A stretch of DNA of 64,000 bases from a virus. Taxonomy: Duplodnaviria; Caudoviricetes. The notes below the pieces were generated by a model. It was not told where the DNA came from. It made no database searches and was given only the letters and a program-made list of their open reading frames with translations. Positions 1 to 64,000 of the stretch are shown here, one piece after another. Numbering within the stretch: the stretch's first letter is position 1; every line of letters starts with the position of its first letter. Position numbers and translations under genes: made by a program. The stretch is from positions 6,448 to 70,447 of IMG/VR virus record IMGVR_UViG_3300020557_000009. One strand, written 5' to 3'.

Positions 1-2182
1 AAACATATAATGTTTGTGCGGTATCTGGTGTTTTAATAATGTTATTTGCTTGAATTGTTGTTTGACCAGAACTTGCATAAACAATTGCACCACTTGTGTT
101 TACAACTTCACCACCAGTATTTTGAATTGTAGATGAAGCAGTAACAAATGTTTTTGATTTTGCTGGACTACCTGATGCTAAAGAATAAGTTAATGTTGCA
201 ATAATGTTTGCAACCATGTTATTCGCATTGGTAATTGTTAACTTTTTGGTCGTTGTATTTACATCAGTAATTTTATTGGCAGGAACAGTTGAACCTACTG
301 GATATGGAGAAGAGCCTGCACTTGTTACAATTACTTGATAATTTTCTGCGATTGAACTTGAACTTGTTGCAGAAGCTAATGTTTCACCTGAATAAGTTGT
401 AAGTGCAGGAGAATCAGCGGCACCAAATGATTGTGCGGAATAAAGTCGTCTAAGAGAATAAACAAAATCTGCAATTGTATTTTGAGTAATATACTCTTGG
501 CCAAGTTTAAAAATAACTGGTTCAAAACTTGCATCGGTCAAGAAAGTATCATCATATGTTGAGGCTAAATCTTTAGAACGAGAATCAATATCACCAGAAT
601 TTATTTTTGTTGTGCTGTTAAATGATGCAATACTTTTAACATCATTAAATTCAAAGTCAATTGAAAATTGTGATAAATTATTAGGTGTTGTAATAAAATT
701 TTCTGCAAGAGTTACCGTTTGTGTTGTACCATTAAATGCAGTAATTAATTTTGGTGATTCACTAGAACCTAAACCAGAAGTAATACGAAGTTTTGCACCT
801 GCATAAGCATCAGCAATAACAGAAAATACATTACCTGCAACAGTATTTGCAAGTTGAACAGTATTTACTGTTGCGGCATTTGCAGTACCTGTAATTGAAC
901 CTACACTCACATCAAATAAAAATGTTTTGTAAGTATAAGTTTGTGAATTAGATGTGTTTGATGCCGAATCAAATGCAACAGATTTTACTCTTGCGGTACC
1001 AATTTTAGTATTAGTAATTGAACCAGTAGAAGTTACATTGATATTTGCATTTGAAACGCAATGTAAATCAACTGTGCTTAGATTGTCAATTGGCCAACTT
1101 CCATAATGATTGGTTGTATAAACAAAATTACCATAGTCTGCGGTAACAAATTTGTTTTGAACATTATCTGTTTCTCTTGGTTTTTCAATAACAACTGTTG
1201 ACGGAGAAATAGTTTCGTATTCATAACCAAACACATATGCTTTACCTGGTGACAGAATCACATCCATGTTTGCAGTATTAGATGCACTTGTATCTAAAGC
1301 AAGATTAAATTGCTTTACAGTATAGTTGCCTGATTCATCATAAGTTCTTCGAGCAAGAGTATCTTCAAGAACAGAATAAATTGGAAAAATATAATTTCTT
1401 GTTAGAGAACCTTCTTCAACACGGGACAATTCAATAAATTGTGTGATGTCAGTAGAAGAAAGTGAGCGTGAAGATAAGATTAAATCAATTTTAAATCGGT
1501 CTGAACCTGGTGCTTGATAGTTAGACGCATCTTGTGCTGGGTCTAATAATGATGTGTCCGCTGAAGAAGTAATAATGGATTCTGTTATCTCAAAACCAAT
1601 TCTTGCATTTGCGGTATTATTATTGTATTTTGATGTTGCTATAGTTTGTGAATCGTTCTTAATAAAGAAACCATCATAGAAAAAAACACCTTCTGTCACA
1701 GAAAATGTTTGACCTGTTCCTACACCAGTTGTATTTGCATAGACAGGTGAAATTTCGTTTGTTTTAATAATTTCATCAGATGTAAAAGCTTCACCATAAA
1801 CTTGCTTAACCATCAATGTGATTGGGTCACCACCTTCAATAGCTTCATATACCTTAATAACTTCGGCACGCTTTGATTCGTCATTGGAAAGAATGGTTGT
1901 TCCAATAAAATTGTTTGCAACAATTTCGGTTGAAGCATAAGTTGGACTTAAATTAATATAAGTCGCATCTTGTAAGAATGTTTGGCCTCCAGTAACAACA
2001 GAACCATTTTTAAAAACATGGTTTCCAAATCTTTCTGATTGTTTTTGGAGAATAGTTTGAAGTTGTGTTAATTCTCTAGCTTGAACCGCATAGCCAGGCT
2101 TAAACAACATTCTGAGGAATTTTTTATCCTCATCATAATCATCGTAATATGGGTTTACATTAAAATTAGTTTCAAGAGCCAT
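1..2182 (-). CDS. Large virion structural protein, DUF4815-like, 3' truncated by window edge
   Basis: Not in ORF track. ATG at 2182 reads MALETNFNVNPYYDDYDEDKKFLRMLFKPGYAVQARELTQLQTILQKQSERFGNHVFKNGS, an N-terminus typical of T4-like DUF4815 proteins; frame appears open to the edge. Confidence 0.75.
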   Translation of the reverse strand, partial: MALETNFNVNPYYDDYDEDKKFLRMLFKPGYAVQARELTQLQTILQKQSERFGNHVFKNGSVVTGGQTFLQDATYINLSPTYASTEIVANNFIGTTILSNDESKRAEVIKVYEAIEGGDPITLMVKQVYGEAFTSDEIIKTNEISPVYANTTGVGTGQTFSVTEGVFFYDGFFIKNDSQTIATSKYNNNTANARIGFEITESIITSSADTSLLDPAQDASNYQAPGSDRFKIDLILSSRSLSSTDITQFIELSRVEEGSLTRNYIFPIYSVLEDTLARRTYDESGNYTVKQFNLALDTSASNTANMDVILSPGKAYVFGYEYETISPSTVVIEKPRETDNVQNKFVTADYGNFVYTTNHYGSWPIDNLSTVDLHCVSNANINVTSTGSITNTKIGTARVKSVAFDSASNTSNSQTYTYKTFLFDVSVGSITGTANAATVNTVQLANTVAGNVFSVIADAYAGAKLRITSGLGSSESPKLITAFNGTTQTVTLAENFITTPNNLSQFSIDFEFNDVKSIASFNSTTKINSGDIDSRSKDLASTYDDTFLTDASFEPVIFKLGQEYITQNTIADFVYSLRRLYSAQSFGAADSPALTTYSGETLASATSSSSIAENYQVIVTSAGSSPYPVGSTVPANKITDVNTTTKKLTITNANNMVANIIATLTYSLASGSPAKSKTFVTASSTIQNTGGEVVNTSGAIVYASSGQTTIQANNIIKTPDTAQTLYV

Positions 2183-2197
2183 GAACTATTTTTTCCT

Positions 2198-3790
2198 TTA
2201 AAATCTTACAACAAACTTGAGATTTTCAGCTTGTCCGTCTGTTCTTTCTGTTTTTACTATATTCTCTACATGCATTACATCACCAGTATAAGGTTGGAAC
2301 TCTGGATTCTTTTGCGAAATAACTCGTCTGCCTGATGGATTCGTGTTTGCTCCAATCAATGGTGCACCTACTTGAGCAGAACCTCTAACTTTAGTAAGTC
2401 TAACAACATTTGATGTAAAATCATTTATATAGCCACTAAAACTTGTTGAGTTTATTGATGCACCTTGATAAACAAACTCATTTAAATTATAAGCCGTACC
2501 TGCAACAAGTGTTAAATCTGTCGTCTGTGAGATGACACTATTTGCTACAGCAGTATTTGCTTGGATTGTTGCTCCATATTTATATGGGTCTCTTAGCAGG
2601 CCATACTGACGGAAGGTTGTATTTGCAGAAATTAAACCGCCTTCAGTAGAATCAATTTCACCAATTTTCATGGCAACCATAACATTTGATGCACCTAACT
2701 GTTTTGCAGAGTTGAATCCATGGCCAAACTTTGGCGGCAATACTGCTCTAGCAGTAGCACCAGTTCCTGTTCCAAAGATACGCACATTTGTATAAGTGTA
2801 ATCTCTACCTCTTGTGGTAACTATTATTTTTTGAATTGAATTTCCACTTAATCTTGGTTGACTTAGTACCGTAGTTCCATCACCTTCAACATAAACCCTT
2901 GTCGTTAAAGCAAGTGCATTTGCAGTATTTGAACCACCACCATTTGCAGTCGCACCTGTTGAAAGTGTGATTTTTAAATTTACAGAATCGACAGAAGCCA
3001 CATAGTAAGAACCACCAAGGCCTGTTCCTGTAATTGACATATTTGCGGTATTTTTTAAAGCTGCCGATAAATTAGGAGAAACCGCATCATCGGTACTCAA
3101 AACTGTTAAAATTGTGCAACCTGTTTGAAATGCAGAAACAATAACATTACTGTGAATGTATCCTGTACCACCATTAGTAACTACAATTTTTGATAATTCA
3201 CCATCAACTGCAATATTGGCAGATGTAGAATAATCTAATTTTGAAGTAGATGTTGGTGCAGGAATCCAGTTTGTAGTTAAAAAACGATTAGATGCACGAA
3301 CATTATACAAATATTTCCAAAGATAACCATCTGAAGTTTCAATAACTCCATTGGCAGCTAAATTTTGACCTGATGGTTCTACGGTAGAATTTGACGAAAC
3401 ATTATTGCACAAGCAAAGATAAACATTTTTATCTGTGTTCACCACATACATTGGTTTTAAATTTTGACTTGTATTTGTTGACAATAATGATGACAATTCA
3501 ATTGTATCATCATACTGACGATATTTTGTGTTACTTGTCCAATCAATTTTTGGAACAACTAATTCAACATCATTACCTGTAACTCTTTTTGCGGCATACA
3601 TGTTATCCCAAACACTTTTTTCATCTTTTACGGTGTCTGAAATAGAATCAGGCACATCATCATTTGTCCAAGGAATATGATTGCCAATAAACACATAACC
3701 AAGTGTAGCTGGTTCTGGTTCGTAGAATGATTCTTTAAATTGTTCTGCGTTATTAAACGCAAGTTTTTTAGATGTGTATGAAGTCGCCAT
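2198..3790 (-). CDS. gp8: Baseplate wedge subunit gp8-like
   Basis: YVFIG..PW, W...Y..YDD, YVVNTDKNVYLCL.N, TSDGYLWKYLY motifs; next to gp6/gp7. Confidence 0.85.
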   Translation of the reverse strand: MATSYTSKKLAFNNAEQFKESFYEPEPATLGYVFIGNHIPWTNDDVPDSISDTVKDEKSVWDNMYAAKRVTGNDVELVVPKIDWTSNTKYRQYDDTIELSSLLSTNTSQNLKPMYVVNTDKNVYLCLCNNVSSNSTVEPSGQNLAANGVIETSDGYLWKYLYNVRASNRFLTTNWIPAPTSTSKLDYSTSANIAVDGELSKIVVTNGGTGYIHSNVIVSAFQTGCTILTVLSTDDAVSPNLSAALKNTANMSITGTGLGGSYYVASVDSVNLKITLSTGATANGGGSNTANALALTTRVYVEGDGTTVLSQPRLSGNSIQKIIVTTRGRDYTYTNVRIFGTGTGATARAVLPPKFGHGFNSAKQLGASNVMVAMKIGEIDSTEGGLISANTTFRQYGLLRDPYKYGATIQANTAVANSVISQTTDLTLVAGTAYNLNEFVYQGASINSTSFSGYINDFTSNVVRLTKVRGSAQVGAPLIGANTNPSGRRVISQKNPEFQPYTGDVMHVENIVKTERTDGQAENLKFVVRF

Positions 3791-3808
3791 ATTCTTTATT
3801 TATTTTGA

Positions 3809-6037
3809 TTACCAAGCGTCAGTCGAGGCAATTCTACTCCAGATATTTGTCGTTCCATCATATGCGGTTGTGCAATAATAGAAGTAATTGTTCGCAAGAT
3901 ATACCATACCTTTTGTATCACCACCAGCACCTTTGTTATTTGCAGGCGCAGAAGAAACAATAATCAATGAATTAGCACGAACATAAGCGGTATTTTGAAT
4001 TGTGCTATCTGGGAATGTTAATGTACCATCATCACCAAATGTCCATGCCTTTGATGTTCCTCCAGTATTAGCCCTAATTTGGATACTTGTATAAGCGTAT
4101 AACTCAGTAGTTGCCGTCCCCATAAACAATGCAGTAGAATCATCGCTAGTGGTTGTTAGATATGCGGAGTTGGCTCCGTAAGTATTAAAATCTAGTTTAG
4201 AGTTTCCTAATCCATTAATAATGGTGCGAGTATTTGCGTTATTTGCAGTATTAAACGCAGCTTGTGCCAAAATGTTTGCAGAGTTTGCTCTATCAAAGGC
4301 CGCATTTGCAAGATTGTCGTAGTTGATTGCAATCGCAGCCGTTGCAAGTGCGATATTTGCAGTATCATATGCGGAATTGGCGTGAGAAGATACACTATAA
4401 ACTAATGTATTTGCGATATTTGCAAGATTGAAAGCACCATTAGCATGTGCAAAGTTAACCGCAGAGTTCGTATTAGCAGCATTAAATGCAACTTGTGCTA
4501 AAACATTTGCGGCGTTTGCTTTACTAAATGCTGCATCAGCAGTAACATTTACGGTGTTTGCCCACGCATAAGAAGCATCTGCTTTTATATTGACAGTATT
4601 GGCAAAAGCATATGCAGAAGTAGTGATGGTGGCAACTGTATTCGAAGAATTAAATGCGGCTTGTGCCAAAACATTTGCAACATTGGCTTTATCAAAAGCA
4701 CCTTGAGCCAACGCACTAATAGAGTTTGCAAAATCAAAAGAACCATTAGCGTGATTGTATCCAGCTAAAGCAATTGTTTCTGCCGTATTTGATTCATTAA
4801 ACGAAAGTGCAGCAGTTGTGAGTGCAGTATTTGCTTGATTAAACGCACCATTAGCGTGATTATAACCCGCATTTGCAGTATTTGATGCATTAGTGATAAA
4901 CTGATTGTTTAATGAAATTGAAATTGTGTTTGCAAAATTATAAGCATTTTGTGCTAAAACATTAGCAGCATTGGCTTTAGTAAAGGCAGCATCAGCAGTA
5001 ATATTTACGGTGTTTGCGAAAGCAAAAACCGAATCTACTTTGACATTTACCGTATTTGCAAAACTATGTGCATCATTGGCTTTTGTAAATGCGGCATCTG
5101 TTTTAATATTTACAGTATTACTAAATGCAAATGCAGCTTCTGCTGTAATGTTGGCAGTATTTGCTTTTGCGAAGGATGCTTCACCAGTTGCATTAGCAGT
5201 ATTGGCGGCGTTAAATCCTGCTTGAGCAAGAACATTAGCGGCATTAGCTTGTGCAAATCCGGCATCTGAAGTTATATTGACTGTGTTTGCAAATGCATGT
5301 GCAGAATCAACTTTTACATTAATTGTATTGGCAAATGCATATGCAGCTTCAGCAGTAATGTTAGCTGTGTTTGCTTGGTTGTAGGCACCCTGAACAACAC
5401 CTGCATTAGCGGTGTTTGCGGCATCAAATGCGGCTTGAGCTAAAACATTGGCAACATTTGCTTGTGCGAAGGCAGCATCAGCAGTTATATTGACTGTATT
5501 TGAAAAAGAGAAGGCAGCATCTGTCTTAATATTAATTGTATTTGCAAACGCATACGCAGAATCGACTTTAATATTTACGGTATTACTAAATGCGTATGCT
5601 GAATCAACTTTAATGTTGATGATATTGGCAAATGCATATCCAGAATCTACTTTGATATTGGCAATATTTGCAAATGCATAAGCGGAATCTGCAATTATAT
5701 TTGCGGTATTTGCTCGTGAAAATGCAGCTTCAGCGGTGGTGTTTGCAGTATTTGCTTTTGCAAATCCGGCGCTCGCATCTGCCTGTGCGGTATTAGCAGC
5801 ATTAAATCCTGCTTGTGCTAAAATGTTTGCGGAATTTGCTTTTCCATACGCAAGATTAGCAGTTGCAAACGCAACAGGTGCTACATTGTCAATTGCAAAG
5901 TCTAAGTTTGCAAGACTAAGTTGTTTGGTGGTAAAAGTACCACTACTTTTATCAACGACCACAAATACCGTATTCAGCGTATTTGAATCGGGCGTTGTTA
6001 GTTCTGTTAAATCGGTTATTCTAATTGTCGTTGACAT
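3809..6037 (-). CDS. Fibre-like virion protein with 14-residue A(F/Y)xxANxxNxx repeats
   Basis: 742 aa; long run of 14-aa repeats such as VDSAYAFANTVNIK; short globular C-terminus (YFYYC...IWSR); baseplate context. Confidence 0.6.
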   Translation of the reverse strand: MSTTIRITDLTELTTPDSNTLNTVFVVVDKSSGTFTTKQLSLANLDFAIDNVAPVAFATANLAYGKANSANILAQAGFNAANTAQADASAGFAKANTANTTAEAAFSRANTANIIADSAYAFANIANIKVDSGYAFANIINIKVDSAYAFSNTVNIKVDSAYAFANTINIKTDAAFSFSNTVNITADAAFAQANVANVLAQAAFDAANTANAGVVQGAYNQANTANITAEAAYAFANTINVKVDSAHAFANTVNITSDAGFAQANAANVLAQAGFNAANTANATGEASFAKANTANITAEAAFAFSNTVNIKTDAAFTKANDAHSFANTVNVKVDSVFAFANTVNITADAAFTKANAANVLAQNAYNFANTISISLNNQFITNASNTANAGYNHANGAFNQANTALTTAALSFNESNTAETIALAGYNHANGSFDFANSISALAQGAFDKANVANVLAQAAFNSSNTVATITTSAYAFANTVNIKADASYAWANTVNVTADAAFSKANAANVLAQVAFNAANTNSAVNFAHANGAFNLANIANTLVYSVSSHANSAYDTANIALATAAIAINYDNLANAAFDRANSANILAQAAFNTANNANTRTIINGLGNSKLDFNTYGANSAYLTTTSDDSTALFMGTATTELYAYTSIQIRANTGGTSKAWTFGDDGTLTFPDSTIQNTAYVRANSLIIVSSAPANNKGAGGDTKGMVYLANNYFYYCTTAYDGTTNIWSRIASTDAW

Positions 6038-6045
6038 TTTTATTC

Positions 6046-8670
6046 CTATGTTTCTACTGAAAGAATCAAATCATTTTCAGCAATAATCTCGTCTAGTGTT
6101 ACTTCTGTTGCAACCGCATCGTAATCAACATTCAATACCACCAATTCTTCATTATTTGCAGTTATTGTAAAGGCAGAATTTACAGTCAGTAATGTATCGC
6201 TAATGATTGAATTCACCATGCGAATCTCTGAGTTTACGGCAATCCATGTGTTTGCGCCAATAAAATCAAGATTGGCTGCCTTAGTAAATTTAGTACCTGT
6301 TCCAACAACAAAAATGGTGCTGTTAACATTAACAGTACCAGAAAGTGTTCGAATATTTTTAGGTACCGTTAATGTGTTCATTGTCACATTATTGGCATCT
6401 AATTCATTTAGTTTATTTAGCTCTGCATAGGATTTAAATCCAGCAGGATGTAAGAGTTCTTTAAAGATTTTTTTATACTTGCCAAACTCAATTTCCGATG
6501 ATAACAAGTAAGAATAGTTAATGTAATAATCACGACCTTGTAATTTTCTGTCGGAAGATGAAAGAATTGAATCTGAAGAAGTCCATCTTCCGGCCAATTC
6601 TTGCAATGTTGGACTGAGTGTTGCATTTGCTTGAGCCGTTCCATCTCCAATTGAAGTCAAAACAATTTGAGGTGTGGTACGAATACCTTTACCTGGATCA
6701 AGAATTGTGATTTCTTGGATTTCACCAGCACGACCAGTACCACGGGGAAATAGATTTTCTCCATCACCCATAATTGTCGTAACGGCTATGTTCGCACTTA
6801 TTCCAAGTGTAGAACTTACAGTAATTGTTGGAAGTTTGTCGTTAGTGTATCCTTGACCACCTATCAAATATCTTCCCAAATGTCTAACTGGTCTATTTGT
6901 TAGAATTGAACCGAAGCTTGTATTTACATTAAGTGAAGTATTTGAAGCAATTGATACCACAGTTCTTGTATTAGAACCAATCATAATTTTATCGCCAACA
7001 ATTAGTTCTGTTTCAAACAATGTTTCATAACCTTGAACCATTACATTACTTGCAGATGTTACACTTGCGTTTCCAGTGATTTTTGATGGAACAAATTTTA
7101 CTTCTGTAATTGTTCCTAATGCAGAAACATTTGTAACCTCGGCCGCAGCACCAAGTCCAAAACTCATTGGTTTGTTGGTAAAAACAAGTTCATCACCAAC
7201 TGCGTAATCTATGCCTCCGTCAGTAATTATTAGTTTACCTAAAGAACCAAAAGTATCTATTTTTACGATTGTGTTGGTGGTTGTATTTGCAATTGGAACA
7301 ATGTCAACAATCGCTGGGTCTGCATTTAGTGTTGGTGTTGTTGTTACTGCTAATTCAGAAATAAGAACTTGAACATTACTAATTTCACCAATAGTGGTGT
7401 AAGAAATGTTTGATAGTGCTTGTGAAATAACAGTATTTACATTTGCAACTGTATCGCCAGAAAGACCCCAATTTAAATTGTAGATGATATTATTTGCTGG
7501 GTCAATATCTGAAATTACATCTGAAAAAATGGTATAACTATTTGGTGTATTAGTACCTGTTGTATTAACTGCACCTACGGCAAAAAATAATTCTTCTTCA
7601 GGAATACCTATTGCACGAACATTGGCTGCAACTTGAAATCCAGCACCACCATCACGAATTATTACTTGATTAATTTTACCACTAAATGTTTTAGAGATAA
7701 ACGCTTTTGGTTCTCTCTCAAAAGTAGGAACAATAATACTAATAGGATCACCAACATTATAGTTTGCACCACCATCAAGAACAGTAATTGTTAATAATGA
7801 AGAAAATGCTCTTGCACGAAGATATATTAATGTATCATCATTTGCAATAATATCAAATAAAATTGCTTCACCAATTGTAAAATCACTAACAACAGTTTTT
7901 GAATTTACATAAAATGCAGTAATTTGTTCATTGTTTATAGTTTCAATCTCTATTTCTTCAATTAATGCAGTTGCACCAGAAATTAAACCAGTTATTTTTC
8001 TATTTTTAAATATTTCTATATTGATGTTACGATAAAATACTTCAATCTCTGAATTGTTTGCAGGTGCAGTATAAAAATAAAGTTTGTTTATTTCTTTACG
8101 AACAAAATAATTAGATGTTGCAATTAAAGAACCATTCACATAAACTGTAATGGTTGTATCTAATGCCGAATTAAAAGGTACAAGATTGAATTCTTTTTTA
8201 GTTCCATTTCCAGTATAGAAACTTGAAATGTCTTGAGTTACCTTAATAACCTCATCTCTTTTCCATTTACCATCAGATGCTCTTAGAACATCATTTTTAG
8301 GATACTTAACTTCAAGTTCTTGCCCAAATAACATTCTGAACAATAACTTAAACGAGTTCTCAGAACCTTTTGCTAAGTAAAGAGGTAAAACATTTTTAAT
8401 TAAAAACGCTTTATCAACCTCAACATCTTTAGATACTAATGAGGCATATGTTGCAAAAAACTGTTCTTCAAAATCATCAATTGAATCGTCAACATCAGAT
8501 AGATTTCGAAGGTCTTTGGCTCTTTGAGTTAAATCATTGAGTTGAGTACCTTGTTTAGTTTCAAGATATTCGTAATATGCTTCTAAAAAAGAAATGAATA
8601 ACGGATACTCTTCCCGAATAAATTCAGGAACTTGGCGATTAACAAGTAAAGAAGTTTTTAAATCAGACAT
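6046..8670 (-). CDS. gp7: Baseplate wedge protein gp7-like
   Basis: LVNRQVPEFIREEYPLFISFLEAYYEYLE, KGSENSFKLLFRMLF, YPKNDVLRASDGKW, C-terminal LQGRDYY..YSY and LHPAG; follows gp6. Confidence 0.75.
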   Translation of the reverse strand: MSDLKTSLLVNRQVPEFIREEYPLFISFLEAYYEYLETKQGTQLNDLTQRAKDLRNLSDVDDSIDDFEEQFFATYASLVSKDVEVDKAFLIKNVLPLYLAKGSENSFKLLFRMLFGQELEVKYPKNDVLRASDGKWKRDEVIKVTQDISSFYTGNGTKKEFNLVPFNSALDTTITVYVNGSLIATSNYFVRKEINKLYFYTAPANNSEIEVFYRNINIEIFKNRKITGLISGATALIEEIEIETINNEQITAFYVNSKTVVSDFTIGEAILFDIIANDDTLIYLRARAFSSLLTITVLDGGANYNVGDPISIIVPTFEREPKAFISKTFSGKINQVIIRDGGAGFQVAANVRAIGIPEEELFFAVGAVNTTGTNTPNSYTIFSDVISDIDPANNIIYNLNWGLSGDTVANVNTVISQALSNISYTTIGEISNVQVLISELAVTTTPTLNADPAIVDIVPIANTTTNTIVKIDTFGSLGKLIITDGGIDYAVGDELVFTNKPMSFGLGAAAEVTNVSALGTITEVKFVPSKITGNASVTSASNVMVQGYETLFETELIVGDKIMIGSNTRTVVSIASNTSLNVNTSFGSILTNRPVRHLGRYLIGGQGYTNDKLPTITVSSTLGISANIAVTTIMGDGENLFPRGTGRAGEIQEITILDPGKGIRTTPQIVLTSIGDGTAQANATLSPTLQELAGRWTSSDSILSSSDRKLQGRDYYINYSYLLSSEIEFGKYKKIFKELLHPAGFKSYAELNKLNELDANNVTMNTLTVPKNIRTLSGTVNVNSTIFVVGTGTKFTKAANLDFIGANTWIAVNSEIRMVNSIISDTLLTVNSAFTITANNEELVVLNVDYDAVATEVTLDEIIAENDLILSVET

Positions 8671-10733
8671 TAGACACTAACAAGTTCGGTTACAATAGCA
8701 GAAGGGTCTGCACTATCAATTGTAATAATAGTATTTTTTGCAGATGATAAAATACCTTTTTCTGATTCTAAAGAAATACGAATAAAACCATCACTTGGTT
8801 TTACAGATAAAATGCGAATATCAGTTAAAGTAATAATACCATTTTGATAATCAATTGTTCCTGCTTTTTCACGAATAATTTGTTTCTGTGCAAAATTATC
8901 ATAATAAACAGTTCTTAAATCACCAAATCTGGAATCTAAAACCGCAATAGCAGTAGCACCATATCCATCTCCATCACCGCCAGAAATAGTAACTAATGCA
9001 GATGTATAATCAATACCACGATTAACAACCGTAATCTTTTGAACACGACCATTAACAATTGTTGCAGTAGCACTAGCACCAGTTCCATCACCTGTAATTG
9101 TTACAGTTGGTGCAACAGTATAACCAAAACCAGGATTCGTCACATTGATTTCTGTAATGCCGGTGTATGAGTTTGGGACTTCTTCTAATTGTGCCGTTCT
9201 ACGGACACCTAACGAATCAAACACATCAAATTCTGATGATGCTAAGCGATTGGTTGTTGTACCACGGTGTAATTCAGCATTGAATTCAATCTGATATGTT
9301 TTTGAAACATTAAGTTCTGGAACAAATCTTTTTTGTAATCTCAGTATAGTTTCTGAACCACGAATTGCATTTAAATCTACACCATCTACCGAATCTTGCA
9401 ATTTAGAAAGAACAAAAGTGGCATCAAACTTATTTAAATTTGTATTGTTATAAGTTAAAACTGCATTGCGAATTGAAGTTTTAATTGCTTCAGCACTTTG
9501 AGTTGTTTTGTTTTTATCATATTCCACATAGTTGTCGATTAAAAGATACAAGAATTGTGGATCAATAATTTCCGCACCAACAGAAACAATTGCTTTTGGT
9601 GAAATAATATCATCAACAATTCTTTGTTTTTCTGTTTCTGAGATATAGTAATTTTGTTTTGGTTTTAATGACACAAATACTTTACCATAAACAGGAGGTA
9701 TCGCATCTTCGCCACCCCAAACAGACAATGAATCTACCGATGGGTAGTTTTTCTTGATGTATGATTCATAATCTTTAAATGTAACCAAACGATTCTGTGT
9801 GGTAAATTGTGCAGGTGCACCAAATTTAATTTCATCAACACTTTCTCTTAATGAACCACCAGAGGCGGCAGAGATGGGAGAAATTACATAATTGTTGATA
9901 CCTTCATTTAAAGAATCTACCAATGCGGATGTCGCAACAAAGTTATTGGCTTTATCTGCAGCAGTTCCATTTGTAACCAAGTATGTTACAGAAACAACCG
10001 CACCATCGGGTAATTTTTTACCAACTACATCATTACCAAAATAAATTTGGAATTTACCACCTTTGTTTTCTTGCACATAAAAAACTTCGGATGATGAAGT
10101 CACATCCAAAACATCGGTAACTTTATTGTAAACAGTTAATTGTGTATTGCCTGCGGCAGGAATTGAAGTTATTTTAATTGTGGTTGTGTCAATATTTGTA
10201 TCTGGTAAATTGAATACTTGTTTTGGATTTGATGCTTGGTCATAGTTGAAAACATAAGTGACTAACTGACCTTCGTAAATATCAAGGTTCTCAAAATAAT
10301 ATTGATTGTTCGCTTTTAATACAGTAATTTCATCCAAGACAACAAAGTTATATGATGTGTTGTCAATTTGGTTTGACAAAAATGCAAACCCAGAGGGAAT
10401 TGTTAAACTACCTGAATTACTTGTTGCGGACTGTGCAGTAAAATTAATTGTTGCAATTGGTGCTCTTTGAGAATATGGAACATATCCTAAAGTTTTAGCA
10501 TGTGAAACTACCGAATCACGAAGCAATGCACTATCTAAAAAGGACTCATTCGCAACCATGTTTAGATAGTATGCGTTATAATGGGTATTGTAGGCTAAAA
10601 GGTCAAGTAAAATACTTAAACTAGAACCTTCAAAATCATAGTCTGTAAATTCAGATTGTTGATTTAAAAAGTTCTTTAAATTTTGCTTGATTGTATCAAA
10701 ATCAAGTTCGGTAACTCTTAAACGGTCTGCCAT
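8670..10733 (-). CDS. gp6: Baseplate wedge subunit gp6
   Basis: LDFDTIKQNL, FTDYDFEGS, LLDLLAYNTHY, ESFLDSA..R.SVVSHAK.LGY.P, QNRLVT..DY. Confidence 0.9.
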   Translation of the reverse strand: MADRLRVTELDFDTIKQNLKNFLNQQSEFTDYDFEGSSLSILLDLLAYNTHYNAYYLNMVANESFLDSALLRDSVVSHAKTLGYVPYSQRAPIATINFTAQSATSNSGSLTIPSGFAFLSNQIDNTSYNFVVLDEITVLKANNQYYFENLDIYEGQLVTYVFNYDQASNPKQVFNLPDTNIDTTTIKITSIPAAGNTQLTVYNKVTDVLDVTSSSEVFYVQENKGGKFQIYFGNDVVGKKLPDGAVVSVTYLVTNGTAADKANNFVATSALVDSLNEGINNYVISPISAASGGSLRESVDEIKFGAPAQFTTQNRLVTFKDYESYIKKNYPSVDSLSVWGGEDAIPPVYGKVFVSLKPKQNYYISETEKQRIVDDIISPKAIVSVGAEIIDPQFLYLLIDNYVEYDKNKTTQSAEAIKTSIRNAVLTYNNTNLNKFDATFVLSKLQDSVDGVDLNAIRGSETILRLQKRFVPELNVSKTYQIEFNAELHRGTTTNRLASSEFDVFDSLGVRRTAQLEEVPNSYTGITEINVTNPGFGYTVAPTVTITGDGTGASATATIVNGRVQKITVVNRGIDYTSALVTISGGDGDGYGATAIAVLDSRFGDLRTVYYDNFAQKQIIREKAGTIDYQNGIITLTDIRILSVKPSDGFIRISLESEKGILSSAKNTIITIDSADPSAIVTELVSV

Positions 10734-10735
10734 TT

Positions 10736-11146
10736 TTATCTAATCCGTTCTAGGAAAAAATTAATTGTAATTGGGCTTGGGTTGTTAATTACGAAAAACT
10801 CAAGCACAACTGAGTATTTGTTTTCGTCTGGCGTTGCAGTCGCAGTAACTTTTGAAACACGAGCTCTTGGCTCAAAGTTATTGATTGTTTCTTCAACTTC
10901 TCGCTCAATTTGTGCGGCCATAACCGAGTCAACATTTTCAAACAAAAGTCTGCGAATGTTACTTCCCAATTCAGGTTGAAATGGGCGCTCATAGTGATTT
11001 GTTAGAACAAGATTTTTAATGGAGTTAATGACGGCATATTCACCTTTATAAACATTGACATCCTTTCTTACAGGATGAATGGTGAACGCCAAGTCCAAGT
11101 CTCGAAATGTTCTTGTTGTATTATCGATTGTCGTTACTGTTGTCAT
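10736..11146 (-). CDS. gp25: Baseplate wedge subunit gp25
   Basis: SIKNLVLT..YERPFQPELGS..LLFE and IEREV..TINNFEPR motifs. Confidence 0.9.
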   Translation of the reverse strand: MTTVTTIDNTTRTFRDLDLAFTIHPVRKDVNVYKGEYAVINSIKNLVLTNHYERPFQPELGSNIRRLLFENVDSVMAAQIEREVEETINNFEPRARVSKVTATATPDENKYSVVLEFFVINNPSPITINFFLERIR

Positions 11147-11157
11147 CTTCTATTTAT

Positions 11158-11448
11158 TCAACCTCCGGCAAAAACATTTGAAGAACCTGCGGCCACAGAA
11201 GTGCATCCTGACAAAGCATCTCCAACTCTTCCTGCACCTTTTCCGTTCACAAAAACTTTTGAAGAACCTGCGGCAATCGGAGCATTATGTGCGGGACAAG
11301 GAGAGCCTGGGAGTAAATGAACTGTGTTCACATCGCCTTGCCGAGACCAAGGAATACCATTGACAAAAACATTGCCAGAACCTACTGCTCTAACCATTCC
11401 TGAGCAATGTGCGGAATCTGCATCTCCAACTCTTGTTGCTGCCGGCAT
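11158..11448 (-). CDS. PAAR-repeat spike tip protein (gp5.4-like)
   Basis: PAATRVGD, HxxxC metal ligands, GSSKVFVNGKGAGRVGD. Confidence 0.9.
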   Translation of the reverse strand: MPAATRVGDADSAHCSGMVRAVGSGNVFVNGIPWSRQGDVNTVHLLPGSPCPAHNAPIAAGSSKVFVNGKGAGRVGDALSGCTSVAAGSSNVFAGG

Positions 11449-11456
11449 CTTATATC

Positions 11457-11948
11457 CTAATCGTAGTAAGTATCCATAAATGAACGAATGCCCTCTAAAT
11501 CATTCATTATTTTTTGTGTTACTGTAAATGTTTCTGTGCCTGGAACTAAAAACTCATCATCATAATTAACAGTAATTTGATATGTTTTAAGTTCAAATAA
11601 TCTTGTATCTTGGTTTAAATCATATAGTTCTTTTTTTAAAGGCATCTTCTGCACACCAACAATTATTGTGGGAGTTTCTATTTTATCACTACTGCCTTTA
11701 CTTACATATTTAAAAGTATCTAAAAAAGGATCCGCATATTTACCAATAATAGTGGCTAAAATTGGACCAGAAGTTATAACTACACCAGGTTCAGAGACTC
11801 CAGTTGAACTTGCACCCACAACAATATTTGATTCCATTTCATCACCTGAAGCGGTAATTGTTGCATTTACAGTTCTTATGGACCTGGCGGTTGACTGTAT
11901 TTCTGTTGGAGAATCTCCCGCAGGTGAGACAACAATACTAATGGCCAT
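11457..11948 (-). CDS. Hypothetical protein, baseplate region
   Basis: 163-aa ORF overlapping-coupled to upstream gene. Confidence 0.6.
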   Translation of the reverse strand: MAISIVVSPAGDSPTEIQSTARSIRTVNATITASGDEMESNIVVGASSTGVSEPGVVITSGPILATIIGKYADPFLDTFKYVSKGSSDKIETPTIIVGVQKMPLKKELYDLNQDTRLFELKTYQITVNYDDEFLVPGTETFTVTQKIMNDLEGIRSFMDTYYD

Positions 11949-12141
11949 TCGTTTCTCTTTTCATTAATTCCTGCAATCTTTCATTCCAAGAATCCATTTC
12001 TTCGTGTTGTTCATGTGTATGTGGTGGTTCAGGTATTTCAGGTATAAACCGAATGACATTATCAAATCTTTCGGGTATATCTTCATACTTCGTATATGTC
12101 TTTAACTCACCATTCAACAAAACAACAAACTCATGCGCCAT
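11938..12141 (-). CDS. Small hypothetical protein
   Basis: 67 aa, abuts gp5 stop; VIRFIPEIPEPPHTHEQH. Confidence 0.6.
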   Translation of the reverse strand: MAHEFVVLLNGELKTYTKYEDIPERFDNVIRFIPEIPEPPHTHEQHEEMDSWNERLQELMKRETNGH

Positions 12142-12142
12142 A

Positions 12143-13120
12143 TTAATTCAAATCAATTCTTGGTGCATTAACACTATAATTTCCGGCAGAGTTCCAAGAA
12201 GTTGTTCCACCAACATCAGCCGCAAAATTTCTTCCAACAGTCATATTCATATTGCCATCTACTTTCATATCAGCATTACCTTGCACATAAACTTGTGCAT
12301 TTCCTTGAACAGTAATATTACAGTCTCCCATAATATAAACATTATCGTCTTTCATAACGATAGAGTATTTGTCTTTTGTAATTTTCTCTACTCTGTCACC
12401 ATTAGGATACCATTCGGTAAAACTACCATTTCGGTGTGCAATATGAATTCGTTCTTTACCTGGTGTATCGTCATATTCGACAATGTGACCAGATTCAGTT
12501 TCCATTACTTTATTGTATGGGTAAACTGTATCATATTTTGTTTCAGGTTCGTTCCATGTAGATGTTACAGTTGAAACTCCAGTTACTTTATTCTCTTTTC
12601 GTTCCTGAATATAAGTTTTTATAATTGTATCTGAATCATTTCGTGCAAGCCTTGATGTAGTTGGTTCATCTAAGTTTAATGGATAATTATTTGCTTGTGT
12701 TTTTTCAACAATCTCAATACCTGTTCCATCAGTATTGTATGTTTTTGATTCTGGTGTTCTTGGTGATTTCGCAAGTTCAGCAGATGTTCTTGGGTCACTA
12801 TACGCCTCTTGTATGTTTGCAGGTTTTAATGGAATACTAGGAAAAACACCAAGAACTATCGGTTCTTGTGCCATTTCTCCATCTGTAAAAAACCCAAACA
12901 CCATTTCACCTTCTTTTGGTGCATATGGGTTTATATTATTTGTTGGTAAAGAAACTTGAGCCCAAGGAAGTGCATCGGTTGAAAGTTGCATCTTATTATC
13001 AGCATGCCAACCAACGCAACGAACTTTAACACGACCTAACTTTAATGGGTCTTGTCTGCTTTCAACAAAGCCAATCCACCAAACGAATTGACCTGCACCT
13101 GCAAAATCATTTTGTGCCAT
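12143..13120 (-). CDS. gp5: Baseplate spike gp5 (OB-fold plus beta-helix, no lysozyme domain)
   Basis: WWIGFVESRQDPLKLGRVKVRCVGWH, LPWA, YPYNKVMETESGHIVEYDDTPG.ERI...H, C-terminal VxGN repeats; only 325 aa. Confidence 0.85.
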   Translation of the reverse strand: MAQNDFAGAGQFVWWIGFVESRQDPLKLGRVKVRCVGWHADNKMQLSTDALPWAQVSLPTNNINPYAPKEGEMVFGFFTDGEMAQEPIVLGVFPSIPLKPANIQEAYSDPRTSAELAKSPRTPESKTYNTDGTGIEIVEKTQANNYPLNLDEPTTSRLARNDSDTIIKTYIQERKENKVTGVSTVTSTWNEPETKYDTVYPYNKVMETESGHIVEYDDTPGKERIHIAHRNGSFTEWYPNGDRVEKITKDKYSIVMKDDNVYIMGDCNITVQGNAQVYVQGNADMKVDGNMNMTVGRNFAADVGGTTSWNSAGNYSVNAPRIDLN

Positions 13121-13121
13121 A

Positions 13122-14459
13122 TTAATAATTCAATAGTTGTGTTAATTGTTCTGGATTGCTTACAGTCACATACTCATTGTTTGTAGTTGTGGAAGCAACC
13201 TCAATAATTGTTTCGTGTTTGTCGTATTTAATAATCTGTCTGGAAGCAACAATCATATACTTACCACTCACACTCACATCTTCATTATCTTCACCTTTTA
13301 TTTTTCTACCAAAATTAGGTGCGTTAAGATTAATATTGAAACCTGATGTTAATTGAAAGTTACCTGGCATCGCCAATTTAACTCTTTTGTTCATTAAATG
13401 TGCCATAATGGCAGTTCTTTGAAACAACCAGTTTTCAATACTTTCTTCCTTTGAAAGAGAAGTCGGGTCGTTTTTCTTAATATAACTGCTCAATTGTTTT
13501 GCGGCATTAAAAGATGCCATAGAAATCTTTGATGCAAATGCTTCAACGCTTTTAACACCACCTCTGTTTTCAAATACAGACTGATTGGGTGTTTCACTAC
13601 CATGTTCCATATTATAAAACATATCACCAAACCCAATGTTCTTTTTTGCAGTTGTTCGTGTAATTGGGTCAAAACCAATAAACTGTCCTGCATTAACACC
13701 AGACTTAATTTTCTCAAGCATATCAGTTTGTGATATAACTTCTAATCCACGAGCCGCACCAATTTCTTCAATTGCATTTACTTGTGTTTGATTTTTGAGT
13801 TCAAATCTAACATCAAGCAATTCTGGTTGTGTCAGTAGTTTAGAGAGAGAAACAAAGTTGTAACCAGTTGTGTTTTGATAGAACAAATAGTTTGGAGATT
13901 GTTTCGCATCCAAAGACCTTTTTGTTACCCATTCAATTGCTTCAATAGGTTTTAAATTAGGTATAACAATTTTTCGAATACCTGAAGTCGATTCAAAGAA
14001 ACCACCAGACTGATTTTCAGGTATCTTTAAATAATCTGTAAGAATTTTTTCAACAACTTTTGAATATGTTCCTTCGTAAGACTGATTAATTCTTTGTTGA
14101 TTGGAATAAATCATTTCATCGGAACAAAAATGCAATACAAAAAATTCACTATTCAGACCACTATTAATTCGGTCTGATTGTTTGTAGATTCTAAACGATT
14201 TTTTAAAATTGGCAATATCAGGGTCTTGTTCACTTTTAGAAATGTCGATAAGCAAAGTTTCAGAACCATCAAAAATTAAAGAACCAGAAAGACCAATTGC
14301 ATCTCTTACCATAATATGCCCGCTCATTACAGGCATAAAAACAGAATCAAAGATATTGATTTCTTCGTAAATGGAAGAAATATCAATTGGTCCTGCTTTT
14401 GTCATCACCACAAGTTCATTAATTTTGAACTGTGTTGACTTTTTTACCGAAAAACTCAT
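13122..14459 (-). CDS. Baseplate hub protein, gp27-like
   Basis: 445 aa between gp53 and gp5; INIFDSVF, YLFYQNTTGYNFVSL, SGKYMIVASRQ. Confidence 0.6.
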   Translation of the reverse strand: MSFSVKKSTQFKINELVVMTKAGPIDISSIYEEINIFDSVFMPVMSGHIMVRDAIGLSGSLIFDGSETLLIDISKSEQDPDIANFKKSFRIYKQSDRINSGLNSEFFVLHFCSDEMIYSNQQRINQSYEGTYSKVVEKILTDYLKIPENQSGGFFESTSGIRKIVIPNLKPIEAIEWVTKRSLDAKQSPNYLFYQNTTGYNFVSLSKLLTQPELLDVRFELKNQTQVNAIEEIGAARGLEVISQTDMLEKIKSGVNAGQFIGFDPITRTTAKKNIGFGDMFYNMEHGSETPNQSVFENRGGVKSVEAFASKISMASFNAAKQLSSYIKKNDPTSLSKEESIENWLFQRTAIMAHLMNKRVKLAMPGNFQLTSGFNINLNAPNFGRKIKGEDNEDVSVSGKYMIVASRQIIKYDKHETIIEVASTTTNNEYVTVSNPEQLTQLLNY

Positions 14460-15112
14460 TGTTTAATAACTTTCTTAAATTCTTTTTCGACCGCAGATAC
14501 AAACTCTGGTTTTAAAAGTTTAATACTTCTTTTATTTTCATTCAATTCGTTTTCATAATCATAATATGATTGTTTTTCTTTAGTGATGGCTTGTGTAATT
14601 GTAGAACTGTCTTGTAGGGTATAACTTGTGGTTGTAGGTGCCACATTAGCCCAAGTATTAGCATCAACTTCTAATTTTTCGATGATTGAAATGTTATCGA
14701 AATTTGTTCTTGTTACGACTTTGTAATATGCATGAACATTGGTTACATTCATTGCCCACGAAAGACCAGTAACACTTGTATTTGCGGTATCCGCATAATT
14801 GTTTGCAGAGTATTTTTTATCAACATATTCAATGAATGTAGAATATTGCAAAGGCCAATCATATTGTGGGTCGTAAATGTCATTAAACATTAAAACGATC
14901 CAATGTCTTTCAGGACTATCGTAAAATTTAGCCGCAACAATTTCAGGTGTGTCACCTTCTTGCAAATCGTATTTGTAAAATGCCGATGAGTTTTCTTTTA
15001 GTGATTGTTCAAAACCAAACCTTGCAGTAATGTTCGTAATCTCATCAAGGCCTGATGTTCTAGTATTTGAACTGTATAATGCTTTTGGAAAATAATTAAA
15101 ATATTTTGCCAT
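14456..15112 (-). CDS. gp53: Baseplate wedge subunit gp53 (LysM-like)
   Basis: YDLQEGDTPEIVAAKFYDSPERHWIVLMFN, YDWP, YE..LNENKRSIKLLKP. Confidence 0.85.
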   Translation of the reverse strand: MAKYFNYFPKALYSSNTRTSGLDEITNITARFGFEQSLKENSSAFYKYDLQEGDTPEIVAAKFYDSPERHWIVLMFNDIYDPQYDWPLQYSTFIEYVDKKYSANNYADTANTSVTGLSWAMNVTNVHAYYKVVTRTNFDNISIIEKLEVDANTWANVAPTTTSYTLQDSSTITQAITKEKQSYYDYENELNENKRSIKLLKPEFVSAVEKEFKKVIKQ

Positions 15113-16365
15113 TATTTTCTCGCAGAACTTAGGGTTGCAGATGTTGCTAAATCTTCCCTAAAGTCCTCTTTCGTTAGATATGTTGTTTCTTGGAATTGTA
15201 ATGTGGCTTGAATTGCAACGGGCATACCAGTTCTACCGAGAGAAGGTTTGTTTTCACCAGGTACCTCATATGCAGAGAACCCGTTTGGTGCGTAATTGAT
15301 ATCAATTGTAGTCAAAACACAAGTTGCAATTTGTGGAATGTTTGGGTTTTCTCCACCTGCATAATAAAACTTAATATCGAACTCAGAGGGAGGTACTAAA
15401 AATCCTGAAGTTTCAGAACCTTTATCGCCTTTTAAAATTTCTGGCGCTTGATGAAAACGAAGTCTTTCTAATATTTTCTGAACTTCTAATGCTTCTCGTT
15501 CATCTCTTGGGTAAAAAGTAAAATCGAATTGAAATGTTCTAAAATTGGGCGACTTGTAAATCATTTCAAGCATTGGGTTTACAACACGACCAGTTCTTGC
15601 CAAAAATGCTGCGGCTGTTTGTTGACTATTCAATAAACTACCAAGTCCTTCTCCAAGTATTTGTTTTACATTTTCACCACCTGATTTTTGAAGTGATGCT
15701 CCTAATTTACCTAAATCGCCAGTTTTTTTATAATCTTCATAAGCAGATTGGCCTGCGGCAAAAACTTGACCCGCAAATTCACTACCTAAAGATAACTGGT
15801 CATAAGATTGTGAATAACTGTAATTCAAAGTATCTGGCATGTAAAGTGCAATTGCATCAGTTGTTAATGCTGTGGTTTTAAAATTTATATTCAAACCTTT
15901 TTCGGTAATTCTCTTAATCGAGGTATCAATTAACTTCTGTGATTCTTCGGCATTAGGTGTGAAACCTCCACCTTTTTGTGCAAACAGATTATTAATACCA
16001 CCAGTAATACCAGATGTTATTTTTCCAATAAAACCTGAAGCTGCATTTATCGCACCATTTTTAACTGCGTTTAATGCTTTACTTGGAATGTCTCCACCTG
16101 CTTTAATCGCATCAATTACACCTGCAGCGCCCACATTTGTAACATCACTTGTAAATTTTTCACTACCAACGAATCTTTTTGTTAATGAAGTTGTTTTTTG
16201 TTGGCGAACATAAAAAACAACATAGTGTGCTTTGTCATAATTACCAACATCAAGTGGATATCTTAATGTTGTTCTTTCAAATTCGCTTCCAACAAGTTTA
16301 GCTAAAGGTCCTCGTTTAGTTTGACCTTTGTCGAAAGAGATATCAGAGAATCCAAAAAGTGCCAT
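15112..16365 (-). CDS. gp48: Baseplate tail tube cap gp48-like
   Basis: Start moved to ATG 16365 (MALFG); IALYMP, NPMLEMIYKSP.FRTFQFDF.FYPR..REA, P.EFDI. Confidence 0.75.
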   Translation of the reverse strand: MALFGFSDISFDKGQTKRGPLAKLVGSEFERTTLRYPLDVGNYDKAHYVVFYVRQQKTTSLTKRFVGSEKFTSDVTNVGAAGVIDAIKAGGDIPSKALNAVKNGAINAASGFIGKITSGITGGINNLFAQKGGGFTPNAEESQKLIDTSIKRITEKGLNINFKTTALTTDAIALYMPDTLNYSYSQSYDQLSLGSEFAGQVFAAGQSAYEDYKKTGDLGKLGASLQKSGGENVKQILGEGLGSLLNSQQTAAAFLARTGRVVNPMLEMIYKSPNFRTFQFDFTFYPRDEREALEVQKILERLRFHQAPEILKGDKGSETSGFLVPPSEFDIKFYYAGGENPNIPQIATCVLTTIDINYAPNGFSAYEVPGENKPSLGRTGMPVAIQATLQFQETTYLTKEDFREDLATSATLSSARK

Positions 16366-16389
16366 ATTTGTCCTGTAGGTTAGATAGAT

Positions 16390-16397
16390 AATATTTA
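16390..16397 (-). promoter_or_regulatory. T4-type late promoter-like ATAAATA element for gp48 operon
   Basis: ATAAATA on minus strand about 25 nt upstream of gp48 start; (A/C)TAAATA also at 3797, 11151, 16830(+), 26241, 29437, 31291, 50600, 55252. Confidence 0.55.
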
Positions 16398-16828
16398 TGT
16401 CATACAAAGGATGGTTTCGACCAAAAAACCCAAACAAATACAAAGGTAATGCGACCAACATTATCTACCGTTCCAATTGGGAACTGAGAGTAATGAAGTA
16501 CCTAGATGATAATCCGGCAGTTATATGGTGGGCATCGGAAGAATTGCCGATACCTTATGTTTCGCCAGTTGATAACAGAGTGCATCGATATTTTCCAGAT
16601 TTCATTGTCAGGACCAAACGGAAAGATGGCTCCGAGCAGACTTCGATAATAGAGGTGAAGCCGTATAAACAAACGATGATGCCAACGCAAAAACGCAAGA
16701 CCCAACGATACCTGGCAGAAGTTGCCACCTATGCCGTAAATCAAGCAAAATGGAAAGCTGCCGATTTATTTTGCAAAGAACATGGATGGCATTTTCAGTT
16801 AGTCACCGAAAAAGAGTTGGGACTTTGA
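16397..16828 (+). CDS. gp4: Head completion nuclease gp4 (TnsA-like)
   Basis: YKG.F.PKNP.KYKG...NIIYRS.WE, WWASEE..IPY.SP.D, HRYFPDF, IEVKP..Q, VNQAKW.AA. Confidence 0.85.
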   Translation: MSYKGWFRPKNPNKYKGNATNIIYRSNWELRVMKYLDDNPAVIWWASEELPIPYVSPVDNRVHRYFPDFIVRTKRKDGSEQTSIIEVKPYKQTMMPTQKRKTQRYLAEVATYAVNQAKWKAADLFCKEHGWHFQLVTEKELGL

Positions 16829-16841
16829 GATAAATAACCTA

Positions 16842-17420
16842 ATGGCGACACTAATTGACAGAATTCAAGCATCATTGGCGAAAGAAGGACTTACGCCAAG
16901 GACAAATGCAGCCAGAGATTGGCTAAAAAAGAAAGTAAATGATTTGAGACCTTCACCAGCATCAATAATGAGGGACAAAGAAAGACTTCGTGATAAGTCA
17001 TTTATTGGTCGCATGTATTTTTATTTGTATGATCCAAAGCACAAAGATACGCTGCCATACTACGACAGGTTCCCATTGGTTATTCCAATAGAACGCTACC
17101 CAGACGGTTTTTTAGGGTTGAACTTGCATTACATTCACCCAAAGCATCGTATCATCCTTTTGGACAAATTAAGTGAAGCGGCAAACAATTCTAAATTTGA
17201 TGAAACAACTAGATTAAAAATTAGTTATCATTATTTACAGAGAGCATCAAAAATATTTGAGGCACAACCTTGCATTAAAAGATATCTGTTCAACCACATT
17301 GATTCTCGGTTCTTAGAAATTACAGCCGATGAGTGGGATATTGCCGCATTGTTGCCCGCAGAAAACTTTGTTGGTGCAAACACAAGTAAAGTTTACTACG
17401 ATTCACGGAAAAAATTCTAA
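16842..17420 (+). CDS. gp2: DNA end protector gp2
   Basis: GRMYFYLYDPKHK.TLPYYD.FPL, GFLGLNLHY, PCIKRYL. Confidence 0.85.
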   Translation: MATLIDRIQASLAKEGLTPRTNAARDWLKKKVNDLRPSPASIMRDKERLRDKSFIGRMYFYLYDPKHKDTLPYYDRFPLVIPIERYPDGFLGLNLHYIHPKHRIILLDKLSEAANNSKFDETTRLKISYHYLQRASKIFEAQPCIKRYLFNHIDSRFLEITADEWDIAALLPAENFVGANTSKVYYDSRKKF

Positions 17421-18169
17421 TGTCATTTTCACCAAACTTATTCTTATCTAATGTAAGAGCAAAAGATGGTTTAGCTAAGCCTTCTCGTTTTGAAGTTATC
17501 TTGCCTATTCCACCTTATATCAATCAATTTGTAGGAAATTCAATTATTGAAAAGATTTTGAATTTTCCAAACTCTGTGTTTACAGATGTTTCAAATGCAA
17601 TTGGTTCTGCATTTGGTCGAACTGGAGGAAGTGACGAACAATCTACAAGTGCCAATTCAGGTATGAGCCGTTATTTAGCACTTCAATGTGAAAGTGCGGA
17701 ACTACCAGGCAAAACATTACAAACTGCTGATGTTAAAATTTATGGTCCTATTTTTAAAGTGCCATACAATGTGCAATATGCAGATACTACTTTGACATTT
17801 ATATGCACAAACGAATTCTATGAAAGAAAACTGTTTGACCGTTGGATGGAAGCAATCATACCTTCTGACACAAATAATTTAAGATTTCCAAAAGGTGTCC
17901 AATCAAGATACCTTACAAATATTAAAATTATTCAGTATGATGATTTTATCAAACAAATTTATGCAGTAGAATTGATGGATGCATTTCCAATTGGAATTGC
18001 ACCGCAATCTTTGAGTTGGAGTGAAGATGGTTTTCATCGTCTTTCGATTCAGTTTGCCTATCAAAGATACAGACCAATCTATCAGGGAACTTACGACCTT
18101 GCAGCTGCTGCAACTGCGCTCTTTGGTTCTGGTCTGTCGAGAATTTTACCATTAGGTCGTGCTCTTTAA
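17420..18169 (+). CDS. Tail tube initiator, gp54/gp19 family
   Basis: GLAKPSRFEV, CESAELPGK, YGP..KVPY, LTFIC, FDRWM, AVEL.DAFP, L.IQFAY. Confidence 0.7.
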   Translation: MSFSPNLFLSNVRAKDGLAKPSRFEVILPIPPYINQFVGNSIIEKILNFPNSVFTDVSNAIGSAFGRTGGSDEQSTSANSGMSRYLALQCESAELPGKTLQTADVKIYGPIFKVPYNVQYADTTLTFICTNEFYERKLFDRWMEAIIPSDTNNLRFPKGVQSRYLTNIKIIQYDDFIKQIYAVELMDAFPIGIAPQSLSWSEDGFHRLSIQFAYQRYRPIYQGTYDLAAAATALFGSGLSRILPLGRAL

Positions 18170-18188
18170 TTAATTAAGCGAGGTTATT

Positions 18189-18920
18189 ATGTTACCAAAA
18201 ATCGATGTACCAATCTATTCTGTCAATTTGATTTCGACAGGCAAACCTGTTCGTTTTCGCCCATTCTTGGTGAAAGAACAGAAACTATTTCTAATGGCTG
18301 CCGAATCGGAAGACCAAAAAGAAACTATTGAAGTTATTCGTCAAGTTTTAAAGAATTGTATTCTTGATGAAATTGACATTAACAATATTCCTACTTTTGA
18401 CCTTGAGTTTCTTTTTATGAATCTCAGAGCAAGGTCTGTTGAAGAAGTAGTTGAACTCAAATACAAATGTAACAACACCGTAAAAGATGAAAAGGGTGAA
18501 GATAAAGTTTGTGGAACATCTGTTGATTTTAAATTAAATTTGTTAGAAATTCATCCTACAAAATCAGAAAGTCACACAAACAAAATTCAACTTAATGAAA
18601 ATCTAGGTGTTTGTCTGAAATATCCAACTTTTGAAATGATTCAGAAGTATGAAACAATGGATGAAAAAGACATTATGATGACAATTCTTATTGACTGTAT
18701 CGATTACATTTACGATAAAGATAGTGTCTATTATGCAAAAGATACAACCAGACAAGAGTTGGAAGAATTCGTGGACAGTTTACAACAATCGCATTTAGAA
18801 AAAATCAAAGTGTTCTTTGATACAATGCCCGAAGTTAAGAAAGATGTGCATTTCAAATGTCCAAAATGTGCATATGAAGAAGATATTGCGATTAGAGGAC
18901 TACAAAGTTTTTTCGGTTAA
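18189..18920 (+). CDS. gp26: Baseplate hub assembly chaperone gp26
   Basis: LPKIDVP.Y, VRFRPFLVKEQK, FDLEFLFMNLRARSV, LKYP, CPKC...GLQSFF end. Confidence 0.85.
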   Translation: MLPKIDVPIYSVNLISTGKPVRFRPFLVKEQKLFLMAAESEDQKETIEVIRQVLKNCILDEIDINNIPTFDLEFLFMNLRARSVEEVVELKYKCNNTVKDEKGEDKVCGTSVDFKLNLLEIHPTKSESHTNKIQLNENLGVCLKYPTFEMIQKYETMDEKDIMMTILIDCIDYIYDKDSVYYAKDTTRQELEEFVDSLQQSHLEKIKVFFDTMPEVKKDVHFKCPKCAYEEDIAIRGLQSFFG

Positions 18921-19111
18921 CATTTCGTTATGATACCTTGAGCAATTACTATCAGACAAACTTTGCTTTAATGCAGTACCACAAGTATAGTTTGACTGAA
19001 CTTGAAAACATGTTGCCTTGGGAGAGAAACATCTACTTGGCATTATTGATTAAACACCTTGAAGAAGAAAAACAAAGAATAGAATTACAGAAACAAACGA
19101 GAAAAAGATAA
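18908..19111 (+). CDS. gp51: gp51-like hub assembly catalyst in -1 frame of gp26 (first ATG 18971)
   Basis: Not in ORF track. YDTLSNYYQTNFALMQYHKYSLTELENMLPWERNIYLALL matches gp51-like proteins of T4-like phages. Confidence 0.75.
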   Translation, partial: FFRLTFRYDTLSNYYQTNFALMQYHKYSLTELENMLPWERNIYLALLIKHLEEEKQRIELQKQTRKR

Positions 19112-20833
19112 ATGGCCTTAAAAGATTACTTTAGTAAAACTAAAAAAACAAAAGACGAAAGTGATTTGAGAGAAAAAACTATTCGAAGTTTTTTTGGTGG
19201 GAAAGATATTTTTTCCACATTTGTTCGTTCTAAAGTTTCTAAAAAAGATTCTTCTACAAAATCTTCTAAAGAAAGCCAAGGTGAATCAGCATCAATAAAC
19301 CAAGATAGTTTAGGATTTCTTAAAATTATCGCTCAAAATTCCATTTCATTACCTGGAATGGCGAGAGATGTGAATGTGCTTCGTCAGAATGTTGTTAAGT
19401 TGGTAAAGTTAAAAGCAAAAGAAACTTCAACAAAAGCCGACAAATTCTTTAAGACAGAAGAACAAAGAGAAGCAGAATTAGAAGCTACTAGAAAAAAACA
19501 AGAAGCAAAAGCGGTTGCAGTTGACAAAGATGGTAAACCTAAAACCGCAATGAAGGCGGCCGCAGGTGATGAGGGTGGTGGCATTTTAAGTGCCATTTGG
19601 GGTGCAATTAAAAAATTAGGTACACTCATCTTTTTTGGATTGATGGCCGCTATTGGTTCAGCAATTACATTTGGTTCTGATATTGCAACTTGGTTCGAAA
19701 AAAGTTTCAAACCTATGGAATGGGTTGAGAGTTTTTTTAATTCAATCAAAGAAGGTTGGAAAAAGATTACTGAAACGGATATTGTAAAAGAGACTTTAAT
19801 TAAAGGTGTTGGCAGTTTCTTAGATTTTATTACTGGTGGTCTATTTGGTGAAAAAGAACTGAGAGAAAGTTTAAACAAATTATCCGAAGAATTAAAACCA
19901 ATCATAACATTCTTTACGGAAATGTTTGATAGAGTAGTAAACTGGATGTCAGATAATATTGGTTGGGATAAGTTTACTATTCCACTTTCAAAGGCATCTT
20001 TCGATATAAAAGTTCCTGATTGGGTACCTGGTCTTGGTGGTAAAACACAAAAAATAGGTTTATCAGATATTACGATTCCTGGTTTTAGACCTTTCAAAAA
20101 GAGAGCAAGACCTGATGTAACTACACCTCCATCTGCACCAAGTTCTTCACCTACACCCGAAACTCCGCCCGCACCCGTAACATCTGGTTTAAGTAACGAA
20201 CAGGCACAAGCGGCTCGTCAAAGTTTTGCGGAAAATGACCCACGAAGAAATGATAGACAGGAACAAGTAGAACCGGTAAATACAAAAACAGATGCAATCA
20301 AATTACTTGAAAAGTTTGGTGTAAAACCAGACCCTAAATCCATGTCTGGATTCTCCGACATGAAAGGTAATCCAATTGAAGAACCCAATCTTCGTGCCGA
20401 ATTAAATGCAAGAGGTGTTGATGGTGATAGAATTATTAATTTGATTAAAAGTTCACCCACACAAGAATCAAAAGACCCAATAGCACGCCAATTAGGATTA
20501 AATATTTCTGGTAAAGAACCAGAATCTTCTCCTAGTGCGCCATCATTACCTCCTGCAAAAGATTTATCTTCAGGTACACAACCATCAAGCTCAGCTGGTC
20601 CTGTTAGTCCAAGTCCAGAAGATGGTGTACCACCAAGAACATCGGGTTCTTCTTTAGGACAATTATCATCGGATGTTGCAGAGGGTCAAAGAATGGATTC
20701 TGGACCTGATATGGGAAATATTGTCAACTCATCTACTGTAAACAACAATAAAGGTACACTTGCTGGCGGTGATTCTAAAATTGCTGATGCATATAATTCT
20801 TCCTTTATTGATTCTTATTTCAAAACCGCTTAA
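19112..20833 (+). CDS. Tape-measure-like protein 1 (gp29-like)
   Basis: 573 aa; helical N-terminus, GGILS/hydrophobic segment, Pro/Ser-rich tail; directly after gp26/gp51. Confidence 0.55.
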   Translation: MALKDYFSKTKKTKDESDLREKTIRSFFGGKDIFSTFVRSKVSKKDSSTKSSKESQGESASINQDSLGFLKIIAQNSISLPGMARDVNVLRQNVVKLVKLKAKETSTKADKFFKTEEQREAELEATRKKQEAKAVAVDKDGKPKTAMKAAAGDEGGGILSAIWGAIKKLGTLIFFGLMAAIGSAITFGSDIATWFEKSFKPMEWVESFFNSIKEGWKKITETDIVKETLIKGVGSFLDFITGGLFGEKELRESLNKLSEELKPIITFFTEMFDRVVNWMSDNIGWDKFTIPLSKASFDIKVPDWVPGLGGKTQKIGLSDITIPGFRPFKKRARPDVTTPPSAPSSSPTPETPPAPVTSGLSNEQAQAARQSFAENDPRRNDRQEQVEPVNTKTDAIKLLEKFGVKPDPKSMSGFSDMKGNPIEEPNLRAELNARGVDGDRIINLIKSSPTQESKDPIARQLGLNISGKEPESSPSAPSLPPAKDLSSGTQPSSSAGPVSPSPEDGVPPRTSGSSLGQLSSDVAEGQRMDSGPDMGNIVNSSTVNNNKGTLAGGDSKIADAYNSSFIDSYFKTA

Positions 20834-20839
20834 TAAAAA

Positions 20840-23227
20840 ATGAACTCCAGCGAACTTGGCTTAGATATCAAGAAAACACTTACATCTAAAGTAAGTTTGG
20901 GTAAAGTTTCTGGTGTCGATAAAACATTACAGAAAGCCGCCAAGAATTATCTTTTATTAGGTAAAATCTCCCACAATTTAAATTTAATTAACCAAAACAT
21001 CATCAATTTGGTGAGAGCGTTTGGTATTGAAGCAAGAGAAAAAGAAGATGCTCACTTTTTAAAAGAAGATGAGAGAGCAATTAATTTTCGTGTTCGTAAA
21101 GAAAAATACATTGAATCAAAAGTAAGAAAGTCCGACCCTGATGGCGATTCATCTGGAGGTATTTTAGGTTTCTTTATTCGAAAAAGATTAAAACAAGTCT
21201 TTAAAAAACTTGCAACAAAAGTAATGTTACGGTTAAGAAAAAATGAAATTTTTAAAAAACTCGTTAAAACAATTAACAGGTTTAAAAGAGAAATTAAAAA
21301 CTTTTTTAAAAAATTAGACTTTAAAAAAATTATTGTTGAATGGTGGAGAGAAAAAGGAAAACCATTTGTCAAAGGTTTATTAAAAAAAGGATTTGAATTA
21401 CTTAAAAAGTTAGGACCACTTTTTAAACGAGCACTTCCCCGTTTAACTGCCCGTTTAGCAACAATCATGGCCAGTTCGGCCGCAACAGGACCTTTTGCTC
21501 CTATAGTTGCAATTGTTGTTACTGCGGGATTTGTTTTATATGATGGTATTATGGGAGCGATTGATGAAATTGCCGATGGAGGCAATGGGTTTGTTGGATT
21601 CTTTTCAGGTATAATTGAAGGTATTACTTTTGGTATTTTCGATAGAAAATTGATTGCCAATAAAATGTATGGCGCAGGAGGTTTCATTTCAAACTTTTTT
21701 AAAACTGTATATGAAAAAATAAAAAATGTAGTGAAGATATCTTATAACTTTATTTCCGAAAAGTTAGACAATATTATCACACCTATATTTGAAAAAAGTA
21801 AAAAAGATTTTGATATTGATGGTAAAGAAAAAGAATATGAGAAAATTGTTGAAGAGGCTTTAGAAGAAGATAGAAAACAAAAAGAAAATGCAAGAAAATC
21901 TGCTGAAAAAGAATCTGAATATATTACAGGTCTTGCAAATAGTAACCGAGAAAAATTTGAAAAAAAACGCCGTCTTGTTGATAAAATTAATACACTAGAA
22001 AAAGAAGAATATGAAGCGGAGAGAAGAATTGCTCAGGCAGAAAATAAAATGCCTCCTAAAAAACCGACTGAAATTCCTCCACCTAAACGCCAAGAAGTAA
22101 AAAGAGAAGAACCTGCACCGGCTCCAGCACCAACAAAGCCGGCTCCTGCTCCAGCACCGGCTCCAGCACCAAAACCAGAAGATAAGAAAAAAACAAAACA
22201 ACAAAAATTAAATGATGATGAAAAAGATACCTTTGAGAGAGCAAAAACTCTCGTTAAAGAATTAATTAGTCTTGGACTTACAAACAAACATGCTTTAAAA
22301 GCAATTCTTCAAACATCAGCAAAAGAATCGGGTATCAGTCCATCTGCAAAAGAAATGGGAGCAGGAAGTTATATAAAACAAGTAAAAGATAAGTCTAGGA
22401 CTTATGAATACGGCACAAAAAAGAATTTAACTGGTCCAGAAAGAGTCAGAGAAGTTTTTCCACAACTTAAAACTATGGATGGTGGAAAATATATGGATGA
22501 TGACGAACTTTTAAAAATTTTCTATGATAACGAAAAATTTTATGATATAGCATACGGTCTTTATTCTCCAAGAGGCTTTAAAATGGGTAATACGGAACCA
22601 GGAGATGGATACAAATACCGTGGGCGTGGTTACATACAAATAACATTTAAAAACACTTATAAAATGGTTGGAAATTTAATTAACCAACCTCTTGAAAGTA
22701 ATCCAGACTTGATATCATCAAATCCAAAAATTGCGGCCGAAGCCGCTTTAATGTATCTTGCAAGTTCCATTGGCGGAAAAAAAGTAAAATTGGGTATTGA
22801 AAGAATGAATAAATTTGAAAGTGATGAAGAAGCTTTAAAATTTATCATTTTAAATGTGGCCAGAGGTGGTGCAGGTCTCAATGCAAGTCATTCTTATTTT
22901 AAAGATGAAAACTATGCAGAACAAATTAAACATGCAAAAGAAAAAGGAACCAAATATGCTGAAGCCGCAGTAGCTTCTATTGGTACTGGTGGTCCCGATA
23001 CCTCCACACTTTCTAATGCATTTACTGTTGTTGAACCTGCAACTGGTAAAAAAATAATTTATGATTCAAAAGAAATGTTTTTGGGTCATCGTCAACAAAA
23101 GAAACCTGTTGAATATGATGTTGTAAACATTAAACATACCGATAATACAAAGTTGGCGAAAAATCTTCCTAAAAAAGATGTTGAAAAAGTTGATAATGCT
23201 TCAATCCTGTTGAGTAGAGTTGTGTAA
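20840..23227 (+). CDS. Tape-measure-like protein 2 with GH19 lysozyme/chitinase-like domain
   Basis: PAPAPAP linker, then GNTEPGDGYKYRGRGYIQIT...NPDLI. Confidence 0.7.
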   Translation: MNSSELGLDIKKTLTSKVSLGKVSGVDKTLQKAAKNYLLLGKISHNLNLINQNIINLVRAFGIEAREKEDAHFLKEDERAINFRVRKEKYIESKVRKSDPDGDSSGGILGFFIRKRLKQVFKKLATKVMLRLRKNEIFKKLVKTINRFKREIKNFFKKLDFKKIIVEWWREKGKPFVKGLLKKGFELLKKLGPLFKRALPRLTARLATIMASSAATGPFAPIVAIVVTAGFVLYDGIMGAIDEIADGGNGFVGFFSGIIEGITFGIFDRKLIANKMYGAGGFISNFFKTVYEKIKNVVKISYNFISEKLDNIITPIFEKSKKDFDIDGKEKEYEKIVEEALEEDRKQKENARKSAEKESEYITGLANSNREKFEKKRRLVDKINTLEKEEYEAERRIAQAENKMPPKKPTEIPPPKRQEVKREEPAPAPAPTKPAPAPAPAPAPKPEDKKKTKQQKLNDDEKDTFERAKTLVKELISLGLTNKHALKAILQTSAKESGISPSAKEMGAGSYIKQVKDKSRTYEYGTKKNLTGPERVREVFPQLKTMDGGKYMDDDELLKIFYDNEKFYDIAYGLYSPRGFKMGNTEPGDGYKYRGRGYIQITFKNTYKMVGNLINQPLESNPDLISSNPKIAAEAALMYLASSIGGKKVKLGIERMNKFESDEEALKFIILNVARGGAGLNASHSYFKDENYAEQIKHAKEKGTKYAEAAVASIGTGGPDTSTLSNAFTVVEPATGKKIIYDSKEMFLGHRQQKKPVEYDVVNIKHTDNTKLAKNLPKKDVEKVDNASILLSRVV

Positions 23228-25231
23228 ATGGATAATAAAAAATTCAACGAACTTTTAGATTCCAATCAAATTGGTTTAATCTTGTCAAATGGTGGGAAAG
23301 ATTTAACGAAGGAACAATTAAAAAGGGTCAAAGAAAAAGCCAATGAAGAAGCGGCTGATTTGTTGTTGTCAAAACAAATGAAAGCTGCAACTCAACCTGG
23401 TTATTCTGATTTTGTTTTAACACCATTCAGAGAAAAAATTATTCAGGAATTGGTAAAACAATCAGCTACACCTCAAACTAAGCAATCGACAACAATCAAA
23501 TCTCCAGAAGAAAAGAAAAATTCAGAAGAAGAAAAACCAAAAGCCGAACAAGAGAAAACAAAATTAGACTTTACGGCATCTTTAAAAGTGTTTGCTAAGA
23601 TGGGTCTTTCTTTTAAAACCATTGCACAAGAATTTAAAAAGATTAATAAAGGTTTCACACAGTTAGTTAAATTAGAGGGCGGCCGACCGGCGGAAGGTGG
23701 TATTTTAGGTAAAGAAATTTCTGATGCTAGGTCGAATCAACAATTATTTGTTAGACTTCCTAAAAAATCAGAAAAAACAACAGATGAATCTGAAGGTAGA
23801 TTCTCTTTTTCTAAAATTATTAATTTATTGGTAAGCGGTTTAATGGTTGCAATTGGCAGTATGGTTATTGCCGTTTCTGATATTGGAACTTTTATTTCAA
23901 ATACTTTTGATGGAGTAAAAACTGGTGCGATAAAATTTAAAGATTTTGTTGTAAATTTTGATTGGTATGAATGGTTCAGAACAGGCTCTATTGATTTTCT
24001 TAATGCAGTTTCTTTTGGTTTGATTAACAAAGAAGAAGCATCAGTAATTTTTAACACCTTAGAAGATGCAACAATAAAAACTATTGATGGTATAGGTAGA
24101 TTTTTATCTTTGGCCAAAAACACTTTGGTTACCGAAGCAGAATCTTTAAAATATTGGCTTGCATTAGATGTTTTTGGTATTGATGTAAATGAAGTTCGAA
24201 CAAGAGGTAAAAAAGAAGAACGAGATGCCTATGTTAAACAATTGCAAGATGATGGCACTAAACTTGATGGTGAAATTTCTGAATTAAATGTGAAAAAAGA
24301 GGCATTGGTAAAAAGAAGAAGTATTTGGAAAGAAAAAATAGAGAAATTAAATTGGAAAGAAAAGGATTTGGATGAAGAAGTTTATGATCCAATAACCGGT
24401 GTTTTAATTTCAGGAAGACAAAAAGAAATTAAAAAACAAGAAGAAAAAGTATCTAAACTTCCACCACCAATAGTTCCTCCTGCGCCGCCTGCACCAGCGC
24501 CTACTCCTTCACCAACACCTGCACCTCAACCTCCAAAAAAGACTCCTGTGCAAGAACCTAAAAAAGAAAAGGAAAAAACTTCTGGTGATGAAAATGTAAC
24601 ATATCCAACTACTAAAGGCCAGGCGGTAGTAACATCAAAATATGGAATGAGACAATTTAAAAATAAAGATGGAACTTTAGCGCCACCTCAATTTCACTAT
24701 GGAGTTGATTATGCGGGAATTCCTCGTGGATCACCCATTCAAATTTTAACTTATGCAAAAGTAACTAATGCAGGTATGGTGAATGGTTATGGTAATATGA
24801 TTACCTTGGCAATAAACAATGAGTTCCTTCGTTTTGGTCATTTGGATGAAATCAATGTTAAAAAGGGTCAAGAACTTGACCCCGGAACAATAATTGGTCT
24901 CATGGGTAATACAGGACAGAGTAAAGGTCCACATTTACATTTTGAACATCGAAATAAAGATAACTATAACCAACATAAAGAAAGCACATGGGATCCTTTA
25001 AAAACCGCAGCACCAACACTTATTGCAATGGGTGATAAGCCGGTGAGAATGATTGCGGACCAATATTATGGAAATTTTTTAAGTGACAAAGATTTACAAA
25101 CTGGAGAAGTTTTAGGATTAACTAAAGAATCTTCCAAATTAGCTATGTTACAGAGACAACAAGGTAAAGTTGGAAATCCTTCTGTTGTGAATATAGAAAG
25201 AACAAATAATCTAAGCGTTAACGCCAGTTAA
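23228..25231 (+). CDS. Tape-measure-like protein 3 with M23 peptidase domain
   Basis: HYGVDY (HxxxD), GYGN, GHL, GNTGQSKGPHLHFE (HxH) after Pro-rich linker. Confidence 0.8.
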   Translation: MDNKKFNELLDSNQIGLILSNGGKDLTKEQLKRVKEKANEEAADLLLSKQMKAATQPGYSDFVLTPFREKIIQELVKQSATPQTKQSTTIKSPEEKKNSEEEKPKAEQEKTKLDFTASLKVFAKMGLSFKTIAQEFKKINKGFTQLVKLEGGRPAEGGILGKEISDARSNQQLFVRLPKKSEKTTDESEGRFSFSKIINLLVSGLMVAIGSMVIAVSDIGTFISNTFDGVKTGAIKFKDFVVNFDWYEWFRTGSIDFLNAVSFGLINKEEASVIFNTLEDATIKTIDGIGRFLSLAKNTLVTEAESLKYWLALDVFGIDVNEVRTRGKKEERDAYVKQLQDDGTKLDGEISELNVKKEALVKRRSIWKEKIEKLNWKEKDLDEEVYDPITGVLISGRQKEIKKQEEKVSKLPPPIVPPAPPAPAPTPSPTPAPQPPKKTPVQEPKKEKEKTSGDENVTYPTTKGQAVVTSKYGMRQFKNKDGTLAPPQFHYGVDYAGIPRGSPIQILTYAKVTNAGMVNGYGNMITLAINNEFLRFGHLDEINVKKGQELDPGTIIGLMGNTGQSKGPHLHFEHRNKDNYNQHKESTWDPLKTAAPTLIAMGDKPVRMIADQYYGNFLSDKDLQTGEVLGLTKESSKLAMLQRQQGKVGNPSVVNIERTNNLSVNAS

Positions 25232-25232
25232 A

Positions 25233-25253
25233 AACCCGGCGCAAGGCCGGGTT
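25233..25253. terminator. Intrinsic terminator between convergent genes
   Basis: AACCCGGC-5 nt-GCCGGGTT stem; T-run follows on minus strand. Confidence 0.7.
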
Positions 25254-25273
25254 GGAAGAAAGAGATTAATTAC

Positions 25274-26167
25274 TTAATCTTGTTCTGCAAGAGATTTGAA
25301 ATAGTCCAAATCTTCATCATCACCAATCGATTTATCAATCATGGACACATCTTCATCTTTAATTGAAGAAACAACTGAATCAACTGCTTTGGTCTTTGTT
25401 GCAGAGGCAGTACCATCAAAACCAAGAACTTTGTCGAGGCGTGATTTCAACTGTTCATAAGGTTTAAATTGTTTCTTTTCAGCAAACTCTTTAATACCAT
25501 GTTCTGATTTCCAAAGTGCTTCAAGTTTTTCATCATTACCATCAAAAAGTGCAGATACTTCCGCAAACTCTGATTTATCATAATTACGATAACCTTCAAC
25601 ATTACGAATCTTCAACTTGAAGTTGGCACCTTCCCACATATCAAATGGGTTGACTGCTTTCTCATCTTCAAAATCTGGATTCATTGCTTCAGTAATCTTA
25701 TCAAAGATTTTCTTACCAAATTTGAAAAGACGGACTTGTCCTTCATTTTCTTTATTGGCAGGGTCAGAAACTACCAAGATGTTCGCAATATAAGATAGTT
25801 TTCGTTTTTGTTTACGAGCAATATCTTTATTTGCTTCAATGCCAGAATTCCATAATGTATTGTTGTGTTCACAAACTGGACATTTCTCATTAATAGTTGT
25901 CAAACAATTATCAATGAACCAACCGCCAGGACCTTGAAATCCATGAGAGAACACACGAACCCAAGGTAGAGCATCATCACCATCAGCGGCAGGTGCGGGT
26001 AGAAAACGAATAACAGCCATGCCGTTACCTGCTTTATCTACTTCAGGTTGCCAGAATCGGGTATCTTCTTTGGATCCGCTTTCAGCGGTTTGGGTTGTGG
26101 CTTCAATAGCCTTTGTGAGTTTAGCGAAGTCATTGCGACCACGCTTTAAATTTGCAAAACTACTCAT
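25274..26167 (-). CDS. gp32: ssDNA-binding protein gp32
   Basis: DTRFWQP.VDKAGNG.AVIRFLP, HGFQGPGGW.I.NC.TT, CPVCE, GKKIFDK, GANFKLK, NYDKSEF, acidic tail. Confidence 0.95.
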   Translation of the reverse strand: MSSFANLKRGRNDFAKLTKAIEATTQTAESGSKEDTRFWQPEVDKAGNGMAVIRFLPAPAADGDDALPWVRVFSHGFQGPGGWFIDNCLTTINEKCPVCEHNNTLWNSGIEANKDIARKQKRKLSYIANILVVSDPANKENEGQVRLFKFGKKIFDKITEAMNPDFEDEKAVNPFDMWEGANFKLKIRNVEGYRNYDKSEFAEVSALFDGNDEKLEALWKSEHGIKEFAEKKQFKPYEQLKSRLDKVLGFDGTASATKTKAVDSVVSSIKDEDVSMIDKSIGDDEDLDYFKSLAEQD

Positions 26168-26250
26168 TGTATTTCCTTTCGTATAAACGGAGTATTAACG
26201 GTATATAAACGACTTATTCACATAAACATAATGTATCTTATATTTAGTGT

Positions 26251-26742
26251 TCATGCAAGCAGGGTTTTTATTTTTTCAATAGTATCGCCCAAATCTTTGT
26301 GATGTATGCCGATACCGCCTGCTTTATTAAATGCTTGAATAACATCTAAGGTATCATCAACTAAAACAATGCCAGGTCCTGCATAATCTCTCTTATGTTT
26401 ACGACCAGGCACAACATTCGGTTTAAATGCAATACCATTTTTCTTTAACCAAGCAATCTTCTGCTCTTTCACCTCATTGTGATATTTTTCACCACCAGAT
26501 GAAGTCAGAATTTCTACTTCAATCCCTTTCTTGGCAAGTTCTTTTGCAAACTTGACCATTTCTTGGCCACCTGGCCACCAAGGAAGAGATTCGAATCCTT
26601 TTTTCTCTAAAATGAAATTAGGCCATTCTTCTGTCCATAACTTTTTTTCTCGGTTCTTTAAGGTGTCAGGTCCATAATGACCAGAAAATGCACCCTCAAA
26701 ATCAGAGAGAACGCCATCCATATCAAGGTATAATTTTTTCAT
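26251..26742 (-). CDS. HAD-family 5'(3')-deoxyribonucleotidase-like
   Basis: LYLDMDGVL motif I, ILTS, LVDD. Confidence 0.8.
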   Translation of the reverse strand: MKKLYLDMDGVLSDFEGAFSGHYGPDTLKNREKKLWTEEWPNFILEKKGFESLPWWPGGQEMVKFAKELAKKGIEVEILTSSGGEKYHNEVKEQKIAWLKKNGIAFKPNVVPGRKHKRDYAGPGIVLVDDTLDVIQAFNKAGGIGIHHKDLGDTIEKIKTLLA

Positions 26743-27329
26743 TCCAAAACCTTTTTCAATATCAACTTGAATTTTACAACATCTTGTGGTAAAAATGAGG
26801 CATACTTTTCACATTTACGCCTAAAATCAGGCCAACGAATTGTATCGGTGATTTTTTTATCCCACATCGGAAAGAAATTTAGAATTTTATTCAGTATCAC
26901 CAAAGTTTCAATTGTAATCTCTTTGCGTAATGCCTTTGTCAATAATACCGGGTAATCGCCATCTGTTTTGATAACCTCATTTGGGTCACTTAGATTCTCA
27001 AAGACTGTTCTACAATCATTCTCAAACGCATAGGAAAGACTTTGGACGACTTTTTGACGATTACGATATCTTATATCAGCATCTTCTTCTAAAAGTTTAC
27101 CAACCCATGTTTTATCGTCTTCCAGAAAGTTGGCAACCAAGAAATCTATTAAGGCATCCTTGTTGGTATACTTTCGGGAAAGTTTATAGAAATGATACTT
27201 GTCTTTACGATTTTCAAAGGACTGAACCGAATGGTTTGTTTTACCATTGTATTTGAAAAAATCGTATGTGTCCTTTGAGAAATGTAGTTTTAAAGATTCG
27301 TATATTCCAAATGTTTCATAACCAGTCAT
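26739..27329 (-). CDS. gp59: Helicase loader gp59
   Basis: Y..LKLHF....YDFFKYNGK, F..RKDKYHF.KLS, I..ETL.IL. Confidence 0.85.
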   Translation of the reverse strand: MTGYETFGIYESLKLHFSKDTYDFFKYNGKTNHSVQSFENRKDKYHFYKLSRKYTNKDALIDFLVANFLEDDKTWVGKLLEEDADIRYRNRQKVVQSLSYAFENDCRTVFENLSDPNEVIKTDGDYPVLLTKALRKEITIETLVILNKILNFFPMWDKKITDTIRWPDFRRKCEKYASFLPQDVVKFKLILKKVLE

Positions 27330-27550
27330 AAAGGTAAACGAGAACTTTTCTCTTTCAACATGTTATTATCCATAGCATCACCTTCCAACTTAGATTTTAA
27401 ATTGGCGTTTACTAATGTTGCCGCCACTTCTATTTCAAGTCCAGTTTGTTTACAGTATTCTACAATCGCTTCTATGTGATTGTAATCAGTTTTGGAAACA
27501 AGAGCGTCAATGGCTTTGGCAAACTTCGCCATTTCATCTTTTGTTGGCAT
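27326..27550 (-). CDS. gp33: Late transcription coactivator gp33
   Basis: IEAIVEYC....LEIE....L....LK.KL..DA...N.L; position between dsbA and gp59 as in T4. Confidence 0.75.
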   Translation of the reverse strand: MPTKDEMAKFAKAIDALVSKTDYNHIEAIVEYCKQTGLEIEVAATLVNANLKSKLEGDAMDNNMLKEKSSRLPL

Positions 27551-27948
27551 TATTCTTCACTTTTACATACTGATTGTGGTGCGTGAACAGGACAATTATC
27601 GTCATAACAATGATGTGTTGCCATCATTTCTTTGTTCAATCCGCACACTTCGCAAGTGGTTGCATTGGCACGAAATTTAGGAGGATTCATCAATGAATGA
27701 ACTGTGGCATTCCATCTTTGTTTTGATTCTTCGAGGTCATCTTCTTCATTTTCAAATTGAATAAAATCATCTTCATTTACGAAATCCAAATGACCCTCAA
27801 AATGAAATCCTGCACCACGCAAGAACATTTCAAACTCATTCAAAATATCATCCAATGTTTCTGCATTGAACTCAACGGTTCTTTTAGATTGAATGCTATG
27901 CACAAAAGGCATAGATTCTTCCTGACAAACAAAAGTAAATTTAGACAT
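27550..27948 (-). CDS. Hypothetical protein
   Basis: 132 aa, coupled to neighbours; FEMFLRGAGF, C-terminal CxxC. Confidence 0.6.
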   Translation of the reverse strand: MSKFTFVCQEESMPFVHSIQSKRTVEFNAETLDDILNEFEMFLRGAGFHFEGHLDFVNEDDFIQFENEEDDLEESKQRWNATVHSLMNPPKFRANATTCEVCGLNKEMMATHHCYDDNCPVHAPQSVCKSEE

Positions 27949-28217
27949 TATTTCACCACACTTTCATATAGATTTTCAAATTGTTCATTCACAGCAACTT
28001 CTTCATCAAAGTTTTGCTTGTGATAAACTCTCACCAACTTCGCAACCAGTTTTTTAGGTAATTGCATTTGTTTTGCGGTCTCTGCAATACTCTCCCGAAT
28101 AAAATCGTTTTCACCTTCGATTCGTGTCATTGAATCGGAACATTCTTTTACGATTTTAAACAACTTTTCACGGTCTGGTTGCGATAGTTGATTAATGCTC
28201 AACTGTTGAACTGCCAT
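27948..28217 (-). CDS. dsbA: dsDNA-binding protein DsbA-like
   Basis: KLVAKLVRVYHKQNF.EE....E.FE.LYE; T4-like synteny with gp33 and gp59. Confidence 0.75.
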   Translation of the reverse strand: MAVQQLSINQLSQPDREKLFKIVKECSDSMTRIEGENDFIRESIAETAKQMQLPKKLVAKLVRVYHKQNFDEEVAVNEQFENLYESVVK

Positions 28218-28233
28218 AACAAAAACTCCTTTT

Positions 28234-28500
28234 TTATTTTTTAGCGGACGATGCTACATTATGAGATTGTGCTGAAGCCGCAAATGCAACACAAATTAAA
28301 TCATCACTCTTGGCATACGAACAACGGACAGATAGTGGGTCAATTCCCTTTGCTATCGCACCATCAATATTTCCTGCCATCAATGTTCTATCTTTAATGA
28401 AATAATACGACATACTTCCAACTGTGGTTAAAAGAATTAATGTCAAACAAATAACAAATGTCGAATCTAACTTAATTAAATCTGATACCTTTGCGTTCAT
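28234..28500 (-). CDS. Membrane-anchored hypothetical protein
   Basis: Start likely MNAKV at 28500; one TM; GIDPLSVRCSY. Confidence 0.55.
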   Translation of the reverse strand: MNAKVSDLIKLDSTFVICLTLILLTTVGSMSYYFIKDRTLMAGNIDGAIAKGIDPLSVRCSYAKSDDLICVAFAASAQSHNVASSAKK

Positions 28501-29051
28501 AGTTGTTTTAAGTCCTTTCTGTTGTAAAAAATGTGTCTGCCTATTACTGCTGTTTTTTCCATGTTTTTCCATTTTGGACTCACATAATCTGCATGATAGA
28601 ATAGAGCGCCGTGTGTTGGGTCCTCAATTCTTTCATAGTTAGCATAAACATATATCGCCAAATTTCTAATGTCATTATACAATGAATTGTTACTATTTGT
28701 CAAGACCTTACCTTGCGACATTGCCTTAGGTCTTTCTTCGCAGTACCATGAAAATTGGCAAACACCTGCCATTTTTTGTTTTACGACACTACAAATATCG
28801 GATTCAAAGCGACTACTTTTTACACGATTGATGGTGACAAATGCTACGGCAACTTTACCTATATCAGGCTCGTGACCTGCTTCAAAGTAAATATTTTCCG
28901 CTAAACATTCAATTTCTTTTTTTGTATCTTCTGTTAAGTTGTTGTAATATGCTTTGTATGGCATGTTTGGTCTTTCAAAATTTGACATGGCAATACCAAA
29001 AGTCAAAATCATAAATGCAACAACAGAGGTAATTAATATGCGAACCTGCAT
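28497..29051 (-). CDS. SleB/Hydrolase_2 cell wall hydrolase
   Basis: Signal/TM; CLAENIYFEAG.E, AVA.V.INRV, CQFSW, DPT.GALFYHA.YV. Confidence 0.85.
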   Translation of the reverse strand: MQVRILITSVVAFMILTFGIAMSNFERPNMPYKAYYNNLTEDTKKEIECLAENIYFEAGHEPDIGKVAVAFVTINRVKSSRFESDICSVVKQKMAGVCQFSWYCEERPKAMSQGKVLTNSNNSLYNDIRNLAIYVYANYERIEDPTHGALFYHADYVSPKWKNMEKTAVIGRHIFYNRKDLKQL

Positions 29052-29108
29052 AATTCTCCTTAATTAGTTAAGGACCGCAGATGCTAAAATCCGCGGTCCA
29101 ATCCCGTA

Positions 29109-29387
29109 TCAGGTGGACTTTTTGCTAGTCTTTTCTTGTGTAGTATTGGGGATTTGTGAAACGAAGCCGTTTAGAATTTGCGCTTTGGCAATAATATCAG
29201 CTTCACTAGGATATGGAGGGAATCCTGGATGGGCCAGTATTTCACTTCCATGTATTTTCGCAACCTCACACTTTGTAGCGTATTCGTTTGCGATTTGCTC
29301 ACGCTTGCCGTAATAATCGGTTTCAAGCATACTCTGAGCCATTTTCAATAAATCCAGACGGATTTCAAAAGGTGTCATGTTTGACAT
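29109..29387 (-). CDS. Hypothetical protein
   Basis: MTPFEIRLDLLKMA; AGGAG SD. Confidence 0.65.
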   Translation of the reverse strand: MSNMTPFEIRLDLLKMAQSMLETDYYGKREQIANEYATKCEVAKIHGSEILAHPGFPPYPSEADIIAKAQILNGFVSQIPNTTQEKTSKKST

Positions 29388-29446
29388 AGTTTTCTCCTGT
29401 GTGTGTTATACTGGCGAGTGTGTGGTGCCAGTATTATATTTAGTAA

Positions 29447-30016
29447 TTACCAAGCCCAAGAAACACAAGAATATCTTATTCCTGTCGTCACTGGTTCAAC
29501 TCTATGTGGATATAAAAAACAAGACGGAAATATAACTGCGGTTCCTTCTCCCATTGGAATTACTTCATCACCCCACATTACAAGTTCGCCACCGGTGTAT
29601 TCATCATTTAGTCCCGCTAAAAAAGTCATTGTTGGAATGCCTTTTCTTTCACCATCAAACATGGAATGAATATGGTCACAATGTTCGGCCATAACTCTAG
29701 TTTCTTTATACATGTTAAATCGAACTTCTGAGTATCCTTTCCAACTATCAAACCAAGGAAAATTTAAATGTGTCAAATATTCTTTATATGCTTCCCATAT
29801 TCTCTGCATGATATAAGGTTGTGTTGACAAATTTTTCCCCCAAGCAACATCCAACTCTTTACTTCCGCTTCTTGTATTATTTGTTCCGGTATGCACATCA
29901 TAAAACACATGCTGTTGCCAATTGGCATTTTCCATTTCACGAATAGTTTGTTTACAATTTTCTTTGTCCAACCAATTCTCTAAAACTAAAACATACGAAC
30001 TTAAATCTCTATCCAT
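29447..30016 (-). CDS. 2OG-Fe(II) oxygenase (prolyl-4-hydroxylase-like)
   Basis: Start reassigned to MDRDL at 30016; HCD, LNDEYTGGEL, IFPS.FLYPH.V.PV..G.RYS.VSW. Confidence 0.85.
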   Translation of the reverse strand: MDRDLSSYVLVLENWLDKENCKQTIREMENANWQQHVFYDVHTGTNNTRSGSKELDVAWGKNLSTQPYIMQRIWEAYKEYLTHLNFPWFDSWKGYSEVRFNMYKETRVMAEHCDHIHSMFDGERKGIPTMTFLAGLNDEYTGGELVMWGDEVIPMGEGTAVIFPSCFLYPHRVEPVTTGIRYSCVSWAW

Positions 30017-30017
30017 T

Positions 30018-30743
30018 TTAATCCCACAATCCTTGATAATATTTGCCAAACAAACGGAAACCATTTTGCATACGGTCATGGACCTTTTGCATACCATCAT
30101 AATCACATTTGAATGTGTTCTTTGGTCCATCGGCCATCTGGTAAAACTTGTGTTCACCCTTTGGTACTTCGTTGCCATCTTTGTCAACAGGCACCCATTT
30201 AATATCAATATCACCTTCTCGGTAAGCTTCTTCCCAAGAATCATCGACCTTGTGTTCAAATGCAAAAATCATTTCATCGAGGACATAATCCCATCTTTTG
30301 AAATGATTGTCATCCGTATCATATTCGTTTTCTTTTGGTGGTGCGGATGTAGATTTTAATTCATCTGGTACATCTTTATCGTCAACATGAGGTGCACCAT
30401 GTTTGGTGTCTCGCAATTGTTTCAACATCGGAAGAATGATGTATGAAAGGGTGTGGTCCATTGACCAAGTATCCCACTTATCAATCTTCACATAATTAAT
30501 TTTGCGGTCAATTTTATCCCAGACCCATTGAATTGCTTTACTGATAGGTGTTAAACGGTCGGACCATTTTTCAACCCATTCAGGATGCTCAATGTATTTG
30601 TATTTACCATCCAATTCATCCAATGCAGATTGAATGTTACTATTGCGGCTGCATTTTGACCAGTCTGTCCAAAAGAACATGTAGTCTAAAATTGTATATG
30701 GACTAATCCAATGGTCTTTATACTTATTGATGTAAATCTTCAT
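30018..30743 (-). CDS. Hypothetical protein
   Basis: 241 aa; KIDKWDTWSMDHTL..II.P.L, LFGKYY..LWD. Confidence 0.65.
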   Translation of the reverse strand: MKIYINKYKDHWISPYTILDYMFFWTDWSKCSRNSNIQSALDELDGKYKYIEHPEWVEKWSDRLTPISKAIQWVWDKIDRKINYVKIDKWDTWSMDHTLSYIILPMLKQLRDTKHGAPHVDDKDVPDELKSTSAPPKENEYDTDDNHFKRWDYVLDEMIFAFEHKVDDSWEEAYREGDIDIKWVPVDKDGNEVPKGEHKFYQMADGPKNTFKCDYDGMQKVHDRMQNGFRLFGKYYQGLWD

Positions 30744-30876
30744 AACTTTTCACTTTATCAATATTACGAATATCAGAGATTCTTTTTCTTTGTAACGAAT
30801 TACCTAACCAACGAAATTTGGTACACAAGGTACACTTACAAACTCGTTTTGATTTTTTTCTTTTGTAATTTGCCAT
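30724..30876 (-). CDS. Small basic Cys-containing protein
   Basis: MANYKRKKSKRVCKCTLC, 50 aa, overlaps next gene start. Confidence 0.5.
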   Translation of the reverse strand: MANYKRKKSKRVCKCTLCTKFRWLGNSLQRKRISDIRNIDKVKSYEDLHQ

Positions 30877-30879
30877 AGA

Positions 30880-31253
30880 ATTCTTGCAGAGTGATTGGGT
30901 AATAAGGTACACTCTGCGAAACCTCATCTATCCTTAAGCGGCTAGAGCAAATCTTTCGTCATTTGCGTTTACTTTGTTTTGATTTTTACGCCTTGTCTGA
31001 CGATTCTCCAGTTTTCTACTCATTGCCCTGTCGAGACCAGGTCACCCCCATCAAAAAAAGACATGAACCAAAATCAAAATTGTTAATAGTGTGATTACTA
31101 TTACTTCATATGGTTTCAATCATATCTCCTTTTGGTGGAGGTGTCGGGAATCGAACCCGAGTCCAGAACACCTTTCAATTACCTTCAACGAATTAGGTGT
31201 GATGGTCAGCTTTCGCTTTTGCTACCGAATACTCGGTTCGTACCACCACATAA
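30880..31253 (-). ncRNA. ssrA: Circularly permuted (two-piece) tmRNA
   Basis: Acceptor piece ends GGGTTCGATTCCCGACACCTCCACCA at 31133; coding piece starts GGGGGTGACCTGGTCTCGACAGGG at 31049; stem GGGGGTG/CACCTCC has G3-U70; tag GCAAATGACGAAAGATTTGCTCTAGCCGCTTAA (ANDERFALAA) at 30966-30934; outer ends approximate. Confidence 0.9.
31051..31119 (-). CDS. 22-aa hydrophobic peptide in tmRNA intervening segment
   Basis: AGGAG, 6 nt, TTG start; MKPYEVIVITLLTILILVHVFF, TGA. Confidence 0.5.
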   Translation of the reverse strand: MKPYEVIVITLLTILILVHVFF

Positions 31254-31259
31254 AACAAT

Positions 31260-31288
31260 ATTGTATCAGATATTATGATACTTGTCAA
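31260..31288 (-). promoter_or_regulatory. sigma70 promoter for tmRNA
   Basis: TTGACA-17-TACAAT; ATAAATA just upstream. Confidence 0.75.
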
Positions 31289-31934
31289 TATATTTATTCA
31301 ATCCTGCCAGGTAATGTTTTTTGTCCTCTATGAATATCTGAGGTTGTTGATTTTCTACGGCAATTGCAATTACGATTTGGTTAATGGAAATGCCTGTTCG
31401 TTCTCCAAACATTTCTGCGTAGGCTGAGGCTTGCATAAAATAATTGGCAATTTGGTCTTTCTCTTTGGAGTAATTTGCGGTCTTCCAGTCAATGATGGAG
31501 ATTTCTCCGTTCCATTCTCCAATGCAGTCACATCTTCCAGCAAGGCGTAATTCATCACTAAACAAGGGTTGTTCGATGCCATAAATGTTATTTACATTAA
31601 TATCTAAAAAAGGTTTTAATTTCAAAAATAATTCTTTTGTATCAGGCATTACTGAGTGCATTTGAAGTGGTGACATTTCATTGAGTAAATACTTTTCAAC
31701 AGTATTGTGCAATTTGGTGCCACGACCTGATGCTTTGCGAGATATGCGATTTGCCTCTTCTTCACCAACTCTTTGTCGCCATTCGTAAATAGCTTGTTTG
31801 TTATACGATGATAACACCGTAGTAATAGACGGATAAACATTGCCTGTTGGCGTTTTGTATGTTCTACCACTTTCGGTTGTTACAGATTCTAATTCAAAAT
31901 TTAAGGCATCTAGTTTTACATGGTTAAAATTCAC
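31266..31934 (-). CDS. PD-(D/E)XK exonuclease
   Basis: YPSITTVL, WR.RVGEEEA, RGT.LH, LAGRCDC, IIDWKT, YFMQ..AYA. Confidence 0.8.
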   Translation of the reverse strand: MNFNHVKLDALNFELESVTTESGRTYKTPTGNVYPSITTVLSSYNKQAIYEWRQRVGEEEANRISRKASGRGTKLHNTVEKYLLNEMSPLQMHSVMPDTKELFLKLKPFLDINVNNIYGIEQPLFSDELRLAGRCDCIGEWNGEISIIDWKTANYSKEKDQIANYFMQASAYAEMFGERTGISINQIVIAIAVENQQPQIFIEDKKHYLAGLNKYIDKYHNI

Positions 31935-31939
31935 TTCGG

Positions 31940-32242
31940 TTATCCTAGATGTTTTTTGACGATTTGTTCCGTCTTTACTTGTTTGATTGATTTCTTTCCA
32001 AATCTTTGTGCAACCTTAGAGGTTGGATGTGCTTCTGCGACCTTAGAAAGAACCTCATTGAATCCAGATGGAACACGACCACTTCTGGAGTTAGAAGTTG
32101 AAACACCTGACACCAAAGCAGGTGCAGTTATAATTGATTGAATGTGTGGATTATTTTTTAGATATTCTTCACGCTCTGAAATCTTCATCAAGACTTCAAA
32201 TTCTTCATCAGTTTGGGTGTTGCGAAATTGATAGGTTGGCAT
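31940..32242 (-). CDS. FmdB-like small regulatory protein lacking the Cys ligands
   Basis: MPTYQFRN..T.EEFE..MKISE pattern. Confidence 0.55.
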   Translation of the reverse strand: MPTYQFRNTQTDEEFEVLMKISEREEYLKNNPHIQSIITAPALVSGVSTSNSRSGRVPSGFNEVLSKVAEAHPTSKVAQRFGKKSIKQVKTEQIVKKHLG

Positions 32243-32789
32243 TATTAGTCACCGCATTTGCGAACCAGTTAGGTACTGGTCGCTTTGTCCATTTAGCAAA
32301 ATGTATTTTTCTTTCAATATAATATTTATGATAAGAGGCGAGAGAATCACCGGCAATTTTACATTCATCAGGCATCGCAGGCGTGGGAGGATAAAAATCA
32401 CCACCAGGTATTTTATTTGGTGTCACATTCAAACAATCCAATAAACGGCTACAGGCATGTTGTTTACCATAACGAAAAGTATATTCTTTGCACAAGAATT
32501 CCCACATTGTAAACAACCACCTGTAGTTTGCAACATTAGCACGAACCCACACACCTGATGGGTGATTAACATGTGATGCTTTCATCAAACGACCTTCACG
32601 GTCATCATGTAAACGCCAACGCTTAATTTTTCGACCATTTGCGGTCTTATCAAAATATTCTTCACCATCAAGAACACGATGAGCCGTGGACATAAGTTGT
32701 GCATATTCAATAATCATCTTAACCACATGTTTGTCCAAATGCATTTCTGCACAGGTTTTTGGATGTCGGTCAAGATAGAATATGTTCAT
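32208..32789 (-). CDS. Pyrimidine-dimer glycosylase (DenV/Pyr_excise)-like protein
   Basis: MNIFYLD....CA..HLDKHVVKM.IEYAQL.STAH, H.NHPS..W, EY..RYGK.H, P.AMPD. Confidence 0.7.
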   Translation of the reverse strand: MNIFYLDRHPKTCAEMHLDKHVVKMIIEYAQLMSTAHRVLDGEEYFDKTANGRKIKRWRLHDDREGRLMKASHVNHPSGVWVRANVANYRWLFTMWEFLCKEYTFRYGKQHACSRLLDCLNVTPNKIPGGDFYPPTPAMPDECKIAGDSLASYHKYYIERKIHFAKWTKRPVPNWFANAVTNNANLSISQHPN

Positions 32790-33076
32790 GGTAGTTCCCT
32801 ATCGGTCATCATCTTTTTCTTTTTCATACCACCTTTATGTTTTTCTTTTGGTGTATCATCATCACGAACCACCTCCCACAATTCATTAAATCGAGCATAC
32901 AAAGAATCATGGATATCTTCAATCGAACCTTCAATGTACCAAAGTGCATTTCTTACATCCTCATCACTTGAATGTTCTGCACCATTAGAAATTACACGCA
33001 AGACGCTTGACATTGCATCCAAACGAATGATTTGCGTTTCAATATTTGACAATTCACTATAATACTTCATTACCAA
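32786..33076 (-). CDS. Hypothetical protein
   Basis: 96 aa, overlapping stop/start with neighbours. Confidence 0.55.
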   Translation of the reverse strand: MVMKYYSELSNIETQIIRLDAMSSVLRVISNGAEHSSDEDVRNALWYIEGSIEDIHDSLYARFNELWEVVRDDDTPKEKHKGGMKKKKMMTDRELP

Positions 33077-33252
33077 CTCCCATCATCAATCCAAACTCTA
33101 ATCGTTAAAAACAGAAATGTAAAACTATATGTTCTTTCATTTTCTGTCGCCCATTCATTGATTTCTTTTCTGAACCACGGTAAAACTTTCCAATGTAAAG
33201 GGTTCAACTGAATTATAACAGAGGCACCGCTATATTTGAGGTAATCATTCAT
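33070..33252 (-). CDS. Hypothetical protein
   Basis: 60 aa, coupled. Confidence 0.5.
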   Translation of the reverse strand: MNDYLKYSGASVIIQLNPLHWKVLPWFRKEINEWATENERTYSFTFLFLTIRVWIDDGSW

Positions 33253-33464
33253 CTTAATATGTACCTTGTAACAACAATATCACTTTTATTAAAAACATCG
33301 CCTGGTTTCCTTTTTCGACATTCAGTTCTCATTTTTGAATCTGCCTGATTTAATGCCTTTGTAACCGTTACTTGTTTTTCCATGCACGATTCTTGTGTAG
33401 GAAACTTTTCATAAATCGTATAATTATTTGACGAGGCTAACCAAACGACAAGAACCCAATTCAT
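33249..33464 (-). CDS. Small hypothetical protein, hydrophobic N-terminus, two Cys
   Basis: MNWVLVVWL...C...C. Confidence 0.55.
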   Translation of the reverse strand: MNWVLVVWLASSNNYTIYEKFPTQESCMEKQVTVTKALNQADSKMRTECRKRKPGDVFNKSDIVVTRYILR

Positions 33465-33748
33465 TAATGTACCTCTTTCTCACCTTCAAAAATATTTGAC
33501 CATTGTTGAAGCTTTGTTCTTTTTGCTAAAGAAGCATTGTATGTTGCCATTTCTGGAACAATCTTCTTTTCAATCATCAAATTAATCATGCAAAGTAAAT
33601 CTCCAACCTCTTCGGTCAATCTTTGATGATTGGTTTTACCATTATATTCAGAATCAAAACCAAATCGAAAACACTTGCTAATTGCTTGTGTCACTTCTGC
33701 ACATTCTTCCTGTGCAATTAACATTATCTCTTTTTCAATTTCATTCAT
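33464..33748 (-). CDS. MazG-like NTP pyrophosphohydrolase
   Basis: QEECAEVTQAISKCFRFG, LTEEVGDLL. Confidence 0.75.
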   Translation of the reverse strand: MNEIEKEIMLIAQEECAEVTQAISKCFRFGFDSEYNGKTNHQRLTEEVGDLLCMINLMIEKKIVPEMATYNASLAKRTKLQQWSNIFEGEKEVH

Positions 33749-33972
33749 CTTAGTGTATTCTTTACTTTGAATTCTTTCATTGTATAGTAATCAACCAAAC
33801 ACCGTTCTATGTAAGTGACCAAGTCTGTTTGGCTTGTACCTTCAACCGCAAATCTAACTGGACAATATCCCCATGTTTTTCTTCTTACAAATTCTGCATA
33901 ATACTCTCTATGAGCATTATTTGAAGCATCAAACACCGTTAAAGGTCTCATTTTTAAATCTAATACACTCAT
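33745..33972 (-). CDS. Hypothetical protein
   Basis: 75 aa; FDASNNAHR..Y..F...TWG.CP.RF. Confidence 0.55.
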   Translation of the reverse strand: MSVLDLKMRPLTVFDASNNAHREYYAEFVRRKTWGYCPVRFAVEGTSQTDLVTYIERCLVDYYTMKEFKVKNTLR

Positions 33973-33994
33973 AATATTTTCACTTCACTAAATT

Positions 33995-34159
33995 AAAGAT
34001 AAGGGGCACGCTGGCTATCTCCCGATAGTCGCTGTTGTTTAAGAATTAGCGGACCTCGCCTCTATGAGACTTACTGCGGACGATCCATTTTGAAAGTTCA
34101 TAGAACTCGGCATCTCCGACTGACAGCTCGCCATGAAGTCTCGCAACTCCCCCATCTTT
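33995..34159 (-). ncRNA. Candidate structured ncRNA
   Basis: GC-rich intergenic; ends pair (AAAGATGGGG/CCCCTTATCTTT); GAGACTT/AAGTCTC helix; GACTATC-GGGA-GATAGCC hairpin. Confidence 0.5.
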
Positions 34160-34165
34160 AAAAAA

Positions 34166-34594
34166 TTAAGCAACTGCTTTTTCAGTAACTTCGGTTACTT
34201 CCATAACTTCTTCTGTCACTTCTTCAGCAACAGGTTGTGCTTTCAAATCTTTCAGTTTAGCAACCTTAGGTGCAGCTGCAGCCTTGGTTTTAGCCTTGAC
34301 AATCTTTTGTGATTGACCAGGTGTAAACGATGTTGCGCCAACACGCTTCAAATAATCTTTCACATCAGCCACATTCATTATTTGATATGCGGTGATTTTA
34401 CGACCATCTTTGATTGCCTTAACCACAGCATTGGCATTAGTTTTCATCAACCAGATATAGGTTGATAAACGATACATATGAATCTCTTTGCCAAGGGTGG
34501 CATCGATTTCTTCAATCGTTACTGCTTTGCCAGATACCATAACGGTCATCAATTTTTGAAACGGTGCAAGTTTATCAGATTTACCACGAGCCAT
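34166..34594 (-). CDS. Putative winged-HTH protein with K/A-rich then acidic tail
   Basis: 142 aa, AAGGAG SD, own promoter; HTH assignment is tentative. Confidence 0.55.
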   Translation of the reverse strand: MARGKSDKLAPFQKLMTVMVSGKAVTIEEIDATLGKEIHMYRLSTYIWLMKTNANAVVKAIKDGRKITAYQIMNVADVKDYLKRVGATSFTPGQSQKIVKAKTKAAAAPKVAKLKDLKAQPVAEEVTEEVMEVTEVTEKAVA

Positions 34595-34628
34595 AATATA
34601 AAACTCCTTTTATCAATTTAGAAATAAC

Positions 34629-34657
34629 AGTATAACACAACACGGAACAATTGTCAA
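34629..34657 (-). promoter_or_regulatory. sigma70 early promoter
   Basis: TTGACA-17-TATACT. Confidence 0.75.
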
Positions 34658-34662
34658 GTACC

Positions 34663-34896
34663 TTATCGCAAGTATACCGAAAATGTTACCGCATCTTCTT
34701 TTAGGCAACCACTTTGACGGGTAGGTGCCGACCTTCCATACTTTTTTGGTCGAGGTCCCCGAAATTTGAATCGCACAGGTTGCCCAATAACATTGCGAAT
34801 CAACTTCCTGGTTTTCGATGTATATTTCACCATTGGTATACTTTTATACAAAGAACAAAAACCAGGAGAACTAAAATCATTCAAATTTAAAATCAT
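34663..34896 (-). CDS. Hypothetical basic protein
   Basis: 77 aa; FKFRGPRPK. Confidence 0.5.
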   Translation of the reverse strand: MILNLNDFSSPGFCSLYKSIPMVKYTSKTRKLIRNVIGQPVRFKFRGPRPKKYGRSAPTRQSGCLKEDAVTFSVYLR

Positions 34897-35279
34897 GCTA
34901 ATTCCTCAGCAGAACAAAATTCATTAAATTCTCTCCATGTGCCAGAAAAAATCACTTCGGTTGGATTCTTCACAACCACTTTATTTTCATACACATGGTA
35001 TTCATATTCTTGTCCACAATCTTTTGCGGTTACAGGATACATGTAAAATCCTCCAACATCAATTTTGAAATGTGCAATCAATTGAGCGGCAAGACAACCC
35101 ATACCATTTGCAATTTTACGGTTATCACCAACAGATATGCCGTTCACAATAGCATCAAACGAATTTAGAAATTCTGCTAAATTACTTCCGTGACCTGACG
35201 GATAACCATCATATTGGCGATACATATTAATCATAGGTTCTTTACCATCATACACAAAAGTCAAACTACGAGTTCCCAT
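34893..35279 (-). CDS. Hypothetical protein
   Basis: MGTRSLT, YRQYDGYP.GHG; GGAG SD. Confidence 0.65.
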   Translation of the reverse strand: MGTRSLTFVYDGKEPMINMYRQYDGYPSGHGSNLAEFLNSFDAIVNGISVGDNRKIANGMGCLAAQLIAHFKIDVGGFYMYPVTAKDCGQEYEYHVYENKVVVKNPTEVIFSGTWREFNEFCSAEELA

Positions 35280-35280
35280 C

Positions 35281-35496
35281 TTATCTCTCCAAAATCACAT
35301 AATTACCAAAATAACTATCAAAAACTTTCACCAAATTTTCATAGTTACCACTTTTCATTTCTTCAATCACTTTATCGCCATCAAGGTTTAACTGTCGAGC
35401 AAATTTTTTAGCATAACCCATCAAACAAAAAGCGTTACCTTCGGGACCTGTCAAATCAATTACAGGCGTTTCATTTAATTTTTTACGAATTACCAT
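35281..35496 (-). CDS. Hypothetical protein
   Basis: Start MVIRKK with AGGAG; IDLTGPEGNAF.LMG. Confidence 0.6.
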   Translation of the reverse strand: MVIRKKLNETPVIDLTGPEGNAFCLMGYAKKFARQLNLDGDKVIEEMKSGNYENLVKVFDSYFGNYVILER

Positions 35497-35632
35497 TATT
35501 ACACTCCTGATAAAGTTTATCAAAAACAGAATGAATCAAGAGAATTTCTTCCTCATCATCCGAACACATTCTGCGCTCATCTAAACACTCAAAAATAATA
35601 TCCAATTCTTTGTCAGTAAAATCAATAATCAT
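35483..35632 (-). CDS. Small acidic hypothetical protein
   Basis: Not in ORF track; MIIDFTDKELDIIFECLD, 49 aa, fills gap with overlapping start/stop. Confidence 0.5.
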   Translation of the reverse strand: MIIDFTDKELDIIFECLDERRMCSDDEEEILLIHSVFDKLYQECNNGNS

Positions 35633-35871
35633 CCGAAAATCTCCTCATTCATTCTTTGGACTTGTTTTTCTTTATCAGTTAATTCAACCGAAAAAACTTG
35701 TTCGCCTTTAAAAACTTTTTCAATTTCAAAGGAATAAACCGAACCAATTTCAGTAAAAACACCTTCAATTTCAGCCAAACGAGACACACCACGACCATTA
35801 TCTTTCATGGTGCCAAACCAACCATTACGCAATTGAAAACGGTCGCCGTTTTTAATATCTTTAGTCAACAT
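35629..35871 (-). CDS. Hypothetical protein
   Basis: Start MLTKDIK; LRNGWFGTM.DN.RG..R, GSVYS. Confidence 0.6.
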   Translation of the reverse strand: MLTKDIKNGDRFQLRNGWFGTMKDNGRGVSRLAEIEGVFTEIGSVYSFEIEKVFKGEQVFSVELTDKEKQVQRMNEEIFG

Positions 35872-35875
35872 AATT

Positions 35876-36112
35876 TTAACCCCAATCTTTCTTATCACCA
35901 AACTGTTCATTCCATTCATAACCTGCCATATAATCAGAAATTTCTTTTTCTGTCATTTGGACTTCTTCAATTCTAGGAGAGGTTGAAGTACCTTCAACAT
36001 AATAATGCGGTGTAATACCACGATGATAATAACTATCAGCAGAACCACGGTCAAAAGGACCACCATGGCGGGTATCATAATTATCACGGTCTCTATAAGT
36101 AGCAAATTTCAT
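35876..36112 (-). CDS. Hypothetical protein
   Basis: HGGPFDRGSADSYY.R...PHYY. Confidence 0.6.
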   Translation of the reverse strand: MKFATYRDRDNYDTRHGGPFDRGSADSYYHRGITPHYYVEGTSTSPRIEEVQMTEKEISDYMAGYEWNEQFGDKKDWG

Positions 36113-36113
36113 A

Positions 36114-36863
36114 TTAAGCTGCCTTCATCATAAAAGTAGGATACTTCACAAAACCAGAGGTGTCTTTTTTCGCCTTACCTTTGGCATACAAACCAACCAC
36201 AACACCTTTCGGGTCTAAGAATCTCAAATCAGAATCATCACCATTGAAAACTGGCATACCAACATAATCTTCAGGCATTGGTAAAGTCTTTTTGATACCA
36301 AAAACAACCGCAACATTATAACCTTGTGCAACCGCTTTTGTCACATCGATATCATTACCATCAGCAGCGCTAAATGTTAAATGATAATTTGAAATTTCAC
36401 TTACCTTACGACCAAGAATTTTGGTGTAATCATAAAATTGGACTTCAGGGAAAGCGGAGAAAATATTACGGAATAATTTGCCATTCCGAATCACTTCGTA
36501 TTTTTCAAAAGAAAGGTCGCTTGTACCATTCAAACGAAAAACAGGAACCAAATCTTTTTTAGCACTTTGCTTGATACCTAATTCAATATCTTTTACCAAT
36601 TGAGTAAAAAACTCGGTACGATTTTCGAAAAACATTTTGGTTTTGCGAATTCTCGCTTTTTGAATAGCGTTAGTATTTTCGCCTTTTTTAAACATACCAC
36701 CACGACCAGCAGTATTCAAACAGGCAGCGGTACAACCAGCGGTACGCTTTGGACAGGTTTCATAACCAGAAAGATTTGCTGGTGCAAGGTGCATAATGTA
36801 AGTATTGAAACCTTGCTTCAAACCTTTTAGAATTTTTGGATTGCCAGTAGATAATAATTTCAT
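36114..36863 (-). CDS. GP88-like Cys-rich protein
   Basis: CPKRTAGCTAACLNTAGRG, RLNGTSD, QFYDYTK, DDSDLRFLDP. Confidence 0.65.
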   Translation of the reverse strand: MKLLSTGNPKILKGLKQGFNTYIMHLAPANLSGYETCPKRTAGCTAACLNTAGRGGMFKKGENTNAIQKARIRKTKMFFENRTEFFTQLVKDIELGIKQSAKKDLVPVFRLNGTSDLSFEKYEVIRNGKLFRNIFSAFPEVQFYDYTKILGRKVSEISNYHLTFSAADGNDIDVTKAVAQGYNVAVVFGIKKTLPMPEDYVGMPVFNGDDSDLRFLDPKGVVVGLYAKGKAKKDTSGFVKYPTFMMKAA

Positions 36864-36896
36864 AATTTAAGTGCCTTTTTCATTCTCAACAAGCAT

Positions 36897-36925
36897 AGGA
36901 TAACATGAAAATGCCGAATTGTCAA
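36897..36925 (-). promoter_or_regulatory. sigma70 early promoter
   Basis: TTGACA-17-TATCCT. Confidence 0.7.
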
Positions 36926-36941
36926 CCAGCTTCGGAACATA

Positions 36942-36959
36942 TGTTGCAAAAAAACAACA
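36942..36959. promoter_or_regulatory. TGTTG-N8-CAACA dyad
   Basis: One of six copies upstream of -35 boxes. Confidence 0.6.
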
Positions 36960-36963
36960 AAAT

Positions 36964-36979
36964 GTTAGTGCCCACTAAC
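36964..36979. repeat. GTTAGTG-N2-CACTAAC dyad
   Basis: Exact inverted copy at 38719-38734; degenerate copy at 63080-63095. Confidence 0.6.
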
Positions 36980-37171
36980 TTATTGATTTCCAATGGTTTT
37001 TTTGCGTATATAATCAATGACCGCATTAGCTTCTGGAAAACCATCTTTTTCTTTCAAATCCACGGCATCATCAACCATTTTTAATTGCATTTCGTGGAGA
37101 CCTCCAACAAAGGTCATTAATTGATTTTTTGTTAAAACCATTCTTATTCTTTGCATTTTATTCTCATCCAT
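36980..37171 (-). CDS. Hypothetical protein
   Basis: 63-aa ORF, coupled. Confidence 0.5.
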   Translation of the reverse strand: MDENKMQRIRMVLTKNQLMTFVGGLHEMQLKMVDDAVDLKEKDGFPEANAVIDYIRKKTIGNQ

Positions 37172-37172
37172 T

Positions 37173-37511
37173 TTATCTTCGCATATTCGCTTGGTCTATT
37201 GCTTCTTCATCCGTAAAAATTGGCACAGCATTGGATTTGTGTAAAGTGCCAATACCTTTCATTTTGTCGCCAGTGTAAACTTTGCCATGAACAGGTTTGG
37301 TGCAAGTACCAAGTCCAGAATTCAAACTTGGATATTTTGGTGTCTCTCGCACATATGGTTTTGGCGTAGAATACGGTTTTACATTATTTGTCACTTTGAC
37401 TACTTTTTTGGTTTCGTATTTTTTAAGCATTTCTTCCCAAGAGCGAGACAGCTCACGCTGTTTCGCATTTGGTTTACGCTTTTTTGATTTTTGATGGGTA
37501 TAGATAATCAT
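37173..37511 (-). CDS. Hypothetical basic protein
   Basis: YTGDKMKGIGTLHKSNAVPIF motif, typical of T4-like small proteins. Confidence 0.6.
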   Translation of the reverse strand: MIIYTHQKSKKRKPNAKQRELSRSWEEMLKKYETKKVVKVTNNVKPYSTPKPYVRETPKYPSLNSGLGTCTKPVHGKVYTGDKMKGIGTLHKSNAVPIFTDEEAIDQANMRR

Positions 37512-37669
37512 TGATTTGCAATTTTTTTGGTACCGAAATACATGAGTACCAATCCTAACACGGCAAAACCGATTTGTGAGGCAAACACGGCATTCGAGGC
37601 AAGAGGTTGTGCATCCATGCCACCAACTGCACCAAACACCAGTAGAAAACCCAAAACTGTCCTAATCAT
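37508..37669 (-). CDS. Small two-TM membrane protein
   Basis: Not in ORF track; MIRTVLGFLLVFGAVGG...IGFAVLGLVLMYFG, 53 aa. Confidence 0.55.
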   Translation of the reverse strand: MIRTVLGFLLVFGAVGGMDAQPLASNAVFASQIGFAVLGLVLMYFGTKKIANQ

Positions 37670-37851
37670 ACAATTTCCGTTTCATTCTCTACCACATTTT
37701 TATCAAACAAGGCAAAACCAATTAGGTCTGCCAATTTTTCGCCGTTGGGAAAATTCACCAACAACACCGCAACTTCTTGCAAGTCCTTATCGGACATATT
37801 TACCAAATTATTCACCACAGAGGTGACCACAAAATCATTCATCTTGCTCAT
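37666..37851 (-). CDS. Hypothetical protein
   Basis: 61 aa, coupled. Confidence 0.5.
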   Translation of the reverse strand: MSKMNDFVVTSVVNNLVNMSDKDLQEVAVLLVNFPNGEKLADLIGFALFDKNVVENETEIV

Positions 37852-38165
37852 ACAAACTCCACATTTTGAAAACCGATAGGTGCAACAAATTTTGCAATAC
37901 CATCTTCACTCACAATTACATCACCAACGGAGACGGAATGCATACGGTCGATTCTTTGAATTTTTTCTTCAGGACCAATGTTGCCAATTTCGAAAACATC
38001 ATTAAACGAGGTAGCGTCAATTGTCGCTACTTTTTTATAAAATACTTTTGCTTTTAAAATCGCACTAGCATTAGGTTTCATAATCGTGTCCAAGTAGGTT
38101 TCACGAATCATCGGAACACTATTTTCCTCATCGGAAAGATTAATTTGAAAAACATCGAATTTCAT
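37848..38165 (-). CDS. YodL-like hypothetical protein
   Basis: MHSVSVGDVIV motif; AAGGAG SD; own promoter. Confidence 0.55.
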   Translation of the reverse strand: MKFDVFQINLSDEENSVPMIRETYLDTIMKPNASAILKAKVFYKKVATIDATSFNDVFEIGNIGPEEKIQRIDRMHSVSVGDVIVSEDGIAKFVAPIGFQNVEFV

Positions 38166-38194
38166 AACAACTCCTTATCAATCATTATGGAACA

Positions 38195-38223
38195 AGTATA
38201 ACGGATATCTGCCGAATTGTCAA
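38195..38223 (-). promoter_or_regulatory. sigma70 early promoter
   Basis: TTGACA-17-TATACT. Confidence 0.7.
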
Positions 38224-38654
38224 CCAGCAGATGCCTGCACGCTCGGAAAGTGTTGCTTTTTAACAACATCAGCATGTTTGCACTTCCTACGATAACCAAA
38301 TCCTATACAGGAACAGGTTAATTGGTTTTTTGAGTATCCGACAATATATTCATTTCCTTTAGATTTTACCTTAAAGGTTCTTTCATAAACGGGTTTAAAT
38401 TCTTCCCGTTTTTCTTCGGGTATATTTTCGGTATTGTATTTTGAAATTAGTTTGGATAAACCCGAATGTTTGGTTTCTTCAAACTTGCGGTATCTTTTAT
38501 TCAATACCATTCGGGATTTTAATTCATCAATTTCATCGCCATGCCATTTTGCAAAAGCGACAATTTGATTTTTTGAATTCAGGAGATAAGTGTGGTTCGG
38601 AGGTCGGTATTCAATACCGTTCCATACCGTGATTTCTTTTAGAATTTTCATCAT
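38220..38654 (-). CDS. SWIM zinc-finger protein
   Basis: Y.V......TCSCIGFGYRRKCKH. Confidence 0.65.
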   Translation of the reverse strand: MMKILKEITVWNGIEYRPPNHTYLLNSKNQIVAFAKWHGDEIDELKSRMVLNKRYRKFEETKHSGLSKLISKYNTENIPEEKREEFKPVYERTFKVKSKGNEYIVGYSKNQLTCSCIGFGYRRKCKHADVVKKQHFPSVQASAG

Positions 38655-38660
38655 TCATAC

Positions 38661-38714
38661 ATCCTATCACGGAAGGATGGAATTGTCAAGTGCTGGTGTT
38701 GTTTTTTTGCAACA
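38661..38714 (-). promoter_or_regulatory. sigma70 promoter with upstream TGTTG-N8-CAACA dyad
   Basis: TTGACA-17-TAGGAT at 38661-38689; dyad 38697-38714. Confidence 0.65.
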
Positions 38715-38729
38715 CCAAGTTAGTGGGCA

Positions 38730-38903
38730 CTAACCTTTGAGGAGGCGTTGTTCGCTCGATTCTCGCATTTCTTCCTCAAATTCGGCAATCTGTAAACGGT
38801 TTAATTCTTTTTCTAAAACCGCTTTATCGCCTTGTGCTTCCGTTATCTTTAATTCTAATTCACGGATTTGCTTGAGTAACATTTCTCTATACGACATATT
38901 CAT
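38730..38903 (-). CDS. Small coiled-coil protein
   Basis: Not in ORF track; MNMSYREMLLKQIRELELKI, 57 aa. Confidence 0.5.
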   Translation of the reverse strand: MNMSYREMLLKQIRELELKITEAQGDKAVLEKELNRLQIAEFEEEMRESSEQRLLKG

Positions 38904-39039
38904 CTTTCTCTTGTTGCTTCAACAACCTATAAGTTGATTTATCATGGTGTTTCTTTTTTTGTTTTGTAATGAAGAAATTTTCTTCATGTTTTTTAAACTT
39001 CGTTTTTGTTGGTTTATAGACTTTCTTTCCGCCTAACAT
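38887..39039 (-). CDS. Small Lys-rich protein
   Basis: Not in ORF track; MLGGKKVYKPTKTKFKKH, 50 aa. Confidence 0.45.
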   Translation of the reverse strand: MLGGKKVYKPTKTKFKKHEENFFITKQKKKHHDKSTYRLLKQQEKDEYVV

Positions 39040-39060
39040 TTTGAATTTTTAAAAAACCTC

Positions 39061-39630
39061 CTAGAGGATATGGTCTGCAATGCCAAGTTCTACTGCTTCA
39101 TCCACAGTCAACCAAACATCACTTGGCGGTAAAAGTTTAGTCTTAATAACTCTAGTGGATAAATCGGTACATTCTTTGATAAGTTCGACCATACGATTAT
39201 TCATATTTTCATTTTCACGCAAAGATGCTTTAAGGTCGTGATACTTACCTTCGGTGTTTTCTGAGAATTGGTGGCAGAGAATGCTTGTGTTTTTTGCAAT
39301 ATATCTACGACCTTTGTCACCTGCTACAAAAATCATAAATGCGGCTGACATTACACTTCCCATTCCAATGGTTCGAATCGGATATTTAGAACTACGCATG
39401 ATATCAATCAACGCAAAAGCATCACACAAACTTCCACCCGCTGAATTGATATAGAGTGTAAGTTCTTTATCTTTATCATCGGTGTTCTCAAAAATAATCC
39501 ACTTAATTGCTTCTTTGATATTATCTTCATCGATTTCGCCATTGAGAACATGGATGTGATTTTTAAGTAAACCAAGACCAATAAGGTCATCGGCGCCAAG
39601 CGCCATATCGTGTATTTTAGGTATTGTCAT
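39061..39630 (-). CDS. clpP: ClpP-like protease subunit
   Basis: LYINSAGGS, TIGMGSVMSAA (catalytic Ser), ILCHQ (His), D.WL...EA.ELGIAD. Confidence 0.85.
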   Translation of the reverse strand: MTIPKIHDMALGADDLIGLGLLKNHIHVLNGEIDEDNIKEAIKWIIFENTDDKDKELTLYINSAGGSLCDAFALIDIMRSSKYPIRTIGMGSVMSAAFMIFVAGDKGRRYIAKNTSILCHQFSENTEGKYHDLKASLRENENMNNRMVELIKECTDLSTRVIKTKLLPPSDVWLTVDEAVELGIADHIL

Positions 39631-40561
39631 GTCTTGTATGCCAGTTATAAGCGGTTTGAATAATAGAGATTATATCATGCTTAGGTCGGTAAGTCAAGAC
39701 CTTTTCGGCTAAAGACACATCGGCAAATAGGAAAGGAGGGTCACCTGCCCGTCTGGATTCATACCTGAATGTTACATCTTGCCCGGTTACTTTTTTAACC
39801 AGGTTAACAATGTCTTGCACCGAATAACCTCTTCCAGTTCCTAAGTTTAAAATTTGAGATTGTTTACCATTTACTAAATGTTCTGCTGCCAAAACATGTG
39901 CATCGGCAACATCACTTACATGAACATAGTCTCTGACGCAAGTTCCATCAGGCGTTTCATAATCATTTCCGTAAATAGTGAAATTATTTAGATTTTGGAG
40001 AATCCTAGGAATCAAATGTGTTTCTGGTTCGTGGCACTCACCCATTTCGTTTTCAGGATCCGCACCAGCGAGATTGAAATAACGGAAGATAACATGTTCC
40101 ACACCAGAAAGACGAATCTCCAATTCAGCAGAATATTTACTTGCTGCATAAGGATTGTTCATTGGGTTTAATTCATCATCTTCACTTATTCGTGTATCTT
40201 TGGATTTGTAAAGACCTGCGGTAGACGAATAAACAATTTTATTCACACCCCAAAACTTCATAACATCTAAAAGGACATTTGTTCCGTGTGTATTATTAAC
40301 AAAAAATGTTTGTGGATATTTTACTGATTCACCAACTTCGATTCTTCCTGCCAAATGAAACACCACATCGATGTTCACCTTATCAAAAAGTAAATGTAAT
40401 GATTCACCATCTTTTATGTCACAAGGATGAAACAAATCAACATAACGATTGTCGGTGTGTTTTATATCAACACCTACAACCTTCCATCCTGAGTTTTTAA
40501 GGGATTTAGCTAAATGTGATCCAAGGTATCCTGAGACACCCGTAATTAATGCTGTTTTCAT
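39617..40561 (-). CDS. galE: UDP-glucose 4-epimerase
   Basis: Start MKTALITG at 40561; GxxGYLGSH, HLAG..EVGES, YSSTA, YAASK, FRYFN.AGA, ETHLIP, DGTCVRDYVHV.D.A.AH. Confidence 0.9.
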   Translation of the reverse strand: MKTALITGVSGYLGSHLAKSLKNSGWKVVGVDIKHTDNRYVDLFHPCDIKDGESLHLLFDKVNIDVVFHLAGRIEVGESVKYPQTFFVNNTHGTNVLLDVMKFWGVNKIVYSSTAGLYKSKDTRISEDDELNPMNNPYAASKYSAELEIRLSGVEHVIFRYFNLAGADPENEMGECHEPETHLIPRILQNLNNFTIYGNDYETPDGTCVRDYVHVSDVADAHVLAAEHLVNGKQSQILNLGTGRGYSVQDIVNLVKKVTGQDVTFRYESRRAGDPPFLFADVSLAEKVLTYRPKHDIISIIQTAYNWHTRHDNT

Positions 40562-41319
40562 ACTAATTGAATTCCCGGTCCTATGAAAATAGGTTCGTTT
40601 ATCTGTATCGGTTTCTTCGTAGAGTTCCACGGAAAGCTTTCACCATATTTCTGTCTTTGAATTTCATTACCTTCGTCAAAAAATTCTTTGTTGACAGAGT
40701 TTTCATTACCATCTAATCGATAACACATGGTGTGAGCACCAGTGCAATCATACTTTGGAAAATGATGGCGGATATTCTGAAAGAATTGTCTATCCGCACC
40801 CCATTGTCCATACCAAGATTGTCCTATACGGACTGCAACATCACGCTTAACGGCAAAAGATGAGGTGTCCACATGAAATACTTCATCATTAAAATAGACA
40901 GGCCATTTTCCAAGCGATTCGCAATTGTCCTCACAGAGGAAGTTACCTTGTTTATCATAAATTTTCCTTAGTGAAAATGCCCAATCATTTCCGTTTTGAA
41001 TTGTATTAACCAACTTTTTAACATGACAATTATCAAACCAGTTATCTTCATCCAAATAACAAATGATATCTGCATTGACCAAGAATGAACAGGCGGAATA
41101 AACACGATGACCATACCATCCTTTACCAACATTATCTTCTAAACGGATTGTTTTTACTTTGGATGCACCAACTAATTGTTCTTCAACCTTATCAAAGTAT
41201 TGAGACCCATCGATAAAAACATAATGGGTTAAATCTTCGTAAGTTTGTGAATCAACAGATGATAAACATTGACTAAGATGGTCACTACCAATTGTTGGTG
41301 TAACAACTGCAACTTTCAT
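40558..41319 (-). CDS. Glycosyltransferase family 2
   Basis: VVTPT, SV..Q.Y, FIDG, YLDED DxD motif. Confidence 0.8.
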   Translation of the reverse strand: MKVAVVTPTIGSDHLSQCLSSVDSQTYEDLTHYVFIDGSQYFDKVEEQLVGASKVKTIRLEDNVGKGWYGHRVYSACSFLVNADIICYLDEDNWFDNCHVKKLVNTIQNGNDWAFSLRKIYDKQGNFLCEDNCESLGKWPVYFNDEVFHVDTSSFAVKRDVAVRIGQSWYGQWGADRQFFQNIRHHFPKYDCTGAHTMCYRLDGNENSVNKEFFDEGNEIQRQKYGESFPWNSTKKPIQINEPIFIGPGIQLV

Positions 41320-41321
41320 AA

Positions 41322-41753
41322 TTACTTCCCAGATATAGCCTCTTGAATTAACTTCGTTGTTAAACCTTTGATACTCAAATTCTTTTTCAGCATCTTCAAT
41401 AGTAATTCTGATTCGGATGGATGTAATGCTTCTAAGACAACCTTCAATAGTTTCGTTTTCTTGGCATCATCATTTGCCAATTCAGAAGGTCGATTTGGAT
41501 GGTCTTTAATAAATCGGTATAACTTTGGAACTTCGAGGTCCAAATATGTAATGTTTAGACCGGCAGGTTCAACTGCGGGTCGCCATTCTTTTGGTGGGAT
41601 AACATCGAATTTTATATTAGGGTTAAAGGCATATTCCAAAAATTCTTGGAACTTTGGATGCCAATATTTTCTTAGAATTGCCATTTTATCGGCTTTGGTT
41701 TCAGCCTTTTCAAATTCTTCAAAAATTTCTGGAAATAGTTTAGCGTCAATCAT
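41322..41753 (-). CDS. Conserved T4-like hypothetical protein
   Basis: LEYAFNP, LEALHP.E.ELL...K. Confidence 0.6.
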   Translation of the reverse strand: MIDAKLFPEIFEEFEKAETKADKMAILRKYWHPKFQEFLEYAFNPNIKFDVIPPKEWRPAVEPAGLNITYLDLEVPKLYRFIKDHPNRPSELANDDAKKTKLLKVVLEALHPSESELLLKMLKKNLSIKGLTTKLIQEAISGK

Positions 41754-42601
41754 TAGAATTCATCAATCACTTCAATTAGGTTTTTGAGACGGTTCGCAAT
41801 CATATAATTCATAAACTCTTGCTTCGAATGATTTTTTGCGCTCTCATATGTATCTAGTATAGCGGCCTTGAGTTTATCAGGAATTTTAGATAAATCAATC
41901 AAAGTTTCGTTGCGAGAAAAATTACGCAACATATCTTCATTACAAAATTCTTTTGGTTCTTGATTCATCCAACCTATAATCTTCGCTTCTGTTATAGGTT
42001 TCTGCCTACCACCAACAACAAAAACATCATCAGGAGAAAGAATGTTAGGAATTCCATCACTCTTATCTCCTCGAATAATTAATTGTTTTAATTGTAAAGC
42101 AGGTAGAGGTTCTTTAATGTGTTTTTTCAAAATCGGTGAATACTGGTCAACATTAGGATACTTCTGCAATTGTGCAAAGTCTTTATCTGAGGACAGAATC
42201 ATTATCTTTTGTGTTGCCGAATATTTCATCACCAAAGCTGCAATAATATCATCTGCTTCACAAGTTTCTACTGTAACGACTTTGTAAGGAGAGTAATCAC
42301 GCAACTCATCACGAATTTTATTTAAACAATCAAAAATGGTTGGCCAATCATGGCCAGATGCCTCACGAGCTTTCTTACGACCCGCTTTGTAATGTGGAAA
42401 CAATTCACGGCGCCAATAGTTTTTGTTATCGCAAGCAATAACGACCTCAGGACCATGTGATTCTTTAAACTTCTTTATATAGGTACGAATGGTGTTCAAA
42501 ATCATATGGCGAACCAAAGATTCATCTACGGCAGTCCGAGACGAACCTATTTGTTCCATCAAATTAGAGATTGCTACCTGATTGAAATCAAAAATTATCA
42601 T
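41753..42601 (-). CDS. rnh: T4-type RNase H / 5'-3' exonuclease
   Basis: Start MIIFDFNQ at 42601; IACD..NYWR...FPHYKA.R, EADDII, SSDKDF.QLQ, GDKSDGIPN. Confidence 0.9.
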   Translation of the reverse strand: MIIFDFNQVAISNLMEQIGSSRTAVDESLVRHMILNTIRTYIKKFKESHGPEVVIACDNKNYWRRELFPHYKAGRKKAREASGHDWPTIFDCLNKIRDELRDYSPYKVVTVETCEADDIIAALVMKYSATQKIMILSSDKDFAQLQKYPNVDQYSPILKKHIKEPLPALQLKQLIIRGDKSDGIPNILSPDDVFVVGGRQKPITEAKIIGWMNQEPKEFCNEDMLRNFSRNETLIDLSKIPDKLKAAILDTYESAKNHSKQEFMNYMIANRLKNLIEVIDEF

Positions 42602-42650
42602 AATATATCTATTATAGTATATGTAGCAATAAAAGTGAGGCAAACATTTA

Positions 42651-43109
42651 TCATTCGCCTCGGTCTCTTTTGTCTACCTCAAAAATTAATTGGGTAATAA
42701 ACTGGTGGTCAAGTTCGGTAGAATTATTATCTTCAAACGGAATCACTTGAATTGAATCATCATTTTCATCATACCAAACCCAAATACAAACTTCTTCTTT
42801 TGGTCGATGTATCAATGCCCATGGTGTTTGGTCATGTTCAGGAAACTCTTTTAGTAATGAATCTTTGTGAATGAATACCGCAAAAGAAAGTTGAGTTGTA
42901 TCGCCCGCTTCTTCATATCGATATTCATTATCTTCGGTGTAATACTCCAAATCTGCATAACCATCAAAAATGATTTTCACACCAAATGGTGCTTCACCCG
43001 AATCATCACCAGGTCGTAATATGCCTTCATCCATTGTGCAAATGAATTCACGAACCCAACCTTCAATTACTTCAGAATAATCTCTTTCATCATTCAGATA
43101 TATCGTCAT
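42651..43109 (-). CDS. Acidic hypothetical protein
   Basis: Start MTIYL at 43109. Confidence 0.55.
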   Translation of the reverse strand: MTIYLNDERDYSEVIEGWVREFICTMDEGILRPGDDSGEAPFGVKIIFDGYADLEYYTEDNEYRYEEAGDTTQLSFAVFIHKDSLLKEFPEHDQTPWALIHRPKEEVCIWVWYDENDDSIQVIPFEDNNSTELDHQFITQLIFEVDKRDRGE

Positions 43110-43614
43110 CTTCATCACCATCGTTAGTGTGTTTATCACAAGCAGTATAATACCAACCACGACCTCTCATTTTACCAGGTGCGCCACAATCTTCACAAGT
43201 AACCGCACTTAGGTTTTCTGCAAAACGAATATAATTATAATGTTCATCAGTACCACGGTCAATATAAAATCTTAAAGTGCCCAACTTCTCTTTGACCTGA
43301 ACAACAGTAGGAACTTTTTCTTCCGCTTCTACCATTTTCAATCGTTTTTCTTCAACTTCTTCTGGTGTAATTTCTTTACCACCAACCCAAGGCCATTTTT
43401 TGTCGGTATCATAATATTCTTTGATACTTTCATATCTTTCTTTTGCCTGATTATATTCAGAACAAAGTAATGCCGAAAGTGTATCAATAATATTATACCA
43501 ACCTTCACCACAACAGAAACCCCAACACATGGCGGTCTCTGTCATAGGTGCATGGCGGTCACGATAAAGTAGAGGATACTTTTCTACCAATTGTTTATCA
43601 AGTTCTTTATGCAT
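43090..43614 (-). CDS. Hypothetical protein
   Basis: CGEGWY.II..L, QVKEKLGTLRFY, CEDCG.PG. Confidence 0.65.
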   Translation of the reverse strand: MHKELDKQLVEKYPLLYRDRHAPMTETAMCWGFCCGEGWYNIIDTLSALLCSEYNQAKERYESIKEYYDTDKKWPWVGGKEITPEEVEEKRLKMVEAEEKVPTVVQVKEKLGTLRFYIDRGTDEHYNYIRFAENLSAVTCEDCGAPGKMRGRGWYYTACDKHTNDGDEDDDISE

Positions 43615-43942
43615 AATCTAACTCGATCCAATTAGTTTCTTCTGGTAAAATATCAATCACAACATTCTTTTGTTTTAAATCTTCAATCATGCGATTCAAC
43701 ACACCAGTACCGTAACCATTGGCACCATATGCGTTTTTATGACAATGATAAACTGAACCAGAACTTCCTTCAAAAGAATACATATCATCTTCGGAGAATA
43801 CTTTAGTGATTCCTGAATTTAGTTTCCAAGAATCTGAACCAAGGTATCCACCATACCAACAAGCAAAAACTTTATGGACAGGTGGATAATCTCCACCTGT
43901 AATTTTGACAATTAACCATTTATCGGGTGTATAGTCACTCAC
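43607..43942 (-). CDS. Hypothetical protein
   Basis: Y.PDKW, WYGGYLGSDSWKLNSGI, F.G.SGSVY.C. Confidence 0.65.
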   Translation of the reverse strand: MSDYTPDKWLIVKITGGDYPPVHKVFACWYGGYLGSDSWKLNSGITKVFSEDDMYSFEGSSGSVYHCHKNAYGANGYGTGVLNRMIEDLKQKNVVIDILPEETNWIELDYA

Positions 43943-43943
43943 A

Positions 43944-44888
43944 TTAAACCTCCATATACTTCAATTGGAAATTATCAGCTCTTTGTTCGTAATCAATATA
44001 TCCACGAGGATTACAAACCACTCTGGTTGTTCCAATCATATAATCAAAATCTTCATGTGTATGTCCATGCGTCCACAATTTGATTTGTCGATGGTCAAGA
44101 ATGTATTCATCAAGGACAGAATTATAAGCACCATTCATTAGTGTATCATGCTTATATCGAGGATGCTCAGAACCCTTACTTGGTGCATGGTGTGTGCAAA
44201 CAACAAACTTCTCATCAAATCGACCTTCAATTACCGATTTCAAATAACCATACATCTTCTCAAAATCTTCAACTGCATCTTCAGGTGAAAAATGTCCAAC
44301 TTCTTGTTTTTTCTTTTTGCCAATTTCAATAAGTCCGCCACCTTCTTTAGTGACATACTTACTTCCATTTTTACCATCTTCTGTGTAATTGGGATTTAAT
44401 TCATAAATTGGAACCGTGCGAGTAACCATGCGATTACTATTCTTAACACATTGAAAGTCATTCATTCTTCTGCTAACATGATACATTGTCATTGGGTCGC
44501 TTTTGTTCATATCAGTCCACAAAGTTCCGCCAATAAATGTTACATCATCAATCTTTTTAGTTTCTTTATCGAGAAAATAAACATTACTCAACATATTAGA
44601 TTCTAACATTGATTTGATTTTGTTTCCACTTGTAGCAAAGTCACCGTGATAGTGTTCATGGTTACCCATAATATAAATTACATGCGGAAACTGAAAGGAA
44701 CATCGTTTAAAGAAATCAACAATACGATTACTTTTAGCGCCTTCCATAAAATTGTGTGGGTCTGGTCGACCAAGGTCAGCCGCCACACAGATATCACCGC
44801 TGAGGATTAACACATCAGCACTTTGTTCATTTTTTAAATGCAAGTCACCAAATTCAAGGTGAACATCACTCGCAAGTGCGATTCTCAT
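43944..44888 (-). CDS. Calcineurin-like metallophosphoesterase
   Basis: DVH, GD, GNHE, THH, HGHTH. Confidence 0.85.
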   Translation of the reverse strand: MRIALASDVHLEFGDLHLKNEQSADVLILSGDICVAADLGRPDPHNFMEGAKSNRIVDFFKRCSFQFPHVIYIMGNHEHYHGDFATSGNKIKSMLESNMLSNVYFLDKETKKIDDVTFIGGTLWTDMNKSDPMTMYHVSRRMNDFQCVKNSNRMVTRTVPIYELNPNYTEDGKNGSKYVTKEGGGLIEIGKKKKQEVGHFSPEDAVEDFEKMYGYLKSVIEGRFDEKFVVCTHHAPSKGSEHPRYKHDTLMNGAYNSVLDEYILDHRQIKLWTHGHTHEDFDYMIGTTRVVCNPRGYIDYEQRADNFQLKYMEV

Positions 44889-44906
44889 TTTTATTACCTT
44901 AATAAA

Positions 44907-45989
44907 TTATTTTACAACTCTAACAAGAATTATATCAGCGTTCAGTCTTCCTGTCAAGCCTGATTCAACTGCCCGAATATCATCTAAGGCATTGCGGAGA
45001 TAAACTTTGCCGCCTTTGACTATTTCAGGCATTGTTGCCTCAGGTTTTCGAAGTGTCTTTTGTACCGATTTACTTTCATTAAAGTTAATAATGGAAGAAC
45101 CTTTGACTGATAGACCATCGGCATCAATTGCATGATAACAACCAAGTTTTCGGTTCTTTGTATTGAACACCCACAATTGCATTGCACCGATTATGTCTTT
45201 GGCAGGAACAGATTTGAGTTTTAACTCTTTGTGTTCTTCCATGACTTTGATTTTTGCAACCAATTGTTCGGGTGTTTTTGATTTTCGTTTACGAGGTTTG
45301 CGAGATTTAACTGCCTCACCGGCAATCTTACCGCAATCTAAGATGACTTGGTCACACCAAGCAATGATTTTCTTTAACTGTGGTTTGGAGAAGTTGGAGT
45401 AACCTTCCTTGACTTCCGCATCATCAGTATGAAGCACATCATCAAATTCAATCCGCTTCGTCTTAAACCAATCGGAAATGTGTTTGGTATGCACACCTTT
45501 AATCTCCATGGTATGCATAACGGCATAAGGTGCCGAATTGGCAGAAAAACTTGAGATAATCAGTTCATCCAATTGACCTTCTAATTCACCAATACACTCA
45601 GATGCCTTCTCACGGATTCGGTCTTGTATATTAGGAACAACAATTTTAGGTTGTGCTTCAACCACCACTTTTTTGGGTGCATTTAATTCATCTTTAAGTT
45701 TTGTTATTATGTTTTCGAGCCAGATTTGGTCTTTGGCAGATAAAGAACCGCCATTCGAAATAATTCGACAAATGAAACCGAAAGTGGGAGATTGACTTTT
45801 GATTACCGAAGATACATCAAGTTTGTGTTTCTTTTTAAGGAAATCACAAGCCCATTTTTGAGCATCTTTGTTATCTTTGTTCTGAGAATACCATGATAAA
45901 GTTTTTATCAAATCTAGCTGAGACAGTTCAACCGAGAATTTCGGTTCTGTCCCAGCATAGACCATATTCACATCAGTAATTCTTGCCAT
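44907..45989 (-). CDS. Conserved T4-like hypothetical protein
   Basis: 360 aa; LWVFNTKNRKL..Y, KGSSI..F, KTLRKP, GRLN. Confidence 0.6.
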   Translation of the reverse strand: MARITDVNMVYAGTEPKFSVELSQLDLIKTLSWYSQNKDNKDAQKWACDFLKKKHKLDVSSVIKSQSPTFGFICRIISNGGSLSAKDQIWLENIITKLKDELNAPKKVVVEAQPKIVVPNIQDRIREKASECIGELEGQLDELIISSFSANSAPYAVMHTMEIKGVHTKHISDWFKTKRIEFDDVLHTDDAEVKEGYSNFSKPQLKKIIAWCDQVILDCGKIAGEAVKSRKPRKRKSKTPEQLVAKIKVMEEHKELKLKSVPAKDIIGAMQLWVFNTKNRKLGCYHAIDADGLSVKGSSIINFNESKSVQKTLRKPEATMPEIVKGGKVYLRNALDDIRAVESGLTGRLNADIILVRVVK

Positions 45990-46022
45990 TTTGAAATCTC
46001 ATAATGTTTCAATCAATTTATC

Positions 46023-46051
46023 ATTCTATCTAGTAATTTTCTACCTGTCAA
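46023..46051 (-). promoter_or_regulatory. sigma70 promoter
   Basis: TTGACA-17-TAGAAT. Confidence 0.7.
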
Positions 46052-46164
46052 GCCATATTAGGTAGAAAATCTGCCTTAACGGGTTGTATTCTTACTTATA
46101 ATCTTGTAAGGCAGATACCACATTTCTAGGCAAAATTTAACCCATGAATCAAAAGCGAAGTATA

Positions 46165-46665
46165 TCACAGTTCTGGCTCAAATGCAGGCGGAGGTGCAGC
46201 TTTACCACCGAAACCTGTAACTACTGGTGCAGGTGCCGAAAATGTGGGTGCAGGCGAACCAAACGGACTTGTCGTTGGTGATACAGGTGTAAATGGTTTA
46301 GGTGCAGACACACTTGATGTGGTCGGAGAAGGACTTACAGTTGTAGGTCTTGTTGCCGCTTCAAGTGCTTTCATTCGTGCATCTTTGTCATTACCTGCTA
46401 ACATGATACCAGAGAGAGTACCTGTTAAAAATGTGGCGATTGGAATAATCAACTCGAAGAATTTTTGGTCAATTGGTGAAATCGCATTAAGAGGTTGTGT
46501 AACAAAAATTAGTGAATATAAAACAACAAATACAATGCCAAACAAGGTAAGTGCCAAACAAATACCAATGAAGAATTTTAGACGAGCCATTAACTGCTCT
46601 TCGGTATACATAAAACTCTCAGGTTGTTTTTCTTCTTTATTAAAAATATTTAAGTTCATTTGCAA
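46165..46665 (-). CDS. Two-TM membrane protein with Pro/Ser/Thr tail
   Basis: FFIGICLALTLFGIVFVVLYSLIFV and LIIPIATFLTGTLSGIMLA. Confidence 0.65.
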   Translation of the reverse strand: MQMNLNIFNKEEKQPESFMYTEEQLMARLKFFIGICLALTLFGIVFVVLYSLIFVTQPLNAISPIDQKFFELIIPIATFLTGTLSGIMLAGNDKDARMKALEAATRPTTVSPSPTTSSVSAPKPFTPVSPTTSPFGSPAPTFSAPAPVVTGFGGKAAPPPAFEPEL

Positions 46666-46934
46666 TTCACTCCTGTTTGTGGTTGTGGTAGTTTTGATGT
46701 TGTTATTGGTGTTTCACCTTCTTTTGGAGGTCCAAGTCTTGGGTCTCTTTGACCTTTAAAAATATGTTCTGGACATGTTCTTGTTACATCACATGTTGGC
46801 AGTTTACAAATTTCTTTATCCCAATTTTTAGGGTCTTGGCAAGGATATCTAAATTGGTCTCCTGCAAAACAAGCTAATAATACAGGTAAAGCCAAAAGCA
46901 ACGCTAACCATTTTATAAGTTTTTTATCATTCAT
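46656..46934 (-). CDS. Cys/Pro-rich lipoprotein
   Basis: Lipobox-like LLAC after hydrophobic signal; YPCQDP.NW...C..P.C....CP. Confidence 0.6.
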   Translation of the reverse strand: MNDKKLIKWLALLLALPVLLACFAGDQFRYPCQDPKNWDKEICKLPTCDVTRTCPEHIFKGQRDPRLGPPKEGETPITTSKLPQPQTGVNCK

Positions 46935-46950
46935 TAATAAACACTCCTTA

Positions 46951-47424
46951 TTATTTTCCGGCTAATGGGTTGTCAATAGCCTTCTGGATTTTAGTATCAA
47001 TCTCTTTTCTAAGATTACGAAGGTCTTGGTCGGTTTCACGAGCTAACTGTTTGTTATCTCTTTCGACTTGTTCAACCACTTTCTCTAAACGGCGAATGTC
47101 GTTTTTGAGGTCATTTTTAATATCACGGGTGTAGTCAGTTGTTTTTGTGGAATTTTCCTCAATCACCGCTAACCTTTTATCAAATTCTGATAAATCTGGT
47201 GCAACATAGGTTGCAATTTTCTTTTGCATATCTTGGTATGATTTATATACCTCAAATGCTCCATACATGGTACCAATTACTGATGAAACAATACCTACAG
47301 CAATCATTAGTTTGGCAGGAGTAAATTCATAACCACCAATACTGATAACAGTATCTTTGCTGGCATATTGTTTTACTGCGCCTTCTAATTTATCTACCTG
47401 TTTGTTTAGGTCCTTTTCTGACAT
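46951..47424 (-). CDS. Single-TM coiled-coil protein, paralog B
   Basis: DTVISIGGYEFTPAKLM shared with 47433-48062. Confidence 0.65.
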   Translation of the reverse strand: MSEKDLNKQVDKLEGAVKQYASKDTVISIGGYEFTPAKLMIAVGIVSSVIGTMYGAFEVYKSYQDMQKKIATYVAPDLSEFDKRLAVIEENSTKTTDYTRDIKNDLKNDIRRLEKVVEQVERDNKQLARETDQDLRNLRKEIDTKIQKAIDNPLAGK

Positions 47425-47432
47425 ATTTCTCC

Positions 47433-48062
47433 TTACTGATTGGACAACGGATTATCCAATGCCTTTTTAATTTTATCATCAACCTCTCTACGCAATGCTC
47501 GAACTTCAGCAGTATTTTCTTTTTGATTTCTTACCATTTCAGAATTCATTTCTTTAATTGTCTGGTCGGAGTATCTACGAACTTCTTTCAAAGTGGCATC
47601 AACATCCTTTTTCATTTCTTTCATACTGTTATCAACTTCTTTTTTAATATCTTTTACTGTTGTATCGGTACTGCGTTGGTCTGTCTTACTGCTTCTTTCA
47701 AGATTTTCAACAACATTTTCAATTCTACGGATATCACCTTTTAAATCATTCTTAATAGATTCAGAATATTCAGTCATCTTGTTTGAATTTGCCTCAATAA
47801 CTTCCATCTTTTTATAGAGTTCCGACAAATCTGGACTGACATATTCGGCAATTTTTTGCTTCATACTCTGATAGTCTTTGTATATTTCAAATGCTCCATA
47901 TAAACCACCTAGTGTGGACGAAACAATTGTAAATGCAACCATTAGTTTAGCAGGAGTAAATTCATACCCACCAATACTAATAACGGTATCTGCACTAGCA
48001 TACTTTTTGGCTGCGGACTCTAAATCGTCAACCTTCTTATCTAAATTTTTTTCGTCTGACAT
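47433..48062 (-). CDS. Single-TM coiled-coil protein, paralog A
   Basis: Same N-terminus, longer coiled coil, ends KALDNPL vs KAIDNPL in paralog B. Confidence 0.65.
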   Translation of the reverse strand: MSDEKNLDKKVDDLESAAKKYASADTVISIGGYEFTPAKLMVAFTIVSSTLGGLYGAFEIYKDYQSMKQKIAEYVSPDLSELYKKMEVIEANSNKMTEYSESIKNDLKGDIRRIENVVENLERSSKTDQRSTDTTVKDIKKEVDNSMKEMKKDVDATLKEVRRYSDQTIKEMNSEMVRNQKENTAEVRALRREVDDKIKKALDNPLSNQ

Positions 48063-48072
48063 TTTTACTTCC

Positions 48073-48240
48073 TTAGTCCCAATGACCTTTTTTTAATGGT
48101 TGTTTTGTTTGTTGTGATGATTGTCTTTTAATCGTAGGTTTTAGTAACCTATTTTTTAATTCAATCACCAAATATGCGACATATAATGAAACTGCTAAAG
48201 ACAATACTGCTATAAAATAAGCAACAAATCCTATATCCAT
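48073..48240 (-). CDS. Small single-TM protein
   Basis: Not in ORF track; MDIGFVAYFIAVLSLAVSLYVAYLVI, 55 aa. Confidence 0.55.
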   Translation of the reverse strand: MDIGFVAYFIAVLSLAVSLYVAYLVIELKNRLLKPTIKRQSSQQTKQPLKKGHWD

Positions 48241-48243
48241 TTT

Positions 48244-50010
48244 TTACCTGTTATATTGAGAATTAATCAACGCATCATGTCGTTGGTCACTAGGTCCAAA
48301 CATTCCTCTACCCAAATTTCTATTATCAACATTTACTTGACCTTTATAGATTTGTTCAGTTTTATAAAAAGGTTTGTCAACCATTATTGTTCTACTGTAT
48401 GCATCAAAACCGGGAACAAAAGACATTGCCTGAAGAACTACATTTTGAACTGCAATTTGTTGTTCTAATGATGCAGACTTACCCATGTTCTCAGCAAGAT
48501 TTTTTCCATCTTCAACTGCCTTTGATTTAGCGGCCGCTTCTCTTTTCTCTTGCATTTCTTGACGAGCAGTTTTTGGTTGGTCTTTAGAACCGGATTGTGA
48601 AGATGGTTCTTGTGAAGAACCAGATTTAGCATTATCTTGTTTTTCTTGTTTTCTTTCAGAAACGACTGCCGCTGATTGTTGTGCAGTTTGTTGACTACCA
48701 CCACTTGGTTGCGTTAATTGAACTGGTGCAGCAGGTGAAGCCGCTGATGTTGTTGCAGTTGTTGGTGATGCAATTGCTTTATCGACATTACTATCACCTG
48801 TTTTTGAAACTGTTCCTTCTGAACTAACACTATTTGTTGGAGCGGTAGAAGCAATGACTCCTGCGGTTGCAACTGTCGATGCGATACCTTGTTGTTCTAA
48901 TACCATTTTCTGTGCATAAGCCTGTGCATAGTTTGGACATTGTTTATCATATAGTCCGTTTAAGTTACATTGTTGTGTAAAATAAGCGGCCGCATAACCT
49001 GGACATTCTGAATTGTATAGAGGATTTGCCGTGCATTGTTGATTGAAATATGCAGTTTGATAACCAGGACAATTAACCGAATAAAGAGAATTTAATGAAC
49101 ATTGTTGATTAAAATATGCTTGTTGGTATCCTTCACATGTAGTTGAATAGAGTGGATTAATTGAACATTGGTATGTGAGATATGTGGCAGCATAACCAGG
49201 ACAGTTTGGACTGTATAATGAACTAATTGAACATTGTTGAGTAAAGTATGCCGATTGATAACCTGGACAAGATACATCATATAAAGAATTTGCTGAACAC
49301 ATAGCCTGAGTGTAACCAGAACATGTTGGTGAAGATAATGGGTTTGAAACACATTGGTCACCAGGCGTATTATTAACAGACCAATTATTCAATACACCCG
49401 CAGGAATACCTGTGCCAAAATAAAACTTTTGCATTTGGCCAAGTGAAATATCACCACTAATACCTGCGGCAACTTGTTGGTTTTGAATATTGATTAAATC
49501 ATATGTTGCACCAATAAAACCTGTAGGACGAATCTCTAAACTAAAAGTGTTTAGATTATTCATATTACTAATTTCTGCAATATTGTTCCAAAAATATTTC
49601 TGATATGTTGTGGTACCTTCGGTTCTAAATGTGGAACCTGCAACAGGATATAAATCTGTCCACAATGGTGCAATCATAAAATTGAACTGTGGTCCTAATT
49701 GTGGGTTATTTGGAACCAAATCTAAACCTTGACAACAATACGACCATTGGCCAGGGTTATATGGTTGATTTGGAATTGGTGCTAACGGGTCTAAAAACGA
49801 AACAACTCCATTTGAGTGCATCCAAGAGTTTGTAAATGTCCTACCGTAAAATGGAAAACCAAATTGAAGTGGAACATGCACATTTGTATCATCATAAAAA
49901 GTTGGATTAGTAATTACAGGTGATTGAGCATTAGAGTATGAGAATGAACAAAAGAATAGCACCACCAATGCCCCAAATTGACTTGCTATCTTTTTCAGGC
50001 TTCTGTTCAT
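48244..50010 (-). CDS. Secreted protein with NIDO-like N-domain and 22-aa Cys repeats
   Basis: Signal peptide; VPLQFGFPFYG....NG.VSF...IAPLWTDL; repeats CxxxxLYxxxCxGY. Confidence 0.6.
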   Translation of the reverse strand: MNRSLKKIASQFGALVVLFFCSFSYSNAQSPVITNPTFYDDTNVHVPLQFGFPFYGRTFTNSWMHSNGVVSFLDPLAPIPNQPYNPGQWSYCCQGLDLVPNNPQLGPQFNFMIAPLWTDLYPVAGSTFRTEGTTTYQKYFWNNIAEISNMNNLNTFSLEIRPTGFIGATYDLINIQNQQVAAGISGDISLGQMQKFYFGTGIPAGVLNNWSVNNTPGDQCVSNPLSSPTCSGYTQAMCSANSLYDVSCPGYQSAYFTQQCSISSLYSPNCPGYAATYLTYQCSINPLYSTTCEGYQQAYFNQQCSLNSLYSVNCPGYQTAYFNQQCTANPLYNSECPGYAAAYFTQQCNLNGLYDKQCPNYAQAYAQKMVLEQQGIASTVATAGVIASTAPTNSVSSEGTVSKTGDSNVDKAIASPTTATTSAASPAAPVQLTQPSGGSQQTAQQSAAVVSERKQEKQDNAKSGSSQEPSSQSGSKDQPKTARQEMQEKREAAAKSKAVEDGKNLAENMGKSASLEQQIAVQNVVLQAMSFVPGFDAYSRTIMVDKPFYKTEQIYKGQVNVDNRNLGRGMFGPSDQRHDALINSQYNR

Positions 50011-50013
50011 CTG

Positions 50014-50532
50014 TTACTTTAAAGTTTCGGTTGCTTTATCTAAATTCACAACGGGCGGGATTACTGCATAATTGCCAATTGCTTTTTTATCCACATTATC
50101 TAAAACACCTCTTTTTCTCCATTCTTCTTTGGCCTGTTCGCCAATTTTACCTTCAACAGGACAAGGTGTTCCAGCCGCTAACATAGCAGCGAACACTCGT
50201 TCATCTTGACATAAGTTTGCAACAGCTGCAACTTTCATGCCCATGTCAAATAAGTTTTTGGAAAGTTTGATTCTTTCGCAATTCATATCTCGCATCGTAC
50301 CACCCATGGAGATACCAAGAATCTGCGTTTGAACTGCACCAGATGCCGCTACTGCACAAACATCGTTATTGATGGTCGTAATAGCGGGCGCCACAGCAGT
50401 AGGTGGCGGAGACTTGATAGTAGTCTCGGAAGTTGAATTTGTGGTACTTCTACTTGTTGAATCTGTAACGATGGGTTGAGCATGCGTTACACCAACCACA
50501 ACCATTGCAATTGCGGCCAATAGGTATTTCAT
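50014..50532 (-). CDS. Secreted Cys-containing protein
   Basis: Signal peptide; DVC, GISMG...D.NCERIKLSK.L..MGMKVAAV..LCQD.RV..AM..AGTPCP. Confidence 0.65.
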   Translation of the reverse strand: MKYLLAAIAMVVVGVTHAQPIVTDSTSRSTTNSTSETTIKSPPPTAVAPAITTINNDVCAVAASGAVQTQILGISMGGTMRDMNCERIKLSKNLFDMGMKVAAVANLCQDERVFAAMLAAGTPCPVEGKIGEQAKEEWRKRGVLDNVDKKAIGNYAVIPPVVNLDKATETLK

Positions 50533-50636
50533 TTTTTTATTTTTCCTAGGTTGTTTTACATACTATAAACCACAGAAAAAATATAAACCACTAATATTCT
50601 ATTTAGTTGGACTACATTTCATAATGTCAAAAATAT

Positions 50637-50711
50637 TGGTGGGCCAGGTGTGAATTGAACACACACTCAAGCGATTATGAGTCGCCTGCTTTACCATTAA
50701 GCTACTGGCCC
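50637..50711 (-). tRNA. tRNA-Ile2(CAT), lysidine type
   Basis: GGCGACTCATAATCGCT arm like bacterial ileX; encoded CCA. Confidence 0.8.
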
Positions 50712-50729
50712 GAACTTGAATTGATTTGT

Positions 50730-50805
50730 TGGCCCGGCTGGCAGGAATCGAACCCACATCGGACGCTTTAGAAGAGCGTTGCCTTATCCATTAGACCACA
50801 GCCGG
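50730..50805 (-). tRNA. tRNA-Arg(TCT)
   Basis: ACGCT-CTTCTAA-AGCGT; CCA. Confidence 0.9.
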
Positions 50806-50810
50806 TTATT

Positions 50811-50891
50811 TGGTGCCCCTAATCGGATTCGAACCGATAGTTATGACACTCCTTTTGAGAGAGCCGCCTTTACCAATTTGGCCATAGGGGC
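50811..50891 (-). tRNA. tRNA-Leu(CAA)
   Basis: GCTCT-CTCAAAA-GGAGT; CCA. Confidence 0.85.
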
Positions 50892-50896
50892 ATTAA

Positions 50897-50979
50897 TGGT
50901 GCGGATGGACGGAATCGAACCGTCAAGCCGAAGCGAGAGATTTTAAGTCTCTTGTGTTTACCTATTTCACCACATCCGC
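50897..50979 (-). tRNA. tRNA-Leu(TAA)
   Basis: AGAGA-CTTAAAA-TCTCT; CCA. Confidence 0.9.
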
Positions 50980-51032
50980 ATTGTATCGTATTATATACAA
51001 AAACTATATGATTTGTATATAATGTGTTACAT

Positions 51033-51109
51033 TGGTACCCAAGGAGAGATTCGAACTCTCAAACTACGGCTTCTAAGACCGCCGACTTTACCAATTTGTC
51101 CACTCGGGC
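51033..51109 (-). tRNA. tRNA-Leu(TAG), short variable loop
   Basis: GCGGT-CTTAGAA-GCCGT; CCA. Confidence 0.85.
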
Positions 51110-51114
51110 ATATT

Positions 51115-51190
51115 TGGTGCAACCTCCAAGAATCGAACTTGGTTCATCGGTTCTTCAAACCGCTGCTATAACCACATCAGCTAAGGTTGC
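51115..51190 (-). tRNA. tRNA-Phe(GAA)
   Basis: Anticodon loop TTGAAGA; CCA. Confidence 0.9.
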
Positions 51191-51191
51191 A

Positions 51192-51266
51192 TGGTGCATC
51201 CTGATGGAATCGAACCACCGGTATCCGTCTTGTAAGGGCGGCGTTTTACCATTAAACTAAGGATGC
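51192..51266 (-). tRNA. tRNA-Val(TAC)
   Basis: Loop CTTACAA; CCA. Confidence 0.9.
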
Positions 51267-51267
51267 G

Positions 51268-51341
51268 TGGGTTGAACCGGGGAATCGAACCCTCTCTACC
51301 TGTTTCACAGACAGGTGTGCGACCACTACACTAGGAACAAC
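51268..51341 (-). tRNA. tRNA-His(GTG), imperfect acceptor/T stems
   Basis: CCTGT-CTGTGAA-ACAGG; G-1:C73; two U-U mismatches. Confidence 0.75.
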
Positions 51342-51347
51342 ATTGAT

Positions 51348-51421
51348 TGGAGCGGCTACTGAGAATCGAACTCAGGACAGGAGATTGGAAATCTCCAGTT
51401 TTACCACTAAACTACAGCCGC
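51348..51421 (-). tRNA. tRNA-Gly(TCC)
   Basis: GGAGA-TTTCCAA-TCTCC; CCA. Confidence 0.9.
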
Positions 51422-51425
51422 AATT

Positions 51426-51499
51426 TGGAGCGGAATGTGAGAATCGAACTCACGACTAAACCTTGGCAAGGTTTCGTTTTACCATTAAACTAATCCCGC
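51426..51499 (-). tRNA. tRNA-Gly(GCC)
   Basis: AAACC-TTGCCAA-GGTTT; CCA. Confidence 0.9.
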
Positions 51500-51654
51500 T
51501 TATTTTTTTCCTTAACTAAAGGGTTATCTTCAATACTCATATCATACAAACCGTGTTCTTGTGCAAAGTCTGTAAGTTTTTGCAAGGCATCAAGAACACA
51601 ATCTTCGGTGGATAAAAAGTCCTGATAATCTGTTTTTTCTTTTTCTAGTTTCAT
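51490..51654 (-). CDS. Small acidic protein whose stop lies inside tRNA-Gly(GCC)
   Basis: Not in ORF track; MKLEKEKTDYQDFLSTEDCVLDALQKL...KNKRD, 54 aa; start overlaps upstream stop. Confidence 0.45.
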   Translation of the reverse strand: MKLEKEKTDYQDFLSTEDCVLDALQKLTDFAQEHGLYDMSIEDNPLVKEKNKRD

Positions 51655-52121
51655 GCTACTTTTAATCCTTTCAATCTGTCTGCTGCATACGATGCCGCAA
51701 ACGCTTCTGGTTTAACTAAAGGTATTACATTACATGTTCCACGAATGTAACCAATTGCTTCTTGAATCACACAATTTGAACCATGCATTTCACTTGGGTT
51801 AATATCCAAATGAACTTCCACATATCTATTATCCAAAACATCCGCAAGTTTTAAATATAATTCGGAAACTTTGTAAACTTCATTCATTAATCTATATCTA
51901 GGTTTATTTTGTTTTTGGTCGTAGTCTCTTTCACGGACAACTTCACCAAATAATTTACAACCATTGTTACCATTTATATGAACAACAATAGCGGTGATGT
52001 AATCTGCATACCAAACTTTATTTACCTTAATACGCTCTGAATCACAACCAATATAAATTTTGGTTTCAGGTGTTTGTGCTTCGATGAAAGATTTAACTTC
52101 CTCTAAGTCTAACTTACGCAT
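51651..52121 (-). CDS. RNase H-like YkuK/DUF458 family protein
   Basis: IYIGCDS, TAIVVH, RL..EV, EVHLDIN, KP.A.AAS..AD. Confidence 0.75.
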   Translation of the reverse strand: MRKLDLEEVKSFIEAQTPETKIYIGCDSERIKVNKVWYADYITAIVVHINGNNGCKLFGEVVRERDYDQKQNKPRYRLMNEVYKVSELYLKLADVLDNRYVEVHLDINPSEMHGSNCVIQEAIGYIRGTCNVIPLVKPEAFAASYAADRLKGLKVA

Positions 52122-52145
52122 GATTACTCACTTTCTTTTTAAAAT

Positions 52146-52219
52146 TGGCACCCCGCTAGGGACTCGAACCCCAACCAACGGTTTTGGAGACCGCTATGCT
52201 GCCATTACACCAGCGAGAT
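52146..52219 (-). tRNA. tRNA-Trp(CCA)
   Basis: GCGGT-CTCCAAA-ACCGT; CCA. Confidence 0.9.
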
Positions 52220-52224
52220 ATGAA

Positions 52225-52683
52225 CTACTTTATTTCATTTACTTTTTTCTGTATTTCAGAATGTGGGACTTTTAAAAAAAATCCAGGACTTTTATTTCCT
52301 ATGCCACTATCGTCAAAAAAATTATCAAATGAAATTCGGTATTTTCGAAAATCAACATCTACCGTTTTATATGCTCCAATTGTAATTACATATTGTGGCA
52401 TTTTTAAACCATTCTTTTGTTGATATTCTAAAACTTGTTTAACTGCAACTGCACCTAAACTGTAACCATACAATTCATATTCACCTTGAATGTTTCGAAT
52501 GTGTTTTAACGATTCATTTACTTTTAGTGAACTGAATATAATTGGTTTTAAATTTCTTTGTTTTGCATATTCTTTAAATGCAACTTCATCAAAAACTTCA
52601 TTCTTACCACGAAAACCAATAATGTCATTTGCATGACATTGTAACGCATAAAAGAATAAAGATAAAAATAAAATTTTTTTCAT
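52225..52683 (-). CDS. Secreted alpha/beta-hydrolase-like protein
   Basis: Start MKKILF at 52683 with signal peptide; nucleophile elbow GYSLG. Confidence 0.55.
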   Translation of the reverse strand: MKKILFLSLFFYALQCHANDIIGFRGKNEVFDEVAFKEYAKQRNLKPIIFSSLKVNESLKHIRNIQGEYELYGYSLGAVAVKQVLEYQQKNGLKMPQYVITIGAYKTVDVDFRKYRISFDNFFDDSGIGNKSPGFFLKVPHSEIQKKVNEIK

Positions 52684-52695
52684 AATAGTAATTTT

Positions 52696-52770
52696 TGGTA
52701 GCCATGGACAATTTCGAAATGTCGACCTATCGCTTATCAAGCGATTGCTCTTCCTCTGAGCTACACGGCT
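52696..52770 (-). tRNA. tRNA-Ile(GAT)
   Basis: ATCGC-TTGATAA-GCGAT; T-arm GACAT-TTCGAAA-TTGTC; CCA. Confidence 0.85.
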
Positions 52771-52831
52771 AAAACTTTCTTAAATACAACCACAATAGAA
52801 ACATAATGAAAATAACTGGAATAATAGCCAT
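52769..52831 (-). CDS. 20-aa hydrophobic peptide
   Basis: AAGGA SD; MAIIPVIFIMFLLWLYLEKF; stop overlaps tRNA-Ile 5' end. Confidence 0.45.
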   Translation of the reverse strand: MAIIPVIFIMFLLWLYLRKF

Positions 52832-52848
52832 TATGTTTTTCCTTTAAT

Positions 52849-52925
52849 TGGCACGCCGTGAAAGATTCAAACTCTCAACCTTAGGGTCCGTAGCCCTACG
52901 CTCTATTCAATTGAGCTAACGGCGT
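52849..52925 (-). tRNA. tRNA-Arg(ACG)
   Basis: TAGGG-CTACGGA-CCCTA; CCA. Confidence 0.9.
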
Positions 52926-52931
52926 ATTGAT

Positions 52932-53005
52932 TGGTGGAGGATGAGAGAATCGAACTCTCAATCTCGGCTTGCAAAGCCGATGTTATCCCATTTAACTAAT
53001 CCCCC
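52932..53005 (-). tRNA. tRNA-Ala(TGC)
   Basis: TCGGC-TTTGCAA-GCCGA; G3-U70; CCA. Confidence 0.9.
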
Positions 53006-53206
53006 AATAAGTTGTAAGCTACGATTTCCACATCGCCCTTACATGAGTTGCACACCCTGTCACCATGTTTTGTTTCCTCAGTAGTTATGGTTCTACTCAG
53101 CGGTTCGAGCTCCCTATGTTGGTGGGCACCTTTCTTAACGGTTGACCGCCCCCGGTTATTGTCGCATAACGAGCGGCAGTAATATCGCTTACTGCGGACG
53201 GGATTT
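53006..53206 (-). ncRNA. Candidate structured ncRNA between tRNA-Pro and tRNA-Ala
   Basis: GC-rich 200-nt spacer; hairpins GCAGTAA/TTACTGC and GTTAT/ATAAC. Confidence 0.45.
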
Positions 53207-53283
<77 letters not shown>

Positions 53284-53290
53284 ATGAAAT

Positions 53291-53366
53291 TGGTGCTGGA
53301 GAAAGGATTCGAACCCTCGACCGCCTGATTACAAATCAGGAGCTCTACCAACTGAGCTACTCCAGC
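53291..53366 (-). tRNA. tRNA-Thr(TGT)
   Basis: CCTGA-TTTGTAA-TCAGG; CCA. Confidence 0.9.
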
Positions 53367-53372
53367 ATTGAT

Positions 53373-53448
53373 TGGCTGTCTAGGCAGGGCTCGAACCTGC
53401 GACCAAATGATTAACAGTCATCTACTCTACCAACTGAGCTACTAGACA
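53373..53448 (-). tRNA. tRNA-Asn(GTT)
   Basis: GATGA-CTGTTAA-TCATT; CCA. Confidence 0.9.
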
Positions 53449-53455
53449 ATAAAAC

Positions 53456-53529
53456 TGGTTGCGGGTGATGGAATCGAACCACCATCTGAAGCTTATGAGA
53501 CTTCTGAATTACCGTTACTCTAACCCGCT
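53456..53529 (-). tRNA. tRNA-Met(CAT), initiator-like
   Basis: Unpaired 1:72 (A:A); lacks the three G-C pairs of canonical fMet anticodon stem; CCA. Confidence 0.7.
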
Positions 53530-53536
53530 ATAAACT

Positions 53537-53611
53537 TGGCGACCCGTAGGAGAATCGAACTCCTATATTCCGCTAGACAGGCGGATATAATAACCACTAT
53601 ATGAACGGGCC
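53537..53611 (-). tRNA. tRNA-Asp(GTC)
   Basis: TCCGC-CTGTCTA-GCGGA; CCA. Confidence 0.9.
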
Positions 53612-53696
53612 AATATAGAAACACATTCTTGGATTCTCGTAAAAGTAATCCATGACGCCGGCCGTCATTATGTGTTTGAATGTGTTTTTATATTGG
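53610..53696. repeat. Inverted-repeat-closed spacer Lys/Asp
   Basis: 18 of 19 bp arms 53610-53628 and 53678-53696. Confidence 0.8.
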
Positions 53697-53768
53697 TAGG
53701 TGCGGAGAATTTCGAAATCTCGACTTACCGGTTAAAAGCCGGTTACTCTGCCTCTGAGTTACACACCT
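53694..53768 (-). tRNA. tRNA-Lys(TTT)
   Basis: ACCGG-CTTTTAA-CCGGT; T-arm GAGAT-TTCGAAA-TTCTC; CCA. Confidence 0.85.
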
Positions 53769-53770
53769 TC

Positions 53771-53846
53771 TGGTGGTGATGGAAGGAATCGAGCCTTCGA
53801 CCTTTTGCGTATGAAGCAACTGTTCTACCGACTGAACTACATCACC
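53771..53846 (-). tRNA. tRNA-Met(CAT), elongator-like
   Basis: TTGC-TTCATAC-GCAA; fully paired acceptor stem; CCA. Confidence 0.8.
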
Positions 53847-54018
53847 ATAATTGAGAATACTGCCGTCCGTTTAAGACTATAAAATCGTCCCTATATTCTC
53901 ATCCTAAACCCACCACAGGTTTCTTCCTCGGATAATGAGGTGGACTAATACAGGTTGGTACACCCTCGGCAGTCAGGTAGATGGTTAGTCGTCCTTGCTT
54001 TCGGATTCTCAATTATGG
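53845..54018. repeat. Inverted-repeat-closed spacer Tyr/Met
   Basis: Perfect 14-bp arms CCATAATTGAGAAT / ATTCTCAATTATGG. Confidence 0.8.
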
Positions 54019-54101
54019 TGGGTGCCCTAGGATTTGAACCTAGAAGGCCGAAACAACGGATTTACAGTCCGCCCCCGATACCATTACGGGACTAGACACC
54101 C
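54016..54101 (-). tRNA. tRNA-Tyr(GTA)
   Basis: GCGGA-CTGTAAA-TCCGT; long variable arm; CCA. Confidence 0.85.
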
Positions 54102-54278
54102 AAAATTCAGAGCACTAAAGCGAAAGACTGCTATTACATGATGCCGAAGCGGTACTAACGCATCAAACCTTTGCTCAACTCATTTCTGAGACGGTCGTGC
54201 ATGCCGTTTAGAACGGCCCGTTTTATTATTATGATATAATCTACCAAGCATATTGTGCTTGTATCACAGTTAGTTATA

Positions 54279-54426
54279 CCATATCAAAGTGTTATCTACC
54301 AATTTGTGAACAATGTAGCTAACACTCACAAGCGAATAGCGGTTATATCAGGACCTTTTCCTCGCACAGTTAGGCCCGCATAGTCATGGCGTCCCATGAC
54401 GATACCCTGATAACACTTTGATATGG
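54279..54426. repeat. Inverted-repeat-closed spacer 3' of tRNA-Glu
   Basis: Perfect 18-bp arms CCATATCAAAGTGTTATC / GATAACACTTTGATATGG. Confidence 0.8.
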
Positions 54427-54499
54427 TACACCTAGGGGGAATCGAACCCGCCGTTTATGCCTTGAAAGGGCATCGTCCTAACCGTTAGACGATAGGTGC
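54424..54499 (-). tRNA. tRNA-Glu(TTC)
   Basis: ATGCC-CTTTCAA-GGCAT; CCA. Confidence 0.9.
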
Positions 54500-54510
54500 A
54501 AAATCAATTC

Positions 54511-54526
54511 AAATTTTTAATGAACA
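54511..54526 (-). promoter_or_regulatory. boxA-like antitermination element
   Basis: TGTTCATTAAAAATTT, resembling rrn boxA TGCTCTTTAACAATTT. Confidence 0.55.
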
Positions 54527-54532
54527 ATACGA

Positions 54533-54585
54533 ATTATACACTAACTGGCCGAACTGTCAAGTCTGTTTGTTGCCAGATTACAACA
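54533..54585 (-). promoter_or_regulatory. Internal tRNA-cluster sigma70 promoter with TGTTG-N8-CAACA dyad
   Basis: TTGACA-16-TATAAT at 54533-54560; dyad 54568-54585. Confidence 0.7.
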
Positions 54586-54611
54586 CTACTTTTGTTTTCA
54601 ATTTACTAACA

Positions 54612-54688
54612 TGGAGTGGGTGACAGGATTCGAACCTGCATAATACGGATTTGCAATCCGCTACCTCGCCTTTCAGTTGCACACCCAC
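54612..54688 (-). tRNA. tRNA-Cys(GCA)
   Basis: GCGGA-TTGCAAA-TCCGT; U73; CCA. Confidence 0.85.
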
Positions 54689-54693
54689 ATATT

Positions 54694-54781
54694 TGGCGGA
54701 AGATATCAGAATCGAACTGATCCACCCATTTCTGAATGACGGTTTAGCAAACCGCTGCCTTAACCACTCGGCCAATCTTCC
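54694..54781 (-). tRNA. tRNA-Ser(GCT)
   Basis: GCGGT-TTGCTAA-ACCGT; long variable arm; CCA. Confidence 0.9.
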
Positions 54782-54860
54782 ATATTAAAACACACTATCT
54801 CTCTTTATTGTCGGAGCCCACGGTGAAGAACTCGCTCCTCGATAATGTGTTTTGATATGG
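54780..54860. repeat. Inverted-repeat-closed spacer Ser/Ser
   Basis: 14 of 15 bp arms 54780-54794 and 54846-54860. Confidence 0.75.
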
Positions 54861-54947
54861 CGGAAGCGGTGAGATTCGAACTCACGGAACATTTCTGTTC
54901 GCTAGTTTTCAAGACTAGTGCCATAAACCGGACTCGGCCACACTTCC
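54858..54947 (-). tRNA. tRNA-Ser(TGA)
   Basis: CTAGT-CTTGAAA-ACTAG; long variable arm; CCA. Confidence 0.9.
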
Positions 54948-54950
54948 ATT

Positions 54951-55024
54951 TGGCAGGCGCATCAGGGCTCGAACCTGAAATAACGGATTCAAAGTCCGCT
55001 GTGTTACCATTACACTATGCGCCA
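54951..55024 (-). tRNA. tRNA-Gln(TTG)
   Basis: GCGGA-CTTTGAA-TCCGT; CCA. Confidence 0.9.
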
Positions 55025-55036
55025 ACAAAACAACTC

Positions 55037-55052
55037 AAATTTTTAAAGAACA
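55037..55052 (-). promoter_or_regulatory. boxA-like antitermination element
   Basis: TGTTCTTTAAAAATTT 12 nt before tRNA-Gln. Confidence 0.6.
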
Positions 55053-55083
55053 AAAAACCCTAGATTTTTTAGGTCTAGGGTTT
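55046..55083 (-). terminator. Intrinsic terminator in tRNA-operon leader (attenuator)
   Basis: AAACCCTAGA-9 nt-TCTAGGGTTT followed by TTTGTTCTTT. Confidence 0.8.
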
Positions 55084-55119
55084 GTGATTTTCTACTAAGA
55101 AAACTAATTACACAAACCC
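55078..55119 (-). promoter_or_regulatory. Antiterminator hairpin
   Basis: GGGTTTGTG/CACAAACCC 9 bp plus inner TTTTCT/AGAAAA; 3' strand overlaps terminator 5' arm. Confidence 0.7.
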
Positions 55120-55230
55120 AACCCGTCCAATAAAGCCTTTATTATCACTTCTTGGTGAGCGATAAGCGGCCTGCCATGTCTCATGGAGCATGGAACAAAG
55201 CGTTGTCGATAAATGTATTAAGTTATTCAT
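55108..55230 (-). CDS. 40-aa leader peptide containing all 20 amino acids
   Basis: Below ORF-track cutoff; MNNLIHLSTTLCSMLHETWQAAYRSPRSDNKGFIGRVGFV, TAA. Confidence 0.65.
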   Translation of the reverse strand: MNNLIHLSTTLCSMLHETWQAAYRSPRSDNKGFIGRVGFV

Positions 55231-55239
55231 AATAGTGTT

Positions 55240-55268
55240 ATTGTATCAAAGTATTTAGTAAAAGTCAA
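55240..55268 (-). promoter_or_regulatory. sigma70 promoter of tRNA operon with embedded late-like CTAAATA
   Basis: TTGACT-17-TACAAT; CTAAATA at 55252-55258. Confidence 0.7.
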
Positions 55269-55303
55269 GCTCATTTTTCTTGTTTGCCTAACTTTTTTCA
55301 TTG

Positions 55304-55606
55304 TTACCTGATGGTTTCTTGTGGCATAGCATGGTTCAGCGTGCCATCCATCTTGCGATAGAGCAACTTGTCATCTTCAATGGTTGCATAACCATCAAAA
55401 AAGTAAGAATCCAAACTTTGTAGTCGTAGCAAATCACTTTCAGCAAACTCGCTGATGTTCGCTACTTGCTGTCCTAACCACTTTGAAACATTGTAGTCAG
55501 AGTTTGCGACAATAAACTTCGCTTCTTCTTCATTTTTTGCTTCAACCAAGTGGATTTCGTAAAATGTGTTTACGGTTTCGACCACAAATTTCTTTTTTTT
55601 GTTCAT
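55304..55606 (-). CDS. Hypothetical protein
   Basis: KFVVETVNTF...LVEA; start uncertain. Confidence 0.55.
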   Translation of the reverse strand: MNKKKKFVVETVNTFYEIHLVEAKNEEEAKFIVANSDYNVSKWLGQQVANISEFAESDLLRLQSLDSYFFDGYATIEDDKLLYRKMDGTLNHAMPQETIR

Positions 55607-55622
55607 TTTCTTTTTTGCCACA

Positions 55623-55898
55623 TCATTCTCCAAGTGTAAATTCAATATTTTTTACGGAATCAAAACGGAAACTTCGCCAATCTTGTTTTTCTAAGTCAAA
55701 AACAGCAAGTGCTTCGTCAGATTGTGATTTCCCGGTGTTTTTTGGTGATTTTTCACTTGGGATTTTTGACTCCGCAAGTGTGCAAACCATTTTTCGCTCG
55801 GTTCCGTCTTTTTTAGTGAAAACAATCGTCACTTTTTCATCACGGAGTAGTCCTCGCAACCACTCACGACCCTCTTTTGTATCAACTTCACTTGCCAT
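55623..55898 (-). CDS. DUF2693/WYL-like SH3 beta-barrel protein
   Basis: VFTKKDGTERKMVCTL, VFDLEKQDWRSFR. Confidence 0.7.
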   Translation of the reverse strand: MASEVDTKEGREWLRGLLRDEKVTIVFTKKDGTERKMVCTLAESKIPSEKSPKNTGKSQSDEALAVFDLEKQDWRSFRFDSVKNIEFTLGE

Positions 55899-56469
55899 TT
55901 TCATTTTCCTCATCAATTTCTTCTTCTTCGTCCCATTCAGCACGCTCTTCAAGCATTTCTCTGAGATTCCATTCATCAACAATATCTTCAGGAATGTTAT
56001 CTAACGATTCTAGGTCAGAATATTCATAAGATTCATCAGAACCATACTCATAACGACCAACAAATGCCATTCCTTCTTCATGGTAGTTACCAAAAATAGT
56101 CATCGAATCATCTTGCGAAATAAATTCATACAATGCAACAGGTGGTCCCCATGGTGAATCAAACCAAAATTGAATGCTCAGGTTATCTTCATCATAATCC
56201 TCAACACGCCAATCATTTGCATCACAATTCCATTTGCAACCCCAATTATCAACCGACCAAGAATACCAATCACCATATCCGTATTTCTCAATCAACTGTT
56301 CATTGGTGTGGTCGAATGAAACATTACCAACATCCTTTAATTCTTGTGGACATGGCAAGAAAAAATCAAACCAGTCTTTACCATTGTTTGCGTCCAGAAA
56401 AGCTTCGAATTCACGAACCTTCTCTTTAGAAGCGACCATTTCAAATGTGTTACTGCACCAATTTGGCAT
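55888..56469 (-). CDS. YubB/DUF1281-like ferredoxin-fold protein
   Basis: MPNWCSN, WY.W...NWG.KW, F.SPW.PP, Y.E.GM.F.G. Confidence 0.65.
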   Translation of the reverse strand: MPNWCSNTFEMVASKEKVREFEAFLDANNGKDWFDFFLPCPQELKDVGNVSFDHTNEQLIEKYGYGDWYSWSVDNWGCKWNCDANDWRVEDYDEDNLSIQFWFDSPWGPPVALYEFISQDDSMTIFGNYHEEGMAFVGRYEYGSDESYEYSDLESLDNIPEDIVDEWNLREMLEERAEWDEEEEIDEENENGK

Positions 56470-56485
56470 AATATAATCTCACTTT

Positions 56486-56884
56486 CTATGTGTTTGCAAT
56501 TGATTCCGCATAGGTCTTTAGTTTTTTAATTGTAACATAAGACAATGCTCTTTTGAGGTACTCTTCCCACCATTTGCCTGATTTCTCAGTTTTCTTTAAA
56601 ACACAACCATACAATCCGGCACCTGTCAACCCTTTAATATAGGTTTCAGGATCACCAAGAATCGCCTCATAATGGTCGTCAAATATCGGATTGCCTTCTT
56701 CATCTCTACGAAAAAAAGCAATATGATACATGTTACCAATTTTATTTCCTTCAATTGGTGTTGCACCTGCATATTCGGTATTTGCTTTAAACTCCCAACA
56801 ATGAATTACCAATTCATCATCTTCCTCACCTGGTAAAAAATAAATGCCATCATATTCATTTGGCTGCAATTTAACATCACCCAT
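56486..56884 (-). CDS. Hypothetical protein
   Basis: Start MGDVK at 56884. Confidence 0.55.
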   Translation of the reverse strand: MGDVKLQPNEYDGIYFLPGEEDDELVIHCWEFKANTEYAGATPIEGNKIGNMYHIAFFRRDEEGNPIFDDHYEAILGDPETYIKGLTGAGLYGCVLKKTEKSGKWWEEYLKRALSYVTIKKLKTYAESIANT

Positions 56885-57003
56885 AAGAGAGTTCCTTTCT
56901 GATTGCAATAGTTTCCGTTTTGCGGTCGTAAGATTTTTCACTTTGCACAACACGCATACGATATTTAGGACTGCGTAGGTCCTTTGCAACCAGATTTCTT
57001 GGT

Positions 57004-57246
57004 TTAATTACTTTTTGCAAATTCTTCATCCATTTGCCTCTTCATCTTTCCTAACATTTGAACCATGAAGGTCATTTGTTTATCTATATCCACATTTTGT
57101 TTTTGCACACAATATGAATCCATTTTCAACTTTGCGGATACTGCTTGACAATCCTTCAAACTTGAAAATGTATTCGGTGCCTCTTGGACACCATTTGCGG
57201 TTACTATCATTAATGCAAACATCAAACCATTCATACTCTCACCCAT
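57004..57246 (-). CDS. Small exported-type hypothetical protein
   Basis: Hydrophobic N-terminus, F.S..DC...., C. Confidence 0.5.
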   Translation of the reverse strand: MGESMNGLMFALMIVTANGVQEAPNTFSSLKDCQAVSAKLKMDSYCVQKQNVDIDKQMTFMVQMLGKMKRQMDEEFAKSN

Positions 57247-57449
57247 AATCCAATAATGTAAATTGCCAACAATCCAGCATTTACTGTAATCATCGCTTTG
57301 TCTTTAATGAGAATACCCCACCATAAGAACAAAGCGGCACCCAAATTGAGTAACCAAATATTCAAAGGGTCAAACATCAAGGCGGTCGCCAATGCACCAC
57401 ACAAGGTGACCGCTGTTGCAACCCATTTTACTTTACACCGAAACAACAT
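57231..57449 (-). CDS. Small three-TM membrane protein
   Basis: KWVATAVTLCGALATAL, LFLWWG, MITVNAGLLAIYIIG. Confidence 0.55.
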   Translation of the reverse strand: MLFRCKVKWVATAVTLCGALATALMFDPLNIWLLNLGAALFLWWGILIKDKAMITVNAGLLAIYIIGLWVRV

Positions 57450-57789
57450 ATGGTTTATTCCATTTTCCAACATTAATGTGATAATAGTAAGCAGTATTAA
57501 AATAATCAGTCATAGCATCCGACTCATCATAATAATCTGCCGCCATCAACGCAGCTTTCAATTCTTTCAATGCAACCAATGCCTTAGGGCGGTCGCCATA
57601 GTGGTCATCCAACCAGTAAGTATTCACCTGAATTCGGTCACCACCAAAATCGATAGGACCAGATTTTAGGTTCAGGCTAATGCTACTATGATTATGCACA
57701 GACAGCGTACCTTTCAAACCATACTTTTTCAGAATTGGTTTCACTTTAGCGGCAATAACTGCTTTCTTTTCTTGGTTCATATAAGCCAT
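57433..57789 (-). CDS. Hypothetical protein
   Basis: MAYMNQE.K, SDAMTDYF..AYY..I.VG.W.KPY. Confidence 0.65.
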   Translation of the reverse strand: MAYMNQEKKAVIAAKVKPILKKYGLKGTLSVHNHSSISLNLKSGPIDFGGDRIQVNTYWLDDHYGDRPKALVALKELKAALMAADYYDESDAMTDYFNTAYYYHINVGKWNKPYVVSV

Positions 57790-58019
57790 TATGCAATCTC
57801 CTTAACTTTGGACAAATTTTTCAATTGACGAATAACATCTTCCGTAGAATCCAACCGGTCAGAAGCCAGAGCGGTTAACATGGATTCTAAAACACCTGCC
57901 ATGGCGGGATAAGGCGATTCATAACGCTCACGGCAAGAATTTTCATATTCACGCATAGCTTCACGAATCATAGCCGAACGAGCACGGCGAGCATCCATCA
58001 TTTCTATAAATTTTGACAT
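57789..58019 (-). CDS. Hypothetical protein
   Basis: Start MSKFI; YPAMAG.LES. Confidence 0.55.
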   Translation of the reverse strand: MSKFIEMMDARRARSAMIREAMREYENSCRERYESPYPAMAGVLESMLTALASDRLDSTEDVIRQLKNLSKVKEIA

Positions 58020-58291
58020 TACATACTCCAATAAGATTCAGAGGAAGGAGAGCAATAATACGGAGTATCATAGCGCTCTTGAAATTGTTTACCACCAATC
58101 AGATTGGTTTTGGTAACATAGGTTTCAAATACTTTTACCATGTAACCATCCTGCATAAATTTTTCCGCAACCGTATCAATGAAATCTTTGGTTACAGGTG
58201 CAAAATCTTTTTTTTCAATCAAACGATAACCACCTTTTACACGGCGGTCGGATTTGTAAATTTCTAATGTATATTCGGTCATAGCAGACAT
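58019..58291 (-). CDS. Hypothetical protein
   Basis: LEIYK.DRR.K.G, TPYYCSPSSESYWSM. Confidence 0.65.
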   Translation of the reverse strand: MSAMTEYTLEIYKSDRRVKGGYRLIEKKDFAPVTKDFIDTVAEKFMQDGYMVKVFETYVTKTNLIGGKQFQERYDTPYYCSPSSESYWSM

Positions 58292-58319
58292 ATCGATTCC
58301 TTTCTCAGTTTATGGAAAT

Positions 58320-58383
58320 ATTATACATCAGGAATGCCGAATTGTCAACCAGCGTAGGAATCGACTGTTGCAGGAAAACAACA
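58320..58383 (-). promoter_or_regulatory. sigma70 promoter with TGTTG-N8-CAACA dyad
   Basis: TTGACA-17-TATAAT at 58320-58348; dyad 58366-58383 extends to GACTGTTG/CAACAGTC. Confidence 0.75.
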
Positions 58384-58385
58384 GT

Positions 58386-59342
58386 CTAGGAAGTGCATCC
58401 TATCGAAGCGGAAAGAGATTGTATTCCTGACAACTTCCGAGGATCGACCTCAACTGTTATCTCTCTTTTAACTTTGTACCAGTCAATTGTGAAAACATTC
58501 TTATGCTCAATATTTTCGCAAAGACCTAATTCATGGATTTTGATATAGGTTGGTTGAAACATGTATTCATTCAACATTGACCGAAATTTTGGACTGTGTG
58601 TGTAAATGTAAACTCGGTTCTCAAAAAGTCCAGTAGGTCCCCATTGAATGTAAACCATACCTTCGGCGGTTTTCTCATCGCCATCTTTTTCAAGTCTTTC
58701 AAGGAATCGAAACAACTCCTTTTTGAATTCTTTATTCCATTTCACTTCGTAATTTATCGCCAAATACACCTTATCAGAGGTTGATGGCACAACTTTAACT
58801 TCCTGAATTTCAACTTCAAGACCAGATTGCCGAATTTGCGAAAGGTAGTATTGTGACACCTTTTCTCTTTGAATAAGAGTATTTTTTGCCGTTTGATGTT
58901 TTGCCAATAAGTCATTACCATTCACCTGTCTCGTTTGTGATTCACCTTGTAGTTTTCTCATAAACTTCAAAGGCGACACTTTGGCGGTAATCGTGCAACG
59001 AATCACTTTATCTTTTTGGCAAGTATCAATCTTATACGAATTGACAACACCTGAAGAATAACTTGCAACCAGATTCCGAATCACTCGGTCGTTTTGAACA
59101 GTTTGGTCAGATATCACTAAGACACCGACCGCCTTTTGTACCGCAGAATTAAGTGCCGTTTCAATTGCAATCGTTTGGGTTTCTCCGATACCTTTGGCAG
59201 TAACCGTGATTTCTTCAGGCACCGATTCACTCATCGAAAAATAGATGCCTTGAAAAATCAATGAAACATAATCAAAAGGTGTAAACGATTGTGCTGATAC
59301 GGAGGATGTCCATAACAGACATCCAATCAGGAGATTCCTCAT
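58386..59342 (-). CDS. Secreted LPP20-like protein
   Basis: Signal peptide; G.G.T...A...AL..AV..AVGV.V.S. Confidence 0.55.
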   Translation of the reverse strand: MRNLLIGCLLWTSSVSAQSFTPFDYVSLIFQGIYFSMSESVPEEITVTAKGIGETQTIAIETALNSAVQKAVGVLVISDQTVQNDRVIRNLVASYSSGVVNSYKIDTCQKDKVIRCTITAKVSPLKFMRKLQGESQTRQVNGNDLLAKHQTAKNTLIQREKVSQYYLSQIRQSGLEVEIQEVKVVPSTSDKVYLAINYEVKWNKEFKKELFRFLERLEKDGDEKTAEGMVYIQWGPTGLFENRVYIYTHSPKFRSMLNEYMFQPTYIKIHELGLCENIEHKNVFTIDWYKVKREITVEVDPRKLSGIQSLSASIGCTS

Positions 59343-59470
59343 TTAGATTTGGAACTTGATAACTTCTCTTTTGTCCAATCGGCGGTGCTTGTAATGTCTT
59401 TACCCATTCCAGAGATTGTACCACAAGCAGCCAATGACAATGTTAATATGATTGTAATTACAGTTTTCAT
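59339..59470 (-). CDS. Entericidin EcnA/B-like lipoprotein
   Basis: Not in ORF track; MKTVITIILTLSLAACGTISGMGKDITSTADWTKEKL; lipobox LAAC and C.T..G.GKDI signature. Confidence 0.7.
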   Translation of the reverse strand: MKTVITIILTLSLAACGTISGMGKDITSTADWTKEKLSSSKSK

Positions 59471-59471
59471 T

Positions 59472-60014
59472 TTAGTTTCCCATCAAAGCACGAACTTGGT
59501 TTGCCGTTGCGATATCTCTTACACTTGTCTTTACGACCACCAGAACCGTTTTGGTTTCTTTGTCAAAAGACTTCGAATCGATATACACACCTTTGAGTAT
59601 TCCTTTTTGCTTGGTACGAATATCTTCTTGCACATTCGACACAATCTTGGAATTCATCTCATTGTTTGATTGACCACCGATAGTTTGACCTTCTTGTAGA
59701 GAATCAAATACCGTTTTCTTAAATCGTTCTGATTCAAGTTCATTTTTCATAAACTCGACCACTTTTTGTTGCGCTCGAAGCTTGGCAATGAGAAACGCTT
59801 CTTCTTGTCCAGATGGCAGAGTATTGGTCATTCGAGCCGAACCAGATGCGGTCATTGATTCAAATTGTCCGTCTTTGTTATAGGTGATTTTAATCTCACC
59901 ACCCATAAACTCGGCGGTTACCGAATCGGCCTTTTCGACACGCTTATCACCAAACGATGAACACGCACTTAGTAATACTACCGCAGAAACTACTGCAAGT
60001 TTTTTTACAAACAT
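59472..60014 (-). CDS. Lipoprotein, LPP20-like
   Basis: Lipobox LSAC; A...AKLRA, ILKGVYI. Confidence 0.65.
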   Translation of the reverse strand: MFVKKLAVVSAVVLLSACSSFGDKRVEKADSVTAEFMGGEIKITYNKDGQFESMTASGSARMTNTLPSGQEEAFLIAKLRAQQKVVEFMKNELESERFKKTVFDSLQEGQTIGGQSNNEMNSKIVSNVQEDIRTKQKGILKGVYIDSKSFDKETKTVLVVVKTSVRDIATANQVRALMGN

Positions 60015-60049
60015 TTCAAACGCTCCATAATATAAAGTTCACAGTTTAC

Positions 60050-60078
60050 ATCCTACTATAATATGGCACAATTGTCAA
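60050..60078 (-). promoter_or_regulatory. sigma70 promoter
   Basis: TTGACA-17-TAGGAT. Confidence 0.65.
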
Positions 60079-60092
60079 GACTATAACGGCAA

Positions 60093-60437
60093 TTATCGCC
60101 ATGTTCGATGTTTTTCGGCAATGTGTTCCATGCCGTCATACTCCATTATATCCCAATCTACATCATCGGGTATTTCCACAATCTTCAAATCAGAATACCG
60201 ACCATTGGCTTCACTTCCAAGCCGTTCGACAATTTCGACCAGTACCGGGTCGTCCCGCTCAATCTCACGGTCCGAAAAATAATTATTCTCATCAATTTCA
60301 TTTACATAGAAATAAGTAAACCCATGGTCATCAGGACCATCTTCGACCAGATTTAATCCTTTTCGCTTACCATACTCACGCACGGCTTGATCCGATAATC
60401 CATATCCACCAAAATCACGATTAATTACTATTTTCAT
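60093..60437 (-). CDS. Hypothetical protein
   Basis: KIVIN..FGGYGLS..A, R.DP.LV..VE.LG..ANG, EYDG.E. Confidence 0.65.
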   Translation of the reverse strand: MKIVINRDFGGYGLSDQAVREYGKRKGLNLVEDGPDDHGFTYFYVNEIDENNYFSDREIERDDPVLVEIVERLGSEANGRYSDLKIVEIPDDVDWDIMEYDGMEHIAEKHRTWR

Positions 60438-60473
60438 ATTCCTGTCCTTTCTCGCAGACGCAACATATATTTC

Positions 60474-60674
60474 CTACCGTTTCCGGCGCTGCCTAACTCT
60501 GGCACCCATTACTAACATAATCACCAAAATGGCAAAGATAATCGCTAAAGGTATCCAGAGTGGCGACAATACCCACCACCAAGACCAATCGATATAATTC
60601 GTTAGTTTTAAAGTAATAAAAACAATTGTTAAGAGACCGAAAAAACCGATACCACCCGTTCTACTTTCCGACAT
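60474..60674 (-). CDS. Small membrane protein
   Basis: GIGFFGLLTIVFITLKL...IDWSWWWVLSPLW. Confidence 0.65.
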   Translation of the reverse strand: MSESRTGGIGFFGLLTIVFITLKLTNYIDWSWWWVLSPLWIPLAIIFAILVIMLVMGARVRQRRKR

Positions 60675-60960
60675 ATTTACTCCTTATTGCTTCAATGGCG
60701 GCATTTCTTTCTTTGGTTTCTTGTTTCATTTCAGCAACATCTTCCATTACACTACCAATATCGACCATACCAACCACTAAGGCCGATACCATCATCGCAT
60801 GGATTTCTTCCATATGGAGGGAAATAGGCGGCTGACTCTTTTCATCAAAGGCAAAGTCCATACCTTCTCCATTCCACCATTCATTAAAATGGAGGCTAAT
60901 TCTACTCAGTCCTTCGGACTCATAGATTCCACTAATCGAGTTATTTCTAAAATTTTTCAT
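60661..60960 (-). CDS. Hypothetical protein
   Basis: EW.NGEG.D motif. Confidence 0.55.
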   Translation of the reverse strand: MKNFRNNSISGIYESEGLSRISLHFNEWWNGEGMDFAFDEKSQPPISLHMEEIHAMMVSALVVGMVDIGSVMEDVAEMKQETKERNAAIEAIRSKYVGK

Positions 60961-60981
60961 ACTTCAATCCCAAAATGTTTC

Positions 60982-61191
60982 TTATTTTTCCCTTAACATA
61001 TACTCAGCATGGTCACCATTGATTGGACTGCCTCCTAATACTAGATGGTCATGCATTGCCATCATTGCATTAGAAAACCAGCCCAACATCGTTTCATCTG
61101 ATACATTACAATCAGGATTCAATTCTCTAAAAAATTTGGTCCATGCCATTGCATCCGGATTGGTGTGAATGCTTCTATCATAGTCACTCAT
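60982..61191 (-). CDS. Hypothetical protein
   Basis: DA..W...F, M.GWFSNAM. Confidence 0.55.
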   Translation of the reverse strand: MSDYDRSIHTNPDAMAWTKFFRELNPDCNVSDETMLGWFSNAMMAMHDHLVLGGSPINGDHAEYMLREK

Positions 61192-61263
61192 TCTTCAACT
61201 CCGAAATGTTCTTTAATCCGCTCATTCATACTAGGTAACCTTTTCTTTATATGCGACACCGCA

Positions 61264-61292
61264 ATTATATGACATATCCATCGAATCGTCAA
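61264..61292 (-). promoter_or_regulatory. sigma70 promoter
   Basis: TTGACG-17-TATAAT. Confidence 0.7.
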
Positions 61293-61296
61293 GCTC

Positions 61297-61452
61297 TTAG
61301 AGAACCGTTGCCATAAAAGATGCCGCATTCCATGCCGAGGCAACAATGTAAATCCATCCCATGGAATTGAGTCCTTTTTCAAAGTTTTCATTGGCCCATT
61401 TCCAACAGAGAACCGCAAATACTACATTGAGAATTAATAGTATATCTGCCAT
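61297..61452 (-). CDS. Small two-TM protein
   Basis: Not in ORF track; MADILLILNVVFAVLCWKW...GWIYIVASAWNAASF, 51 aa. Confidence 0.5.
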   Translation of the reverse strand: MADILLILNVVFAVLCWKWANENFEKGLNSMGWIYIVASAWNAASFMATVL

Positions 61453-61471
61453 GTAAATATCTTCAATCCTT

Positions 61472-61903
61472 TCATTGATTATCCTGTTCCAACAGTTTTT
61501 CCAAATAATGTTTTCTTTTTTCCATTTGTAGATTTTCTTGTCTTTGCTTTGTTTTTACTCTATGACAATTTGCACATAATGTTTGAAGATTCTCAGAGTT
61601 ATTATTATGCCTATCTCCGTCAATATGATCCACATCCAATTGCCATCTAGGCTCAATAATCTTTGCGGTACAAATAAACCCTAGACGACCATCTTCATTC
61701 TCACAATACGATTTCCTATATTGCTTGTGAACACCACCCATCTTATACTTTCGCTTGTGATGATGTGAACAATACCTATGATACCTTCCGTACCCAGCGT
61801 TATCTGCAGGATTGTCACAATTACCCATGGCACACTTAGGCGCCGTGTTTATCACTTGTGGTCCATCCCATAGAGAGTTTATAATCTCAAATGCCATAAT
61901 CAA
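61472..61903 (-). CDS. HNH endonuclease
   Basis: LDVDHIDGDRHNN..ENLQTLCANCH..KT; N-terminal Cys/His finger. Confidence 0.8.
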   Translation of the reverse strand: MIMAFEIINSLWDGPQVINTAPKCAMGNCDNPADNAGYGRYHRYCSHHHKRKYKMGGVHKQYRKSYCENEDGRLGFICTAKIIEPRWQLDVDHIDGDRHNNNSENLQTLCANCHRVKTKQRQENLQMEKRKHYLEKLLEQDNQ

Positions 61904-62293
61904 CTTTTCCAGTCTTTTCCTGGCCGGAAAATTTTTTGGGCTAACCGAAGCCAGGAATTTCGATTTTGCCTAAGAATATAAACAGCAAATGGATTGTTGA
62001 GCAAAAGTAGACCTGCTATAACAATCCTTTTCCGACTGTTCCACCGCTACTTTTCGCCTATACTATACCATGCCAAAGGTATCGCTATAATTAGTCAGCA
62101 CCTCGATGACAGCATCCTCGGTCATCTCAAACCTCTGAGCGACCTCTACAATTGTCAAGCCTTCATAATCGTAGGCTTCACAAATATCCGTTACTAATTC
62201 TTTTACTTTACCCAAGGAAAGACTCCTTTAAAATTTCAATATATTGGCCAATTTGATTCAAGAGCGGCCATATGCTCATTATTTCTCCAATTA

Positions 62294-62623
62294 TCATGCA
62301 AATTCTCCATTGAGCTCAGAGTATTCTATAATAGGTTCTGCACATGTAATCTTCCCATCATACTCTAATTGGCTCTTTTCGAACCAGGATAGGTAATCAT
62401 CCGCTTCCATGGACCAATCAAGGATATACTCTCGGCAACCAATATTGTCGGTCTCCACATTCGCCATGGAGACGACCTCTTGGTAGTCAATATTCAGAGG
62501 AACATTGGTAATCTTATACTCGCTACCGCCTTTCATCTTCCAATACTGTGGACATTCACCAGTGCCATCCCAATCGTGGGCGCCATAGTTCTCCATAAAT
62601 TGGGTGCGAATAACGAGCATCAT
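62294..62623 (-). CDS. Hypothetical protein
   Basis: TQFMENYGAHDWDG.GECPQYWK.KGGS.Y. Confidence 0.65.
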   Translation of the reverse strand: MMLVIRTQFMENYGAHDWDGTGECPQYWKMKGGSEYKITNVPLNIDYQEVVSMANVETDNIGCREYILDWSMEADDYLSWFEKSQLEYDGKITCAEPIIEYSELNGEFA

Positions 62624-62642
62624 AGATTATTTTCCTTTTTAA

Positions 62643-62948
62643 TTAAGCAGCTTTTAAAACAGTAACATTGGAAGGCTTCTTATTGGCCTTAATTGCTTTA
62701 GTACCAACAGGGTTCTTCAGCGAAGCAAGTTTAGCTTCCAACTTAGCGATACGAGCGGCTTTCTTAGCAGCACGGTCAGCGGCTTTTTGAGCACGCAACT
62801 TAGCACGAGCTTCCTTACCAGCAATCTTGGTTGCCTTACGAGCAGCAACTTCAGCTTTGATAGAGGCACGGAGAGCAATCACGGTTTCACGCTTTTGAGC
62901 AAGGGTTAGACCATTCACAGAGGCACAAGCAAAAACAAAGTTCGACAT
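62643..62948 (-). CDS. Lys/Ala-rich basic protein
   Basis: Histone-H1-like composition; AAGGA SD; own promoter. Confidence 0.6.
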   Translation of the reverse strand: MSNFVFACASVNGLTLAQKRETVIALRASIKAEVAARKATKIAGKEARAKLRAQKAADRAAKKAARIAKLEAKLASLKNPVGTKAIKANKKPSNVTVLKAA

Positions 62949-62983
62949 AATTTTTCCTTTTCAATTAATCAGTCAGTATGGTA

Positions 62984-63095
62984 ATTATTACATAGGAATG
63001 CCGAATTGTCAACCAGCAGGAACCACTTATTTTCACTTGTTGCAGGAATACAACATTTGTGCATTTCCATTGGCATTATGTTAGTTACCACTCAC
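62984..63095 (-). promoter_or_regulatory. sigma70 promoter with both dyads upstream
   Basis: TTGACA at 63007-63012, -10-like TAATAAT; TGTTG-N8-CAACA 63038-63055; GTTAGTTACCACTCAC 63080-63095. Confidence 0.6.
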
Positions 63096-63287
63096 TTACT
63101 TTAGGTCCCAATAGAATAGTCCGTCACAATCATTGGCGCCTTCGTCAGCATCAGGACCAAATGCTCTGGGACCAAGACTTAACATATAATTGTCCAGCTC
63201 TTCTTCCTCTACTGCATCAACATGGTCGGCCATAGTTGCTTCGGCTATCTCCCGGCAGAGTTCATTTATTTCTTCGATTGTTGGCAT
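63096..63287 (-). CDS. Acidic hypothetical protein
   Basis: 63 aa; AGGAGG SD. Confidence 0.55.
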   Translation of the reverse strand: MPTIEEINELCREIAEATMADHVDAVEEEELDNYMLSLGPRAFGPDADEGANDCDGLFYWDLK

Positions 63288-63296
63288 AGTGCCTCC

Positions 63297-63608
63297 TTAA
63301 AAAGTATTTAAATTCGGTTCATACTCAGCGATTAACTCTCGCTCTCTTTGGTACGCAGGTTTACGACCACGAACCACCTCTAAGACCTCATACTGCAATT
63401 GGACTTCGGGATTCTCACGGAGGAATGAATAGAGAGTCCAAGACTTATTCTCCTTACGAGCACGGCTAAGATGCTTCTGAACCCGCACCTTTACACTACG
63501 GAGAAAAGCCTGTCCTTGAGCCACAGTAAGTCCAACATAGGAATCACCGGTCTCCGCTGTAATTGCATAGAGGACATAGTTCCGGTCTGAGCGCTTTTTT
63601 CTCATCAT
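63297..63608 (-). CDS. GIY-YIG nuclease-like protein
   Basis: NYVLY.I......SYVGLT, R...H, A..RE..LI. Confidence 0.65.
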   Translation of the reverse strand: MMRKKRSDRNYVLYAITAETGDSYVGLTVAQGQAFLRSVKVRVQKHLSRARKENKSWTLYSFLRENPEVQLQYEVLEVVRGRKPAYQRERELIAEYEPNLNTF

Positions 63609-63614
63609 GTAGCC

Positions 63615-63736
63615 ATTATATACCTAAATGAGGTAATTGTCAAGCCTTTGCTAACCTATTGATTCCATTCGTGTTGTATGGAAGCAACAGTCGCGGAGCG
63701 GTATCACTTGACTTTTCGGTGGTTCTGTGGTATACT
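63615..63736. promoter_or_regulatory. Divergent sigma70 promoter pair around a TGTTG-N8-CAACA dyad
   Basis: Minus TTGACA-17-TATAAT 63615-63643; dyad 63672-63689; plus TTGACT-17-TATACT 63708-63736. Confidence 0.6.
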
Positions 63737-63759
63737 GGAGGGGTGGTACGGGGAGGGGA

Positions 63760-63999
63760 CTACCACTTTTCTGCGTGGTCGTATCCTTCGGGTAACTCTG
63801 GCGGAAAATCTGGAAGGTCTACGCAAAAATCTTCGATGGTAACAGGTAGTGGAGTATCATTATGCATAGCAGTTATTCTCAGCGATTGCCTCTGAGCATT
63901 TGCAAGACCCTCTGGTGAATTCTGATACTCAGCAATGGACTTCTTTATATTCTTTACATGTTCGGGTGTTTTAGTCTGGTTACTATTGGCGCAAGACTG
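63760..63999 (-). CDS. C-terminal part of a hypothetical protein (5' truncated)
   Basis: QSCANSNQTKTPEHVKNIKKS...YDHAEKW stop; NUMOD3-like start of fragment is tentative. Confidence 0.5.
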   Translation of the reverse strand, partial: QSCANSNQTKTPEHVKNIKKSIAEYQNSPEGLANAQRQSLRITAMHNDTPLPVTIEDFCVDLPDFPPELPEGYDHAEKW

Positions 64000-64000
64000 A

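Follow-up and report, generated by a model that had tools for sequence, protein, structure and literature searches.

How phages regulate their tRNA genes is, to our knowledge, largely unknown, and we know of no tRNA genes described as targets of leader-peptide attenuation; a literature search for a published account of such attenuation found none. The locus examined here raises the question of whether a short open reading frame (ORF) placed ahead of a large phage tRNA array controls transcription of that array and, if so, which signal it reads. The window, by which is meant the whole 64,000-nucleotide stretch of Caudoviricetes DNA that was analysed, had been given a first-pass annotation in which a promoter, TTGACT-17-TACAAT, was followed by a 40-codon ORF using 34 different codons and every one of the 20 amino acids, whose last codons could pair over 9 bp with positions 55078-55086, in overlap with a 10-bp terminator and its U-tract. 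Each of these elements was confirmed: promoter, ORF, antiterminator, terminator and tRNA-Gln were found where they had been placed, all on the minus strand. The features of the locus are as follows.

55268-55240, minus strand: sigma-70 promoter P1, TTGACT-17-TACAAT, with an extended -10 (TG extension TGATACAAT at 55248-55240)
55230-55108, minus strand: leader ORF of 40 codons plus TAA, leaderless, reading MNNLIHLSTTLCSMLHETWQAAYRSPRSDNKGFIGRVGFV
55174..55193, minus strand: hairpin H1 within the ORF, CCATG...CATGG, with compensatory changes in two of six pairs (CG/UA, UA/CG)
55133..55172, minus strand: hairpin H2 within the ORF, outer stem AGGCC/GGCTT, inner stem TCGCT/AGYGA
55119-55111, minus strand: segment 1, the 5' strand of the antiterminator, GGGTTTGTG, equal to the last three sense codons
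55087..55104, minus strand: apical hairpin of the antiterminator, GTTTTCT/AGAAAAT, directly past the stop codon
55086-55078, minus strand: segment 2, the 3' strand of the antiterminator, CACAAACCC, complementary to segment 1 over 9 bp
55083..55052, minus strand: intrinsic terminator with 5' arm AAACCCTAGA (55083-55074), 9-nt loop, 3' arm TCTAGGGTTT (55064-55055) and T6
55037..55052, minus strand: boxA-like element TGTTCTTTAAAAATTT, starting at the last T of the terminator T-tract and ending 12 nt before tRNA-Gln
54560-54533, minus strand: internal promoter TTGACA-16-TATAAT, with a second boxA-like element TGTTCATTAAAAATTT at 54526-54511, ahead of tRNA-Glu
50637..55024, minus strand: array of 27 tRNA genes for all 20 amino acids, tRNA-Gln starting at 55024

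Since segment 2 belongs both to the antiterminator and to the 5' arm of the terminator, the two folds are mutually exclusive. The window terminator was listed on the plus strand by the terminator-finding program, owing to the loop-size rule of that program.

The composition of the window leader was compared with chance expectation. Its 40 codons comprise 34 different codons for 20 different amino acids, without codon runs, and each amino acid is present in about 1-3 copies (the family-wide mean is about 1-5 copies per amino acid). Of the 26 decoding classes in the phage tRNA set they cover 25; the only one missing is TTG, read by tRNA-Leu(CAA), as the first-pass annotation had observed. All 20 amino acids occur in only 0.5-0.7% of random 40-codon ORFs of the same base composition, a comparison suggested in that annotation, and in 0.25% of 40-codon windows taken from the phage's own long genes. 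Among the 86 ATG ORFs of 38-50 amino acids in the window, the leader ORF alone contains all 20. Among random ORFs, 0.5% had 34 or more distinct codons and 0.09% covered 25 or more of the 26 decoding classes; neither level was reached by any of 2430 windows from real genes.

Relatives of the leader were found as 36 distinct sequences, all uncultured and mostly from lake or freshwater metagenomes and IMG/VR contigs, and these share a common order of promoter, ORF, terminator, boxA and tRNA. DNA and protein searches of GenBank phage records found no relatives, so no cultured phage in the GenBank phage collection carries the leader. The upstream gene is the same in L005, L007 and L009, in which the leader was not found; L007 and L009 have a 975-nt gap. 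In 38 of 38 relatives the promoter has the form TTGAC(A/T)-17-TA(T/C)A(A/C)T, and its end is separated from the ATG by 6, 7 or 9 nt (9 nt in the window). With the ATG only 6-9 nt past the -10, the mRNA is leaderless, and an earlier caveat about a near-leaderless start was thus well placed.

Several properties of the alignment bear on translation of the ORF. Of approximately 302 substitutions placed on the tree, none is nonsense, against an expectation of about 16 (P about 1e-7). Stops always close the two alternative frames of the leader, and internal indels are in frame. Metatranscriptome data were available only as low-depth contigs, from which RNA ends, strand and level cannot be derived. 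One contig covers 55208-55001, across the terminator into tRNA-Gln, which is a weak hint only, as DNA is possible in such contigs. The contigs of two studies end at 55207 and 55208, and 55238-55572 is uncovered in all four runs, although absence of cover proves nothing by itself. Translation of the ORF is an inference from sequence comparison. The peptide itself drifts, with a median dN/dS of 0.77 and 91, 99 and 112 changes at the three codon positions. Its centre (WQADYR and ENxGF, with the core W-Q-A-x-Y-R and E/D-N-x-G-F) hardly varies, and most synonymous sites there are just as constrained; this is not required by a model in which only the amino-acid content matters and points to RNA structure, in the form of H1 and H2, or to a function of the peptide. 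No family match was obtained when the peptide was searched against Pfam and PHROG, and the precomputed annotations of the relatives list no Pfam domain.

All 20 amino acids are present in 32 of 34 distinct peptides, and the remaining two lack only Val; the 19 others occur in every peptide. Tree-aware simulation with as many changes in each column as observed gave 17.1 +/- 5.2 all-20 peptides with a maximum of 31, and none of 2000 simulations reached 32. When columns were shuffled among 15 representatives of less than 80% identity, 7.8 all-20 peptides were obtained compared with the 13 observed (P 0.001). Pro, Cys, Asp, Glu, Ile and Lys shift position among relatives, and their loss was never seen. 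Both codon classes of Arg, Ser, Gly and Ile are kept in 33-37 of 37 leaders; for Leu, TTA and CTN are each found in 36 of 37 and TTG in only 4. Judged from these aligned leaders, it is the composition and not the peptide sequence that is kept. Val had been suspected of appearing too late in the window leader to be sensed, and this concern extends to the family, in which it is the only residue ever missing and lies in segment 1 or within 4 codons of it in 19 of 27 leaders. A stall at such a Val should favour termination, and Val is usually outside the sensing zone. With a four-codon ribosome margin, the zone also loses Pro in two further leaders, Ile in one and Cys in one.

The proposed RNA switch was examined for covariation and folding. 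A duplex of segment 1 with segment 2 forms in 27 of 27 sequences tested, at -10 to -18 kcal/mol, and segment 1 lies inside the ORF in every leader tested. Eight compensating antiterminator variants were found, for example GGGTCTTGTG/CACAAGACCC and GGGTTTTTTG/AAAAAACCC, and segment 1 pairs better with its own segment 2 than with those of other lineages (-14.2 vs -10.8 kcal/mol). The MAFFT alignment of the antiterminator (A4) was out of register at the 3' end, and pairs were therefore counted in an end-anchored register; 87.6% of cells are paired there compared with 72.8% after shuffling (0 of 1000 shuffles reach the observed value), with 36 double changes against 15.8 in shuffles. For terminator, H1 and H2 together, 97.5% of cells are paired and the covariation score is 0.226 vs 0.117 (0 of 500). 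The terminator, found in all 36 leaders, has a 10-bp stem with compensatory changes in 4 of 10 pairs. The H1 stem has 7 bp in most relatives. The inner stem of H2 shows CG to UA compensation in three sequences and the outer stem zero variation; H2 is a candidate RNA-polymerase pause hairpin, pausing being inferred.

In the window the two folds are nearly equal in energy (antiterminator -48.7, terminator -47.4 kcal/mol). Nascent window RNA up to segment 2 folds the antiterminator, and when the ORF is masked the terminator forms. The stop codon lies 18-27 nt ahead of the 13-14-nt stretch that holds segment 2. A four-segment design like that of trp was rejected, because pairing of the N-terminal region with segment 1, which would be the 1:2 anti-antiterminator, is no better than in shuffled sequences (-10.4 vs -10.6 kcal/mol); H1 and H2 covary but do not sequester segment 1. 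Since this 1:2 element is not seen, RNA that is left untranslated is expected to read through and not terminate. The palindrome AATAAAGGCTTTATT was also considered as a protein operator or hairpin and dismissed, its symmetry being broken in the L057 and L022 variants by conservative amino-acid changes. Comparison with relatives, which the first-pass annotation had recommended, therefore returned what had been anticipated: the ORF, its all-amino-acid content, its codon diversity and both competing hairpins are kept, with compensatory changes, while the peptide drifts.

Downstream of the switch, 26 tRNAs were counted by ARAGORN, and the 27th, a tRNA-Tyr(GTA) that can be recognised in the sequence at about 54018-54101, gives a weak cmscan match, in agreement with the 27 originally reported. 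The internal promoter at 54560-54533, raised as a possible independent source of tRNAs, is real and conserved, with a perfect 12/12 consensus match. It serves the 23 tRNAs from Glu onward together with its own boxA. The first four (Gln, Ser-TGA, Ser-GCT and Cys) are without a promoter of their own, and in the window only these rely wholly on the switch. In 32 of 36 leaders boxA lies 0-27 nt past the terminator with no sigma-70 promoter in between, so that the first tRNAs depend on read-through; an extra strong promoter, P2, occurs between terminator and boxA in three lineages (4 of 36 leaders), and L042 and L045 hint that antiterminators are weaker where it is present.

The element that follows the terminator, UGUUCUUUAAAAAUUU in the window, is identical at 14 of 16 positions to the E. 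coli rrnH leader sequence TGCTCTTTAACAATTT, and in relatives the match rises to 15 of 16 (GCTCTTTAAAAATT, GTTCTTTAACAATT). All 36 leaders have a boxA-like element. The 70-kb contig contains just two copies, each immediately ahead of tRNAs, the second starting 6 nt past the -10 of the promoter at 54560-54533; many relatives have a second copy 500-1200 nt downstream (mostly 500-750). Two promoter readings of this region were set aside. The motif past the terminator is not a general phage promoter, given its two copies, its position downstream of a consensus -10 and its match to rrn boxA, and TTGAGT-18-TGTAAT, picked out by eye as a sigma-70 promoter, would start inside tRNA-Gln and was dismissed as non-functional. 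The rrn boxA is reported as 5'-UGCUCUUUA-3' with the spacer acaauuua, and the lambda nutL boxA-spacer as cgcucuuaaaaauuaa (PMC2724277). The phage element matches the published rrn boxA-spacer as well. As in rrn leaders, the phage boxA is part of the leader transcript, with promoters upstream of it and long untranslated RNA genes immediately behind it. Unlike in rrn operons, it is carried by a phage, stands before tRNA genes only and, in the window, has U and not C as the third base of its box. Neither boxB- nor boxC-like elements could be identified beside it. Binding of NusB and NusE is inferred, there being no binding or Rho-resistance data. The adjoining boxA suggests that these phages borrow the host rRNA antitermination machinery for long untranslated tRNA arrays. 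Its arrangement with the terminator is new here and goes beyond the earlier account.

The locus was then set beside known systems. Leader-peptide attenuators of enterobacteria include trpL, hisL, thrL, ilvL, leuL and pheL, and pheM for pheST; some leaders are multivalent, thr sensing Thr and Ile, and ilv sensing Ile, Leu and Val. The phage locus resembles them in its short ORF right behind the promoter, its intrinsic terminator before the regulated genes, its antiterminator sharing a terminator strand, and ribosome position as the presumed selector, a ribosome at the stop codon favouring termination. It differs in having no regulatory codon run, all 20 amino acids being kept instead, and in targeting tRNAs and not biosynthetic enzymes or synthetases. 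It differs further in its leaderless mRNA, in the lack of any 1:2 anti-antiterminator found and in the rrn-type boxA after the terminator, and it matches no Rfam leader family (Trp, His, Thr or Leu leaders). Leaderless polycysteine short ORFs in mycobacteria have been described as cysteine-responsive attenuators (bioRxiv 10.1101/834739). They share with the phage leader a leaderless short ORF as first cistron and a cis effect exerted through its translation. They are reported to sense one amino acid via consecutive Cys codons ahead of protein-coding operons, whereas in the phage leader the amino acids are evenly represented, the intrinsic terminator/antiterminator pair is explicit and the genes that follow encode tRNAs. 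In T-boxes uncharged tRNA is bound by the RNA itself, one tRNA each and with no need of translation, and the genes controlled are those for synthetases or amino acids. Their purpose is analogous, read-through answering tRNA charging by choice of terminator or antiterminator. Unlike them, the phage element carries a maintained ORF, and it has no T-box match: cmscan against Rfam over 50000-56500 at E up to 1 gave only tRNAs and chance hits, with none in 55025-55270.

Taken with its support, which is comparative and thermodynamic only, we consider it rather probable that a ribosome-mediated transcription attenuator gates the phage tRNA operon. Transcription from P1 would begin at the leader AUG or no more than about 3 nt from it, and segment 1 would pair with segment 2 as the polymerase advances, giving the antiterminator and blocking the terminator. 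A polymerase that reads through would transcribe the rrn-type boxA and, in what is probably a Nus-modified, Rho-resistant complex, go on to transcribe the tRNAs. Were the leader translated fully and in time, the ribosome on segment 1 or the stop codon would free segment 2 to pair with segment 3, and transcription would stop at the U-tract. Because the leader holds all amino acids and 25 of 26 decoding classes, the ribosome would be held up if almost any of the charged tRNAs ran short; more tRNA would then be made, in a negative feedback on decoding capacity. With an all-20 reading frame inside a stop-or-go switch, slow decoding probably raises tRNA output, as far as can be told from comparing sequences. 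Both the selection of the fold by ribosome position and the supply of tRNAs or amino acids as the signal are inferred. Against this reading stand the placing of Val, the nearly invariant centre of the peptide, the internal promoter, the extra promoter of three lineages and the relatives without the leader. Leaderless mRNAs, moreover, are often poorly translated in proteobacteria, which would leave the switch mostly ON. The attenuator reading of the first-pass annotation found support in every comparative test proposed for it; what it had missed was the rrn-type boxA and the three-segment design, in which untranslated RNA reads through.

That the leader senses decoding capacity in general, probing almost every amino acid and isoacceptor class once so that a shortage of any charged tRNA brings more transcription of the phage's complete tRNA set, is a claim we hold to be evenly poised. 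This judgement is on the joint claim of homeostatic tRNA-gene attenuation coupled to rrn-style antitermination and conserved in a freshwater myovirus lineage. The triggers could be starvation, a mismatch with host codon usage, anticodon nucleases or other tRNA-depleting defences. A translation-coupled attenuator might also report on ribosome or initiation capacity in general, or on how far infection has advanced, for example through leaderless initiation by 70S ribosomes, and not on the supply of individual charged tRNAs, in which case the even amino-acid content would not be the sensed feature. The leaderless start fits such a reporter, as do a three-segment design that reads through whenever no ribosome comes in time, the location of Val, and in few leaders Pro, Cys or Ile, outside the stall-sensing zone, and the control of only four tRNAs by the switch alone. 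We nevertheless find it doubtful, because it leaves unexplained why the set of 20 (or 19) amino acids is kept, along with almost every isoacceptor class, far beyond the tree-aware null although the sequence drifts, and why codon diversity is far above that of real genes.

Two further explanations do without attenuation by the leader ribosome, and we give little credence to either. Were the ORF an independent small gene, encoding a functional peptide of 40-48 amino acids with its own promoter and terminator while the tRNAs came from other promoters or leak, the invariant core, the hypothetical protein annotated by gene callers in several metagenomes and the separate tRNA promoter of three lineages would be accounted for. 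The same core is, however, invariant at synonymous sites too and coincides with the covarying H1 and H2, dN/dS is about 0.77 with near-equal change at the three codon positions, and no Pfam or PHROG family is matched. Moreover, a plain gene would have no use for a covarying antiterminator in competition with its own terminator, and no promoter separates terminator from boxA in 32 of 36 leaders. A non-coding, riboswitch-like leader, in which a protein, a small molecule or, as in T-boxes, a tRNA acts in trans to choose the fold and the open frame is incidental, would agree with the highly structured RNA, its covarying helices and a central sequence conserved at the nucleotide level. It is equally improbable given a frame left open over about 302 substitutions, of which about 16 would be expected to be nonsense, indels that stay in frame, an ATG fixed at the transcription start, the confinement of segment 1 to the ORF and the absence of any Rfam match, T-box included, at E up to 1.

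If the leader is indeed selected to hold every amino acid, it would extend the principle of the trp operon from one amino acid to decoding as a whole. The device is about 230 nt long and self-contained, and could serve as a compact sensor of translation stress. For the phages themselves it would, if true, amount to feedback control that matches tRNA supply to demand, for instance when a host defends itself by cleaving or depleting tRNAs.

The window lies within a 70.4-kb IMG/VR viral contig with an estimated completeness of 43% and codes for myovirus baseplate and tail proteins, 27 tRNAs, and one tmRNA; many lake-water metagenomes hold DNA near-identical to it. The promoter, ORF, complementary segments, terminator, and tRNA-Gln listed in the first-pass annotation were all found, on the minus strand, and are given here together with a boxA-like motif and tRNA-Tyr(GTA):

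55268–55240, minus strand: promoter P1, TTGACT-17-TACAAT, with a TG extension
55230–55108, minus strand: leader ORF of 40 codons, with 20 amino acids and 34 different codons
55086–55078, minus strand: CACAAACCC, complementary to GGGTTTGTG at the end of the ORF
55083–55052, minus strand: terminator, 10 bp followed by six T
55052–55037, minus strand: boxA-like motif TGTTCTTTAAAAATTT, with a second copy at 54526–54511
starting at 55024, minus strand: tRNA-Gln, the first tRNA after terminator and boxA
54018–54101, minus strand: tRNA-Tyr(GTA) with a long variable arm, missed by ARAGORN and seen by cmscan as a sub-threshold tRNA-Sec-like match (34.4 bits)

With tRNA-Tyr(GTA) counted, the array comprises 27 tRNAs for all 20 amino acids. 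Between its tRNA-Gly and tRNA-Trp lies a 156-aa ORF (51651–52121, minus strand; Pfam RNaseH_like, PF04308, E 2e-18), which could encode a tRNA-processing or mobile-element protein. The tmRNA, a starred ARAGORN call with the tag peptide ANDERFALAA, is located far from the array (30843–31225, minus strand).

The presence of all 20 amino acids in so short an ORF is rare, being reached by 0.5–0.7% of random 40-codon ORFs of the same composition and by 0.25% of 40-codon windows from long genes of the phage itself. A count of 34 or more distinct codons was found in 0.5% of random ORFs and in none of 2430 own-gene windows, and coverage of 25 or more of the phage tRNA set's 26 decoding classes in 0.09% and 0 of 2430 (maximum 23), respectively. 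The leader covers 25 of these 26 classes; only TTG, the codon of Leu-CAA, is absent, as had been noted. The window has 86 small ATG ORFs, of which the leader ORF alone contains all 20 amino acids.

Searches with the 113-aa gene upstream, with a DNA motif, and with a peptide profile yielded relatives in IMG/VR, in JGI/ENA metagenomes, and in a protein collection. After removal of duplicates, 41 loci remained, among which 36 full leaders and 34 complete peptides (40–48 aa) are distinct; the leader was not found in any cultured phage in GenBank. All leaders share the order TTGAC(A/T)-17-TAxAxT, ATG 6–9 nt on, ORF, terminator, conserved A/T-rich motif, and tRNA, the first tRNA being mostly Gln, with Ser or Glu in a few. 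Identity to the window's peptide falls as low as 46%, and the alignment test suggested in the first-pass annotation favoured its reading: all-amino-acid content, codon diversity, and covarying hairpins are kept while the peptide drifts. Some relatives have the same upstream gene without the leader. At the related locus L005 (2400–3100), the upstream gene is 78% identical, yet leader, terminator, and boxA are missing; its tRNA-Thr starts 5 nt past the stop codon of that gene, and only four tRNAs follow.

All 20 amino acids are present in 32 of the 34 distinct peptides, and the remaining two lack only Val. Of 15 representatives (<80% identity), 13 have all 20, compared with 7.8 after column shuffling (P 0.001). 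A simulation on the same tree, restricted to each column's own number of changes and own set of residues, gave 17.1 ± 5.2 of 34 (maximum 31), with 0 of 2000 runs reaching the observed 32. The 19 residues other than Val occur in every peptide, and in all 34 they also occur within the part 5' of segment 1, the antiterminator strand at the ORF end, where about 15 were expected. Those most often lost under the null (Pro, Asp, Glu, His, Lys, and Cys) are relocated between lineages in the real leaders but never gone: the Pro of SPR becomes Leu in several clades, each with Pro elsewhere; one clade lacks the Cys of LCS and has Cys in PKCEN or near the C terminus; and Asp and Glu positions are exchanged in two clades. 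Each of W, Q, Y, F, H, D, and E occurs just once in 65–94% of peptides. Both classes each of Arg, Ser, Gly, and Ile codons occur in 33–37 of 37 leaders, the rare ATA codon in 33, and the Leu codons TTA and CTN in 36 each, with TTG in only 4. The first-pass caveat that Val probably comes too late to be sensed held up: in 19 of 27 leaders the Val codons fall within or adjoin segment 1, which, with the two Val-less peptides, indicates that Val is probably not sensed. If a margin of four codons is allowed for, Pro, Ile, or Cys likewise drops out of the sensing zone in a few leaders.

In the relatives the −10 element ends 6, 7, or 9 nt before the ATG, so the transcript begins at, or no more than about 3 nt from, the AUG, leaving no space for a Shine–Dalgarno sequence, in agreement with the near-leaderless start pointed out earlier. 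Mycobacteria provide a precedent for regulatory short ORFs that are leaderless (bioRxiv 10.1101/834739). No nonsense codons were found, against about 16 expected over about 302 substitutions on the family tree (P about 1e-7); internal indels are multiples of three, and every member has stops in both other frames. With a median dN/dS of 0.77, changes are nearly even across codon positions (91/99/112). An open frame with a drifting sequence is unlike the evolution of a folded functional small protein; judged from sequence, it is what one would expect of a leader that needs translation, its exact sequence mattering little. A peptide role is not excluded for the near-invariant centre, but synonymous sites there are invariant too and the centre coincides with hairpins H1 and H2 within the ORF, which makes RNA structure the better explanation.

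Terminator, H1, and H2 together have 97.5% of cells paired, versus 24–54% with partners slid, and a covariation score of 0.226 versus 0.117 shuffled (0 of 500 reached it). The antiterminator is a duplex of the last codons (segment 1) with segment 2, which doubles as the terminator 5' arm. This competing pairing, proposed in the first-pass annotation, gained support, since the duplex can form in 27 of 27 distinct sequences tested (−10 to −18 kcal/mol) and antiterminator and terminator both covary. Eight compensating antiterminator variants include matched insertions on both strands (GGGTCTTGTG/CACAAGACCC, GGGTTTTGTGA/TCACAAAACCC, GGGTTTTTTG/AAAAAACCC, GGGGTTGT/ACAACCCC); in the end-anchored register 87.6% of cells are paired versus 72.8 ± 1.8% shuffled (0 of 1000), with 36 double changes versus 15.8. 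Segment 1 is inside the ORF in every case; relative to its 3' end, the stop codon is located between 2 nt upstream and 16 nt downstream, and it is 18–27 nt 5' of the 13–14-nt stretch with segment 2. Two frames hold stop codons 3' of segment 1 (55104–55113, minus strand, and homologous positions, e.g. GTGTAATTAG and TATAGTTAG), so a 1-nt indel in the G-run alters the last codons, yet translation ends within a few nt of the same place. For the window, antiterminator and terminator folds are nearly equal in energy (−48.7 and −47.4 kcal/mol); the nascent RNA up to segment 2 is predicted to fold as the antiterminator, and masking the ORF to mimic a terminating ribosome lets the terminator form. No upstream partner for segment 1 was found (−10.4 versus −10.6 kcal/mol shuffled), which points to a three-segment design in which, unlike the trp leader, an untranslated transcript should read through. 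Scored on the plus strand, the terminator hairpin (55055–55083) again qualifies as a terminator (13 pairs, G-T included), so it may be bidirectional; near it there is no evident plus-strand gene that converges on it.

The boxA-like motif matches the E. coli rrnH leader TGCTCTTTAACAATTT, which contains the rrn boxA UGCUCUUUA plus spacer (PMC2724277), at 14 of 16 positions, and GCTCTTTAAAAATT or GTTCTTTAACAATT in some relatives at 15 of 16. Its second copy is directly 3' of a consensus internal promoter, and the 70-kb contig has no further copies. We read the motif as a NusB–NusE site giving polymerase Rho resistance across the long untranslated array; this role is taken from the rrn operons, and binding and Rho resistance are inferred without binding data. 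In 32 of 36 leaders the distance from terminator to boxA is 0–27 nt, with no sigma-70 promoter between, so that boxA and the first tRNAs can be transcribed only by read-through, and the terminator is therefore regulatory rather than an insulator. The earlier caveat about the internal promoter holds in the window for the 23 tRNAs from Glu onward, which it also drives, but not for Gln, Ser, Ser, and Cys, the only ones wholly reliant on the switch. An extra strong sigma-70 promoter (TTGACA-17/18-TAxxxT) lies between terminator and boxA in 4 of 36 leaders, from three lineages (loci L023:1683–1770, L024:636–760, L042, and L045). The antiterminator is weakest in L042 and L045 (−10.2 kcal/mol, interrupted by an internal loop), a hint that the switch decays where tRNAs acquire their own promoter.

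Four lake metatranscriptomes yielded low-depth contigs on 54300–56300 covering the leader and first tRNAs. One contig (55208–55001) runs from the ORF interior through terminator and boxA into tRNA-Gln, and another run gave contigs 55207–55057 and 55047–54862; the ends at 55207 and 55208, from two studies, are about 22 nt within the predicted transcript. Cover from the four runs is absent at 55238–55572 and over the 330 nt 5' of the promoter. These contigs are only a weak hint of expression, given that DNA carry-over is possible and they provide neither ends nor strand.

The leader's parts and their conservation are established here, and the dynamics of the switch are inferred. Once P1 fires, a 70S ribosome would load at the 5' AUG. 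The conserved hairpin H2 has two tiers and precedes U-rich sequence; by comparison with the trp leader, we infer that it may make polymerase pause so that the ribosome can catch up. With fast decoding, segment 1 would already be covered by the ribosome when segment 2 emerges; the terminator would form, and a short RNA of about 175–180 nt would be released. A slow codon at any position more than about four codons ahead of segment 1 would let segment 1 pair with segment 2, and polymerase would then pass the U-tract, gain Nus factors at boxA, and transcribe the tRNAs. No account of a leader peptide or boxA ahead of phage tRNA genes, or of all-amino-acid leaders, was found in the literature searched, and no Rfam leader family matched the phage leader. 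With ORF, terminator, and competing antiterminator all present, the device would, on these structural grounds, work like a leader-peptide attenuator, but one without a run of regulatory codons, without 1:2 pairing, and controlling tRNA genes instead.
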